From Ginglymostoma cirratum (taxonomy: Eukaryota): a DNA stretch of 64,000 nucleotides. The translations under genes and the position numbers were made by a program. The stretch is from the NCBI GenBank assembly GCA_024137785.1, contig JAHRHZ010000061.1, positions 1,762,066 to 1,826,065 on the forward strand. The letters are read 5' to 3'. Below, piece by piece: positions 1-64,000 of this stretch; position 1 is the stretch's first letter, and every line of letters begins with the position of its first letter. Under the pieces are notes generated by a model that worked only from the letters and a program-made list of their open reading frames with translations, made no database searches and was not told the origin of the DNA.

Positions 1-329
1 ATTGAGGATATGGGGATGGCATGAGAAAATGGCATTGAAATTGATGATTAGCTACAATTTAGAATGGAAGGACTTTGCAGCTGCTACTGACAGCAATAAA
101 AAGCTACCATTCCACAACATTTGGATAACTGTTGGAAAATTAAGCACAATAGGTTTGTGGCTAGACTTATCAATTTGCACTGAAAAGTGACTTTGAATCA
201 GTATACCTATTGTGCAATAATGAAATATTTGTTAACGTAAATTTATGATGTTCTAACTTGGTGTTTTCACAAATGCCGTCAATTCTGCAATGCAAAATGT
301 CTGTTTAAATCTATTTCTCTGGGTACCCT

Positions 330-710
330 TTTTCTTTATTCTTGAATGGGTTGCTGACATTGTTGGCAAGACCAGCTCTTGTGGCCTATCCCTAATTGCC
401 TTTGAAGTAATTGGTGTAATGAGTTATTTCCAAGGGTAATTAAGAGTTGGCCACATTACAGTGGTTCTGGAGTCACAAGCAAATCAGCTGGCATTAAGAT
501 GGTAGATTTCTTTGCATACAGGACATTAATGAAGCAGTGGGTATTTACAATAATCTGTAATAACAAGCATGGGGCTGGATGAACACAGCAGGTCAAGCAG
601 CATCATAGGAGCAGGAAAACTTGACGTTTCGGGCCTAAACCCTTCTTGTGTTATGGTCATCATTACTGAGACTAGCTTTCATTTCCATATTTTATTTAAA
701 TAATTGAACA
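330..710 (-). mobile_element. SINE family B copy with a mini-Penelope insert (560..647)
   Basis: Similar to 6700..7045 and 54470..54855. Confidence 0.65.
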
Positions 711-1702
711 GATGTGGTTGCAGGCTGTTCTGTGAACGGGGTGGTCTTCCATGGGGGTGGACATGCTTTGTAGCCATATTTTAATTTTCTAAAGCAAATA
801 TCTTTTCAGAGGACACTTCAGTTTAGCTGGAGATTCCTTTGTGGCCCCCTCTGACAGTGCAGCTACTGTGAAAATCAGTAGCGAAAGGAATCCATCCTTG
901 TGACAGTCAAAGAAGTGACCAATTGGGAGACTGACTCACTTCCAGAAAATCACCCTCGTGATTATTACTGCCAAGTGCCTGGTTGGAATCTAGAAATGGA
1001 CCATTGGGAGTAGAATTTTTTGATGATATCTGGCAAATTTAGTTTTGAAAAATTTAAATGAATCAGCATCTTCATTTTGGGGGCAAGTTCCAGATTTTCA
1101 CCACCCATTGCTAAGAAGATGCTCTAGGATTTCGCACCAAATTACCCAATTCTGATTATAACTTAATGCTTTATATCCCGTTCTCCAGTTGGGATCTGAC
1201 CAAAGGTGCAAGTTAAAGGAAAAATATTGGTCCCTGATCGGTGTTATTCTGATGTCTTTCTCTGATGCAAAGTAAATAACTTTACCTATAAAAACATGCC
1301 ACAAGCAGAGTTTATACACACAATAAACTTAATTTGAAGTTCACAAACTTGATACTTCAAAATTTTCTGTCTTTTTTTTCTTTCTGTATTCAGAATTTTC
1401 ACAATTAATTTTATTTGATATTTCAGTAAGGTGCAATCCCGAGTAACTACACAGTCTGTTATGTAGTATGGACAACATGGGCCTTTTCTATGATAGGCAA
1501 TTAATTTTAAAGCATGAAGCATGCCTGTAATACAATGCAGCCAGAGACCATTTGGTCTTTCAGGGATATGTATCCAAGAGTTCACTGATGAAGACAGAAA
1601 TGGAGGCTATATTTAAATTGGTGCTATAATAATTCAATATCGTGATGAACCTTAAGATTCTTATAAAAATGTATAAGCTCATGCCAATTTTCTCTCCCTC
1701 AG

Positions 1703-1930
1703 ATTCTTGAATTGCTACTTGCCTTCTGTTCAGTGAGCAGCCTTAAGCGAATATTGTGTCATGCAATGTTTGAAACCTCTTCTGAGCAAAGAATTACAGT
1801 AGCAAGCCTCACATCACACGTTAAACCATCCGAACCAATTGTTACTCTTATCCATTGGTCAAGTCAACCACTAGAGAACACTGAGAAATGTTCATCGCTG
1901 GCTCTAGTTCTACTGAAGGAGCTATTTGAG
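1703..1930 (+). CDS. CIP2A: CIP2A internal exon (ILELLLAFCSVSS...LKELFE), ARM-repeat region
   Basis: Acceptor ctcag at 1702, donor gtatag at 1931, phase 0-0. Matches recalled human VLELLLAFCSVTQL...[23 protein letters not shown]. Confidence 0.95.
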
Positions 1931-2818
1931 GTATAGAATTTTTGGATATACCTAAATGTATAGTTAAAAGGGGAAGGAAGAGCTATTTAAAATAAACTTG
2001 TAATGGGCGATGACCAGTAAATTATACATTGTGTTGGATGGTAGATATTTCATTATTCTAAGTAAGGATATATTCCATTAAAAATGACTGAGAAGAGTGA
2101 ACTGTTAATTAAGGATGGCGTCATATTGGAAGAAAAGACTCTCATTTCTATGAAGGTGAAAGGTTGATCAGAAGATTGAGAACGTTTTCTCAAACAAGCA
2201 AAGAATGGTTAAAGATACTTGCTCCGTTTGGCCTACTTCATTCCTTAGCAACAAATCTAGTATTGCCTCCCTCCTTCCTTGGTCCACCATACTGATCAAG
2301 GAAATTCTCCTGAATATTTTTCTGGAATTCTTTCTCCACTTTTCCTATTAGTCAATCATTATCCTAATAAATATTTGGGTAGTTAAAGTCCCCTAGTTTC
2401 ACCACGCAGTGATTTCCCTGCAAATTTACTCTAGTGAACTAATTACTTCAATTTGATTCTGTCTTTTATCACTATAATTCTTTTCATCATGTTGCATTTA
2501 CCTCACCCTTTTTGTTTGTTTTTTAAGCTTTTTGTTCAAGTTACTTGACTGGAAAGGGAAACTTCAGCAGGTGCAATTAAATATTATGATTTTAGTCTTG
2601 GTGATAAAGAAGTTCATGACCTTTTTGCACATATTCTTGGGTGTGAAGTAGTGGGGATAGTGTTTAGATATTTTCAACTAGAGAGTTGAAAGTGGAGAAA
2701 GTAACCAGACTTTCTTTATATTTCAGAATGACTCTGGAATGATGAGCAGTTTATAAAAATTTATCCCAAGCTTAGTTTAATTCTGTGAATAAGCCTTATT
2801 GTCTGTAACACTATCCAG

Positions 2819-2978
2819 GAAATGATGGATTGCACGCTTTGGACTACAGTTGCACCATTTATGGAGCTGCTTTTCCCTGTTTTAATGGAGCAATTACAGA
2901 CGCCGAATCATGCTCCGGAGGACGCATTAACAAAAAAATATTATGATAGAGTTGCAAAAATTCTTGACATTCTCTTAG
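2819..2978 (+). CDS. CIP2A: CIP2A exon (EMMDCTLWTTVAPFMELLFPVLMEQLQ...KILDILL)
   Basis: Acceptor atccag; ends in phase 1 at the U12 donor ATATCCTTT. Aligns to human DVIDAANC...[20 protein letters not shown]. Confidence 0.92.
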
Positions 2979-4450
2979 ATATCCTTTTTTGATAAAATAC
3001 AATTATGTGAAGTGTGAACACTTAAATATGAAGTGTCAGAATTGAAAATTCCAAACTGTCTCTCACTTTTGTTTCATTCATTTCTGGTAATTGAAATTTG
3101 CCCTTATTGATTAAATGTACATTATGAATGGTTTTCAGTCTGAGGAATTTCAACATTGAGATTTTCATCAATTCCTGATGAATGATAATATTCATTCTTC
3201 CAGTTCCTCTTTACAAGTAAATAAGCTTCCGTACTGTGATTGAGGGCTGAAAAGATGTGATCATTTATTTGAATGAGTTCATATGTGTATGTATGAAAAC
3301 ACAATGTTGTTTAATTTGTTGCTTTCTAGTTGAAGGATACAGCCATGTGTTCTGGACCAGACCAGACCACCTCAAAATATACTAAGAAGGTAGCCTAGAC
3401 CCTAACTCGTTCTTATTTTAAAGGTAAATGTGAGCTGCTGTGTTCCAGATGCAATTGATTAGTCAAACTACTCGATGTTAAGCAAAACACAATTTATTCA
3501 AACACTATAGTTAAAGTACTACAAAAGAAAGAGGAACTTGGGATAACTTAACTCTACTGGAAAACTTAACAGAATAATAGATTATTTTACTGCTAAGCAG
3601 TAACTCTTCCAACATAGTAATATCCCATAAGCACGTCCTTGGTAAAAGTCAAATTCAACAAACAGTGTTGTCTCACATGTGACTCCGGCAGCTCAGGGGG
3701 GAAAGCATCCAGAGAAAACTCAGTGTAGCAACTGGGAGAGATTCACTGCCTTTCAACCCTGCTGAGACCCCAGCAACAACTGCTGCTGAAAAAAACTAAA
3801 AAGCCCGGTTCTGAGAGAGCTTGACCCCACCCATTCAGGCTGCCTCAATTCCCAACGTTTGAAAAAACAAACTCTAAGGCCTCATAAGCTGTTTACTCTA
3901 GTAGAATGGTTTTAGTAGACTGCTCGGCACCTCTACCTTAAAAACTCTCTTCAAAAAAAAAGGACAAAAGACCTTCTTAAAAGCCACATCGTTGTCACAA
4001 ATTGAAGACTTAAGTTATAGATTTTTAGGTTCCATCAGTTGTAGTGCACACCTTGAGTATGTTCCTTTGTTTTAACCTTTTGTATCAATTGGCATATTGT
4101 GCTGTTGTGTGTCTCACCTTTATAATTAAGCTTGACTATTCTCTTGAGTTATGCGTGTTGGAAACAGTTACTTCAGAACTTAGCTAAGTGCTCATAAAGA
4201 ATCTTGTATGGAAAATAATCAAGTTCATTAGGGTTGAATAACAGCTTAATTTATTGATTCTAAAACTTAGATATTAGTGGATGACTTATTAAGAATTGCT
4301 TTTTTTGGGATATTACAATTTTGTATTTTTGCCTAAATAGAGAACAAAATGACTTGAGAACCAGTCACAGACTTTACAATTGGAGCATATAAAACATGCA
4401 GTGAGAAAGACGAAAACTAAACGCTGTCCTTTTCCTTAATTACATTTTAC
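2979..4450 (+). other. U12-type (minor spliceosome) AT-AC intron of CIP2A
   Basis: 5' site ATATCCTTT at 2979, branch site TTTCCTTAAT at 4431..4440, terminal AC at 4449..4450. Splicing restores the frame LL-V-LCGDD (human LLTLCGDD). Confidence 0.93.
3346..3999 (-). mobile_element. Solo LTR-like element inside the U12 intron
   Basis: TG...CA ends (tgtgttctgg...gtcaca), about 650 bp, minus-strand AATAAA. No clean TSD seen. Confidence 0.55.
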
Positions 4451-4592
4451 TGCTGTGTGGAGATGATACAGTGAAGTTGCAGGTTGCGAAGGTACTCACA
4501 GCCAGAAACTGTGTCTCGATTCTGGAATATCAATTCACGTACAATAGAATGGAAATTGGTTACAGGAGCAATATTGCAGATGTGGAGCTATG
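4451..4592 (+). CDS. CIP2A: CIP2A exon (LCGDDTVKLQVAKVLTARNCVSILEYQFTY...ADVEL)
   Basis: Follows the AC acceptor; donor gtaagt at 4593. Matches human [20 protein letters not shown]...QFTYG. Confidence 0.94.
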
Positions 4593-5756
4593 GTAAGTTG
4601 TGGGAATGTCTTGCAAAATTTTTTTTTGCTAAAACGCAACCAACATGTTAAAAGATGAAATACTATAACTATTTTAAGTAAATACTCGTAAAAGTGTACA
4701 ATGCTTTAATACAGAGATATTTGTAAACCATTTTAAATATAACCAGAAATAATTTCTCCTTAAGAATGGTGGCTATGAGCACATTTTAATTCATTTATAT
4801 TTTTACTCACAGGCACTAATTGAGCAATTTGTAGGAGTGGTTGGAGTGAGATTTCTTAACCATCTAAAAGTTTGACATGGCACAACAAGGAAAGATATTC
4901 CATTTTCTACATGCTGGTCATGCATCATTTATTAAATACAAAAATTGAAAAAGTATAAGTAGAATTAGTGCTATATTTTTAAATGGAAGGATTTATTAGT
5001 TAACTGTATTGACTTTAAAATCTTCAATTAAATGGCTTTACCACAAACTTTCAACAGTCTTTTACAGCTCTATCATCCTGTTTCATATGCTGTGGCGTTT
5101 TATAAATCTCCAGAATCAACCTGAGCAATGATGAATAGTGTTGAACTGCCCAGTTCTGAATTTTCAGCATTCCTTGTCAAAAGCCCTCCCAGAAAAGTGT
5201 TTTCTAGCTGCACAGGGGTAGGTAGCCAGAAGAGACAGATTTAACGTGACTTTCATTTTGTGCTGGAACAAAGTAGCTTGGAAAGCTGGTAGAAACTGAT
5301 TCTGTAGTTAGTTTCAAATTCAAAATTAGCTAATGCTTGATTCGAAAAGCCATTGTAGGACTGTGGAGAAACCAGTGGTATGGGATTAATTGAATTGCTC
5401 TACCAAGGAACCAGCACAGTAATGATGGCTGAATGGCCACCTCATGTCCTGTATTGTTCACGTTCTCAGAAATGGCATTTGTTGGATAACCGAAAGGTAA
5501 TAGAGCAATTAATCTTGCTGTCTGCTTTTAAAAAAAAAAGTTTAGATGATAGAGGTGTGAATTGCCAAAGAGTGAGTTTGTTATTAGGTAGAGGAAATAC
5601 ATATGAAACTTCATTGAATACTCCTTTGTTTATGTTTACTCGAAATGTACATTGAAGTTAACTTATGGCCAAATTATATAACTCTCTCTAGAATTAGCTT
5701 GAAACTGACATTTTTCTAAACATGTTTGTTTCCTTCCTCCTACTGTACCTTGACAG

Positions 5757-5856
5757 TAAAATAGGTGCAGATGTTGTCTTGAAGACTCTTAGCCTTATGA
5801 ACAGACACAAGCAGTTGGTACCAAACATGGAAGCCAGCTTTTATAAGATTTTGCAG
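5757..5856 (+). CDS. CIP2A: CIP2A exon ([15 protein letters not shown]...FYKILQ)
   Basis: gacag/gtaaaa boundaries, phase 2-0. Matches human KLAADVILKTLDLINK...SFYKILQ. Confidence 0.95.
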
Positions 5857-5944
5857 GTAAAACTGTGACTGAAAAGTTAAATTTTTTATTTCTACTTTTA
5901 CAATCAATACCTTCACTCTATTAAGGATTAGTCTGGAGCTATGC

Positions 5945-6550
5945 GTACTGATGACCAGGGATGTGCCTCAAGGATCGGTGCTGATTCCGTGTTTTTTTTT
6001 TTGGTCATTCATATAAATGATTTGAATATGAATATAGGAGGAATGGTTAGTAAGTTGGAAAATGACACAGAAATTGGTATGTAGTGGACAGTGAAGAAGG
6101 TTATCTGAGTACAATGAGACCTTGATCAGATGGGCCAAGGTGTGGCAAATGGAGTTAATTTAGATAAATGTGAGCTATTGCATTTTGGTAAGGCAAATCC
6201 GGGCAGGGCTTATATAGTTGATAGGGTTCTGGGGAGTGTTACCGATCAAAGGGACCTTGGAATGCAGTTTCATAGTTCCTTGAAGGTGGAGACAGGGTAG
6301 TTTAGAAGGCGTTTGATATGCTTGCCTTCATTGGTCAGTGCATTGCGTATAGGAGTTGGGATGTCATGTTACAGCTGTACAGGACATTGGCTAGGCCACT
6401 TTTGGAACACTGCATTCAATTCTGGTCTCCCTGCTATAACCAGGGATGTTAAACTTGAAAGGGTATAGAAAAGATTTACAAGGATGCTGCCAGGGTTGGA
6501 GGGCCTGAGCTATAGGGAGAGGCTGAATAGGCTGAGGCTAATTTCCCTGC
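5945..6550 (+). mobile_element. CR1 LINE RT C-terminal fragment, degraded
   Basis: GVPQGSV-like and RPLLEHCIQFWSP / RFTRMLPGLEGLSYRERL motifs. Confidence 0.85.
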
Positions 6551-7470
6551 AACTTCACAAGCCCACAGCCACTCGACGACAAATACTCTCATGGATTAAA
6601 GATCCCATTCCCACAACATGCAGAACCAACATGGTTCACAAAATACCATGTAACAACTGCCACAAACATTACAACAGACAGTTAGGAAGGAAACTATCCT
6701 TATTTTTTCTTTATTCATTCATGGGATGAGGGCGTCACTGGCCATGCAGCATTTATTGCCAATCCCTAACTGCCTAGAAGGCAGTTAAGAGTCAACGACA
6801 TTGTTGTGGGTCTGGAGTCACATGTAGGCAGTTTCCTTCCCTAAAGGACATGAGTGAACCAGATGGGTTTTTCCAACATTTGATAATGGATTCATCGTCA
6901 TCAGTACATTCTTAATTCTAGATATTTTACTGAATTCAAATTGCACCATCTGCCGTGGCAGGATTTGAACCCAGGTCCCCAGAACACTATCTGGGTCTCT
7001 GGATTAATACTGCAGCGATTAATACCACTAGGCTGTTGCCTCCCCATTGGAATATATGAACGTCAGCCAGCAGCAAAACGGCATGACGGACTCTCCTTAA
7101 TATCGGTACACTCAGACAATGAAGGCCATCAGTTTAACTGGGACAAGGTAACCATTGTAGCCCAAGTCAAATATAGACACACACCGGAATTACTAGAAGC
7201 ATGGTTCTCCACCCGTAATGCAATCAACAAACATATGGAATTGGTCCCCGTATACAAACCCATACAGATCAAAACCGGCAATGACACTACTCACCGTAAC
7301 AGACCAGACAGTATAAATTCCAAGCGGAGTAGAATAACATCGCTTCATTGGAGGCTGCACTGATGACGTCACCTAGCTTGTTGACGCAATGTCTGAATGA
7401 AAGCAAGCCAGCTCAGTGAGCTAGTCAATAACCTCACCCCAACCCGAGCTACAGATCTTTGCCAAAACTT
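6550..7470 (+). mobile_element. Penelope-like element 3' fragment (GIY-YIG remnant plus pLTR), interrupted by a SINE
   Basis: NMVHKIPCNNCHKHY and GHQFNWDKVTI...LLEAWFS...INKH are PLE endonuclease motifs. A degenerate hammerhead lies at 7360..7395. Confidence 0.8.
6700..7045 (-). mobile_element. tRNA-derived SINE family B (shares its 3' tail with a CR1/L2-like LINE)
   Basis: Reverse-strand tail ggcaataaatgctg...cccatgaatgaataa and a B-box-like gggttcaaatcc. Other copies at ~330..710, 45300..45690 and 54470..54855. Confidence 0.75.
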
Positions 7471-8179
7471 TAAAGGTACCGAATAGGCTTACCAAATGTT
7501 GGAAACCAGGTAGCTGGAGGACCTGTGGACTCTGGGAATTTATGGAGGCAGAAATGGTATTTGTAAGAAGCCAGAGCAAGTGGAATAGTGTATTAATGGG
7601 AAATATAGAGATAAGAAAGCTTATAGAAATTGTATGGCAAAATCATGACCACAAGCAACAGGGCAGGTACAACCGTGGCTCTTTAATGAATTAGACTGAA
7701 AATTCCTCAGAGGCTTTACTATGTCTGAACCCTTACAAATTAATATTTAATTCAAAGCAAAATCATGTACACAAAGTAAAAGAATGATGAAATTATAAAA
7801 GAGTAAAATAAAAGAAAGTTTATTTTCAATTTTAATTCCAACTGTACCAAGAAACCTGAGAAACGTAAGTTCAGTCCCAATAAGGCTGTTTAACAATAAA
7901 TAAAACTAACCATATTGTTAATTATTAATTCATTCCTTAATGGATAAATCCTAATATTTTCTGGCATGTTTAGTAATTACAAGGTAAACTGGTTACAAGG
8001 TTGTCAGCACTCACTTGTTATGGATTAAATCAGACAACTTCTGGTGTCCAAACACACACATCCAAATGGAAAATGAGAAAGTTGTTTAATTTCCCCCTCT
8101 ACTTTTTAAAAAAAAAACTCACTCAATCAGTATGTTTCTGGCGATGCAAACATTCAAACATACAAACATATGAAGGATA

Positions 8180-9440
8180 CAAGGTTGAAGTAATTGGCTG
8201 CACCCACAAAATTAGAGCTTTTGGGGTTGGGAGTAATTAACTTGATTTGAGGATTGAATAGTAGGAAATTATAGGAATAATCTCAGTGTTTAGGTTGGTC
8301 CTGCAATGAATTCTCCTTGCCCCTCAGCTTTGTGTATTAAGCTTCATATTATTTCTAAAGTGCTATGACACAAATAATTTTAATTTGTACTTCATAGCAA
8401 CATACTTAGATCAAAAGAAGCCTTAGATTCCTCAAATGAGGCCAGATAGTTGACCACTTTATCTCTGAGAGCTCTTTTGTTAATTAGTTTGACAAGGTTT
8501 TTGGACTGGGAGAAATTTTTTGTAGTGAAGATCACCAGGTGTCAGTGTTGAGACACTTGATTTCCCCCTGATATATATCAATGACCTAGTTCCTGGTGAA
8601 CTAGTCACAATTAGCAGATTATGTGAAACTTGTGAAGAGGATAGTGTAGAACTTCGAAAGGACAGATTGAACTGCAGGCAAAGTGGCAAATGAAGTTTAG
8701 TGTGGAGAAATGTGATATGATTTATTTCGATAGGAAAAACATGGAGAGATAATATAAAATGAAGGGTACAACTCTAAATGATGTACAGGAGCTGAGACGC
8801 CTTTCTGTATGTGTAAGTCATTGAAGACGATACCACGGGTTGAAAAGAGTGTTAAGAAATCATTACTTATCTGAGGCTATATCATGAGGAAGAAAGTTAT
8901 GTTGAATTTGAGTAATGTGAGAGTTTGGCTTCAGCTAGAATATTCTATCCAGCTTTGGGTGCGACACTTTAGGAATAATCTGAAGACTTTCAAGACAGTG
9001 CAGGAAAGATTCATAAGATTCATTCCAGAGGTGAAGAACTTCCATTTGAGAAAGGAATTGGAGAAATTGAGACTATTTTCCTTGGAGAGGAGAAGCTGAC
9101 AGGAGCTATTCAAAGACATGAGGATATTGGTAGAGTCTGTAGAGAGAAACTCTTTCCTCCGAGTAAAAAGAATGAAAGTAATTTAAAGTAATTGAGAAAA
9201 GCAACGTGAGGAAACTTTGTGTAACATTTGATTTAAGCTCTGGAATGCACTGCCTGAAATCGGTAGAAGCATCTTAAATTAGAGTATTCAAAAGGGCTTT
9301 AGTTTGTTATCTGAAAATCAAGAATATGGAGGGTCACAAGGAGACAGTGAGGAAATGGCAATAGATTAATTTCTCATTTGGAAGGCAGATACAGACACGA
9401 TGGGCCGAATGACCATCTCCTGTGCTGTAATAATCTGATC
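8180..9440 (+). mobile_element. Degraded CR1 LINE 3' fragment
   Basis: QLEYSIQLW...QERFIRFIPEVK...LFSLERR, plus a CR1-type 3' UTR (atgggccgaatg). Confidence 0.8.
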
Positions 9441-9708
9441 TGTGACTTATTTCCAGCATTAATCTATTTCTATTTCACTTTGAATCTCTTCAATATTTTC
9501 CTAGTGAGCCATCTGCTGTGATAATTCTTATACGTGTTGACCACCCCACCTTTGTAAAGAAATTCTTTGTAAATTGTTTATTATATATAGTTTTCATAAT
9601 CCTGAATTTTTGCCATCTTATTTTTGCCTTTTCAAGAGGAAAAAGAGACAATTGTAAATTTTAACAACTAAGCTTTATGGTTATGCAGTTTTTAAAATAC
9701 TTTTGCAG

Positions 9709-9827
9709 GATCAACGACTTGCTTCATTTTTGTCATTTGCTTTGACATCCGAAAACAGAGAGCAAGTACAGTTTGCATTAAAGATCCTGTTTGAGGCAGC
9801 ACCTTTGCCTGATTTTCCTGCTATAAT
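9709..9827 (+). CDS. CIP2A: CIP2A exon ([39 protein letters not shown])
   Basis: tttgcag/gtaagt boundaries. Matches human [21 protein letters not shown]...[10 protein letters not shown]. Confidence 0.96.
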
Positions 9828-10139
9828 GTAAGTGTTACAAGTGTTGTTTGTGTAGTGCGATCTCCATGACCATGCACCATCAGTTTGATAGCCAATGCAA
9901 ATTAATAAAAACATATACTGTAGACTTCAGTTGCATTTTACAAGACATCACTACAGCTAAAATATAGGGCACAGGAATGGCATACAAAGGTAAGGGGTGG
10001 ATTCTCCTGACACTGAAGGATAAGTGTTGAGAAAGTAAGGGTAAAATAATGATTTCAGTCTTATGAAAAGTCAGTTTTCGTAACTGATTGCAAATACTGT
10101 ATGTGTTTGAGGGATGGATTTAGGCATTGACTTTGAGTG

Positions 10140-10740
10140 AGTCAGGCTTGCCCTGAGTGAGCACTGATGAGCGAACACTTTACAAGAAGCTCAATGTTGG
10201 GATTTTCTTTCCTGGCATCTGATTGCAAATAGACTTCAGACAGTGAATATGGAGTGCTTCCGTTTGCTTTGTTTGATGCTAATAGGTTGTCAAAATCTCT
10301 TGCCCTTAAATAATGAACCACTGCCTGGTAGACTTTGACTTTTGATCTGGGACAACTTGTGCTCTTTCCATAGTGTGTGAATAAGCCCTGTCAGATGCTG
10401 AGCTTGAGTTTACCAGGCGATGGTGGGTTTCATCATCCTTAATAGTATTATTGGAGAGGATGCTTCCAAGATAGTAAAGTTCTGTACTGAATATAGGGGT
10501 CTGTTGTTGACCATGACTGGAGTTGAAGTTTGTGGTCATAAGTAGATTTTTACGAGACCTCTGACTCTTCAGACTTATTGTCAGGCAACAGTGCTGGAAG
10601 CTAGGATAAAGTGATCAACAAGCGGCAGTGGGAGCACAGTCATCGGCAAATCAGAGTTCACTGAATGGCTGTTCAGTAATCTTAGTGCAAGCTTTCAGCA
10701 TTTGCAATTTGAGTTTGCTGTCCCCTGAATTGAATATCTA
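10140..10740 (-). mobile_element. RTE-clade (BovB-like) LINE RT fragment
   Basis: Minus strand encodes EL*FADDCA and YLGSILSNNTIKDDETHHRL, typical of RTE RT. Confidence 0.7.
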
Positions 10741-10784
10741 CTCCTGCGTCAAGATCTTTTTTTTTAGGGATTAGTGCATAGGGA

Positions 10785-11550
10785 AACATAAGACCATAAG
10801 AAATAGGAACAGGAGTAGGCTGTTCAGCCTCTTGAGCCTGCTCCGCCATTCAATAGGATCATGGTTTATCCAACATTGCTCACGTCCACTTTCCTACCCT
10901 CTGCCCATAACGCCTTTGATTCCCCTACTGATCAAGAATATCGATCTGACCCTTAAATATACACAAGAACTCTGCCCTTACAGCTCTCTGTAGTAAGGTT
11001 TTTCAGAGAGACTCAACCCTCTGACAGAAGAAATCCCTCCTCATCTCAGTCTTAAATTGGCAGCCCTTTATTCTGAGACTATACCCTCTGGTCCTAGACC
11101 ATCCTATGGGGGGAAGCATCCTCTCAGCATTTACCCTGTCAACCCCTTTAAAAATCCTATGTTTTTCACTGAGATAAACACTCATTTTCTTAACTCCAGT
11201 GAGTTGAGTCCCAACCTGTGTAGCCTTTGCTCATAAGGCAATTCCTCTATACCAGGGATCACCTAGAGATCCTTCTCTTAATTGCTTCAAATAAAATAAC
11301 ATCTTTGCTCAAATAAGGGGAGCAAAACTTCTCACAGTACTCTAGATGTGTTCTCACTAGCACCTTGTACCATTGTAGTACAACTTTCCTGCTCTTATAC
11401 TGTAACCCCTGTTGCAATAAGAGCCAACATTCCATTAGTCTTTGATTACTAGCAGTATTCTGTTTTGTGCAGAAGTACCCCCAAGCCCCTGTGTGTTGCA
11501 GTTTTGTGCAATTTTTCTGTATTTAAATAACATGTTCTTTTGTTCCCCTT
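10785..11550 (-). mobile_element. CR1 LINE 3' fragment
   Basis: RTRGYSLRIKGCQFKTEMRRDFF; tail tcttatggtcttatg. Confidence 0.85.
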
Positions 11551-12370
11551 TCTTTTTCCAACTTTAATGCATGTAGCTAACAAAATAAGATCCTTCAGAT
11601 CAGCAAGTTAAGCTTAACAGCTCAACTTGGCTATTACATGATTGGTGAAATTTAGCTACGATTCCAACCAACAGTGTCTGTCCCTGGAAGTGACAAGATT
11701 CAATCCTTGTGCAGTGTTGTTCTTAGAAGTTCTGCTGCTGAGTTATTCCGGTATTGAATTCTTATGCAATTTTCACGTTTCAAGTTTGTGATGTGACATT
11801 ATTGATCCTTTAGATTTTTATGTCCAATGTTGATTCCACTTCTGAAGTCCTCAAGTCTGTAGCTTGCCTTCTTATCAGAGGTAGCTCCCCTGATCCTTGT
11901 TACATTCAGTGTTGGCTGTCTGTTTGAAACAGCCTGTTCTACAAGTTACCCCTTTTACTTCTGTAGGCAGTCTTAATTTCCCATTTGTCATGAGGCAGTA
12001 GGTTATCAAGCAACCTTACCTCCTCTGTCCCAGGACCCAGCTTGTTTATGCCTCTTTAGCCATCCCTGGGAAGAAGGTGTCAATCAGCATATTGCTTTTA
12101 AAAACCTTTTATGACAGTCTCTCCTTGTCCCTTTCATCTCTGGAAACGATTTATTCAAAAGTCATTGCTGATTCTTTCATTCCATGAAGTTATTAAAGTT
12201 CTGAAGTTTATAGTATCTCAATACTCCATTTACCCACTTACTTAACCTATCAATGTCTCTCTGTAAAACTGTTTATATCCCCAGACAACTTGCCTTTCCA
12301 CCTATTTTTGTGGCATCTGCCAATTTAGCTAAAGTACATTCATTTCTATCCTCCAAGTCATTAATATATG

Positions 12371-13800
12371 TTACTGATACTGGCTGAACTCGACCAGTGT
12401 TGTTGGGGGTTTCCAAGATGAAAATGGCAGGAAGTTATGTCTGGTGACCAGGATTGGATGCTGACATAGCTGCGTTGGTGGGTCAGTGCCCAGAGTGCCA
12501 GCAAGGACAAAGATTGCCACCAGCAGCTCCCCCACGTTTGTGGGAATGGCTGGGTAAACCCAGGACTCGGTTACATCGACTATGCAGTCCTTTCCCACAC
12601 TCTCTTCTTCGTCATTGTGGGTGCCCATTCAAAGTATTTGAACATGCATAGAATTCATTCGTTAAATATGGGGACAATGATTGAAAAGTTGTGAGCATCT
12701 TTTGCATTACATGATCTCCCAGAGCTGTTGGTCACAGACAGCGGGCCTCCATTTACCAGCAGGGAATTGAGTATTTCCTAAATTCAAATGGTATTCAGCC
12801 TGTCAGGACAGCTCCATACCATCCATCATCCAAAGGCCTAGCAGAAAGGGCAGTCCAAACTTTGAAGGTAGGTTTAAGGAAACAGCCTACAGTGTCACTC
12901 AATACCAAACTGTCCTGGTTTTTGCTTGATTATAGGACCATCCCTCATGCAACTACAAAGACAGCTCCAGGGGTGTTACTAATGGGGAGAAGACTCCACT
13001 AGGTTAAATCTGATCTTCCAGACCTGTGAGGGGTGGGTGAAATAGTGTCATGACAGCCACTGCTGACACAAGAGTCCTCAAAACAAGAAAGGCAGTTTCC
13101 TTCAGGAGACGAAGTTTGGTGTCGACACGTGGAATGGCTCTGCCTGGGTAAGAAGTATGATTGGCGTGAGGTCAGGTCCCGTGACACAAAGTTGTGGTAA
13201 GAGAGGCGGTCCTGAACAAGCACGTGGACCACCTGAAAACTACAAACTTGCAAATGGGACCAGACCAAAACATACCCAGCCCCTCAGAACATCCAACAAG
13301 GCTTTCAGAAACCGTGGGTTCTCTCCCCTCCACCTAGTGGTGAAGAAATTTCTGAGGACAAGTTGGACATGGCAGATATCCCACCTTGATGCTATTGCTG
13401 CCTGAAGAATAAGATGAATTTCTTGCAAGACGCTCCAGGCGCAAGAGGTGGGTGACAGTCTGGCATGTGCCACAGTTATCTGAGGCAGAGTCAGAGGAAC
13501 CCAGACCTCGTGAGAAAACGGCCTGGGAGCACCAAATGAATAATGAACTTGCCTGCGTCCTAAGACTTAAAGGGGAGGGATGTAGTGATTAGAACGAGGT
13601 CAGCCAGGTGGTAATCATAGAGTGAGTGATTGGGGCTCTTAACCTGGTCTAATCCTGGCTGACAGATATAAACAGAGTGTCAGGGTTTCTGCTCACTCAA
13701 GGAGCCGGTTCTGAGCCAGCTCGGTCAGTGTCATGTACCATGTATGTGTAAATAAAGGGTGACTTGGTGACAGGACACTGGCCTTCGTGGAGTTATTTTA
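12371..13800 (+). mobile_element. Ty3/Gypsy LTR retrotransposon remnant: integrase, PPT and 3' LTR
   Basis: Zinc-finger region (LDADIAALVGQCPECQQ), rve core (TDSGPPFTS, RTAPYHPSSKGLAERAVQTLK), PPT aaaggggaggga at 13569..13580, LTR starting TGTAG at 13581 with AATAAA. Confidence 0.88.
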
Positions 13801-13989
13801 AGGTACTTTGATGAATACCTTCTACAAGTCCGAATACAACATGTATTGGTTCTCATCTGTCCTCTGTGATTTCTCCTCCTGACCGTGCAAAGCTTACATG
13901 GCTGAGAAATATACGTGAATGCAGCTGGAGCCATTACATGACCTTTCTTGGTGCTGTTAGTGACGGCATCTGATGACATGCAAATGAGG

Positions 13990-15080
13990 AGCAAGAATAG
14001 GTCATTCTCTGCCTCTTGGGCCTTCTTTGTCCTTATCAGATCATGGCTGATCTGACTATAACTTCAAATTCACATCGCCACTTACCCCTCATGACCTTTC
14101 CCTCCTGCTCATTAAGAATCTATGCACTTCTGCCTTAAGACTTTATTCAAAGACTTTGTTTATGCCCCCTTTTTCGGGGAGACTTTTGTCTCCTCTGTAT
14201 TTTAAATGAATAACCCCTTAACAGTGATCCCTACTTCTAGATTCTTCTGTAAGAGAAAATGTTCTTTCCACATTCATCCTGTCAAGACCTTTTAAGCTTC
14301 TATACAGTTCAATTGAGTCGCTTCTAACTCATCTAAACTCCAGTGGATATAAGCCTAGCGTATTTGTCCTGTTCTTACAGAACAACCTGTCCATTCCATA
14401 ATAACTCCACGTTACATTCCATGTATTAATCGGCAAACTTTCTTAGAACTGTTTCCCATGCAGTTACATCCTTCCTTAAATAAGGTAACTAGTACTGTAC
14501 ACTGTGCTTCAGAAGTGGTCTCACTAATAACTGCATAAGTGAAGTATAACTTGCATCATTTTATATCCTTGTAATAAATGATGATATTCCATTATCTTTA
14601 TTAATACTCGCTGTGTCTTCATGCTAGTCTCTTGCAAGTCATGCACCAGGGCGTCTAGATTCTCCTGCATCTACAGTCTCTCAACGTTGAGATTAAATGT
14701 TTGTTTTTATCTTTACTGCCTCAATGAAAAATCTCATTTTACCACATTTGCCATATTTTTACCCAATCATTTAAATCTATCTCAAACTTTTATTAACATC
14801 TTTGTCCTCTTCATAACTTACTTTTTCATTCTATCTTTATGTCATTAGCAAATTTGACAACTATACCTCCAACTCGGAAGTCATATATGTTGTAAGCTAT
14901 TAATGTTCCAGCAATGATGCCTGTATTATACCAGTTATTATATCCTCCCAATGTGAATAAACGATCATTCTGCTTTCTGCCCTGTTAGCTGGACAGTTTT
15001 CTATCTGTGTCAATATGTTACCCCATACACCACAGGTTTTTACTTTGTGCAATGACCTTTGTATGTGGCACTTTGAGTTA
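13990..15080 (-). mobile_element. Old CR1 LINE 3' fragment
   Basis: LHKVKTCGVWGNILTQIENC RT-like motif and a CR1 tail on the minus strand. Confidence 0.75.
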
Positions 15081-15864
15081 ACGTTCTTCTCCATCCCACT
15101 GTTTCCTAACCCTTTGAGCTCCCCCCGCCCCACCGCCACTTAGACTATAACGGTTAGGACATAACAATATTTTAGACGCTGGATATTAGAAGTTGTAACA
15201 GAGTGCTCAAAATATTCAGATTAAAAAGCATCTGTGGAGAGGGAAAGTAAGTTAATATTCCGGGTCGCTGACATTTTGTCAAGTGGAGAATAGCTGCAGT
15301 TGGCAAGCCTTAATAGGAACAAAATTTTACTTTGCCTTTTAATGCACAAATTACGCACAAGTAAGTTAGTTTAGTTGAGAAGTGCAAACTGCATTGCAAA
15401 ATCCAATGGGTGTTTAATGTGAATCCTGCAGTGTGAGTCCGTTCTGTTTTCTTTGAATCACAAGTGTACCACTGTTACCTCAAATGATTCACAGTACCAT
15501 CTATTGAACTAAGTTGAGGTGTGGGAAGAGCTTTAGGATTTATGATTTTGTGGTTTAATTAACTGAAATAAATGATTTGGGTGCTTAACTGCCATTGAGA
15601 AATGGTCTTAGAATACAAAAGCTGTTACAAGTTGAGTAACATCACTGAATTTATTTTGTTCCCCAGTAAATTTTGATTTTAAGTTTAAAACTGTTGTAAG
15701 ATTTTGAGTGTTAGAACTTCTATGTCACAATTCATAGAAATTTCATAACTGTTATAAAAATGTAAAGTTTCTTATACCAAAGCAAAATGACAATGTGTGC
15801 TGTCATGAATATAGCAGAGAATGAGAAGACCTTTTATATTCATGCTGCTTTTTGTTCTTTTTAG

Positions 15865-16045
15865 GCTTGGCGAAAGCATTGCTGCCAATAATGCATATAA
15901 ACAACAGAGCACTGACCATGTAATGAAAAAAGTTCCTGTCCATCAGCATTCAGCAAGCATTGTCAAATCAAAATGTTCAAGTACAACCAATGTTGCCAGA
16001 TCTAATATCCATGAGTTGATTGATAAATTGCAATTAGGAGTGGAG
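15865..16045 (+). CDS. CIP2A: CIP2A exon (LGESIAANNAYKQQ...IHELIDKLQLGVE)
   Basis: ttttag/gtttgt boundaries, phase 2-0. Matches human LGESIAANNAYRQQ...IEELIEKLQSGMV. Confidence 0.95.
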
Positions 16046-16639
16046 GTTTGTATTGCATGTTCATTGGACATAAAAGTTATTTGTCAGTTACCTCTAATAT
16101 TATGCTGTCATCTGGTTGATGGTAACACTTTCCCAGAGGGCACTGGAGATGCTGTTGAACCATGATGTATTCCGTCTAATCTTTCTGTTTAGTCATGGGA
16201 TGTGGATATTGCTGACAAGACCAGCATTTATTACTTGCCCCTAATTGTTCTTGAGAAGTGAAGAGGCTTCCTTCTTGAATTGATGCAGTCTGACTGGAAA
16301 TAAGAAAGTAACTCCATGATTTTGACCCTCTGATCAAGAAAGAATATTGATATATTTCCGGTCATGATGATTTGTGATGTGGCGGAGGTGGTGTTCTCAT
16401 ATGTCTGCTGTCTTTGTCCTTCTAGTTGGTAGAAGTTGCCAGATGGCAGGGGCAGTTAGAAAAAAAAGTGTACACAACAGTATATCTTGTAAATGGTATA
16501 AATACATCCATATTTGAAATGGTGTTGGGATGCTAGTCAAGTGGGCTGCTTAGTCCTAGATGGAGCCTCTTGAGTATCAGAATTGTGTGGAAAATTTGAG
16601 AAAATATTTTAATCATACGTTTCTTGAAATTGTATGTAT

Positions 16640-17100
16640 AGTAAGCTTTGTATTACCTGGCACCTATGGGACCAGGAGTGTGACGGTTTATCAGATATTC
16701 CAGATAATCAAGAGGTTCACATAATCGCTGTAAGAACATACTAAATAACAGAAATGTAATGCAGGGTCATACACGTTACTGTTATACTTTATTTACAGCA
16801 CAGATCACTTAAATAATAATGCTGCTTTGCCGTAAATAAAACTTGACGGCAGAGAGTTTTTTCATTTGCAACCTCAACTGACTGCTCGGACATCGTGGCA
16901 GGTTGCATATTTGAGGAGATATTGACTCAAAATTGAGCCAACTGTTGATATTCATGTGATCATTCAATTGAGCAGTAAGTATATTTACATTGAGGTAAAT
17001 AAATGTTAAAAAAAAAGTAATTGGACAGAATAATATAGTAAACTTCATGGTATCTGAGGTATATAATTTTGCAGGTTTATCGAGTGTTCCAGTTAATAAG
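16640..17100. mobile_element. Possible old Tigger/pogo-like MITE
   Basis: Degenerate subterminal motifs (ggtttatcagatattccagataatc; ggtttatcgagtgttccagttaat). Termini are eroded. Confidence 0.35.
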
Positions 17101-17419
17101 GTGCTAGTTAAAACAATGTTTGGTGTATTTAAAACTGGCCTCAAAGCACAAGTAATAAACTTATCTACCAAACAGTTATAATTTAAAACAAAAACAGAAA
17201 TTGTTGGTGAAACTCGGTGGCATCTGTGGGACAAACCAGAGATAACATTTCAAGTCCAGTGACTCTTTTTAAGAACTCTCTTATAATTTAGGTTTTATTG
17301 TCAGTTGTTTTACGTAAGGTATGAACGGATATAAAATAGTTTTTTTAAACATTTTGCTAAGAATCCTGAGATTCTTTTTAATTTAAAATTTAAGTTTGTT
17401 TTTATTTGGCATAATAAAG

Positions 17420-17494
17420 GTGAAGGAACAAGTCAAGGATGTGAGACTGTCAGATGTAATGGATGTATACGAACAGAAGCTTTCATCTCTTGCT
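17420..17494 (+). CDS. CIP2A: CIP2A exon (VKEQVKDVRLSDVMDVYEQKLSSLA)
   Basis: aaag/gtaagt boundaries. Matches human [25 protein letters not shown]. Confidence 0.95.
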
Positions 17495-17756
17495 GTAAGT
17501 ACCAGTTAAAAGTTGGTAAGTCTACATGCTACATGTTTTACAAACCAAAATCACACTTTTGCAGAATGAGGCCTTATTTTAAGAGTTGGGAAACAACTTT
17601 TAAAATTCTGAGAATACTTTAAAATTTCCTCTCATTGTGCATTTTCTTTAACAGGATGTTTTCCGACAACAGAAGACCAGATTGTGAAGGGATTGTTGAA
17701 CTGTTCTTTCATTTGTTGCAGCAGTTGTACTTTAATAGCAAAAACGAAAGGTCTAC

Positions 17757-18137
17757 CTCTTCCTTTAGCAATGCGTTTTGTCACGTCCTCAAAGAATTCA
17801 ATAAGGCTTCTGAGGCATGACCTGCCCCTCAGAAAGCCATGCTGACTGTTTCAAATCAAACTGTGCTTTTCCAAATCATACATACTATCTCTCAGAATCC
17901 TTTCCAATAATTTACCTACCACAAAAGAAAGACTGACTGATCTGTAATTCTCAAGGTTATCCCTATTCCCTTTCTTGAACAAAGGAATAACATTTGCAAC
18001 CTTCCAATCATCTGGTACTACTGCAGTGGACAGTGAGGACGCAAAGATCATCGCCAAAGGCACAGCAATCTCTTTCCTCGCTTCCTGTAGTACTTTGGGT
18101 ATATACCATCTGGCCCAGGGTGCTTATCTATCCTCAT
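17757..18137 (-). repeat. Inverted copy of the CR1 segment at ~19364..19905
   Basis: Near-identical reverse complement that shares unusual residues (KHPG, SLSFVVGK, HIAKG) but lacks the 19515..19658 insert. Confidence 0.88.
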
Positions 18138-19514
18138 ATGACCTTTTGGCACATTAATTAGAAGTAAACTTCATAAGAATATCTTGGTTGGAAATAAAAT
18201 ACTAGTGCAGTCTGGATTGGGTAGAGAAGGAGCATGAGGGAAAAGAATTACCTTCTGTTACCAAGCAACATTAATGAAACAACTTGGCTTGAGCTATTTG
18301 CAGTTCAACAACCAACTTCAAATCAAGTGGCTCAATAGTTAAATAGGTAATAGTTAAATAGGTAATAGTAGAGCCTGTTCACACAAGCCTACAATTATGG
18401 GCTCTTTGTTCTTCCGGCATTATGTAATGTTTCAATTTTTTTTTTCTGGATTATGGGTGCAATGGGTCAAATTTATCTGTTTTGCTTGTAAGGCAACTTC
18501 CTTATTTGAAATTGTGACAATTGAAATAAATGAAACAGGGTAGGGAAACAGCTTCCTTTTTTCAATTTGCTGTTTTATATGATGCAACATACTTATTTTT
18601 GGGGATAATTTTGCGCATAGTTTATCTGTAATTTTTTTTTTTGTTATGTTTGCACATGTAAATTGGAGGGATGCACCAAAGTCAATGTCTTTGTTATGAA
18701 GTTGTGTAAAGTATTTGTGAATTGGAAGGCAGGAAGCTAGAATTTGTTTGTGAAAAAAAGTAAGGAAAAAAATGTGTGGCTGCTTTTAAGAGGTAAAGTG
18801 CTTTCCTAAGCTTGGAGATTTATACAGAAAATGTCTAAGCAGCTGAAGGGGTACAGACAGTTCTGAAATTGAAACATGTGTCAATTGGTTGATAATGTAA
18901 CAACCTTAGGCTTGTTTTGATGTTTTGGCAACTAGCTTTTGATAACTAGGTCCCACTGAGGCAAGGAAGGGATGGTAAGGTGAAGGAACCTTGGATGACA
19001 AGACATGTGGAACATCTAGTCACGAGGAAGAAGGAAGCTTACTTAAGGTTGAGGAAGCAAGGATCGGACAGGGCTCTAGAGGACTACAAGGTAGCCAGAA
19101 AGGAACTGAAGAATGGACAACCCTGAGGCGTTTTATACTTATGTGAGGGATAAGAGGATGGCCAGAGTGAGGGTAGGGGCTGATCAGGGTTAGTGGAGGG
19201 AACTTGTGCATGGAGTTGGAGGAGGTTGGGGGGGGTCCTCAATGAATACTTTGCTTCAGTATTCACCAGTGAGAGGGACATTTGTGAGGACAGCATGAAA
19301 CAGGCTGATATGCTCGAACAGGTTGATGTTAGGAAAGAGGATGTGCTAGAAATTTTGAAAAACATGAGGATAGATAAGCACCCTGGGCCAGATGGCATAG
19401 ACCCAAGTTTTCTACAGGAAGCGAGGAAAGAGATTGCTGTGCCTTTGGCGACGATCTTTGCATCCTCACTGTCCACTGGAGTAGTACCAGATGATTGGAA
19501 GGTTGCAAATGTTA

Positions 19515-19658
19515 TTGGAAGGGGCCTGAGGAAGGGTCACCGGACCCGAAACGTTAACTCTGTTTTCTCCTCCACAGATGCTGCCAGTCCTGCTGAGCTT
19601 TCCCAGCAATTTTGCTTTTGTTCTCGATTTACAGCATCCGCAGTTCTTTTGGTTTTTA
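19515..19658 (+). mobile_element. Mini Penelope-derived (pLTR) insert with 12-bp TSD
   Basis: TSD ttgcaaatgtta at 19503..19514 and 19659..19670. Highly similar to the pLTR at 32712..32810. Confidence 0.88.
19526..19559 (+). ncRNA. Minimal type-I hammerhead ribozyme core
   Basis: CTGAGGA-A-GGGTC-accg-GACCC-GAAA-CGTT: intact core and stem II, palindromic stem III (AACGTT). The 5' strand of stem I is replaced in this copy. Confidence 0.7.
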
Positions 19659-22131
19659 TTGCAAATGTTAATCCCTTGTTCAAGAAAGGGAATAGGGATA
19701 ACCTTGGGAATTACAGACCAGTCAGTCTTTCTTTTGTGGTGGGCAAATTATTGGAGAAGATTCTGAGAGATAGTATTTATGATTATTTGGAAAAGCACAG
19801 TTTGGTTAGAAATAGTCAGCATGGCTTTCTGAGGGGCAGGTCATGCCTCACAAGCCTTATTGAATTCTTTGAGGATGTGACAAAACACATTGCTAAAGGT
19901 AGAGCAGTGCACGTGGTGTACATGGATTTTAGCAAGGCATTTGATAAGGTTCCCCATGGTAGGCTTATTCAGAAAATGGGAGTCAGGGAAATTTGGCTGT
20001 CTGGATACGGAATTGGCTGTCCAATAGAAAACGGAGGATGGTAATAGATGGAAAGTATTCAGCCTGGAGCTCGGTGACCAGTGGTGCTCCACAGGGATCT
20101 GTTTTGGGACCTCTGCTCTTTGTGATCTTGAAAAATGACTTGGACGAGGAAGTGGAAGGGTGAGTTAGTAAGTTTGCCGAAGACACGAAGATTGGTGGAG
20201 TTGTGGATAGTGTGGAGGGCTGTTGTAGGTTGCAACGGGACATTGACAGGATGCAGAGCTGGGCAAAGAAGTGGCAGATGGAATTCAACCCGGAAAACTG
20301 TAAAGTTATTCATTTTGGAAGGTAGAATTTGAATGCAGACTACAGGGTTAATGGAAGAATTCTTGGCAGTGTGGAGGAACAGAGGGATCTTGGGGACCAC
20401 GTCCGTAGATCCCCCAAAGTTGCGACCCAAGTTGATAGGGTTGTTAAAAAGGCATATGGTGTGTTGGCTTTCATTGGCAGGGGAATTGAGTTTTTAAGAG
20501 CTGCGAAGTTATATTGCAATTCTATAGAGCCCTGCTTGGACCACACATGGAATGTTGTGTTCAGTCCTGGTCACCTCATTATAGGAAAGATGTGGAAGCT
20601 TTAGAGAGGGTGCAGAGGAGATTTACCAGGATGCTGCCTGGACTGGAGGGCAGGTCTTATGAGGAAAGTTTGAGGGAGCTAGGGTTTTTCTCATTGGAGC
20701 GAAGAAGGGTGAGAGATGACTTGATAGAGGTCTACAAGATGATGAGAGGCATAGGTAGAGTGGATAGCCAGAGACTTTTTTTCCCAGGGCGGAAATGACT
20801 ATTATGAGGGGGCATAATTTTAAGGTGATTGGAGGAAGGTATAGGGGAGATATCAGAGGTAGGTTTTTTACACAGAGTGTGGTGGGTACGTGGAATGCGC
20901 TGCTGGCAGTGGTAGTGCAGTCAGATACATTAGAGACATTTAAGCGACTCTTGGATAGGCACATGGATGATAGTAAAATGTAGGGTATGCAGGGTAGTTT
21001 TGATCTTAAAGTAGGATAATAGGTCGGCACAACATTGTGGTCCGAAGGGTCTGTACTGTTCTATGTTCTAGCTGGAATCAGCCAATTAATTTAAACCAAA
21101 CATATAGCGATTGAAAGCCAATTGAATTTAAATCTGATGGTTTTGACAACCTCAGACCAATGCTATTGTAAGAAAATTGATATGTCATAATAGGCATATA
21201 AGAAGAGGGTTTTTGAAAATGGGTATGTGAGTGAACTACCATCTGAGAAATAATCATTGAGCTCTCACAAGAAATCACTGAGCTCTCTCAGAAAGCACCA
21301 TTTGTCCATGAAAGATACCACAGCACTTCTAGCTAAGAATCCTCGCAGAAGACTTCACAGAGAAAGCATGCCTGGCAGCCAGCCTGGAGTAGTGGAAGAA
21401 ATGCATTTATGACTTGAACAGTAGAAGAAAGGCATGTAGACTCTGAGAGACTAAGTTTTAGTTTATTTTCTTATTACTTGGGTTTATATAAGTGGGACTT
21501 GTGTTTATTGGAACAGCATACCAGTAGAATTTAGTTCAGTTAGGGAATAGTTAGTAGTTAAAGGGGAATTGTTCAGTTTGTTAGTAATTCTATTAATTTG
21601 TTCACTGTTAGGATTAAATAAATAAATTGTTACTTATAAAGTGAATATCAGGGATTTTCTTTCATTTAACCTTCCCTTCTCTGTAATAGTTTAACAGATT
21701 AGGCCAGGTGAGGTGAGCTTCTCCAGGTGTTTCATCTTTAAATATTAGAAGGGTACCTCTACTCTTGCTGTACAAATTGGGGCTTGTGTTTCGTTTGGGT
21801 TCAACTTCTCCGTCCTAACAGTTTGTAATTTATTTCTTTTCTTTTGCGTCATGTAAATTGAGGGGATGCCACTTAACGTCTCCTGTTTCTGTAACGTTAC
21901 AAAGTGATAATGTTCAGGTAGAAGTGGCTTTCCCATCATTTATTCCTTTGCATTTCTCCCTTCACTAGTGATGGGACGTGTTAGTAGAGTGCAACTTTAC
22001 ATATCCTTGCTTCATATATGCATTTGATTGATGGACTTTGGACCACCACATTTTTTTTTTCTGAAATGTGTTTCAATATTAACAATGTTTAGCATGAATA
22101 TAATTTAAGATCAACCTTTTATTTTGCTTAG

Positions 22132-22242
22132 TCCAAAGAAAACCGTTTACAGGACTTACTGGAAGCCAAGGCACTGGCCCTAGCGCAAGCAGATCGTTTG
22201 ATTGCCCAGTACCGTTGTCAGAGAGCCCATGCAGAAGCAGAG
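22132..22242 (+). CDS. CIP2A: CIP2A exon ([37 protein letters not shown])
   Basis: cttag/gtattt boundaries. Near-identical to human [31 protein letters not shown]. Confidence 0.97.
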
Positions 22243-22679
22243 GTATTTTGAGTACATCATAAAAATCATTTTAAAACATGCTATCTCCTCTTCATTCAGT
22301 TTTTGATTTCAGCTTCTTTTGATCTGTTCTCTTAAATTGCAGAATTCATGATTTTTAATGGAAAGATGTTGTCAGGGATAGACTAATTCTCTGGTTGCAA
22401 TTTTTCTAGTTTTATGGATTTATGAAGTATAGTAAGATAAAGCACAATTTAAAGGTTTTGCCGTGCTAATATCTATGAAATGGAAAGTAAAAAGATAATC
22501 AAATGTGAATTGTTAGTACTATAGAAATCTTTCACAGCTGAAGTTCTTTTATTCTCGGGAAATGAACAGCAATGATCAATCATTAAATATTTTTGTAAAT
22601 ATTTTTATAGTTAATCAATTGTATGGAATTTATCCTGAATTGTTACATTTTATCAGTTATTAGGATTTTATTGTTGTAG

Positions 22680-22876
22680 GCACGACAGTTGGCTTCACTT
22701 CTAATGGATGCAGAGAGAAAAAATGAAGAACTTGATGGAGTACTGAAGACCCAACTATTGGAATCCGACCGTGCCAAGGCTGATATTCAAGAGCTTTATC
22801 AGCATAATTGTAAACTACAGGCTATTTCTGAAGAGCACGAGTCCTTAAAAGTTACCTCAAAAAGTCTTGCTCAAAA
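22680..22876 (+). CDS. CIP2A: CIP2A coiled-coil exon (ARQLASLLMDAERKNEEL...KSLAQ)
   Basis: tgtag/gtaagg boundaries, phase 0-2. Matches human ARTLASMLREVERKNEEL. Confidence 0.96.
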
Positions 22877-23094
22877 GTAAGGTTTAGTAATTTCTGATTT
22901 TGTTTTGAGCAGTAATCCTTGGCTGTCATCAGTGCAGACGTAATAGGCCAAATGGTCTCCTGCACTGTAATAATTCTGTGAAAAATGAATTACAGCAGTG
23001 GCATCATGTTCATAGACAACAGTTAATCTACTCCTTTATGGTACGACAGAACATTAGTTTTGCTAGTACAAATGAGTTTGGTTGTATTTAATGG

Positions 23095-23945
23095 AAATCA
23101 TAAGAGTTCAAGAGTTCAATGCAAGGCTTCCTCGGAGCAATATCCTAGGTCCACCTGTTTTCAGCTGCTTCATCTCTCTCCATCATGAGGTCAGAATTGG
23201 TGATGTTGCTGATTATGCAAGATTCAGCACCATTGCGGCTACTCAGGTACTGAAGCCATTCGTGTCCATATGCAGCAAGACCTCGACACCATTCTGATTC
23301 TTACCACTCAAGCGTCATGCAGTGACAGTCTGCAACAGGAGAAAACCCATAGCCATCTTCCATCATATGCAATGGCATTACTATCATTGAATTTCCCCAC
23401 TATAAGCACCCTGTAGGTGATCATTGAGCAGAAATTGAATTGGATCAGCTGTACATGTCCTGTGAGTGCAACAACAGAAACTCGGTGGTATGTAATCCAT
23501 CTGCAAGGCTTAAGCCAGGAGTGTGATAGAATAGTCCCTACTTATATGGATGGGTTCAGCTCTAACAGCATTCCCTTCACCGCTGATTTAATGGTACCTA
23601 TGTGTACCATTTAAGACATGCTGCTGTAATTCACCAAATTTCCTTTGACAGCACCTACCAGTCCCATGAACTTTATCGCCTCAAAAGTCAACGGCAGCAG
23701 GTGCACGGGAGCACCACCAACTGCAAGGTTCACTCCAGGCTCCGCACCATCCTGACTTGCAATTATATCGCCATTCTTTCACTCGACAAAATCCTGCAAA
23801 ACCCTTGATGGTAACACTTTGGGTGTTTCAAGGTTTGCGGCGGTTCAAGAGGGCAAGTCAACACCATCTCCTTCAAGGAAACTGGGGATCATCAATAAAT
23901 GCTGGCCTAGCTGACATGTCCCCATTCCATAAATGAATTAAAATA
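23095..23945 (+). mobile_element. CR1/L2-like LINE 3' fragment (family whose tail matches SINE B)
   Basis: PRSNILGPPVFSCFI RT remnant; tail caataaatgctggcc...cccattccataaatgaa. Confidence 0.75.
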
Positions 23946-24066
23946 ATTGCACTTCGATAACTTTATTATATATTCTAAAGAGTGTATTTTCCACTGAATA
24001 ACTTCTTGAAAATGTATTCCAAAAATCCAGTTCCAGATTTGTATTTTTACATAAATTTCATTTTAG

Positions 24067-24180
24067 TCTTGAGACAGTCGAAAGGCAACTTGAAGAACTA
24101 CAGACTGAACATAATTCCTTAAGTAAACAAAGTGAGCAGCTCAAAAGGCAAATTGACACCCTTAAACAACAGAATGATAG
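24067..24180 (+). CDS. CIP2A: CIP2A coiled-coil exon (LETVERQLEELQTEHNSLSKQ...QQND)
   Basis: ttttag/gtaagt boundaries, phase 2-2, frame continuous. Confidence 0.92.
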
Positions 24181-24318
24181 GTAAGTCAACATTCTTAACT
24201 TTGAATTCAGTGAATACATATAATCAGTAACAATGGCTTTAAGTCATGCATTTGTAAAGTGGATTTTGTTCTTAGAAAAATCACAAAATGTCTTGTTTTT
24301 TCATTTTCTGAATCTTAG

Positions 24319-24401
24319 ATGCCTTGCTCAGTTGGCAGAGATGGAAGCACAGAAAAATGATTTGTGCATTCAGTTAAAGGAAAAGGACACTAAATTATTG
24401 G
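24319..24401 (+). CDS. CIP2A: CIP2A coiled-coil exon (CLAQLAEMEAQKNDLCIQLKEKDTKLL)
   Basis: cttag/gtatgc boundaries, phase 2-1. Matches human [26 protein letters not shown]. Confidence 0.92.
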
Positions 24402-25252
24402 GTATGCCTTTTGGTTTATCACTTATTGATGATCGTATCTTCTGCTTTAGCATTTATTTATTGTTTGAACAGAAACATTGAATTGTGCAAGTATGCTTGA
24501 AATGGCTGATCTCATCAGGGCTATAATGTAATTAGCCTGATTTATGAGGTAGTTGGCCTGCTCGCCTCAGTATGTTTTCTGATTGTGGTTGCTTTATACA
24601 ATTGATACCTTTATTACTTTGCTTCCTGGTTTTAGAAATTTGTATGATTTTATTGAGAACTTAAAAGGATGGGAAATAGTAGGAAAAATTAGAAATAAAA
24701 TTCTATCTTAAAATGCTTAAAATGCTATCTTAAGGGTATGTAATTTATGTTTGAATTGTGCTTTCTATTGTGTGGATTTAACTTTCTTTAAAATTTAAGC
24801 AGATCGCATAAGTTTATAACTTACAAAGTGTTGTCCTTTACCCTGTTTGACATTTCCTCCTCCAAGTTGAGTGCAAACACAAACTTAAAAAGTTACATTG
24901 CAACTGATGCAAGCCAGTTCTTGAAGAAGGGATTCTTAGAAGAGATCACAATTCAATTCATCATTATACAAATGTAAAAAAAAAAGCCAGCTGTATAATA
25001 TGTACTCATTTACTGATGTGTACGTTGGCATGCGATTTATGTATAAATCACAGTGCACGTTTTTGTAAACGTTACCCAGAGAAGTCAAGTTTTGAAGGAT
25101 TAGGATTTTATTACAGGTTTTGTTGACGTAACTGGAGTGGTTTTTTTGAAGTAAGTCGTTGAAAGTTCATTGTGGAGCTTTTTAAACAAGACTTCCTTGA
25201 AATTACACTGCTGGTGATAACTGCCTCCTTGGCTGTAAATCCTGCTGGAGCT

Positions 25253-25790
25253 ATATTGAATTGGTTTGATTTAATATTGTCACATGTACTAAGATATAGT
25301 GAAAAGTATTGTTTTGTGTGCTAACCAGACATACCCTACATATGTACATCAATGCAATAGAACAGAATGCAGAATACAGTGCTACAGCTATAGAGAAGGT
25401 CCAGAGAAAGATCAACTCCACGTAAATGAGAGGTCCATTCATAAGTCTAATGAGAACAGGGAAGAAGCTGTTCTTAAATCTGTTGGCATGTGTTTTCAAA
25501 CTTTTGTATCTTTTGCCCAATGGAAGAGGGTGGATGAGAGTATAACTGGGGTGGAAAGGGTCTTTGATTATGTTGGCTGCTTTCCTGAGGCTGCAGGAAG
25601 TGTAGATGGAGTCAGTGGAAAGAAGGTTAGTTTTTGTGATGAACTGGGCTATTTTCTCAACTTTCTGTAATTTCTTGCAGTCTTGGGCAGAGCAGTTGCC
25701 ATACAAAGCTGTGATGTATCCAAATAGGATGCTTTCTATGGTGCATCTATAAAATTGGTAAGAGTCGTTGTGGACGTGCTGAATTTCCTT
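25253..25790 (-). mobile_element. Rex1/Babar-clade LINE 3' fragment
   Basis: FYRCTIESILFGYITALYGNCSAQDCKKLQKV...IIKDPFHP...RFKNSFFP. Confidence 0.88.
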
Positions 25791-28700
25791 ATCCTTAATC
25801 TCCCGATTACTGCCTGAGCCACATGCCAATTGGCATAGGGATAAGAAAGTTAGGGAAGTAAACATGTGGCTAAGGGATTGGTGTGGGAAAGAGGGATTCC
25901 ATTTCATGGGGCATTGGCATCAGTTTTGGAACTGGGGGGATCTGTACTGTTGGGATGGTCTCCACCTGAACCGATCTGGAACCAGTGTTCTAGCGAAAAG
26001 AATAAATAAGGTGGTCAGTAGGACTTTAAACTTCTGAGTCGGGGGGAAGGGAAAGCGACAGCGTGTATGGAGTAAAATGGAAAGATAAGTAGCAGGATAG
26101 CATGTGAGCGGGTGGGTTTAAGCTCGAGGCAGACTAGGAATGCAGCAAAAAGGAAGGATAACTTAGGACATCTTATGATTTCCAATATCTCTAATAATGA
26201 TAAGAAAGTTAGTATTAAGGCACTTTACCTAAATGCTCGTAGTATTCGTAACAAAGTAGATGAATTAATGGCACAAATCATCTTGAATGAATATGATGTG
26301 GTAGGCATCACAGAGACGTGGTTGCAGGGAGTTCAGGACTGGCAGTTAAACATCCAAGGATTTACAATTTATCGAAAAGACAGGGAGGTGGGCAGAGGGG
26401 GTGGGGTTGCCTTGTTAGTTAAGAATGAAATTAAATCAATAGCACTGAATGACATAGGGTCAGATGATGTGGAGTCTGTGTGGGTGGAGTTGAGGAACCA
26501 CAAGGGCAAAAAAACCATAATGGGAGTTATGTACAGACCTCCTAACAGTGGTCAGGACCAGGGGTACAAGATGCACCGGGAAATAGATAGGGCATTTCAG
26601 AAAGGCAAGGTCACGGTGATCATGGGGGACTTCAATATGCAGGTGGACTGGGTGAATAATATTGCCGGTGGATCCAAAGAAAGGGAATTCATGGAATGCC
26701 TACAGGATGGCTTTTTGGAACAGCTTGTGATGGAGCCCACAAGGGAGCAGGCTATTCTGGACTTAGTGCTATGTAATGAGCCAGACTTTATAAAAGACCT
26801 TAAAGTAAGAGAACACTTAGGAGGCAGCGATCATCATATGGTAGAGTTCAGTCTGCGGTTTGAAAGAGAGAAGGCAAAATCGGATGTAATGGTGTTACAG
26901 TTAAATAAAGGTAATTACAGGGGCATGAGAGAGGAACTGACGAAAATCGACTGGAAGCAGAGCCTAGCAGGGAAGACAGTAGAGCAACAGTGGCAGGAGT
27001 TTCTGGGTGTAATTGAGGACACAATACAGAGGTTCATCCCAAAGAAAAGAAAGATTATCCGTGGGAGGATTAGACAGCCATGGCTGACAAAGGAAGTCAA
27101 GAAATATATCAAAGAAAAAGAGACAGCCTATATAGTGGCCAAGAGCACTGGGAAATCAGAAGATTGGGAAGGGTATAAGAACAAACCGAGGATAACAAAG
27201 AGAGAAATAAGGAAGGAGAGGATCAAATATATGAAGGTAGGCTAGCCAGTAATATTAGAAATGATAGTAAAAGTTTCTTTCAATACATAAGAAATAAACG
27301 AGAGGCAAAAGTAGACATTGGGCTGCTCCAAATTGATGCTGGAAGGCCAGTGATGGGAGATAAGGAAATAGCTGAAGAACTTAAGTATTTTGCGTCAGTC
27401 TTCACAGTGGAAGACATGAGTAATATCCCAACAATTAAGGAGAGTCGGGGGGCAGAGTTGAGTATGGTAGGCATTAGAAAAGAGAGAGTGCTAGAAAAGC
27501 TAAAAGGTCTAAAAATTGATAAATCTCCTGGCCCCGATGGGCTACATCCTTGAGTTCTGAGGGAGGTGGCTGAGGAAATAGCGAAGGCGTTGGTTGTGAT
27601 CTTTCAAAAGTCACTGGAGTCAGGGGAAGTCCCAGATGATTGGAAAATCGCTGTTGTAACCCCCTTGTTTAAGAAAGGATCAAGACAAAAGATGGAAAAT
27701 TATAGGCTGATCAGCCTTACCTCAGTTGTTGGTAAAATTCTAGAATCTATCGTTAAGGATGAGATTTCTAAATTCTTGGAAGTGCAGGGTCGGATTAGAA
27801 CAAGTCAGCATGGATTTAGTAAGGGGAGGTCATGTCTGACAAACCTGTTAGAATTCTTTGAAGAGGTAACAAGTAGGTTAGACAAGGGAAACCCGGTGGA
27901 TGTTATCTATGTAGACTTCCAAAAGGCCTTTGATAAGGTGCCTCACGGAAGGCTGCTGAGTAAGGTGAGGGCCCATGTGTTCGAGGTGAGTTACTGGCAT
28001 GGATTGAGGATTGGCTGTCTGACAGAAGGCAGAGAGTTGGGATAAAAGGCTCTTTTTCGGAATGGCAACCGGTGACAAGTGGTGTCCCGCAGGGTTCAGT
28101 GTTAGGGCCGCAGCTGTTCACTTTATATATTAACGATCTAGATGAAGGGACTGGGGGCATTCTGGCGAAGTTTGCCGATGGTACGAAATTCGGTGGGCAG
28201 GCAGGTAGTATGGAGGAGGTGGGGAGGGTGCAGAATGGTTTAGACAGTTTAGGAGAGTGGTCCAGGAAATGGCTGATGAAATTCAATGTGAACAAATGCG
28301 AGGTCTTGCAACTTGGAAAAAAGAATACAGGCATGGACTATTTTCTGAACGGTGAGAAAATTCATAAAGCCAAAGTACAAAGGGATCTGGGAGTGCTAGT
28401 ACAGGATTCTCTAAAGGTTAACTTGCAGGTTGAGTCTGTGATTAAGAAAGCAAATGGAATGTTGTCATTTATCTCAAGAGGGTTGGAATATAAAAGCAGT
28501 GATGTGCTTCTGAGACTTTCTAAAGCTCTAGTTAGGCCCCATTTAGAATACTGTGTCCAATTTTGGGCCCCACACCTCAGGAAGGACATACTGGCACTGG
28601 AGCGTGTCCAGCAGAGATTCACACGGATGATCACTGGAATGGTAGGCCTAACATACGATGAACGGCTGAGGATCCTGGGATTGTATTCATTAGAGTTTAG

Positions 28701-29090
28701 AAGGTTGAGGGGAGATCTAGTAGAAACTTACAAGATAATGCATGGCTTAGAAAGGGTGGACGCTGGGAAGTTGTTTCCGTTAGGTGGGGATACTAGGACC
28801 CGTGGGCACAGCCTTAGAATTAGAGGGGGTCAATTTAGAACGGAAATGAGGAGACATTTCTTCACCAGAGAGTGGTGGGCCTGTGGAATTCCTTGCCACG
28901 GAGCGCAGTGGAGGCAGGGACGTTGAATGTCTTCAAGGCAGAGATTGATAAATTCTTGATCTTGCAAGGAATCAAGGGCTACGGGGAGAGTGCAGGTAAG
29001 TGGAGTTGAAATGCCCATCAGCCATGATTAAATGGCGGAGTGGACTCGATGGGCCGAATGGCCTTACTTCCACCCCTATGTCTTATGGTC
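25791..29090 (+). mobile_element. Young near-complete CR1 LINE: ORF1 esterase end, ORF2 APE endonuclease and RT
   Basis: ORF1 WDGLHLN (SGNH-like); EN motifs YLNARSIRNK, GITETWL, MGDFN, SDHH; RT motifs [27 protein letters not shown]. Roughly three frameshifts and one stop (TGA at 27551). Tail tatgtcttatggtctt. Confidence 0.96.
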
Positions 29091-29114
29091 TTCTGGAAGT
29101 AAAGGCATTTTTAA

Positions 29115-29728
29115 CAGTGACTGACTTGGAAAGATTCTTGTTTTATTGGTTCATTGGAACATCTGCTAACAACATCCTGCCTTGCTTTACATTAGTTCAG
29201 GTTGAAACCTATTCGTTCTTTTGAATGGGTGATTGAAAGAGCATCTTGTGTTTGTCCCTCTTGCAGAGGCTGTCTCTGTACGCATTTAGAGAATCATGCA
29301 TGATTAGTTATTTGACAATGTGTACCAGGCCCTCAGAACCACAGACTATGCAACATCCTACACTTTATCCTTTTGCCTTCAAGAATAGCCATTGGCCAGG
29401 GTTTTTTTTCTTTACAATACCAATCTGTGAAGAAATTTTCTTCTTTCAGTCTTTTCCTGAAGAGGATATGTGTGTTTTGAGGTTATATACAGGGATAAAC
29501 ATTTATACTTTTGTATTACTGATTGCATGTTTATTGAATAAGTTTTTTGTTTTGATAATAAACCCATAATTTTGTTTATTAAGAAACCAAGTTGATGTGT
29601 CTTTTAGTTTAATACCTGGTAAGATATTTATCATGTTGATAACTAGGAAAAGTATTCTTATTTTATGTTGCAACTGTCATAGAGAAGTGGGACTGAAGTA
29701 ACAGTGCACTCCAGTCTCAGTCATAACA
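29115..29728 (+). mobile_element. 3' portion of an LTR-like element (5' portion probably ~25070..25250)
   Basis: AATAAA near 29557 and terminal cataaca. Confidence 0.45.
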
Positions 29729-29876
29729 ACATATTCGTGTATCTTCTAGCTTCTTGATACTATTTTCTTTTAATGCAACAAATAATCAGTTAAGGACAGG
29801 AATGCAGAATGATTCTCATTAGATCACACCTCTGCAACTACTCTTTGCCCTTAAGGATAAAACTAATTGTGAGTCC

Positions 29877-30034
29877 AGAGATAGGGACTGCAGATGCTGG
29901 AGAATCTGAGATAACAAGGTGTAGAGCTGGATGAACACAGCAGGCCAAGCAGCATCATAGGAGCAGGAAAGCTTGACGTTTAGGTCTAGGCCCGAAACAT
30001 CAAGCTTTCCTGCTCCTATGATGATGCTTGGCCT
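29877..30034. mobile_element. Fold-back mini-Penelope insert
   Basis: Head-to-head pLTR arms joined within the hammerhead region; degenerate TSD taattgtgagtcc / tacttgtgagtct. Confidence 0.85.
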
Positions 30035-30606
30035 ACTTGTGAGTCTAACCAATTTAGCACATCGGCAAGTCTGAGTGGCAATGCACATAGTTGCATGATT
30101 CAATGCTAGCTTAAATAATTCTGACTAATGTCCAAGAGCAGCTGTTCTTATTTATTCATGAGATGTGGCATTTGATGCCCATCCCTAGTTGCCCTTGAGA
30201 AGGTGGTGATGAGCTGCTGCCTTGAATTGCTGTAGTCCATTTGATGTAGCTAGATAGACTCTTAATGTTGCTTGTTCATGGAGAGACTGACTGGACCAGG
30301 GGGTGGAATAGTATTGGGACGAATATTGAATTAAGAAACGAGTTAACATGAAGGTATAGCTTTAGAAAAGAAGACACCAGTAAAGAGCAGTTCAAGTACA
30401 AGGTTCCATTTAATCATTTCTTCAGTTTGCATCCTGATGGACTGGAAAAGCTCAAGCACCAGGTTAATTCACCACCTTGTTACAGGTGAAACTGCTTCAC
30501 AGCGGGAGAAGGGCATCGAATACAAAAGAGAAAAATTAATTGTAATATTTTCACTTTGCATATTAATCTCAAGCCACTAAATTATTTTTTCTATAATGAT
30601 TGGCAG

Positions 30607-30746
30607 GTTTGGAACAAAAGCTCCAGGCACAACAAGAAAAAACAAAGCTATCAGAGAAGGAAAAAGAGAACCTAGAAGAAGCTATTGACGTTCTCCAAAA
30701 GGAGCTTAGCAAAACGGAAATAGCCAGGAAAGAGCTCAGTATTAAG
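30607..30746 (+). CDS. CIP2A: CIP2A exon (LEQKLQAQQEKTK...IARKELSIK)
   Basis: ggcag/gtaaat boundaries, phase 1-0. Matches human [24 protein letters not shown]. Confidence 0.96.
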
Positions 30747-31519
30747 GTAAATGATGTCTTTAGAATAGTTATTCAGTCTGCCTTTCAGAAGATTAGAGAA
30801 TTGCATGTAATGATCATGATAACTAGTTTGGAGTTACACAGAGACATTGCATTACTCTGAGAGTACAGAGTTATTACAATGATGTCTAGCTATTTGATAG
30901 TGAAAGTAAACTTCTGATTACAGGAGATGCAAATCCATTTGGAGGAGAGACCAGTATATCGGATTTTAAACCAAGAGAATATCAAGCTATTTTATTGCCT
31001 TGTATCTAAAATCTAACTGGGGATGTAAAATGGCTGCTTTGAACAGCAGTATACCCAAAAAGAGGAGAATGTTTCCTAACCACTGCCTTGAACACAGCCA
31101 GGATAATTTGATAAGTTCTGTCTCAATTTTTTTGGATAGCTGTCCCTTTCCAAGTTTGAGCTCATGCCCTAATTCTGTGTAAATTAGCATTCAGACTTAA
31201 GAACCTTAATAATGCTTGATGATGCAATTGAGAAATCCTTTAATATGATGCGTCCTTCTGAATTTGGATTATAAAAAAATACTGTGTGACTTGAGAAATG
31301 GCAGATGATGCTGTTTGCATGCCCTTGTACTTCTACTTGGTGGAGTTTGCAGGTTTGGAAGGTGATAGCAACTCCCCTGGGCTCCTTTGCTACAGTGCAT
31401 GCTTAAATGGTATACACTGCTGTCATTATGCATCTATGATTGAGGGAATGGATATTGAAGTTTGTGTTTAGGCTGCCAGTCAAGAAGGTTACTTTGTCTA
31501 AGATGGTCTTGAGCTTCTT

Positions 31520-31850
31520 CATAGAATCTCTACAGTGTGGAAGCAAGCCATTTGGCCCATCGAATCCACACCGACCCTCTGAAGAGAATCCCATCCAGAA
31601 CCACCCCGAACCTTATCCCTGAATTTCTCATGGCTAATTGACTTAGCCTGCACACTATGGGCAATTTAGCATGGCCAATCCACCTGCACATCTTTGGACT
31701 GTGGGAGGAAACTGGAGCACCTGGAAGAAACCCACACAGACAGGGGAAATGTGCAAACTCCACACAGACAGTCACCTTAGGTATAGAATTGAACCCAGAT
31801 CCCTGGCATTGTGAGGCAGCAGTGCTAACCACAGAGCCATTCTGTTGCCA
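31520..31850 (-). mobile_element. HE1-like V-SINE
   Basis: tRNA head gtggttagcactgctgcctcaca, V-domain tgtgtggagtttgcacatt...ttcctcccacagtccaaag, CR1-like tail. Confidence 0.88.
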
Positions 31851-32254
31851 CACTGTCGAGAGTTGATTCCATTACCCTCCTGACTTGTGCTTTATAGGTG
31901 GCAAATAGGCTTTGGGAACCAAGAAGTTAGTTGCTTCCTACAAAATGAACTAATCACTCACATAAGAAGAGTCATATTCAACTCAAAAGATAACTCTGTT
32001 TCTCCCACCACAGATGCTGCCAGCCCTGCTGAGTTATTCGAATGCTTTCTGTTTAAATTACACCAGAAATTTTATTTTTAATTGACAGCGAAATTGATTT
32101 AACTTAATTACTATTTAGCTTTCTGAAAAAATACATTTTTAACATTTTGCACGTAGTCAGGTGTTTGCCATTGAACATACTTTTAAACCAAAACTCTGCA
32201 AGATATTGCGCAATGTATCATTCTGTTTTCAGTTTGTAGTAATGTTCATAATGT

Positions 32255-32810
32255 CATCCAGCCTACACTTAGCAGAACATCTACGTTCTGCTCGCAAAAA
32301 AGACCCTGAACTACTTGTTGCCTGCCACTTTAACGCACCATCCTGTTCCCTGGCCAACATCTCTGCCTCTGGCTTGCTGCAGTGTTCCAACAAAGCTCAA
32401 CGCAAGCTGGAAGAACAGCATTTTCCCCTTGGGGATCCTGCATCAATAGTTTTAGCGCCTAAACTCTCCCATGTCCCAGCCCCCTACTCCACACACCAGG
32501 TGTTGTTACCACATAGCCTGCCATTACACACCACCTATTGTTAGTCACCAATAGTCCCCATTAACAACTATTCACCCTCCCAGCCTGATCATGATCAACT
32601 CTTCGTCCAACTGCTCTTCTGTCTGTTTAGGCTCTATCCTATCGTTTACTCCCTACCCCATCCCCCTCCCTTTTTTCTGCACATAAACTGACGTTTTCCC
32701 AGCCACCATCAGTTCTGAGGAAGGGTCACCGGACCCGAAACATTAACTCTGTCTTTTCTTTCACAGATGCTGCCAGACCTGCTGAGCTTTTCCACCAACT
32801 TTGTTTCTGA
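32255..32810 (+). mobile_element. Penelope-like element 3' end: endonuclease C-terminal remnant plus pLTR with hammerhead
   Basis: LAEHLRSARKKDPELLVACHFN...RKLEEQH, then agtt-CTGAGGA-A-GGGTC-accg-GACCC-GAAA-catt-aact at ~32711..32748. Confidence 0.85.
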
Positions 32811-32929
32811 AGCTCATGACTGATTTGAATACATTTATTGGTTTGGGATTTCTGCTGGGTTACATCGTTTTCTTTCCCCAGTGCAATTGATCAAACAATG
32901 CAAAAGACCAGGGAATTTCAAATGCATTT

Positions 32930-33530
32930 GCCAAGGCATAGATTTTTAGAGCAGGGAAGTGATATGGGAACTATATAAAATGTTGGTTAGGCCACAGCTA
33001 GAATATTGTGTGCAGTTCTGGGATCTGCATTATTCGGGGGATATGATTGCATTGGAGCGGGTGAAGAGAAGATTAACCAGGATGTTGCCTGGGTTGGAGA
33101 GTTTTAGCTGTGAAAAGTAATTGGACAGATTGGGCTTGTTTTCCTTGGAGCAGAGGGGACTGCGGGGTGACATGATTGAGATGTATAAGATTGGAGGCAT
33201 GGACAGAGTAAACGGGAAGAAACATTTCATCTTGGTGGAGGGATCGATGAATGAGGGAATATATTTAAGGTAAAGGGCAGGAGGTTTAGAAGAGATGTAA
33301 GAAAATGTCTTTTTTTCCACAGCAAAGGTGTTGGGAATCTGGAATTCACTGCCTGTAAGAGTGGTAGAAGTAGTGACTCTCATAACATTTGAGCAATATT
33401 TAGACGTATACTTGCAATGACAAGGCATACAAGGAAGGCTATGGCCAAGTGCTCAAAAATGATATTAGTATAATCAGGTGCTTGTTTTTGATGGATGCAG
33501 ACTAATGGCATGCTGTAGAACTTTACGACA
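32930..33530 (+). mobile_element. CR1 LINE 3' fragment
   Basis: LVRPQLEYCVQFW, TRMLPGLESFS motifs. Confidence 0.85.
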
Positions 33531-34353
33531 ATGACTTGAATTCAAATGCATATCTAGTTTCCAAGGTGTTTTGTTGGCAAAACTGTCTGTGTGGCAGATA
33601 AAACTAATCATTATTGATGGTTTCTGTCCATTTCTCCTCTTGTGGCCCTTAGGGCAGACTCTTAAAATTAATTTTTTATTTCTACATTTGTTTACGAGGC
33701 TGGTCATAGCTTTCAAATAACTAGGAAACAGACTAATGTATGCCAGTGAAACTAGTGAATAATCTTTTATTTGTTTTATTTGTAGTCATAACTGTTGAAC
33801 CAGATTCTGTTTAAAGATATTTCTGTGATAAACCCATTTTCAGCTGCGATAATAAAACTACAAGAGGTTACTACTTAAAAAATAGCTCCTTGACCTATTT
33901 CTTTAAAAAAAATTTCCAAAGCATTGTCTGGTAGTGTTGGTTCACAGCAGATTTTGCATTTGGTGACATGTAAATGAACGTGAATGGAAACTTAAGTGAA
34001 TGAAAATTGCTTCTGAAAGCTAGTGTAATTTTGAACTCAGTTGGCACTGGGGATGCTGATGTGCCCAAAGCCAAAAATCTAAACAAGGCACTTGATGAAA
34101 GTATTAAAATTGTTCAGTTTCATGGAATTGAATGCAATAGTTTGATCTAAGAGCACTTTTGAATTTCATAATTTCTATTTATTTGAAACTATTTTCTGGC
34201 ATCATGTGTCATTTTTCTCTCCAGCCCCTTGTGTGAGGAAATCATTTTGTTCTGGAGCAAACGTTTACATGTTAGTTTTGCTTTACGCTAATAATCTGTG
34301 TTCTACAGAGCTGTCTATTATAATTAATGTTAACTTTGTGTCTTACCCTGCAG

Positions 34354-34524
34354 TTGTCATCCCTAGAAGTGCAGAAATCCCAAGTAGAAGCACAATTACA
34401 ACAAAAAGAAGCCCTTGTCCAAGCCCAACAGGACGAACTGAACAAGCACTCTCAAATGATAGCAATGATTCACAGTCTGAGTAGTAGCAAACTACAATCA
34501 AATACAGTAAATCTCAGTCTGTAA
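34354..34524 (+). CDS. CIP2A: CIP2A last coding exon ([15 protein letters not shown]...NTVNLSL*)
   Basis: ctgcag acceptor. Matches human ASSLEVQKAQLE...[15 protein letters not shown]...ETVNLSI. Confidence 0.97.
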
Positions 34525-34643
34525 CCATGTTTGTGATTTTTAATTTTTAGAGAAATGGGTAATGATACCAATGTTTGCTTGTAGTCTTTGTATCGGATGC
34601 ATTAAGTATTCACCCTAAGGGACTAAAACTACGAATTACTTTT

Positions 34644-34649
34644 AATAAA
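34644..34649 (+). terminator. Candidate proximal poly(A) signal of CIP2A
   Basis: AATAAA 120 nt after the stop codon, followed by GT-rich sequence. Confidence 0.5.
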
Positions 34650-35500
34650 GAATTTGTAACCGTTAGTATTTAAGAAGGGTTTGCTTCAGATTTGAGTGTT
34701 TGAATTTGTTACTTTTTTGAATTGTACTGTTTTAAGCACAATTGCAAACAAGGACTTAGCAAACCAGGAAATTGCAGTCGTTAAGTATGATGTGATGATT
34801 CCGAGCTATACTTTTGTTTGACTGCATTATTAGTCTCAACATATTACCTACTCTGGCCATAATCTGACTAACTATGTAGGTGGTTTGGGCCAAGACGTGT
34901 TATTTGGTCAGTACTGTTCCTTTTGAGTAGATATGACTTCAGAATTGGAAATTAGTTGTTTCATATTTGAGCAACTTTGTGCCCCACTGAAATGCAGTCC
35001 AAGAATTCTCCAGTTATATTAGTATCAGACTTGATTTTGTTTTCAGTGTACTGTCGTAGGTTCTGATGCCAAATGCATCATTTCTATATCATTCCAGAAG
35101 GAATCCATTTTATCTTAAGGGTTAAAAATATCTTAATCGTGCTATTTAGCAGTTTATGCACAATGCAAATGAATGGAGATTTTATATGCTTTCCAATGTT
35201 TTTAGAAATGTCCCTGATCAAATTGGGAAAGCACTGCTTTGAATGTAAGAAAAATCAATGTGCTGATTTTGTATTTAAAATAACCAACATTATTCTACTG
35301 AAAATACAAGAACGATCGGAGTTGAACATTCCTATCACCTTGTTTAATTCCTGTTCACCTTTGTAATGAATTTTGGTACTGTCATGAACCTGTCATTTTT
35401 AGATGTACTGTTTCATTTTCAATTGGTTATGTACAGCCATAAATTGTTATATCTTTATTTTTCTTCCTTCTCCTCATAGAGAAACTAACATTTAAAAAAA

Positions 35501-35506
35501 AATAAA
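35501..35506 (+). terminator. Candidate distal poly(A) signal of CIP2A
   Basis: AATAAA at the end of a ~1 kb repeat-free AT-rich UTR-like tract. Confidence 0.5.
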
Positions 35507-36281
35507 ATGTACTTGAAATTAAATGCAATCTATCATTCATACCATGCTTAAATGCTTGAATTTTGTTTTCTTAGAAGACTGGTGTTTAAACTTTGAAATT
35601 TTTCCTTATCCGGGAAAAGCTGCAGTGTATTCTGATGCATTGTCATACAATTCATTTATTTATTTATTGACTGTGTTTCCTGAAATCCCAAGCTGTTCAT
35701 CCATTACTTCCACTCTCTCAATCCTATGCAATTTCACATCATTCCCTGAAGCACCATTCCATGGCTGAATGCATGCCATTGTAGTTGTTCAGCTATGATC
35801 TTTCCTCATTGTGGGAAATAAGAGTGGAAGAACCAGCGGTGGCTTTTAGGTTATTTCACACCTTAGAACTACAGAAGAGAGAAGACACTGGAGTTTGATA
35901 GTTTCGACTACGTGGCCATTGGAGTTAGGGAGATAAAGAATTCCCAGCTACTTGGTGACAGTTAAGTATAAAACCAGCCATATTTCATATGACACTTAGT
36001 CAGGTTCATTTCAAAGGCAAGTTTTTTTTTATGGATAACTTGTCTTTCCAATACTCATTCCTCCTTCTTATATCCCATAAAGTCTTCAGGCAAGCAGCAT
36101 GATTTCGTTTTGGCAGTCCCTGGATGTTTCTCCTCCAATAATCCAATAATCTAAGTTCTTTTCTTTTAAGGGTGTAGATTTTTTAAAAAATCAACATTCT
36201 GGCATGTTATGATCCATAGGCCTCTGGCCCAGAAGTAGGGATACTATTGGACCACAAGACCCTACTCTTTAAATGGTGTAT

Positions 36282-37830
36282 TGTCACAAAACTCATCAAA
36301 CTACCAGATCAGACACTTTGATATCAGTATGTACAGTTGGGTTTTCAAGTGGTGAATGGCACTTCACAAGTGAGTTTATTTAATTGAAATGTGATAGTTC
36401 AGGACTCTAATAATGTGCCTACTGGGCTAGAAGGCCCATATTCAAATTCATCCTGCTTCAGAGATGTTTCATAATACATCTGAAGTTGTTAAATATCAGA
36501 ATCCTGAGGGGTTTTGACAGGATGGATATGGAAATAATGTTTACTTATGGGAAAATCTAGAACTAGAGGCATTGTTTCAAAATGTTTTCTTTAAAAATAG
36601 TCACCGATTCAAGGCATAATCTTATTCTTAGAGTGTAGGGTTCTGGTTTTACAATCAGTTACTTTGTGATCTTTAAGCAGTTTGAATTGCTCCCAGACCC
36701 CTTTTACTTAGGGAATGTGAAATGGAAAGGCAGCAGACAGATGTTTCAGGCCAAATGAATCTGAAGGAAATATATATAGTACAAGAGAATAGGTGATGCA
36801 ATAAAATAATTAATTATACAAGATAGCAGTAGTACTTTTAAATACACTATCAACTAGATTAACATTGTTAGAGCACTATCCTACTGACAGATGCACAAAA
36901 CAACAATGTTTAAGTTCAGACTCTTTAATCAGAATTCCTATGCTTTAAGTCTCAATGCATTGTCATCACCTGCCTTTCCCTCCTTGCAAGCTAAGTTGGA
37001 ACTTTGGGGTCTCCGCCACTCAAACACGGTTTTGAAGTGTGTCTGGCTGTTCCAGCTTGCCATATCCAGAACCTGAATGAAAAGTATAGACTATGTAGGT
37101 TTTTCAGTTTGGGTTGAGTCTGCTGACCTGGTAAGGTGCATATTGAACCTTTCGAGTAAGTACCTGGTTTCGCAGGCCTGGTTGTCACTTCAGGTTGTGT
37201 CTGAGAACTTGCAGTGTTGGTTGAGTCAGTTGTTTCTCAGAGTTGTTGCACTTTAATTCTGCTGGTCGTGGTCGGTTGCTGTGGTTCTTGCTCTCAGTTC
37301 TCTTGGTTCAGAACAGGCCGTGTCTGGTAGCTCTTGTTCGGATAGTTGTTGCAGATGAGATCGGGGCTGGCAATTATACTGATTGTGGGCCCCTTATTTC
37401 TGCACCAAATCTGTGATTTTTATTGTACTGTGGTATTTCCTTCTGAAGTTATTTGGCTGATCGTTAGAGTATGCATGAATGGATTTTGATTGAGGTTGCA
37501 TGTCTGGTATCTCTGCAGGCCTGATGTATAAAAGCTGTCTTGGGCTGGAGTCTGTTGTTTTTGGTTGATTGTCCTTTTTAGAGTGGAGGTGTAAATTGGA
37601 ATTCCAGGCTAAACAATAGTTCCAGACAGCAATCTCCAAGAGGTGGGTTGTGTTAATGTATTTCCCACAGAACTCAGTCCAGCTGTCCCTTCTAAAAGTT
37701 TTGAAAAGTCCAGGGTTTTGTCCTGTATTTGAAATATTGGGGATTTTTGCTCGATCCTACGTGAGTGGGAGGGTCTTTGACACTGTCTTCCTCAAATGCC
37801 AGTGGGAATAGAACCTTTGGCTATTTTTTA
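36282..37830 (-). mobile_element. Possible old LTR retroelement remnant
   Basis: Minus-strand purine tract ggagggaaaggcagg followed by TG at ~36967, ending tgtgaca at 36282, with an internal AATAAA. No recognisable ORF. Confidence 0.35.
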
Positions 37831-38234
37831 AAAGCAAAGGGCAGTAGACTGTTGATAGTCAATTGGGTGAAGAGATATCCAGGATAGATGGAATGTGGAA
37901 TAATCGGATTAGCCATGATTTGAATGGTAAAGTGGACTCCAGGAGCCAAGTGGCCACTTCTGCTAATTACTTTGTTTTTACGAAGATGGTGATGGCACAG
38001 ATACCATTGGGTGGTTTGTGTGAGAAGGTGCAGCCATTTCAAGTTGTGCTCAGTTAGACATGATTGCTACGCTCCACAGATTATTATAAAAGAATTCCGT
38101 TGGGGACAGCAGCAGCAAATAATGTGATGCACTGACAAAGTTCTAATTCTCCTCACCACAAATACACAATGAATGGAGTGGATGACCTTGAGCAGGACCA
38201 GAAGTTGATTTGGGCCATTTAGATGATATGCCTT

Positions 38235-38352
38235 GATAACAAGCATGGGGCTGGATGAACACAGCAGGTCAAGCTTGACCTGCTGTGTTCATCCAGCCCC
38301 ATGCTTGTTATCTCGGATTCTCCAGCATCTGCAGTACCTTTTATCTCTATCA
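38235..38352. mobile_element. Fold-back mini-Penelope insert containing a perfect 78-bp palindrome
   Basis: Palindrome 38235..38312; 15-bp TSD tagatgatatgcctt at 38220..38234 and 38353..38367. Confidence 0.92.
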
Positions 38353-38629
38353 TAGATGATATGCCTTTCCTGGATAGTACCACCATCAAATTCAAAATGT
38401 CCATGCACATTTTGAGTGAATGTGCCAGTGTGACATGTTGGGTAAATAGCACGTGAGTATTTCTCTTTACATTTTGACTTTACTATTTCCTAATCTATTG
38501 TGATTTATACTTTTTTGCATGATCTTTGGTTTTTCTTTGCATATAGGATCTACAGAGTAAGAGATTTTTTTTCCAGTACTCTTAAAGACAAGGTTCTTTA
38601 AGTTTAACTGAATATGGCAGGAGAGCTCA

Positions 38630-41600
38630 GGCCATTGCCTGCAGCTTCTTTGAAATATCAGAGAGGGAATGGATGACCACTAGGCAGAGGAAAGCGGTGA
38701 GACAGACAGACAGGAAAACTGCAGAGGGCATCTTAGTGATGATTTTTTTCTGTGTTGGAAAATGATGACAGTGAAGATTCCAATGGGAAACACAGCAAAG
38801 GCAAAGTTCACAGCTGGGTGGCCCAGCCTCACAAGGAGGAACCAGAGTCCAAGGGAAAGACTCAATAGGTGTGCAGATAGGTGTTTTTGCAGCTATGGAC
38901 ATAACCTCCAGCAAATGGTGTTCCTCCCTGAGGCCTGGGTCAGGGATGTAACTGGCTGCAGGGGATCCTGAAGAGGAGTGTTAATTTAGCGTCATGGTAA
39001 ATGTTCATGTTGATGATATATGTAGAATGAGGGATGATATCTTGCATCAAGAGTTTAGCAAGCTTGGCAGTAGATTAAAAAGCAGGATGTCTCTGGATTA
39101 CCATGATGCTATTTGTTTGTGAGTACAGAAATAAGGGAATAGAGGTGATGAACTCCTGGTTCAAGAGTTGGTGCAGGAGGGAGGGATTTTGAGTCTTGGA
39201 CCACTACAGCCATTTCTGGAGAAGGTGGGAACTATACAAGCAGGTGGTCTGCACCTGAACCAAAATGGGACCAATACCCTTGCAGGTAGGTTTGCTAGTA
39301 TTGTTTGCAGTTTAAACTGGTTCGGCATTGTGAGGAGGCACAACATGATATAGTAAAGGAACCAGGGCAGAGAGAATTAAGACATTTTGCAATTCAAGAG
39401 AGTAAGGCGAAGCTAGATTGAATCTAATGCTGGCAGTTTTATAGGTAAGAAAGATGAGTTAAGGGTGTGAATTGAAGTGTGAATTGTGATATTTTTACCA
39501 TAGTAGAGATGAGATTCAGAAAAGGGCAGGAATGACAATTCGACGTTATAGAATGTCGGATCTTCAGGCAAGGGTATAAGAGAGGAAGTGGTGTTGCATT
39601 ATTAAGTCATTTACTGCCATGAGGAGTGATGATATCTTTAAGGGGAGCTATGTGGGTAGAGCTTATGGGGAAAACAAAGGGCTGCAGTTGTGTTGATTGC
39701 AGTGTATTAGAGGCCTCCAAACAGGTAATGGGCAATAGAGGAGCAACTACGATGACGATTCACTGAGGTGTGTAATAAGAATAATAGTAATTCTATTCAG
39801 AAATTTCAACTTCCTGACCATTAACTGATATAGCTTAGGGTTTAGAAGGGCTGAATTTCTTGAAATGTATTCAGGATACTTTTTATGCCAACATACAGAA
39901 GGTTCAACAAGAGACAGGACAATGCTGGACCTAATTCTGGGGCATGAAGCCAGCAGGCAGTTGAGGTGGCAGTGGAGGAGCATTTTAGTGATCATGACCA
40001 CAAACGGTATGATTTAAATTTGTTAAGGAAAAGGAAAGGAATGGCCTGCAAAAAAAGGGGTTTGGATTGAGCAGTGGTGGATTTTATTAAAATAAGATGA
40101 TCAAGCCAAATTAGACTCGGACCAGTTCCTTCTGAGAAAATTTTAGAACAATCAGGGTGTTCAAAAAGGAATTTGAGAGACTACAGGCCCAAAATGTTTC
40201 CTTTAGGGTGACATGTGAGAGCAACAAGCCTAGGGAACGACTGATGTTTAGGAATATTCAGGACTGGAAATATAGGAAAAGAGAGATCAGTGCTGGGACC
40301 TCTGCTGTTTGTGATCTACATAAATGATTTGGAGGAAAATGTAACTGGCCTAATTAGTAAGTTTGTGGATGATACAAAGATTGGTGGAGTTGCGGATAAT
40401 GAGGAGGACTGTCAGAGGATACAGCAGGCTATCGATTAGTTGGAGGCATGGGCAGAAAAATGGAGTTTAATCCAGATAAATGTGAGGTGATGCATTTTGG
40501 AAGTTCATGTGGAAATGATACAGTGAATGGCAGAACCCTTAAAAGTGCTGATATGCAGAGGGAACTGGCTATGCAGGTGCACCGATCACTGAAGGTGACA
40601 GCGCAGGTAGATAAGGTAGTTAAAAAGGCTTACGGCGTACTTGCCTTCATTGGGAGGGGCATTGAGCGTGAGGATAGACAAGTTATGCTGTAACTTTATA
40701 GAAATTTAGTAAGGCCACGCTTGGAGTATTAAGTACAGTTCTGGTCACCATGTTACCAGAAAGATGTGGATGCTTTGGAGAGGGTACAAAAAATGGTTAC
40801 CAGGATGTTACCTGGTATGGGGGATTTTAGCAATGAAGAAAGTTTGGCTAGACTGGGTTTGTTTTCACTGGAACGCAGAAGGTTGAGGGGCGACCTAATA
40901 GGAGCTTATAAGATTGTGAATGGCAGGGATAGAGCGGAAAGTATGAGGCTTTTTCTTAGGGTGGAGGGGTCAATTACTAGGACACACAGGTTTAAGGTGT
41001 GGTGGGGGCTGGAGTTTAAAAGAGATGTGCGACGCAAGTTTTTCACACGATGGATGGTGAGTGCCTGGAACTCATTGCCAGAGGAGGTGGTGGAAGCAGA
41101 CATAATAGCAGCATTCAAGAAGCATTGGACAAATACGTGAAAAGGAAGGGAATAGATGAAGTGAGCGAAGACAGTTTTAGTATGGAAAGGCAAAATGTTG
41201 CAGCACAGGCTTGGAGGGATGAAGGGCCTGTTCCTGTGCTATATTGTTCTTTGCACCTGCTAAAAGCTTAAAGAACAACGGGCATAAATCAATGGAGGTC
41301 CAAGTGGAATATACAAAGGTCAGGGCGGAATTAAAAAAGCAATTTGGAGAGCAAAGAGGGGACATTCTTTAAGATGAAACCGGTAGGTAAGATTGGGGAG
41401 AATCCCAAGATATTCTGTAAGTATATTAAGGAGAAAGTGGATAACCAGAGAAAGAATGGGGCCTTTGGGGATCAAGGGAGCCTAGCTGACCAGTCCATCT
41501 ATACTGTCTTACAATCTAAGGCTGTCCTGTCCATTTACCATCACACCAATTTCCGTACCATCTGAATTTGCAGATGTGTTGCATTTTGGCAAGACAAACC

Positions 41601-43670
41601 AGGGCAGGAATTATACAGTTAATGGTAGGGCCCTGGGGAGAGTTGCTGAACAGAGAGGGGTGCAGGTGCATAGTTTCTTCAAAGTGGAGTTGCAGGCAGA
41701 CAGGTGGTGAAAAAGGCATTTGGCACATTTGCCTTCATTGCACATTGAATTGAGTATAGGAGTTGGGTGTCATGTGGCAGCTGTACAGGACATTTGTTAG
41801 GCCACTTTTGGAATACTGCGTGCAATTCTACTCTCTCTGCTGTAGGAAGGATGTTAAACTTGAAAGGGTTCGGAAAAGATTTACAATGATGTTGACAGAA
41901 TAGAGGGTTTGAGCTATAGGGAGAGGCTGAATAGGCTGGAGCATCGGAGGCTGAAGTATCATCTTATAGACGTTTGTATAATCATGAGGGGTGTGGATAG
42001 GGTGGAAAACCAAGGCCTTTTTCCTAGGGTAGGGGAGTCCAAAACTAGTGGGCATAGGTTTAAGGTGAAAGGGGAAACATTTAAAAGGGACCTGAGGGGA
42101 AACTTTTTCACGCAGAGGGTGGTGGTGCATGTATGGAATGAGCTGCCAGAGGAAGTGGTGGAGGTGGGCAGAATTACAATATTTGAAAGTCATCTGTTTG
42201 CATGAATAAGAAGGGTTTAGAGGGATATTGGCCAAATGCTGGCAATGGGACTAGATCAGTTCAGGTTATTAGGTTGCTACGAATGAGTTGGACTAAAGGG
42301 ACTGTTTATGTGCTGTATAACTCTATGATTCTATTAATTTCCCAGACTCCTTTTATAATGGAGGATAAAGATGATGACTTCAACATATATTTTGCCTTTG
42401 TCTTCACTAGAGAAGACAGAGTGCACTCTAGGAATAGCTATAAATTGGCAATTGAAAGGGTAGGAAAAACTTAAAATTATAATCACTAGGCCAATAGTAT
42501 TGAGGAAATTGTTGGATTTCACCCTAGGCCATGAAATGAAATAACTAGTGAGATAGTTGATTCATTGGCTTTAAGTTTTCAAAATTGATTTGATTTGGGG
42601 AGGGTTCCTTTAGTTTGGAAAATATCTAATTTAACTCCTTCATTCAAAAAACAGAGGCAGAAAGCAGGAAACAACAAACCAGACAGCTTAAGATCTAACC
42701 TAGGGAAAATAATAGAAGCTATTATTAAAGATATTATTATGTGGCACTAGGATAAGTTCAAAGTAATCAGGCAGAGTCAACATGGTTTTATCAAAGGAAA
42801 GTTGTTCAACCAACTTATTGGTTGTGAAGAGGACGTTAAAGCCTATAAAGGGATATGGATGAAATAAGTCAATGGGCAAAGATCTAGGAAATGGAGTATA
42901 ATGCAAAGAAATGTGAAAATGTCCATTTTAACAGAATTTTAAAAAAGCATGTGATCAATGTGGGGAGAGGTTGTAGAGCTTTGAGGTGCCGAGAAATCTG
43001 GGTGACCTAGAGCATGAATTATGGGAAGTTAGTTTGCAGGTACAGCAAATAAACAAGAAAACTAATAGATTGATATGTTTTGTTGTGAAGAGAATTAAAT
43101 GCAAGAGTAATGAGGTTATGCTTCAATTATACAGGGCATTGGTGAGACCACATCTGGAGTATCGTGTAGAATACTGAACATTGTATTCACTGTTAATGTA
43201 TTAGAAGTAGTTCAAAGAAGGTTTACTAGACCAGTATCTGGAATGAGCAAATTGAAGAGAGGCTGTACAGGATAGTCCTGTATCCTACAGAGTTAAGAAG
43301 AATCAGAGGTGACTTAATTGATATAAGATTCTGAGGGCATTTGACCAGATGGATACTGAAAGGATATGGAAGGGTCTAAAACTAAAGTCATAATTTAAAA
43401 ATAAGGGGCTTCCATTTAAAACAGATGAAGAAAAGAAATTACGCTGAGGGTTTTCAGTCTGAAGAAGTCCCTTCCTCAAAAGATGCAGATGCAAAATCTA
43501 TTAATATTTTTAAGGCCGAGGTAGCTAGATTCTTGATTACCAAGGAGATGAAAGATTAGGGGTGTACGTAGGAATGTAGAGTTGAGGTTAAAATCAGATC
43601 AGCTATGATCTTATTGAAGGGTGGAGCAGATTAAAGGGGCCAAGTGGCCTACTCTTGTTCCTTGCTCTTG
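38630..43670 (+). mobile_element. Cluster of nested CR1 LINE fragments (old ORF1 esterase/EN piece; 3' pieces ~40284..41250, ~41565..42335, ~42340..43670)
   Basis: GLHLNQNGTNTLAGRF; MEFNPDKCEVMHFG; LFSLERRRLRGDL; LVRPHLEY; three separate CR1 tails. Confidence 0.88.
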
Positions 43671-43905
43671 TGTGAACCTATTGGGTGAAGGAGGTAACAT
43701 TGTGGTTTTGAAAGAATGGAGGCATAATTGCTGTTGTCAAATGGGGCCAGGATTTCATTATCTTCATACATTGATTATAGATTTGTTCATTATGATCGTA
43801 TCCAAAACGTACTCTCCAGTTGTGCCAACTGGGAGGGAAAGTCGTGATGCAAATCTAAGACTTTGTATAAATTAAAATCTGCAACAAGTTAAAAATTTGA
43901 ATATC

Positions 43906-43911
43906 TTTATT
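43906..43911 (-). terminator. Candidate poly(A) signal of the HHLA2-like gene
   Basis: First minus-strand AATAAA found downstream of the stop at 44921, followed by a T/GT-rich tract. Confidence 0.55.
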
Positions 43912-44010
43912 TTCATCTAATTCCATGTATTTCATGCCAGGATTTTCTTCTATTTTGATATACTTTTTAAAATGTATTACACACAACAAATCCCAACCTG
44001 CCAATTTGTA

Positions 44011-44351
44011 GAGAACCATCTTGTCGGTGTTGAGGTCATTGTGTTATGTAATTATGTAATATTTATCTGGTCATATAATTAAATATTTAAAATTAGTAAT
44101 AATAATATCAATCTTCTATTCTGTGTGTTGATTGCCCAATTTTTGAAGAATATTTTGATATTCACCCTAAAAGTGCCTTTGACAAAATTGTTACATCAAT
44201 TGTTATCCTAGTTTTACCCTCACAATTCAATTTGAAATAATTCTCCAGAATTATCTTTTCTATAATATTTTACGTACACCTCATTAAGATCATCTGTCAG
44301 TCAATTGTGTTTGAGACAATGTTTCTCCAGTCTTTCCTGTTGACTCTGACA
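44011..44351. repeat. Left arm of a ~340 bp local inverted duplication
   Basis: Reverse complement of 45898..46240 with long exact blocks, e.g. gaagaatattttgatattcaccctaaaagtgcctttgacaaaattgttacatcaattg. Confidence 0.95.
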
Positions 44352-44405
44352 TATAACAAGTAGGTTTAGCAGGATAAGTCCATTAATGACGAGGGAGGGG
44401 CAAGG

Positions 44406-44750
44406 TGCACAGCACAGTGGCTCGGTGGTTAGCACTGCTGCCTCACAACACCAGGGACCCAGGTTCAATTCTATCCTCAGGTGACTGTCTGTGTGGAGTT
44501 TGCACATTCTCCCCATGTCTGTGTGGGTTTCCTCTAGGTGCTCCAGTTTCCTCCCACAGTCCAGAGATGTGCAGGCTAGGTGGATTGGCCATGCTAAATT
44601 GCCCGTAGTGTTCAAGAATGTGTAGATTAAGTGGGTTAATGGGAGGATGGGTCTGGGTGGGATGCTCTCAGAGTCAGTGTGGACTTGTTGGGCCAAAGGG
44701 CCTGTTTCCACACCATAGGGATTCTATAATGATGAATTCTATGATTCCAT
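44406..44750 (+). mobile_element. HE1-like V-SINE (antisense within the predicted HHLA2 3' UTR)
   Basis: A/B-box head, V-domain and (attctatg)n tail. Confidence 0.9.
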
Positions 44751-44920
44751 GATGATGAATGACCGACATTTATGAATCTGCCAAACTATGGTTTTGTTTG
44801 TAAAATGCTGACCTTCATTATGCTGACAAAATTAAGCCCATGATTTTAAGCACAAAGAGCGGTAATCACTCAGTTCAAGGCAGGTGCAGCAGCAGATATT
44901 TCCATAGGATGTAGATTTCT

Positions 44921-45057
44921 TCATCTTTCCTCTTCCTTTTCAGTTGTTTTCTTCCTCAACAGAATAGTCCCTATTGAGACGATTGAAAACACAGCAAATG
45001 CGGCTATTAATGCAACACGTTGGCGATGACTTGGTTGTTCATTTTGCAGTCCAGAGT
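44921..45057 (-). CDS. HHLA2: HHLA2-like transmembrane and cytoplasmic terminal exon: (D)SGLQNEQPSHRQRVALIAAFAVFSIVSIGTILLRKKTTEKEEER*
   Basis: Minus-strand acceptor tttcag, phase 1 matching the IgV donor at 53797; 20-aa hydrophobic run followed by RKK. Confidence 0.82.
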
Positions 45058-45299
45058 CTGAAATTTGATCAAAATAAACTTTAACAAACTTCATTTAATT
45101 CACACATAAATTTAACACTAAACAAATAGAGAATTTAAATAAAAATTCAACTGTAAATGTTGGAAAATGGAAAATAAGTATACTTATTTTAAATTATACT
45201 TAATTATAAGTATACTCATCCAAAACAAAACAATTGGATGAGGTGTTTATTGCATTGATGATATGGAAGTAAGGAAGGACTAATTTACCCCATCATAAA

Positions 45300-45690
45300 T
45301 ATTGTTGTGTAGTGGAAATGTCACTGGTGTAATAATCCACACCCTAAGCTTATGCTCTTGGATCATGGGTTCAAATCTTGTTGTGACAGCTGATGGAATT
45401 TTAATTAAGCTAATGAAAACAAAATTTGGATTGAAAGCTAACGACAGTGAAACTAAGCTATTATTGATTGTTGTTAAATACCCATCTGGTTTGTTAATAC
45501 CCTTTAGGAAAGGAAATCTGTTGACCTTATTTGGTTTGGCCTATGTGTGACTCCTGGCCCACAATGCTGTGGTTGACTTTTAATTACTCTCTGATAGCCT
45601 AACAGCCCCTTCTGTTCAAGGGCAACTAGGGATGGGCAACAAATACTGGTCTTTGTAAATGACACCGATTTTCCAATCAACAGATAAGTC
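45300..45690 (+). mobile_element. SINE family B
   Basis: Head gtgtagtggaaatgtcactgg...gggttcaaatc; tail caagggcaactagggatgggcaac. Confidence 0.75.
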
Positions 45691-45897
45691 AATAAAGTTG
45701 GTGAAATGTTAGACTAAATGTTAGAATAGTATTCAAAGGAAGTTACACTTGTGTATAGTACATCCTTGAGTACTGTGATCAGCTCTGTCCTGTGAGGAAC
45801 ATTCAAACACTGAAACAATGCAGACGAGAGTTTATGAGGATGCTTTCAAGGCTGCTGATACCATCTCCTTGATAGCAATCCAGATTGCAGTGTTTGC

Positions 45898-46240
45898 TGT
45901 CAGAGTCAACAGGAAAGACTGGAGAAACATTATCTCAAACACAAGTGACTGACAGATGATCTTAATGAGGTATACATAAAATATTATAGAAAAGATAATT
46001 CTGGAGAATTATTTCAAATTGAATTGTGAGGGTAAAACTAGGATAACAATTGATGTAACAATTTTGTCAAAGGCACTTTTAGGGTGAATATCAAAATATT
46101 CTTCAAAAATTGGGCAATGAATACATAGAATAGAAAATTGATATTATTATCATTAATTTTAAATGTTTAATTATATGATATTTATCTGATTACATAATTA
46201 CATAACACATGGACCTCAACATCAACAAGATGTTGTTTCT
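45898..46240. repeat. Right arm of the inverted duplication (ancient CR1-like 3' remnant plus flank)
   Basis: Reverse complement of 44011..44351; homology resumes briefly at ~46420..46430 after an insert. Confidence 0.95.
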
Positions 46241-46242
46241 AA

Positions 46243-46400
46243 TGTGGAGCTGGAGGATCCAGCAGGCCAGGCAGTGTCAGAGGTGCAAGAAAGTTGATGT
46301 TTCGGGTCGGGATGCTCCTCTGATGTTGCCTGTCCTGCTGTGATCCTCCACCTCCACACTGTTACCTCTGACTCCATCATCGGCAGTTCTTACTATCTCT
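46243..46400. mobile_element. Fold-back mini-Penelope insert
   Basis: Inverted pLTR arms; TSD-like tgtttctaat / tgtttccaat. Confidence 0.8.
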
Positions 46401-47089
46401 GGTGTTTCCAATAGTTCTTTACAACTTGGCAGCATGTAATAAAATGAATGAAAATATAGGGCAGGAATTTCAATTGTCAAAAATATCCCCATTAGATTAT
46501 CTCGGCTTATCTGTATGTTTCTCATGGTTTATTGAACACACTACAATACTGTAAAAAGAGTATTCATCACTGCACTGTGATGGTATATGTGTCCACCAGA
46601 CAGAGCTGATCAGAAGGTTATGGTTTTCATGATTTTAAAAACTCTTGGTGAATGTTATATTTGAGTCAAAAATATAAGAATACTGGTTACATGTGAATGT
46701 GCCAATATTATTAAACTCCTTAACCTTTATTTTAACAAAGGGGCCGAAAAGTTTTTAAAATCGGTAGAGCTATTTTTGACCAAGTTTTTGGTTTTTGCCT
46801 TGCTATCTTCTTTCTCAATTTTCTGCTCTTTCACTTTTTTGTTTTATAATGTTCCTGTGAATCATCTTGGAATATTTTACTAAGTTAAAAACAGTTTTTA
46901 AAGAAGCTCATCTTGATGTTTTTTGTAGCCTGTATGACAAATGTAATTTCACCTCTATATATTTCATTTAAAAATATGATATTTCTTTACAGCCCAGAAT
47001 GAGGATTAAATATTTGCAAACTTAAATATGGACAACCTTGCTATGAGATGATGTTTAAGACTAAATTTAAAGTATGACGATCAAATCGA

Positions 47090-48545
47090 AGCTCTGCGGT
47101 ACTGTCACATTGATCGTCAATGATAGTAGACAATTAAAGCATTAACAAGAAGAGAAGACTCCACATGTATCAACGATAGGGGAGCCCCGCAACATCAGTG
47201 CTAAAGAAAAGGCTTGCATCCATCCTCAGCCAGAAGTGCCAAGTGGATGAATCATCTCGCCTTCTCCTCGGGTTCCTGGCATCACAGATGTCAGTCCAGC
47301 CAATTTGACAATTTTTCATGTGACATCAAGAAAAGGCTGAAGGCACTGGGTACTGCAAAAATTATGGCCCTAACAACATTCCACTAATAGCACTGACAGC
47401 TTGTGCTCCAGATTTGCAGTACCAATGACCAAACTCTTCCAGAACAGACACAACACTGGCATCTACTTTACACCATGGAAAATTTCCCGGGTGTATCCTG
47501 TCCACAAATATTAGGACAGATCCAACTCAGCCAATTGTCATCCGATCAGTTTACTCTCAATCATCAGCAAAGTGAAGGAAGGGGTCATTGACAGTGCTAT
47601 CAAGCAGCACTTGGCCAGCAACAAGCTGCCTACTCACGCTCAGTTTGGGTTCCAGCAGGCCCACTGAATATGTGATCCGAGTACAGCTTTGGGCCAAACG
47701 TGGACTAAAGAGCTGAATTCCAGAGGTGAAGTGAGAGTGGCTGCCCTTGGCATCAAGACAAGCATTTGTCTCAGTGTGATATGAAGGAGCCCTAGCAAAA
47801 CAAGAATCAAAGGAAATCGAGGGGATAAATTGTCCACTAGTTGGAATCAATCCAAATCAAAGGAAGATAGTGGTTAGAAATCAACCATCTCAGTCCCAGA
47901 ACATCATTGCAGGAGTTACTCATAGCTGTGTCTTAGGCCTAGCCAGATCCTTCCTCAATAATGTTCGCTTTAACATAGGGTCAGAAGTTGAGATGTCCAG
48001 CACCATTACCAATTCCACAGATACTCAAGCAGTCTGTATCTATATGCAGAAAGACCTGGACAATATTATGGGTTTTGGCTGATAAGTTGCAAGAAACATT
48101 CACGCCATACAAGTGCCACTTTTAGCTGGATGGATGAACTGGCCCAACCATGTAAATACTTGGCTGCAAAAGCAGATCAGAGGATATAAATTCTGTGGCA
48201 ATTAACTCACCTACTGTCTCCCCAGTGCCTGCCTACCATCTACAAGACAATACTGTATACTTGCTTGAACGCTCTAACAGCTCTAACAACGCTCTAAAAG
48301 CTCAATGCTATCTAGGACAAAGCAGCCTGCTTGAGTGGCACCTCATTCACCACATCAAGCACCCCGTCCATCAATGACACTGAGCAGTAAGCATGTAAAC
48401 CATCTACAAACCACCTGTTGGGCTCTGTCAACAGCACCTTCCAAATCTGCATCCTCAAACACTGAGAACGTGGTCAGTAGATGCATGGGAACACCATCAC
48501 CTGCAGCTTCCCCTTCAAACAATTCATCCATTCTAACTTGGAGCT
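47090..48545 (+). mobile_element. Degraded CR1/L2-like LINE RT fragment
   Basis: RT remnants (AQFGFQQAH, VAALGIKTSI, AGVTHSCVLG). Same family as 23095..23945. Confidence 0.75.
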
Positions 48546-48950
48546 ATGAGACAGAGTACAAGAAAGAAATGGACAGCTGAGTGGCATGGTGTAAAGACAA
48601 AAATCTCTCCCTCAATATCAGCAAAACGAGAAACTAGTCATTAATTCCACGGAGCAGAGTGGGGTCATGCCCCTGTCTATATCATTGGTGCCGAGGTGGA
48701 GGTAGATGAGAGTTTCAAGTTCTTAGGAGTAAATATCATCATCAATGATATATCTTGGTCCATCTATGTTGATGCTATAGTCAAGAAAGCACACCAACAC
48801 CTCGACTTCCTCACAAGGCTAAGGAAATTTAGTATGTCCACAATAACTCTTACCAATTTTTAATAAATTCGCCATAGAGAGCATCATATGTGGATAGATC
48901 ACAGCTTTGTAATGCTACTGCGCTGCCCAAGAACATTAGAAATTATAGGG
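48545..48950 (+). mobile_element. Rex1/Babar LINE fragment
   Basis: NLSLNISKT, FKFLGVNI, KKAHQHLDFLTRLRKF. Confidence 0.85.
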
Positions 48951-49329
48951 AACTGGGTTAGTCAGTGATGTCCACATCCCATTAGTGAATAAAAAGAAAA
49001 CTCCCTCACACATTCAATCCCATTCTCTCACCCTGGTTGTAATTTGCCAGACAGTTTACCTGCGTTTGCCTACACCAGGCCTGAACACCGCCTCTCAGTC
49101 AGTGCTACCCTGTCATCAGCACCCGCATCTTGCCATTGTTCAATAGGGCAATATCGCATGCAGGAAAGCAATCGATCAATTCCAAAGATGATATTTTGTT
49201 TGCAAAAGCGAGCAGAAACAAAATGAATAGAGGTTGCAGGTCATTCCCACAATGCAAACCATATGATATTGATGACTAACAACTATTTTACATTCCATGA
49301 TGGTCTACTGCACCCAGCTTTCATTTTCT

Positions 49330-50480
49330 GGAACTGGGTATCAGTCACGCCCTGTCTGTCCCATAGTATCTGATACAGCTCAGCTCTGTCATGCATAAGG
49401 AGAGATTTCTACTCCACAGTCCTTCTCCTCAGAAGATTGCTCCCATACTCTCAGTTTGTTAGCATCCAATTGTACAGAGCACAGCACACCAGGGTGGTGT
49501 GAGACAATCTATCCGGACTATACGGAAGGGCCACCTGTTCACACCAGTCCATGTAGCAGAACCACATCTTCAGTAGCCCCTATCGTCTGCTCCACCATCG
49601 CACTGGTCAAATCATGGGCAACATTGAATTTGTGCTTTTCTTCATTCGAGGGGTCACACAATACTATCAAAAGCTGTGGTGCCAGTGAGTAGCTCTTGTT
49701 CCCTAGTAACCTGCCTTGTAAAACTCCTGGACCCCCAAGTGCAATAGGTCCATGAGAGTGCTCCTGGATGTAGGAGACGTGGCAGCTGCCAGGGTGGTGT
49801 GCACGCCCCTCCAGGAAGTGGTGATAGTGATCACAGATTCACTAGAACATCAATGGAATGTTTCCCCTTCCTGCTGATATATTTCTCAGTGTTGTGATAT
49901 GGTCCTCTTAGTGCCATGTGTGAGCAGTCAATGGCAGTCTGTATCTGGAGGAAGGCAGATGTGTTCTCGAACCCTACTGCCTGGGCTGCAGCACTGACCT
50001 CAGCATTGGGAAACAAAATGAATCAGTGTAACCTTGCCCAGATATTATTAGCCACTGTCCTGATGCATTTGTGGGAACACGACAGAAATTCCACACAGCT
50101 ACCTGTCGCTCCCTACAAGGTTTAATGCTGTTCCCACTTTCACAGTCACAATGAGAGGGTGGCCCTCCATTCCTGCAGCACTTGTCCCACTCCATCATCC
50201 GGCATCATTCCATCACTGTGTCCTGGGACAGAGGGAGCATGTGCTGATACTGTGCCTTGTTCATTCCCAGGAATTGAAATTGAGGGTGAGAAGCTTGGGA
50301 CCTTTTGTTCATGTTCTGCATCTTGAGGGTCCCTGTGACTGTGACATATCCCCTGAGCAGGGTGCCTCTTATCCTCCATGGGGACCTGCTGCTGCTCCTG
50401 GGCTTGTCATTGGCCCTGGATTTGCTGCATCTGCTTTCACCTTCATAGGGAGGTAGCCACATTCCATCGGCACTAGGCAC
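49330..50480 (-). pseudogene. Harbinger/PIF (HARBI1-like DDE) transposase fossil
   Basis: AIDCSHMAL, YISRKGKHSIDV, PGSCHVSYI, LLGNKSYSL, MVEQTIG in the expected order, with frameshifts and catalytic-site substitutions. Confidence 0.85.
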
Positions 50481-53400
50481 ATGCCATTTGCTGGAAATGA
50501 CTGATGTAGGGAACATAAGGAACAAAGTAGGTTCTCCGCTCAGAACAATAAGTGGTGGCATGCCCTGCAGATGCAGACTGCACCCACCCGACACAATGAG
50601 ATATGCTACACTCTGATAACAAAGACCATGTCTCCATCATTCATTCTGCTTTAACTTCAGCATGAGCACCGACTTGAAGAAGCTAACAGACCAGCTGAGT
50701 AACTGACATATGGCATCAAAAAGGATGTTTTTTTGTAACATTTCAGCTTATACTCATTTGGGCATTTCACAAGAATGCTAATTAAAGGGAAGAACTAACA
50801 TTAATGTTTTGTGAGAGGAGAGTGCCGTTTGTTTGACACGTGGACTCTGGTTTAGAGAGATATTGCTGTGGAGTATGCACCAATTAATGATCATTGACTG
50901 TTAACTGCCAGGTTTTGTTTAAGTTTTAAACAGGTCAGATTGACAGTGATTAGTCAAATTATTCTCCTGAGAAATGAGGCAGCAAAAAGCTGTCAACTAT
51001 GTTGAGTTAAAATAGACAGTGAGTATGCATGTTCCTTCTATCTGCAAACAACAGGGCCTTGCCTATTACTATATTTAGCTTTGAATACACACCATTGCAC
51101 CATGCTGTGAGCTGAACTGACAATGCAAAAATGGTTGTCAATATAATACATTGCACATTCAAAGACTATCCTCTTGTACTGTGTAAATGATAGTTTTCCT
51201 CTTGCATTGGTAATCCTGCAAATTGTCCTGATGGATGTATGACTAAAGCTTCCACAAAATTTGTCTTTTGTCAGCATTTCTCAGGTTCTGTACTACAAAA
51301 TGACCAAATTCTGTAGCTGTTATATAGCACTTTTGCTTTATTAATTCATGCAGTTGGCACTCTTTCATTGTTTAAGCTACCATTCCATAGTGTGCAGCTT
51401 TCACTTAGACTATAGCGCAAAACTAAATCCACTCCTAGATTCATCTGGGTAAGAAAGCTGTAAGAAGTACTCTAAATGCATTAATATATTCTTTAATTTG
51501 ATTTAATATCATTCCATCACCAAATATAAAATTAGGTATTAGTATTTGTTCCAGACTCTGTTCCTCTCTTTGGCAATTGTATTGAGGTAATGCAACCTTT
51601 ATACTCTTTTTAATTCTAAATCCAAGTTGCCAGTGGCATTTTCTCATCATCATAACGCGTGCTTGTTTCCACCTCTGAAACATCGACTAACCCCAGCTTT
51701 ACAACAGCACATCTGCAGCTGAAATATCCTTCATGTCTTATTGATCCACTCTAGATTTGATTATTCCAATAGGCCAGCCTCTCATTCTAACTTTCAAATC
51801 TCCACTATCACTTACCAAGGTGAACACATCAATTACTGTGTCCGTATTGAATTACATTTGTCACCAAAACACTCCCCAGTCTCTTCAACTTACTTCTTAC
51901 TTTCATATTTCAATATCTCCAAATTGCAGTTTTTATCCCTATAACATCTTCCAACCCTGTAAAATTCCTTCCATACTCCTCATTCCTCTGATAGTGGACT
52001 CTTGTTCATCCCTATCCCCCAATCTATTGGAAACAAGTTCTGGAATTTCTTAAATCCTTCTCTTTATTGATTGTCCACTTCTTCTTTCAGACCTTTCTTA
52101 AGATCCACATTTTAGACCATATGCCTTGTCACTTCTTTAGATTGGCGCTTGTTGCCATTTGAAATGCTCTTGCATTTTTGTTTGTTGTTGAAGACTTGTT
52201 TTTATTGATTCACAAGGTCTCCACAGGAAAGTTCAGTACAAATTGTTCATAAGTGATGAATGTTTGTTCATTGTTGCTGTAATGGATGTGCAACCCAGCC
52301 TCCTGAAAATCAGTCTTAAAAAAATAATGGCTTTAAGAAATATGTGTGTAAAAAAGAAACTGGGATCTTGACACCGGGTATCACATTAAAATAATTTTCC
52401 CTGTAGAATTTCCCCACGAATTAAATTGAAGATATCGCTTGATTCTTTGTCATTGTAGCTAGTTCAATTTTTCTTTTGGTTTCACTTCCTGCTCAATAAT
52501 TATATTTTACATCATAGCAGCATCTGGCAGTAGATCTTGTTCGTCCTGTTTGTCTGGTATCTGATCCCAAGTTGCATGAGGTAAAATTGTAGGAAAATCA
52601 TGTTTAAAGAATCTGTCAAGGTGCTAGGTGTAAATTTAACATGTAAACCTATAAAGATATGCGAAGCATTCCACTCTCTCCAGGTGTGATTGGAGGCCTC
52701 CTTTTATTTTAGACCCATCATCTGATCAATACTGCTTCATTTTTCTCTTTCCTCTGTGTCTACTTTTTGGGACTTAATACTTTAGTGCTCCCACTTAAGA
52801 GAAAATGAAATAGGTCTGCTCCTCAGTCCACTTATCTCTTACTAGGAATGTGACAGCTCTCAATAAAAACAGATTTAGACAGGGAATGGACAATCAGAGA
52901 CAAATCTAAGACTGGAGATTCAGATAACTTGAGTTGGTGACTGGTCTCAACGACCCACACCTTTTATGAATTACCAGGAAGATTGGGGAACCTATTGTTC
53001 TTTGGCCCTTTAACAATTTCATGTTTTGCCCAATCAGAAATTATTTGACAACCAATCAGCACCCTTCTCAGTCATAATATAAGTTGTTATGATTATTTGA
53101 AGTTCGGCATCCTTACATTTGTCCTAATGAGTGCAAAGTGAAAACAAGACGCGGTGACATTTAGCAGTATGCTTCTCTATTCAGCAATATCCAGATGTGT
53201 TTGTCATATAATTCAAACCTAATTCAGGAATAGATAAATATCATAAGGTGGAGGCAAATACTGGTGAAGGCTTGTAAACCAAATAATATCAAAAATGATT
53301 CCAGCAATGATATTCATTTCGTACAAGCGAGCAAAAAATTTCATTCAGCCTGGTTCCTTTCAAAGATTCCTCTTCCCTTTCCTCTTCTTCAGATCACTCA

Positions 53401-53796
53401 ACAACACCAAGGACAATGGCAACCTAAAGATCTGAAGAAGAGGATGTTTACTTTGGTCTTCCATCCTTTTTCAGAGGGAACTGGGTTCAAATGCAGCACA
53501 GACTTATCAGCAGACGGGCTTTCCCAATCTGTCTCAAATTCAAAATGCTCAAATTCAAAATGAATTTAGTGAATTCAAAATAAGTTAATAATCTCTACAC
53601 AGCTCCAAGAGGGTTCAACTATGTAGTTCACGACTGTCCATGCTCTGATCAAAATTGTAAAAGCAGCAGCAAGAAATTACTGTTTTTTTAAACCTGGAAC
53701 AAGCATATTACAAAACACAGGTGCATTAGCTGAATCAAATGTATAATATAACATTTCAAGCTTTGATCTGTAACCATAAAATTATTGATAACTTAC

Positions 53797-54108
53797 CTAT
53801 TCTTAGAATGTAGGTGAATACTTGCATTGCATCTTTGGTGCTGATTTCACAGGTATATTCTCCTGATCTATTTGAAGTTACATCATGCAGTACAAGGGAT
53901 GAAAGTTTCTGAGTGTTTGGCATTTCTGATTCAGTGGTTGAACAATTTGTATGTACAGTGCCTTGCTGTTGAACTGATTCACAGATTTTCATTAAAGGAG
54001 AGGTTTCCGTCTTCCTAAACCTCCATGTAATTGTGATATTTTGATCGAAATTGAAGAAATCGTCACAAGTAATTATAATGGTTTTGCTCTCGGTTGTGTT
54101 TAATCTGC
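53797..54108 (-). CDS. HHLA2: HHLA2-like membrane-proximal IgV exon
   Basis: tttttaag/gtaagt boundaries, phase 1-1, 312 nt open. IIITCDDFFNFDQNITITWRF...SLVLHDVTSNRSGEYTCEIST resembles recalled human SCQPVNDYFSPNQDFKVTWSR...DSGEYLCNISS. Confidence 0.85.
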
Positions 54109-54469
54109 CTTAAAAAAACCAAACATGATGTCATTTGACTTTTTCCTATTTTGTGTATTCCAAAAACTGAAGAATTTGTTGTGTAATGATTGTGATTAAT
54201 TGTGCCACAACAATAGGGCAGTTCTTGCCTGCATATACGCAGATACAATTAACGTGATGCAAGAGTTGCAATCTTATACCTGTATACTGCACTGTAAAAA
54301 GAAATTCAGACAAATGGGATTGCAAACTATTCACAAATTAAAAGAGGAAAAGGTAACAAGAAAATAGCACAATTCTAGCAACAATAATTGGTTCCCTCAG
54401 TGATAAAGTCAGAAGCCTTCCAATAAGGTGTGGGCCAAGGATATATGGGCAACAGTTCCGAACATCTTT

Positions 54470-54855
54470 CTTTAAATGTATTCTTTCATGGGATGTGGGC
54501 AGCCCTAACAAGGCCGGTATTTTTTGCCTATTCTTAATGGCACTTGAGCTGAGTGACTTGCTGCACCATTTCAAAGTCAACCACATTGCTGTGCATCTAG
54601 AGTCAGATTGGTGGGACCAGGTAAGGCTGCCAGAATTTCTTCCCTTTTGGGAGCCATTTGTGATTTTCTTTTCACCACAATTGATTATAGTTTCATTGTC
54701 ATCATTCCTAAGAACTGACTTTCAATTCCAGACTGATTGTTTAAATTTAAGTTCCACCAACTGCTTTGGTGAGATTTGAGCCTGTGTCCCAGAATATTAA
54801 TTTGGCCTGAGGATTACTAGGACCAATGCCATCATCACTAAACCACTGTCTCCTC
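54470..54855 (-). mobile_element. SINE family B
   Basis: Similar to 6700..7045. Confidence 0.75.
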
Positions 54856-56720
54856 AAGGTCTCCCTTTTAAACTGCATCGTTGTAAAACATTCAGAAAAC
54901 AAGGGAAAGAGGGATAAATTCTAAATGTGGCAAAATGGCTGATCTTCTCAATCGAAAACATACCATGTCCAACTCAAATAAAACTAATCTGTTTGGCTTC
55001 AAACAATTTAGATGTTGTAGATGTGTGCTGTATATCGATATTGGAACATGCCCAAAACATGTTAGGAAGTAAACCTACTGCTATGGGCCTTAAAGGCCTC
55101 CAGGAACTTAAAGACACACTGATACCTTGAAAATTCATCAATATGTCTGATAGCAGTGCAGGAAACTTGGGAGTCCTCTGTATTAAGGAAGATAGTATTA
55201 TATCTTGCTGTAGGATATGAATCCAATGGAGGATGTACTATATATTTCTCTATTTAGATGATGTGGAGAATATTATAGGAAGTGACGAAGTCAACAAATA
55301 ACAAGAGGAAAAGAAGGCATTGCACGGGTGTTCCAGCCACTTTATATTCTTTGACACCTCAAATTCAGCATTGAACTTAGATGAGGCAACAGGAGCTGAA
55401 GTATTAAAATGCATAGACCAGCTGTCGTATTTATGTAATGCTTAAAAAAAACCCAATACTACTAGTGTTATAAACCTAATAAAAAAAGCAGAAAACACTG
55501 AACTGACACAGTAAATCATTCAATGTCTGTAAAGAGACAAGGCAGTTTAATAGTATTTTCAGTGTGACAAATGCTTTCACACTCCAATTGGACAATTTTA
55601 ATCTAGGTCTCCTGTTGGGAAACTGATTGAATCAGGTACCAAGCATGTTTTACATCCCATCAGTTAACGGATAGTATTGTCTGCCTGGATCTACATTCAG
55701 CGGATCCTAATGGCATTCCATTAGGCAAGGTATGATAAATTTTTTTGTTTCTCTATTTGCTTTGTTCCTTTATGACATGCAACTAGAACTTAGATGAAGC
55801 GCATAGGTGTGGAACTAAAGTCACAAACCACGGGCTTCAGTTTCTTACGGTGTAACAATTGAAAATTAAGTGAAAAATGATAAAATGCAGAGGATGATTG
55901 GTCTCAAGGTAAGGCTTTCCACTGTTATTCAATCCACCATTATTTATCCTCCAAAGTGAAAGAATTGAAAGCCATCGATCAGCATATGCAGACGTGGAAA
56001 ATCCTAGCCAATCGGCCAGGTGTCCAGACTGTCTTTATTACACAGGAGCGCTTCTGTTGTGATCATCCACAATACTGGCTGATGGTTTGGGGTGGGAGTA
56101 ATGATGGAAGGGTGATCTGCACCTTGGATTGCTCTGCTTTTAAACTAAGGCTTTGTTAGTCCCAATCCTCTTTACCATTAATTCAATTGGCCATCTCTAT
56201 CAGCTTTATGCTACCAGGAATCTGGATGTAGACTTGGCAAAGTAATTGCAATTCTTTCTTCACACTAAGTGCATTATTAATGTATAGAGTGTTGCTCTGT
56301 CTTGATCTCCTTCCCAGACTCTTCAAAACAAACTAAAATAAAACAAAATAATAAATACAAACTAAAATACTTCAACGCCTTCCTCCCGAGTTAAAGTATC
56401 TTCATTTTAACTTGACTTGAACAAAACAAAATCACTTTATTACTTCTCCATAAACTGACTTGGTATTTTGGATAACATAATACAAAGCACAAGATGTTTC
56501 TTCAAATTTGACCCCAGGCATATAGGAAAAAAATGTCTACCAGCATCTTCACCTATTTTGACAAAACGAAGAGTATGAACCACAGAAAATAATGCAAATA
56601 CAGGTGCTGCTTAGCCATCAACATGTATCCAATTCGAATACTACAACAATTCTGTAATATTTTATATGCTTGTGAAATAAGGTTTGTGAGTATTTTTAAG
56701 GATTATTTATCAATTGTTAC

Positions 56721-57014
56721 CTTTCATTTTCCAGGTTGCATTCCATGACTGCTGTGTTGGTTCATTCTTGATATTACATTTGTAGGTCATGTCTGATGTT
56801 TGATTAATCTTCAACATGCTCTTAACATTGAAAAGACCTTGTGGATCAGTAGTCACTTCCAAATTTGCATTTTGACTTAAGTCATTCTCATTAGCATCTT
56901 GCCATACCAATAATGGTTTTGGATAAACACCAAATGCAGAACACGCAATATTGATTACATCAGTTGTGTTAGATAGCATATTTGGGGGATCTAATGTTGC
57001 ACTCTTCCAATGAG
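56721..57014 (-). CDS. HHLA2: HHLA2-like IgC exon (B7 C-set)
   Basis: tttcag/gtaaca boundaries, phase 1-1, 294 nt. CSAFGVYPKPLLVW...YKCNIKNEPTQQSWNATWKMK resembles human CSVLSVYPRPIITW...YECTIENSLLKQTWTGRWTMK. CIP2A synteny supports the call. Confidence 0.88.
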
Positions 57015-57239
57015 CTGAAAAGAAACAGTAAATCATCGATTCCATATTAATACAGCTTAATGTAAATTTAATTGGAGTAAAAATCTGGACAAATATAAAA
57101 TTGTCTGCTGATTTCACTATTGCACACTATAAATTATATCATAAAGCTAAAATACCATGACTTCTGAGAGAATTTATGTGCAAATAAATAATTGTATGCA
57201 AGATTGATATAAAGTACTATATTAACCTGTAAAAACAAG

Positions 57240-58800
57240 GTATTTTCCAAGTCATTTCATAAAGTGCTGAAACAACAGACTTGTGAGCAAAGTTAGAACT
57301 CATGGAATGAAAGGGAGAATGGCAACATGGATTTAAAATTCATTGACTGACAAGAAACAAAGTGTAGTAGTGATCAGAGATNNNNNNNNNNNNNNNNNNN
57401 NNNNNNNNNNNNNNNNNNNNNNNNNNNNNNNNNNNNNNNNNNNNNNNNNNNNNNNNNNNNNNNNNNNNNNNNNNNNNNNNNNNNNNNNNNNNNNNNNNNN
57501 NNNNNNNNNNNNNNNNNNNNNNNNNNNNNNNNNNNNNNNNNNNNNNNNNNNNNNNNNNNNNNNNNNNNNNNNNNNNNNNNNNNNNNNNNNNNNNNNNNNN
57601 NNNNNNNNNNNNNNNNNNNNNNNNNNNNNNNNNNNNNNNNNNNNNNNNNNNNNNNNNNNNNNNNNNNNNNNNNNNNNNNNNNNNNNNNNNNNNNNNNNNN
57701 NNNNNNNNNNNNNNNNNNNNNNNNNNNNNNNNNNNNNNNNNNNNNNNNNNNNNNNNNNNNNNNNNNNNNNNNNNNNNNNNNTCTGATGCTGCTTGGCCTG
57801 TAGTAGAGATCATTTATTTTTAGACACAGGGAAAATTTATAGTGGAGTTTCCCTTAGATCCATGTTCCAGATATGTATTAATAACTTAGGTCTTGACATG
57901 CAGGGCACAATTTCAAAAGTTGTAGGTGTTACAACACTTGGAAATATTGTGATCTATGAGACGGGCGATGTGGATGGGCTGGTGGAATGGACAGATAAGT
58001 GACAGATGAAATTTAATGCAGGGAAGGGTGAAGTGATCCATTTTGGGAGGAAGAATGAAGAGAGACCGCATTAAATAAAGTGCACAATTCTAAAGGAAGA
58101 GAGGAACAGAACGTATATGTGTACAAGTCATTAAAGGTGACAGGAGGAATTGAGAGCATGGTTAATAATGCAAGCAGCACCCTGGGTTTTATCAATGTGG
58201 GCATTGAAAAGAAAAGCAAAGAAATTGTGTTAAATTTGTTTTGAAAACCACTGTAGCCCCAGTTGGAGCATTAGATTCAGCTTGTAACACCATACTTAGG
58301 AAGGATGCAAAATCATTAAATTGCACAGAGAAAGATTCACAGGAATGGAGGCAGGGATGAGGAACTTAAGTTACGTAGAAAGTACAGAGAAGTTAGAGCT
58401 GTTTTCCTGGGAGAAGAGAAGATGGAGAGGAAGTTTGATATAGAGTTACTAAAATCACGATGTGTCTTAACAGAGTAGATACAGAGAGAATTTGTTCCAT
58501 TAATGGTAGGATTGAGAATCAGAACTCATAGATTTAAGGTAACTCATGAATAAAGCAATAATGACATGAAGAAAACCTCTTTCACAAAGTGACTGATTAA
58601 GATATGAAATGCACTGTTTGAGGATGTGGTGGAGGTTTGGTCAAATAAAACTTTCAAGCATGAATTAGGTCATTCGCTCAAGGGGAAAGTCTTTACAGAG
58701 CTATGGGGAGAAGTCAGGGAAGTGGCAATGGGTGAACTGCTTCTTCAGAGATTCAGCATGGACACAATGGGCTGAATAGAATCATTTTGGTGTAACTGTT
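57240..58800 (+). mobile_element. Degraded CR1 LINE fragment spanning the assembly gap
   Basis: RT C-terminal remnants on both sides of the gap and a CR1 tail near 58770. Confidence 0.75.
57382..57781. other. Assembly gap (400 N)
   Basis: Run of N. Confidence 1.
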
Positions 58801-59214
58801 TTACAACATGTATGGATAACAGAAACTAAGATAAAACAAGAGAATAGTAGGGGCATTCCAAAGTTTACTTGAAGTGATGGATTTGAAAGAGGTTTTCATA
58901 GAAAGACTGTTATGTGGTAAACCACAAGGGTTTAGAGAGTGAAAACTACCCAACATTTTTTAATGTTTCCCAATACATTATGCACTGAAAGAATATGTAG
59001 TATTGCTAAATATAAGTAAATATGTTGTCAATATTTATCTGGAAATCTCCAATTCTGAACAAAATTTCAACAATGCAAAACAAATCTGAGTCATGACGAC
59101 AGTCAAAACAATTTACCTGTAATGTTGTTTTGAAGTATTAGGTTACCAAAAACTTAACAATCAAATGTAACAATGATTCAAAGTTTCCTCTGCATTACCG
59201 TGTGCAAATTAGTA

Positions 59215-59530
59215 TCTCTACAGTACAGAAAGAGACTATTTGGCCCATTGGATTGGCACCAAACCTCTGAAGTGCATCTCACCTTGACCCAGTCCCCACC
59301 CTATTCCCATATTTCTCACAGCTAATCCATCTAAATCCACACATCCCTGGACACTACAGGGCAATTTATCATGGTCAACCCAGATAACCTGCACATTTTT
59401 GGACTGTGGGAGGAAACCCATGCAGACACGGGCAGAATGTGCAAACTCCACACAGATAGACACCCAAGGCTGGAATCAAACCCAGGTTGCTGGTGCTGTG
59501 AGGCAGCAGTGCTAATCACTGAGCTGCCAT
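59215..59530 (-). mobile_element. HE1-like V-SINE
   Basis: Same head and V-domain as 44406..44750. Confidence 0.88.
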
Positions 59531-59539
59531 GGCAAGTTA

Positions 59540-60915
59540 TATAGGAACATGGGGCTAAGAATGGGCCATTCAATCTGCCAAGACCACTGTACCATTCATT
59601 CACTTTGACACCTTTTACTCACATTATCTCTATAACCCTTTATGTCAATTTCATTTAGAAACCTCCATTCTCTGCTATAAACATACTCAATGATTGAGCT
59701 TCCATAGCCCTCTCAGGTAGAGACTTCAAAAGATTTGCAACCCTCTGTGTAAAGAAAATTCTTCTCATTTCAGTCCCAAGTGGATCCCCCTTATTTTGAA
59801 ATTGTGTACCCTAGGTCAAGACTCCCTAGCTAGGAGAACCATACTACCTGCGTCTATCCTTATGTCTCTTTAAGTGTTTAATTTGTTTCAATGAGATCAC
59901 CTCTCATTCTTCAAAATTCTAAAGAATACAGAGACAACAGTGTAGAGTTGGAGAATCACAGCAGGTCAGGCAACATCAGAAGAGTAGGAAAGTCAACATT
60001 TCAGATCGGGACCCTTCTTCAGAACTGAAACATTGACTTTCCTGCTCCTCTGATGGTGCCTGGCCTGCTGTGTTCCTCCAGCTCTACACTGTGTTGTCTC
60101 TGACCCCAGCATCTGCAGTTCTTGCTATCTTTAAACAATACAGGCCCAGTCTCTCCAATCTCTCTTCATAGGAGAATCCCACTATCCTGGGAACAAGTCT
60201 GGTGAACCTTCAGTACACTCACTCTATATGGTAATATCTTTCCCATGATAATGAGAAAAGAAAGGATGCATAGGCTGGGACTTCTTTCAGAGGAGCATAG
60301 GAGGTTGAGAGCTGACCTTATAGAATTTTATAAAATCATGAGGGGTATAGATGGGGTTAATGGTAGTTGTCTTTTCCCAAGGTTGGAGGATTTTAAAACT
60401 AAGAGGCACATTCATAAGGCGAGAGGAGAGAGATTTAAAATAGACATGAGGGACAAATTTTTTACACAGGAAGGTTCATGTGTGGAATGAATTTCCTGAG
60501 GAAGTGATGGATGTAGGTACAATGACAATGTTTAAAAGACATTTTGATTGGTACATGAATAGGAAATATTTGGAAGGATGTGGGCCAGGAGCAGGCAGGT
60601 GGGACTAGTTTAGTTTGGGATTAAGTTCGGCCATGGACTGGTTGGACAGAAGGGTCTGTTTCTGTGCTGTATGATTCTATGACTTGATGAGAGCAAAGCA
60701 GCAACATGTAACACCAGCACAATCTAACAAAGGTTCCATACAATTGAAGCAAGACTTTGTTACTTCTGTACTCAATCCTTTAGCATTAAAGGCTAATCTA
60801 CCATTTACCTTTTACCAATTGCTTCCTGCACTTCCATGTAAGCCTTCAGAGAATTATTGACAAGGACATCTGGGTTCCTTTGTATTTCTACACTGTTGTA
60901 ATGCTTACCATTTAA
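59540..60915 (-). mobile_element. CR1 3' fragment with nested mini-Penelope (59931..60133) and a + strand CR1 tail (~60250..60690)
   Basis: CR1 tail motifs on both strands; RRLRADLIEFYKIMRGID. Confidence 0.8.
59931..60133. mobile_element. Fold-back mini-Penelope insert with minus-strand hammerhead
   Basis: Minus strand reads agtt-CTGAAGA-A-GGGTC-ccGATCT-GAAA-TGTT; inverted arms; aatacag repeated at the flanks. Confidence 0.82.
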
Positions 60916-60919
60916 GAAA

Positions 60920-62870
60920 CTCTTCCTCTTACAAAAGTAAAAGAAAAGACATAGAACATGGAAAAATAAGCCAAAGGATAAGGAACTTAGATCCCTTAAG
61001 GAACAAAGCTGGGGAAATAATAATGGTGAAACAGGAAATGGCAGAAGAGTTGAATAAATATTTTGGTAGAAGACACAAGTAGCATTCCAAAATTGCTACA
61101 TTATCAAATTCAAAAACTCTCATAAGAAAAAAAATACTATTGAAGTTAAAGGCCAATAAATCCCTGTATCTAATGGTTTGCATATTAGGATATTAAAGGA
61201 AGTAGCTACAGAGATGGTGGATTCACTGATAGTAATCTTTCAAGGAATCTTAGATTATAGAAAACTCATGGAAGATTGGAAAGCTGTTAATGTAACACCC
61301 TTATTCAAAAAGGAAAGGAGACAAAAACAGGAAGCTACAGTCCAGCTAGTTTATCTTATGTGAAAGGGAATATATTAGAATCTATCACAAAGGTTTTATT
61401 AGCAAAGCATTTAGAAACATATAAAATAAATCAAGCAGAGTCAACAGGACTTTGTGACAGGGAGTTCATTCTTGACAACTCTATTAGAATTCTTTGAGAA
61501 GGAAAAAAGCAGAATAGATATTAGGGAGGCAGTAGATACAATATTTTTAGATTCCCAAAAGGCGTTCGATAAGGTACCACACATTAGGCTACTTCATAAG
61601 AAAAGAACCCACGGTGTTGGAGGTAATACATCAGCATGGATAGAGGATCGGATAGCTAATAGAAGACAGAGATTTTGTGATAAGGGGTGGCATTTTCAGG
61701 ATGGCAACCTTTAACTAGTGAAGTACCACAAGGATCATTGCTGGAACCATAATTACTTATAATATGTATTAATGACTTGGAAGAGGAATGTGAATACACC
61801 ATTGGCAAATTTGTGAAAGATACAAAGAACAGGTAGGAAGGCAAGTGGTGAGGATGAATCTACAGAGGGCTATAGACAGATGGTAAGTGGGCGAACCCTT
61901 GGCAGATGGAATATAATATGGGAAAATATCAGGTTATGCGACTTGGCAAGAAAAGTAGAGGAGCTGAATATTATGTCAATAGAAAAAAAGACTGCATAAA
62001 GCTGCAGTTCAGAGGGATTTGGGCACCTTTCTGCATAAATGAGTAAATCTAAGTTGAGCAGATAAAAGCACAGCAGGCCAGGCAGCATCTGGAGGAAAAG
62101 AGAAGTCAACGTTTCCAGTATTACCCATCTTTAGGACTGGATGTGGGGTTAGGGGGGAGCTGCAGATAAAAAGAGGGAGGGGGGCAGAGGGGTAGCGGAA
62201 TGATGGTAATAAGTAGACACCAGTAGTAAGTACAACAGTAGGTTGGTCTGGATTCATCCCTGCCATCAACCCACCACATCGTACCTACTACTGGTGTCCA
62301 CCTATCACCACCAATCCGCTACCCCACTACCCTCTCTCTTTATCTGCAGCTCCCCTTACCCCCACATCCCGTCCTGTAGAAGGGTAAGACCTGAAACATT
62401 GACTTCTCTTTTCTTCCAGGTAATGTCTGGCCTGCTGTGTTCTTCCAGCCTCCTGTTTGTCTACCTTGTATCTGCAGGAGCTTAGAAGAGGAACAGGCAG
62501 CCTGATTAAAATATATAAGATATATAAAATCTTGACAGGGCAGCTGTGGAGACAATGTTTTCTTTCATAGGATAATGTAGAACTAGGAGTCACTATTTAA
62601 AAATAAGCAGCTGCCCGTTTAAAACACAGATTGGGTGAAAGTTTTTCCCTCAGAGGGACATGAGTCTTTGAAACCCAGTTCCTAAAATGATGGTGGAAAC
62701 AGAGACTTTGAATATTCTGAAGACAGAGGGGGATAGATTCTTGGTAAGCTAGGAGTGGAAATATTAACAGGGTAGGAATGTGGATTTGAGTTTACAGTCA
62801 GATCAGCCATGATCTTATTAAATGGCAGAGCAGGTTTGAGGGGCCAAATGGCCTATTCCATGTGTCTGTG
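60920..62870 (+). mobile_element. Degraded CR1 LINE RT, with a fold-back Penelope insert at ~62060..62478
   Basis: EDWKAVNVTPLFKK and FLDSQKAFDKVPH motifs; inverted pLTR arms of about 170 bp. Confidence 0.85.
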
Positions 62871-64000
62871 TATTTACATGTATGTTTAGGCAAATAAAAT
62901 TCACACCTTCCATAGTCATCAAATCCTGGTGTGAAACTCAAAGTCTGGACTTCTGTCTCAGAGGCAAAGAAATGCCACTGCACACCAAACATTCTGGATA
63001 GTGCAGTACTTTTATAATGCATTAAAGGCTTAGAACCTTAAAGGAATTGTGGTAATATGCCTAGGATTAGTGAAAATCCTAGTATTTAGCTAACTGTTCG
63101 TTAAATATGAAATTTGATTTCCTTGCTAGTTTTTCTTAGGTTGCAGAACAATTGATTAATTCTCCTGTCAGGACTCAGCAACATGTCTAACTCTTTGGTG
63201 GAACAATGTTGATTAACTGCAGAAACAATTAAAAGAATTAATATTGCCCTAGCTCAAATAAATAACGTTAAGGCCTGTTTTTATGAATAGAAAGGAGTCT
63301 TGCAATGATATAATTTGAGGTAAGACTTAGTTGTAGAAGCTTCTTGCCTCTTTCCCTTCCTGTTAAAAAATTGGGAGCTAAGTCAATTTTGACTCTGTGG
63401 GTGATTAGTTTTGAATGAATTAAAGCTTTATTCATTCTGTCAGATGTGACAAAATCATTGAGTTACTTGAGCTTCAGCATTAATTCCAATTCACTTACTG
63501 CCCAGACTCAATATCAAGTGCCGGACTTTCTGTTATGAAACAAACAGGAGAAATGGTGCCCACAAGACTAGCCCTTCTCATGCTCACGTTTCCCATCAAG
63601 CTTTTATCTTATGCTTTTCCAAGATCCTTATCAGTGTCTAAGGCATTGCATCCATAAATCAGCTAAGCGTTGGCCATAAACTGAACTTTTACATTCTCAT
63701 CAAAGTGTATTAGTGGTCTACATCTTTTGAGATGTTTTCCATTTATTCAAACTATCCTGCAACACCATATTGAAAGTTGTTTATGTAATAAGTGTCCTTC
63801 TACTTTTCCAGGGTGTCTTTGAGATATGGATTGAAGGTGGCTTTTTTTGTATTGTGCAATGACAAAGGGTTAATTGATAATCTTGCTCTAAAGGAGACTT
63901 CAGAAAAGAGTAAACTTGATACGGTAGAATTTTTGATTAAGAGTGAAAACAATGTAGTTGAATCAAAAATAGGTTCTTCAATGTATACAAAGGAAAATGT

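Follow-up and report, generated by a model that had tools for sequence, protein, structure and literature searches.

An old local inverted duplication, probably refreshed in part by gene conversion, flanks the transmembrane exon of an HHLA2-like gene in Ginglymostoma cirratum

The window, by which is meant the whole stretch of 64,000 nucleotides analysed here (Ginglymostoma cirratum, assembly GCA_024137785.1, contig JAHRHZ010000061.1, positions 1,762,066 to 1,826,065), contains on its minus strand a B7 gene with successive IgV, IgC and IgV exons, followed across an intron of 8.7 kb by a terminal transmembrane exon (Table 1). Of these, the first IgV exon is situated outside the window, about 1 kb past its end. 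Out of 28 candidates a single homologue was returned, a basking-shark protein of 367 residues, named VTCN1-like by its source, which the three Ig exons match in order at 72%, 54% and 57%. For the second IgV exon, no PDB match below an E value of 0.001 was found. The terminal exon, whose first base after the acceptor is 45057 and whose stop codon ends at 44921, is in phase with the second IgV exon and encodes the peptide SGLQNEQPSHRQRVALIAAFAVFSIVSIGTILLRKKTTEKEEER, with a best 19-residue Kyte-Doolittle mean of 2.54. Its alignment with the C-terminus of the basking-shark protein is weak, the score being reached by 28 of 2000 shuffles.

The gene was described as HHLA2-like in an earlier note on this DNA, and, as a reading of the sequence, that label is a fair one, given the order of its domains (V-C-V-TM) and its convergent neighbour, CIP2A, for which nine CIP2A_N matches were obtained on the window's contig, running into the window. 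Human HHLA2 (B7-H7) shares both features: an excerpt of PMC10173190 gives its order as IgV-IgC-IgV-TM, and one of PMC8254995 places it in one region with KIAA1524, the human CIP2A locus. The shark gene differs in its cytoplasmic tail of about 10 residues, in the VTCN1-like name of its homologue, and in the position of IFT57, which was sought as a neighbour and gave five matches, all on another contig (C13).

Table 1. Positions of the gene, the inverted arms and the associated repeats, numbered from the first base of the window
Feature	Positions	Strand	Remarks
IgC exon, B7 type	56721..57014	-	Best PDB match CD276, E 3.9e-22
Second IgV exon	53797..54108	-	Last exon before the final intron; 57% to basking-shark homologue, E 1.7e-32
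Terminal exon, coding part	44921..45057	-	Stalk, transmembrane helix, short charged tail, stop
First canonical AATAAA past the stop	43906..43911	-	Motif scan
Variant AATACA	43973-43978	-	Second candidate poly(A) signal
Left arm	44008..44351	.	Predicted 3' UTR; covered by run X1; likely the inserted (acceptor) copy
Right arm	45898..46242	.	Last intron; likely the donor; runs on into the CR1 remnant of the loop
Outward continuation of arm homology	43989..44007	.	19 bases; partner at about 46412-46430
Repeat fragment inside right arm	46243..46408	+	Abundant repeat; inserted after the duplication
Perfect tract, inferred conversion tract	44131..44272	.	142 bases identical to 45977-46118
Outer left arm, unconverted	44017..44130	.	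18 differences in 114; 44096 and 44123 diagnostic of the arm
CR1 LINE 3' remnant, old	45764..45977	+	nhmmer E 5.5e-8; spans loop into right arm
Presumed tRNA-derived SINE copy in loop	44410..44727	+	Predicted 3' UTR; 81% to 31521-31847; family label assumed

The terminal exon is flanked by two inverted arms that are 93% alike. They are aligned by blastn as 44017-44351 against 46232-45898 (93.5% over 336 columns, E 7e-142), and are recovered by a repeat search in two parts, 44071-44358/45891-46178 (95%) and 44017-44060/46189-46232 (91%). The earlier note had described arms of about 340 bp around a loop of about 1.55 kb with the transmembrane exon and its acceptor, one arm being intronic and the other lying in the predicted 3' UTR upstream of the first AATAAA. 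This architecture is borne out, with a loop of 1,546 nt and with the UTR arm represented in an RNA-like sequencing run (X1, vide infra).

When the left arm was searched against its own genome (4.36 Gb in 289 contigs), at least two matches were obtained, both of them these arms; the count is a lower bound because common words are skipped in the search. A second search covered a sample of 1,834,000 bases including the window, of which 1,143,464 are readable (18 of the 39 blocks consist entirely of N and were dropped), and which is not random, since 364 kb of it are the neighbourhood of this locus. No other copy of the arms was found in this 1.14-Mb sample, and no look-alike stretch in the other genomes compared. 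The two genome matches, 1,546 nt apart, agree with the previous description of the arms as a local duplication, subject to the same lower bound. With these two matches, the possibility that the arms are the terminal repeats of a transposon family was ruled out.

The homology extends outward beyond the arms proper for 19 bases (17 of 19 alike), past an element of about 166 bases in the right arm. A further extension, as far as 43906, was not above shuffled sequence (score reached in 378 of 500 shuffles). The element belongs to an abundant repeat, with 44 other copies of at least 80 bases in the sample (best 90%, median 81%); being present in the right arm only, it must have been inserted after the duplication.

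The derivation of the arms from an ancient repeat, as previously proposed, holds for one part of one arm. A profile built from 61 CR1 3' ends in the sample, whose reversed control gave nothing, detects a CR1 remnant that starts in the loop, is interrupted for 40 bases (45858-45897) and resumes at the inner edge of the right arm. By this test, CR1 accounts for no more of the right arm than its innermost 80 bases; the rest of the arm is not so assigned, and that the arms include flanking DNA, as the earlier note has it, is a possible reading of that remainder. Detection is by profile search only: the best tblastn match for CR1 in the right arm has an E value of 0.67, and of five CR1 copies compared with this arm as pairwise DNA, four did not score above 30 shuffles. 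Beside the left arm there is no CR1 on either side (on the inner side the score is 15, against a shuffle mean of 15.6). Because CR1 is continuous with the right arm and absent beside the left, it is likely that the intronic arm served as donor and that the arm in the UTR was inserted.

At the inner junction microhomology amounts to only two bases, and there is no poly(A) run; the outer junction is blurred by age. In a search for an empty site, the flanks of the left arm matched no repeat in the sample, and the two related organisms examined below (B and C) were both found to carry both arms. For a 45-base piece at the inner edge of the right arm, a local template was sought within 40000-50000; the best scores, taken without a shuffle control, were 22 and 25 and pointed to no clear source. 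A simple copy leaves unexplained why a 40-base interruption lies exactly at the edge of the donor.

The pair likely belongs among the repair-mediated proximal duplications, for which the portion of PMC2671141 available (Pace, Sen, Batzer and Feschotte 2009) gives a distance between donor and acceptor of at most 5 kb (mean 1.2 kb) and a length of 50-619 bases. The arms lie less than 5 kb apart, with 1.5 kb between them, and the duplicated length, about 345-365 bases, falls within that range; there is one other copy in the genome and no poly(A) tail. The differences are that no empty site was found here and that the junction marks are weak after so long a time. Sharks are absent from the genomes named in the methods passage of that paper, and the term 'gene conversion' occurs 0 times in its main text, as far as that text is available. 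On this model, the DNA would have broken at a point that now lies in the 3' UTR and been patched with about 360 bases, as a reverse copy of the intron 1.5 kb away.

Identity between the arms is far from uniform. The single figure of roughly 90% given previously hides two levels, 98% in the inner part and 84% in the outer part. Of the 22 differences, only four fall within the inner 221 bases, whereas the outer 114 contain the other 18 (Fisher p 2.7e-6); when the position of the change point was left free, the statistic was reached by 0 of 1000 permutations. Four differences sit next to the perfect tract.

Related organisms were used to place the duplication in time. Four runs from four studies, of 24 listed, were placed on 43300-44400, with one run per relative: X10 is from organism B, X16 from organism C and X1 from organism A, which is that of the window. 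X10 and X16 cover the unique flank evenly at a depth of 4-5 (3-6 for the contigs). The flanks differ from the window at 15/239 and 13/231 positions in B (6%) and at 37/313 in C (12%), and B is on that account taken to be the nearer relative. Both B and C yield a pair of contigs over the arm, of which one extends into the left flank and the other has right-arm bases and stops at the arm, and positions 44096 and 44123 tell the left arm from the right in A, B and C alike. As both arms are present in B and C, the duplication predates their split from A; it is old, and shown in three organisms. The element in the right copy was inserted later. At the shark rates that we take to apply, an age of tens of millions of years is possible for the pair.

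The bases within the arms follow a different history from the arms themselves. Among the sites listed, there are nine where the two C contigs have a base other than that of the left arm in the window; at five of these the C base is common to the window's right arm, which marks them as left-arm changes, and at the remaining four it is not. At 44181, 44184, 44185 and 44243, again among the sites listed, both arms of A carry one base, and both C contigs and the right arm of B carry another. All four of these shared derived sites are inside the perfect tract. The first three, no more than five bases apart, may be one event, which may give two mutational events overall; parallel mutation is an unlikely source of the four. 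That both A arms share a base lacking in both C arms points to arm-to-arm gene conversion.

Counts of differences agree in direction. The left arm differs from its C orthologue at 38 of 374 positions and from its own paralogue at 4 of 221 (p 5e-5), and four or fewer differences in 221 would have a probability of 3e-8 at the flank rate of C and of 0.003 at that of B. Position 44127 is G in the two B arms, A in the two C arms and split between the arms of organism A, a pattern that suggests a separate conversion in B. The left arm of B gives no alignment over 44172-44256 (85 bases, as judged from depth arithmetic), so polarity in B is read from its right arm only.

The two C contigs (455 and 467 bases) cross the arm without a break. 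Contigs of an assembly graph stay unbroken and separate only where they have no 31-mer in common, so the arms of C would appear to share no 31-mer, and hence no perfect tract. Such a tract was seen in neither relative, as judged in C from the separate contigs and in B from its altered left arm. Conservation in relatives, proposed in the earlier note as a check, thus extends to both arms in B and C, but to the perfect tract in neither.

The pattern is that by which conversion was to be recognised: the copies predate speciation, they share derived bases, and within a bounded tract the paralogues are closer to each other than to their orthologues. As a mechanism, 63-142 bases would have been copied from arm to arm without crossover after the split from B. 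The arms are thus quite probably a local inverted duplication of old date. In this lineage conversion is likely to have refreshed its inner part, and the duplication is probably neutral. It is this process, an old duplication with its high identity due to gene conversion, that the earlier note missed.

Inverted repeats kept alike by conversion have been described elsewhere. Excerpts of PMC1803023 report them across species of Caenorhabditis, and excerpts of PMC3723533 report conversion with rare inversions in palindrome P6 of the human Y chromosome. In both cases, to the extent of those excerpts, the structure is common to several species, paralogues exceed orthologues in identity, and orientation is kept, as is found here. 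The shark pair differs in having short, non-coding arms around a 1.5 kb spacer with an exon, in place of gene pairs or of large arms on a sex chromosome, and in that its homogenisation appears patchy and lineage-specific, whereas that of the described systems is continuous.

One alternative is that the two arms form a duplex in the pre-mRNA which slows the excision of the last intron or undergoes editing by ADAR, shifting output to an intronically polyadenylated, soluble ligand, and that this duplex is under selection. Pairing of the arms is predicted to be strong (-487 kcal/mol). The UTR arm is transcribed 706 bases after the acceptor, and the stem is 840 bases from the acceptor; on this geometry the arms can be expected to pair in the pre-mRNA only until the last intron is removed. 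Should the donor of the second IgV exon be read through, a stop codon follows 13 codons on, and the minus strand of the last intron contains 15 AATAAA or ATTAAA hexamers, a count made in 8.7 kb of AT-rich sequence with no chance comparison.

Precedents exist for both halves of this alternative. Inverted Alu pairs shift splicing, according to an excerpt of PMC2533698, and they too are two opposite, repeat-derived arms in one pre-mRNA for which pairing is possible; in that case both arms are intronic, with editing and a shift in splicing both demonstrated, whereas the shark exon is terminal and has one of its arms in the 3' UTR. A soluble PD-L1 arises from an intronic LINE-2A, according to an excerpt of PMC6877088, in what is likewise a B7-family gene whose transmembrane exon is preceded by an intron containing a LINE remnant. 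That form acts through an alternative terminal exon and not through an inverted repeat, and no such transcript was seen at the shark locus.

RNA-like data bear on this question. Contigs of X1 cover 44132-44400 at a depth of 308.6 and 43951-44095 at a depth of 128.1, with 0 differences from the window over these 414 bases; a right-arm contig has a depth of 7.3, and nothing was placed on 43670-43928. These contigs show neither transcript ends nor levels and drop minor variants, and the kind of run that X1 represents is not on record. We infer that X1 is RNA in which mature transcripts include the UTR arm and most of the intron has been spliced out. Transcripts ending before this arm, which the earlier note had named as evidence against its own reading, seem in consequence not to be the case. 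In a poly(A) run, X21, 680 raw reads were placed and 0 of them on 43707-44400, with about 24 in 100 of the run read.

The 0 differences over the UTR arm argue against majority editing there, minority editing being invisible in contigs of this kind. The loop is without an annotated donor and contains two donor-like motifs only, so that classical skipping by looping out would need another terminal exon, and none was seen. Transitions between the arms show no overall bias towards G-U pairing, with six compatible with G-U in the transcript and six giving A-C; in the inner part all three keep G-U pairing, a number too small to weigh. The perfect tract was not seen in B or C, and no long duplex conserved between species was found in these two organisms; that the tract is lineage-specific argues against a duplex under selection. 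The earlier proposal that RNA pairing loops out or edits the transmembrane exon is therefore not upheld, and a selected duplex is unlikely. A narrower version, in which conversion built a near-perfect duplex of 220 bases between intron and 3' UTR in this lineage, delaying the intron or recruiting ADAR and so giving a soluble HHLA2-like decoy, is a speculative one that we consider improbable. On either version a regulatory role of the arms would have to be regarded as doubtful.

The arms might instead be a scar left when staggered breaks led to an inversion, or crossover between them might flip the loop today. The right arm is continuous with CR1 on its inner side, as a staggered model predicts, with the 40-base interruption at the edge; the 142-base perfect tract is a plausible substrate for recombination, and in palindrome P6, according to the excerpts of PMC3723533, rare inversions accompany conversion. 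However, the exon in the loop is in phase after the second IgV exon and resembles the C-terminus of the basking-shark homologue, with which it has place and orientation in common, and a single inversion would break the gene. After a staggered-break inversion the ancestral loop would have had the reverse orientation, against which the conserved place of the exon speaks. The left contig of C begins with outer bases of left type, crosses the arm and enters the inner flank found at this point in the window, and this relative therefore has the window's orientation. Orientation is phased in C only, B being unphased, and in this one phased relative no inverted allele was seen. The previous suggestions of an inversion polymorphism and of an inversion scar both find no support in these observations, and an inversion in either form has little probability. 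On the main reading, of conversion without crossover, the maintenance of orientation may be explained by selection, as a crossover would flip the acceptor, the transmembrane helix and the stop codon together and would be selected against.

That the perfect tract is an artefact of assembly or polishing, with the bases of one arm copied into the other, is very improbable. Contigs drop minor variants, and X1 thus gives no confirmation of the inner bases of the right arm; but 22 differences between the arms were kept, four of them beside the tract, and the right-arm contig of X1 ends at 44161, where it and the left-arm contig have 30 bases in common, which is what identical arms predict. A recent duplication confined to this lineage, which the 98% identity of the inner part might suggest, can be set aside almost entirely, since both arms are present in B and C (unless their contigs come from elsewhere in those genomes), the diagnostic positions are common to all three organisms, and the outer part is 84% alike and is interrupted by an aged insertion.

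The reading of the arms as an old duplication, refreshed in part by conversion and probably neutral, draws its last component from two sources, the lack of conservation of the tract and the frequency of similar pairs in this genome. In the 1.14 Mb of readable sample there are eight inverted pairs besides this one with at least 150 bases, at least 90% identity and a separation within 2 kb; six belong to one abundant hairpin-forming family, one is a SINE pair at family-level identity, and one is private. Extrapolation gives about 30,000 such pairs genome-wide (13,000-60,000). When private pairs were defined as those of at least 120 bases and at least 85% identity that stand at least eight points above any distant copy, two other inverted pairs were found in the 1.14 Mb (three with a borderline case) along with five direct pairs, one tandem array being left out. 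The genome-wide estimate for three private inverted pairs is 11,000 (2,400-33,000). All private pairs lie within 2 kb and none at 2-10 kb, and one other is present in this window (17757-18137/19364-19904). With pairs at this frequency, some exons are expected to fall in such loops by chance.

Within the limited collection of literature searched, neither this repeat nor a soluble HHLA2 of sharks was found to be the subject of any paper, and a further search gave nothing relevant; the available part of PMC11599192 contains nothing on this locus. The pair may serve as an example that high identity between arms does not date a duplication, as here an old inverted pair has probably been refreshed in patches. 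The enclosure of an exon in such a loop is expected by chance in this genome. If, however improbably, a lineage-specific duplex did alter the balance between the membrane and soluble forms of the checkpoint ligand, a neutral repair process would be linked to immune regulation.

The three clustered changes at 44181-44185, which are common to both arms of the inverted repeat, appear by eye to improve a short local quasi-palindrome, a pattern such as a template-switch mutation would be expected to leave. Several of the derived changes in the arm lying in the predicted 3' UTR (44113, 44243, 44273 and 44277) are plus-strand T-to-C substitutions, equivalent to A to G in the sense of the transcript. 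These changes are genomic and few in number, and transcription-linked mutation bias may be their source. In the related organism B (run X10), the left arm seems to contain about 67 unalignable letters where the window has 85 (44172-44256), and also seems to differ in length by 8 bases within 44259-44390.

In run X1, from the window's own organism, the depth values point to a contig in which 43951 is joined back to 44150 over an 11-base direct microhomology: such a joint predicts a bin depth of 231.55, and the observed depth is 231.5. The implied joint could have arisen from a jump by reverse transcriptase, from a tandem allele of 200 bases or from a circular molecule.

Other repeats in the window are listed below. 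The second private inverted duplication consists of about 380 bases from the interior of a CR1 copy, reversed and placed 1.2 kb upstream. Its two parts are 92-94% identical to one another, versus 80-86% to other copies, and the donor copy carries a later insertion. The hairpin-shaped copies all belong to one abundant element, and one is a perfect 78-base palindrome. Downstream of the HHLA2-like gene, a degenerate CR1 copy appears by eye to be missing a large central stretch of its reverse transcriptase region.

Coordinates of additional repeats in the window
Feature	First segment	Second segment
Second private inverted duplication	17757-18137	19364-19904
Hairpin-shaped copy	29939-30037	
Hairpin-shaped copy	38235-38312	
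Hairpin-shaped copy	59929-60102	
Hairpin-shaped copy	62069-62439	
Degenerate CR1 copy	42334-43700	

IFT57 is located close to the end of a different contig of the same genome (C13, near 59.7 Mb), and the human IFT57-HHLA2 adjacency is therefore not seen on the contig containing the window. Within the HHLA2-like gene, read-through of the second IgV donor adds 13 more codons followed by a stop (53756-53796), so that any intronic 3' end would be predicted to encode a soluble V-C-V protein.
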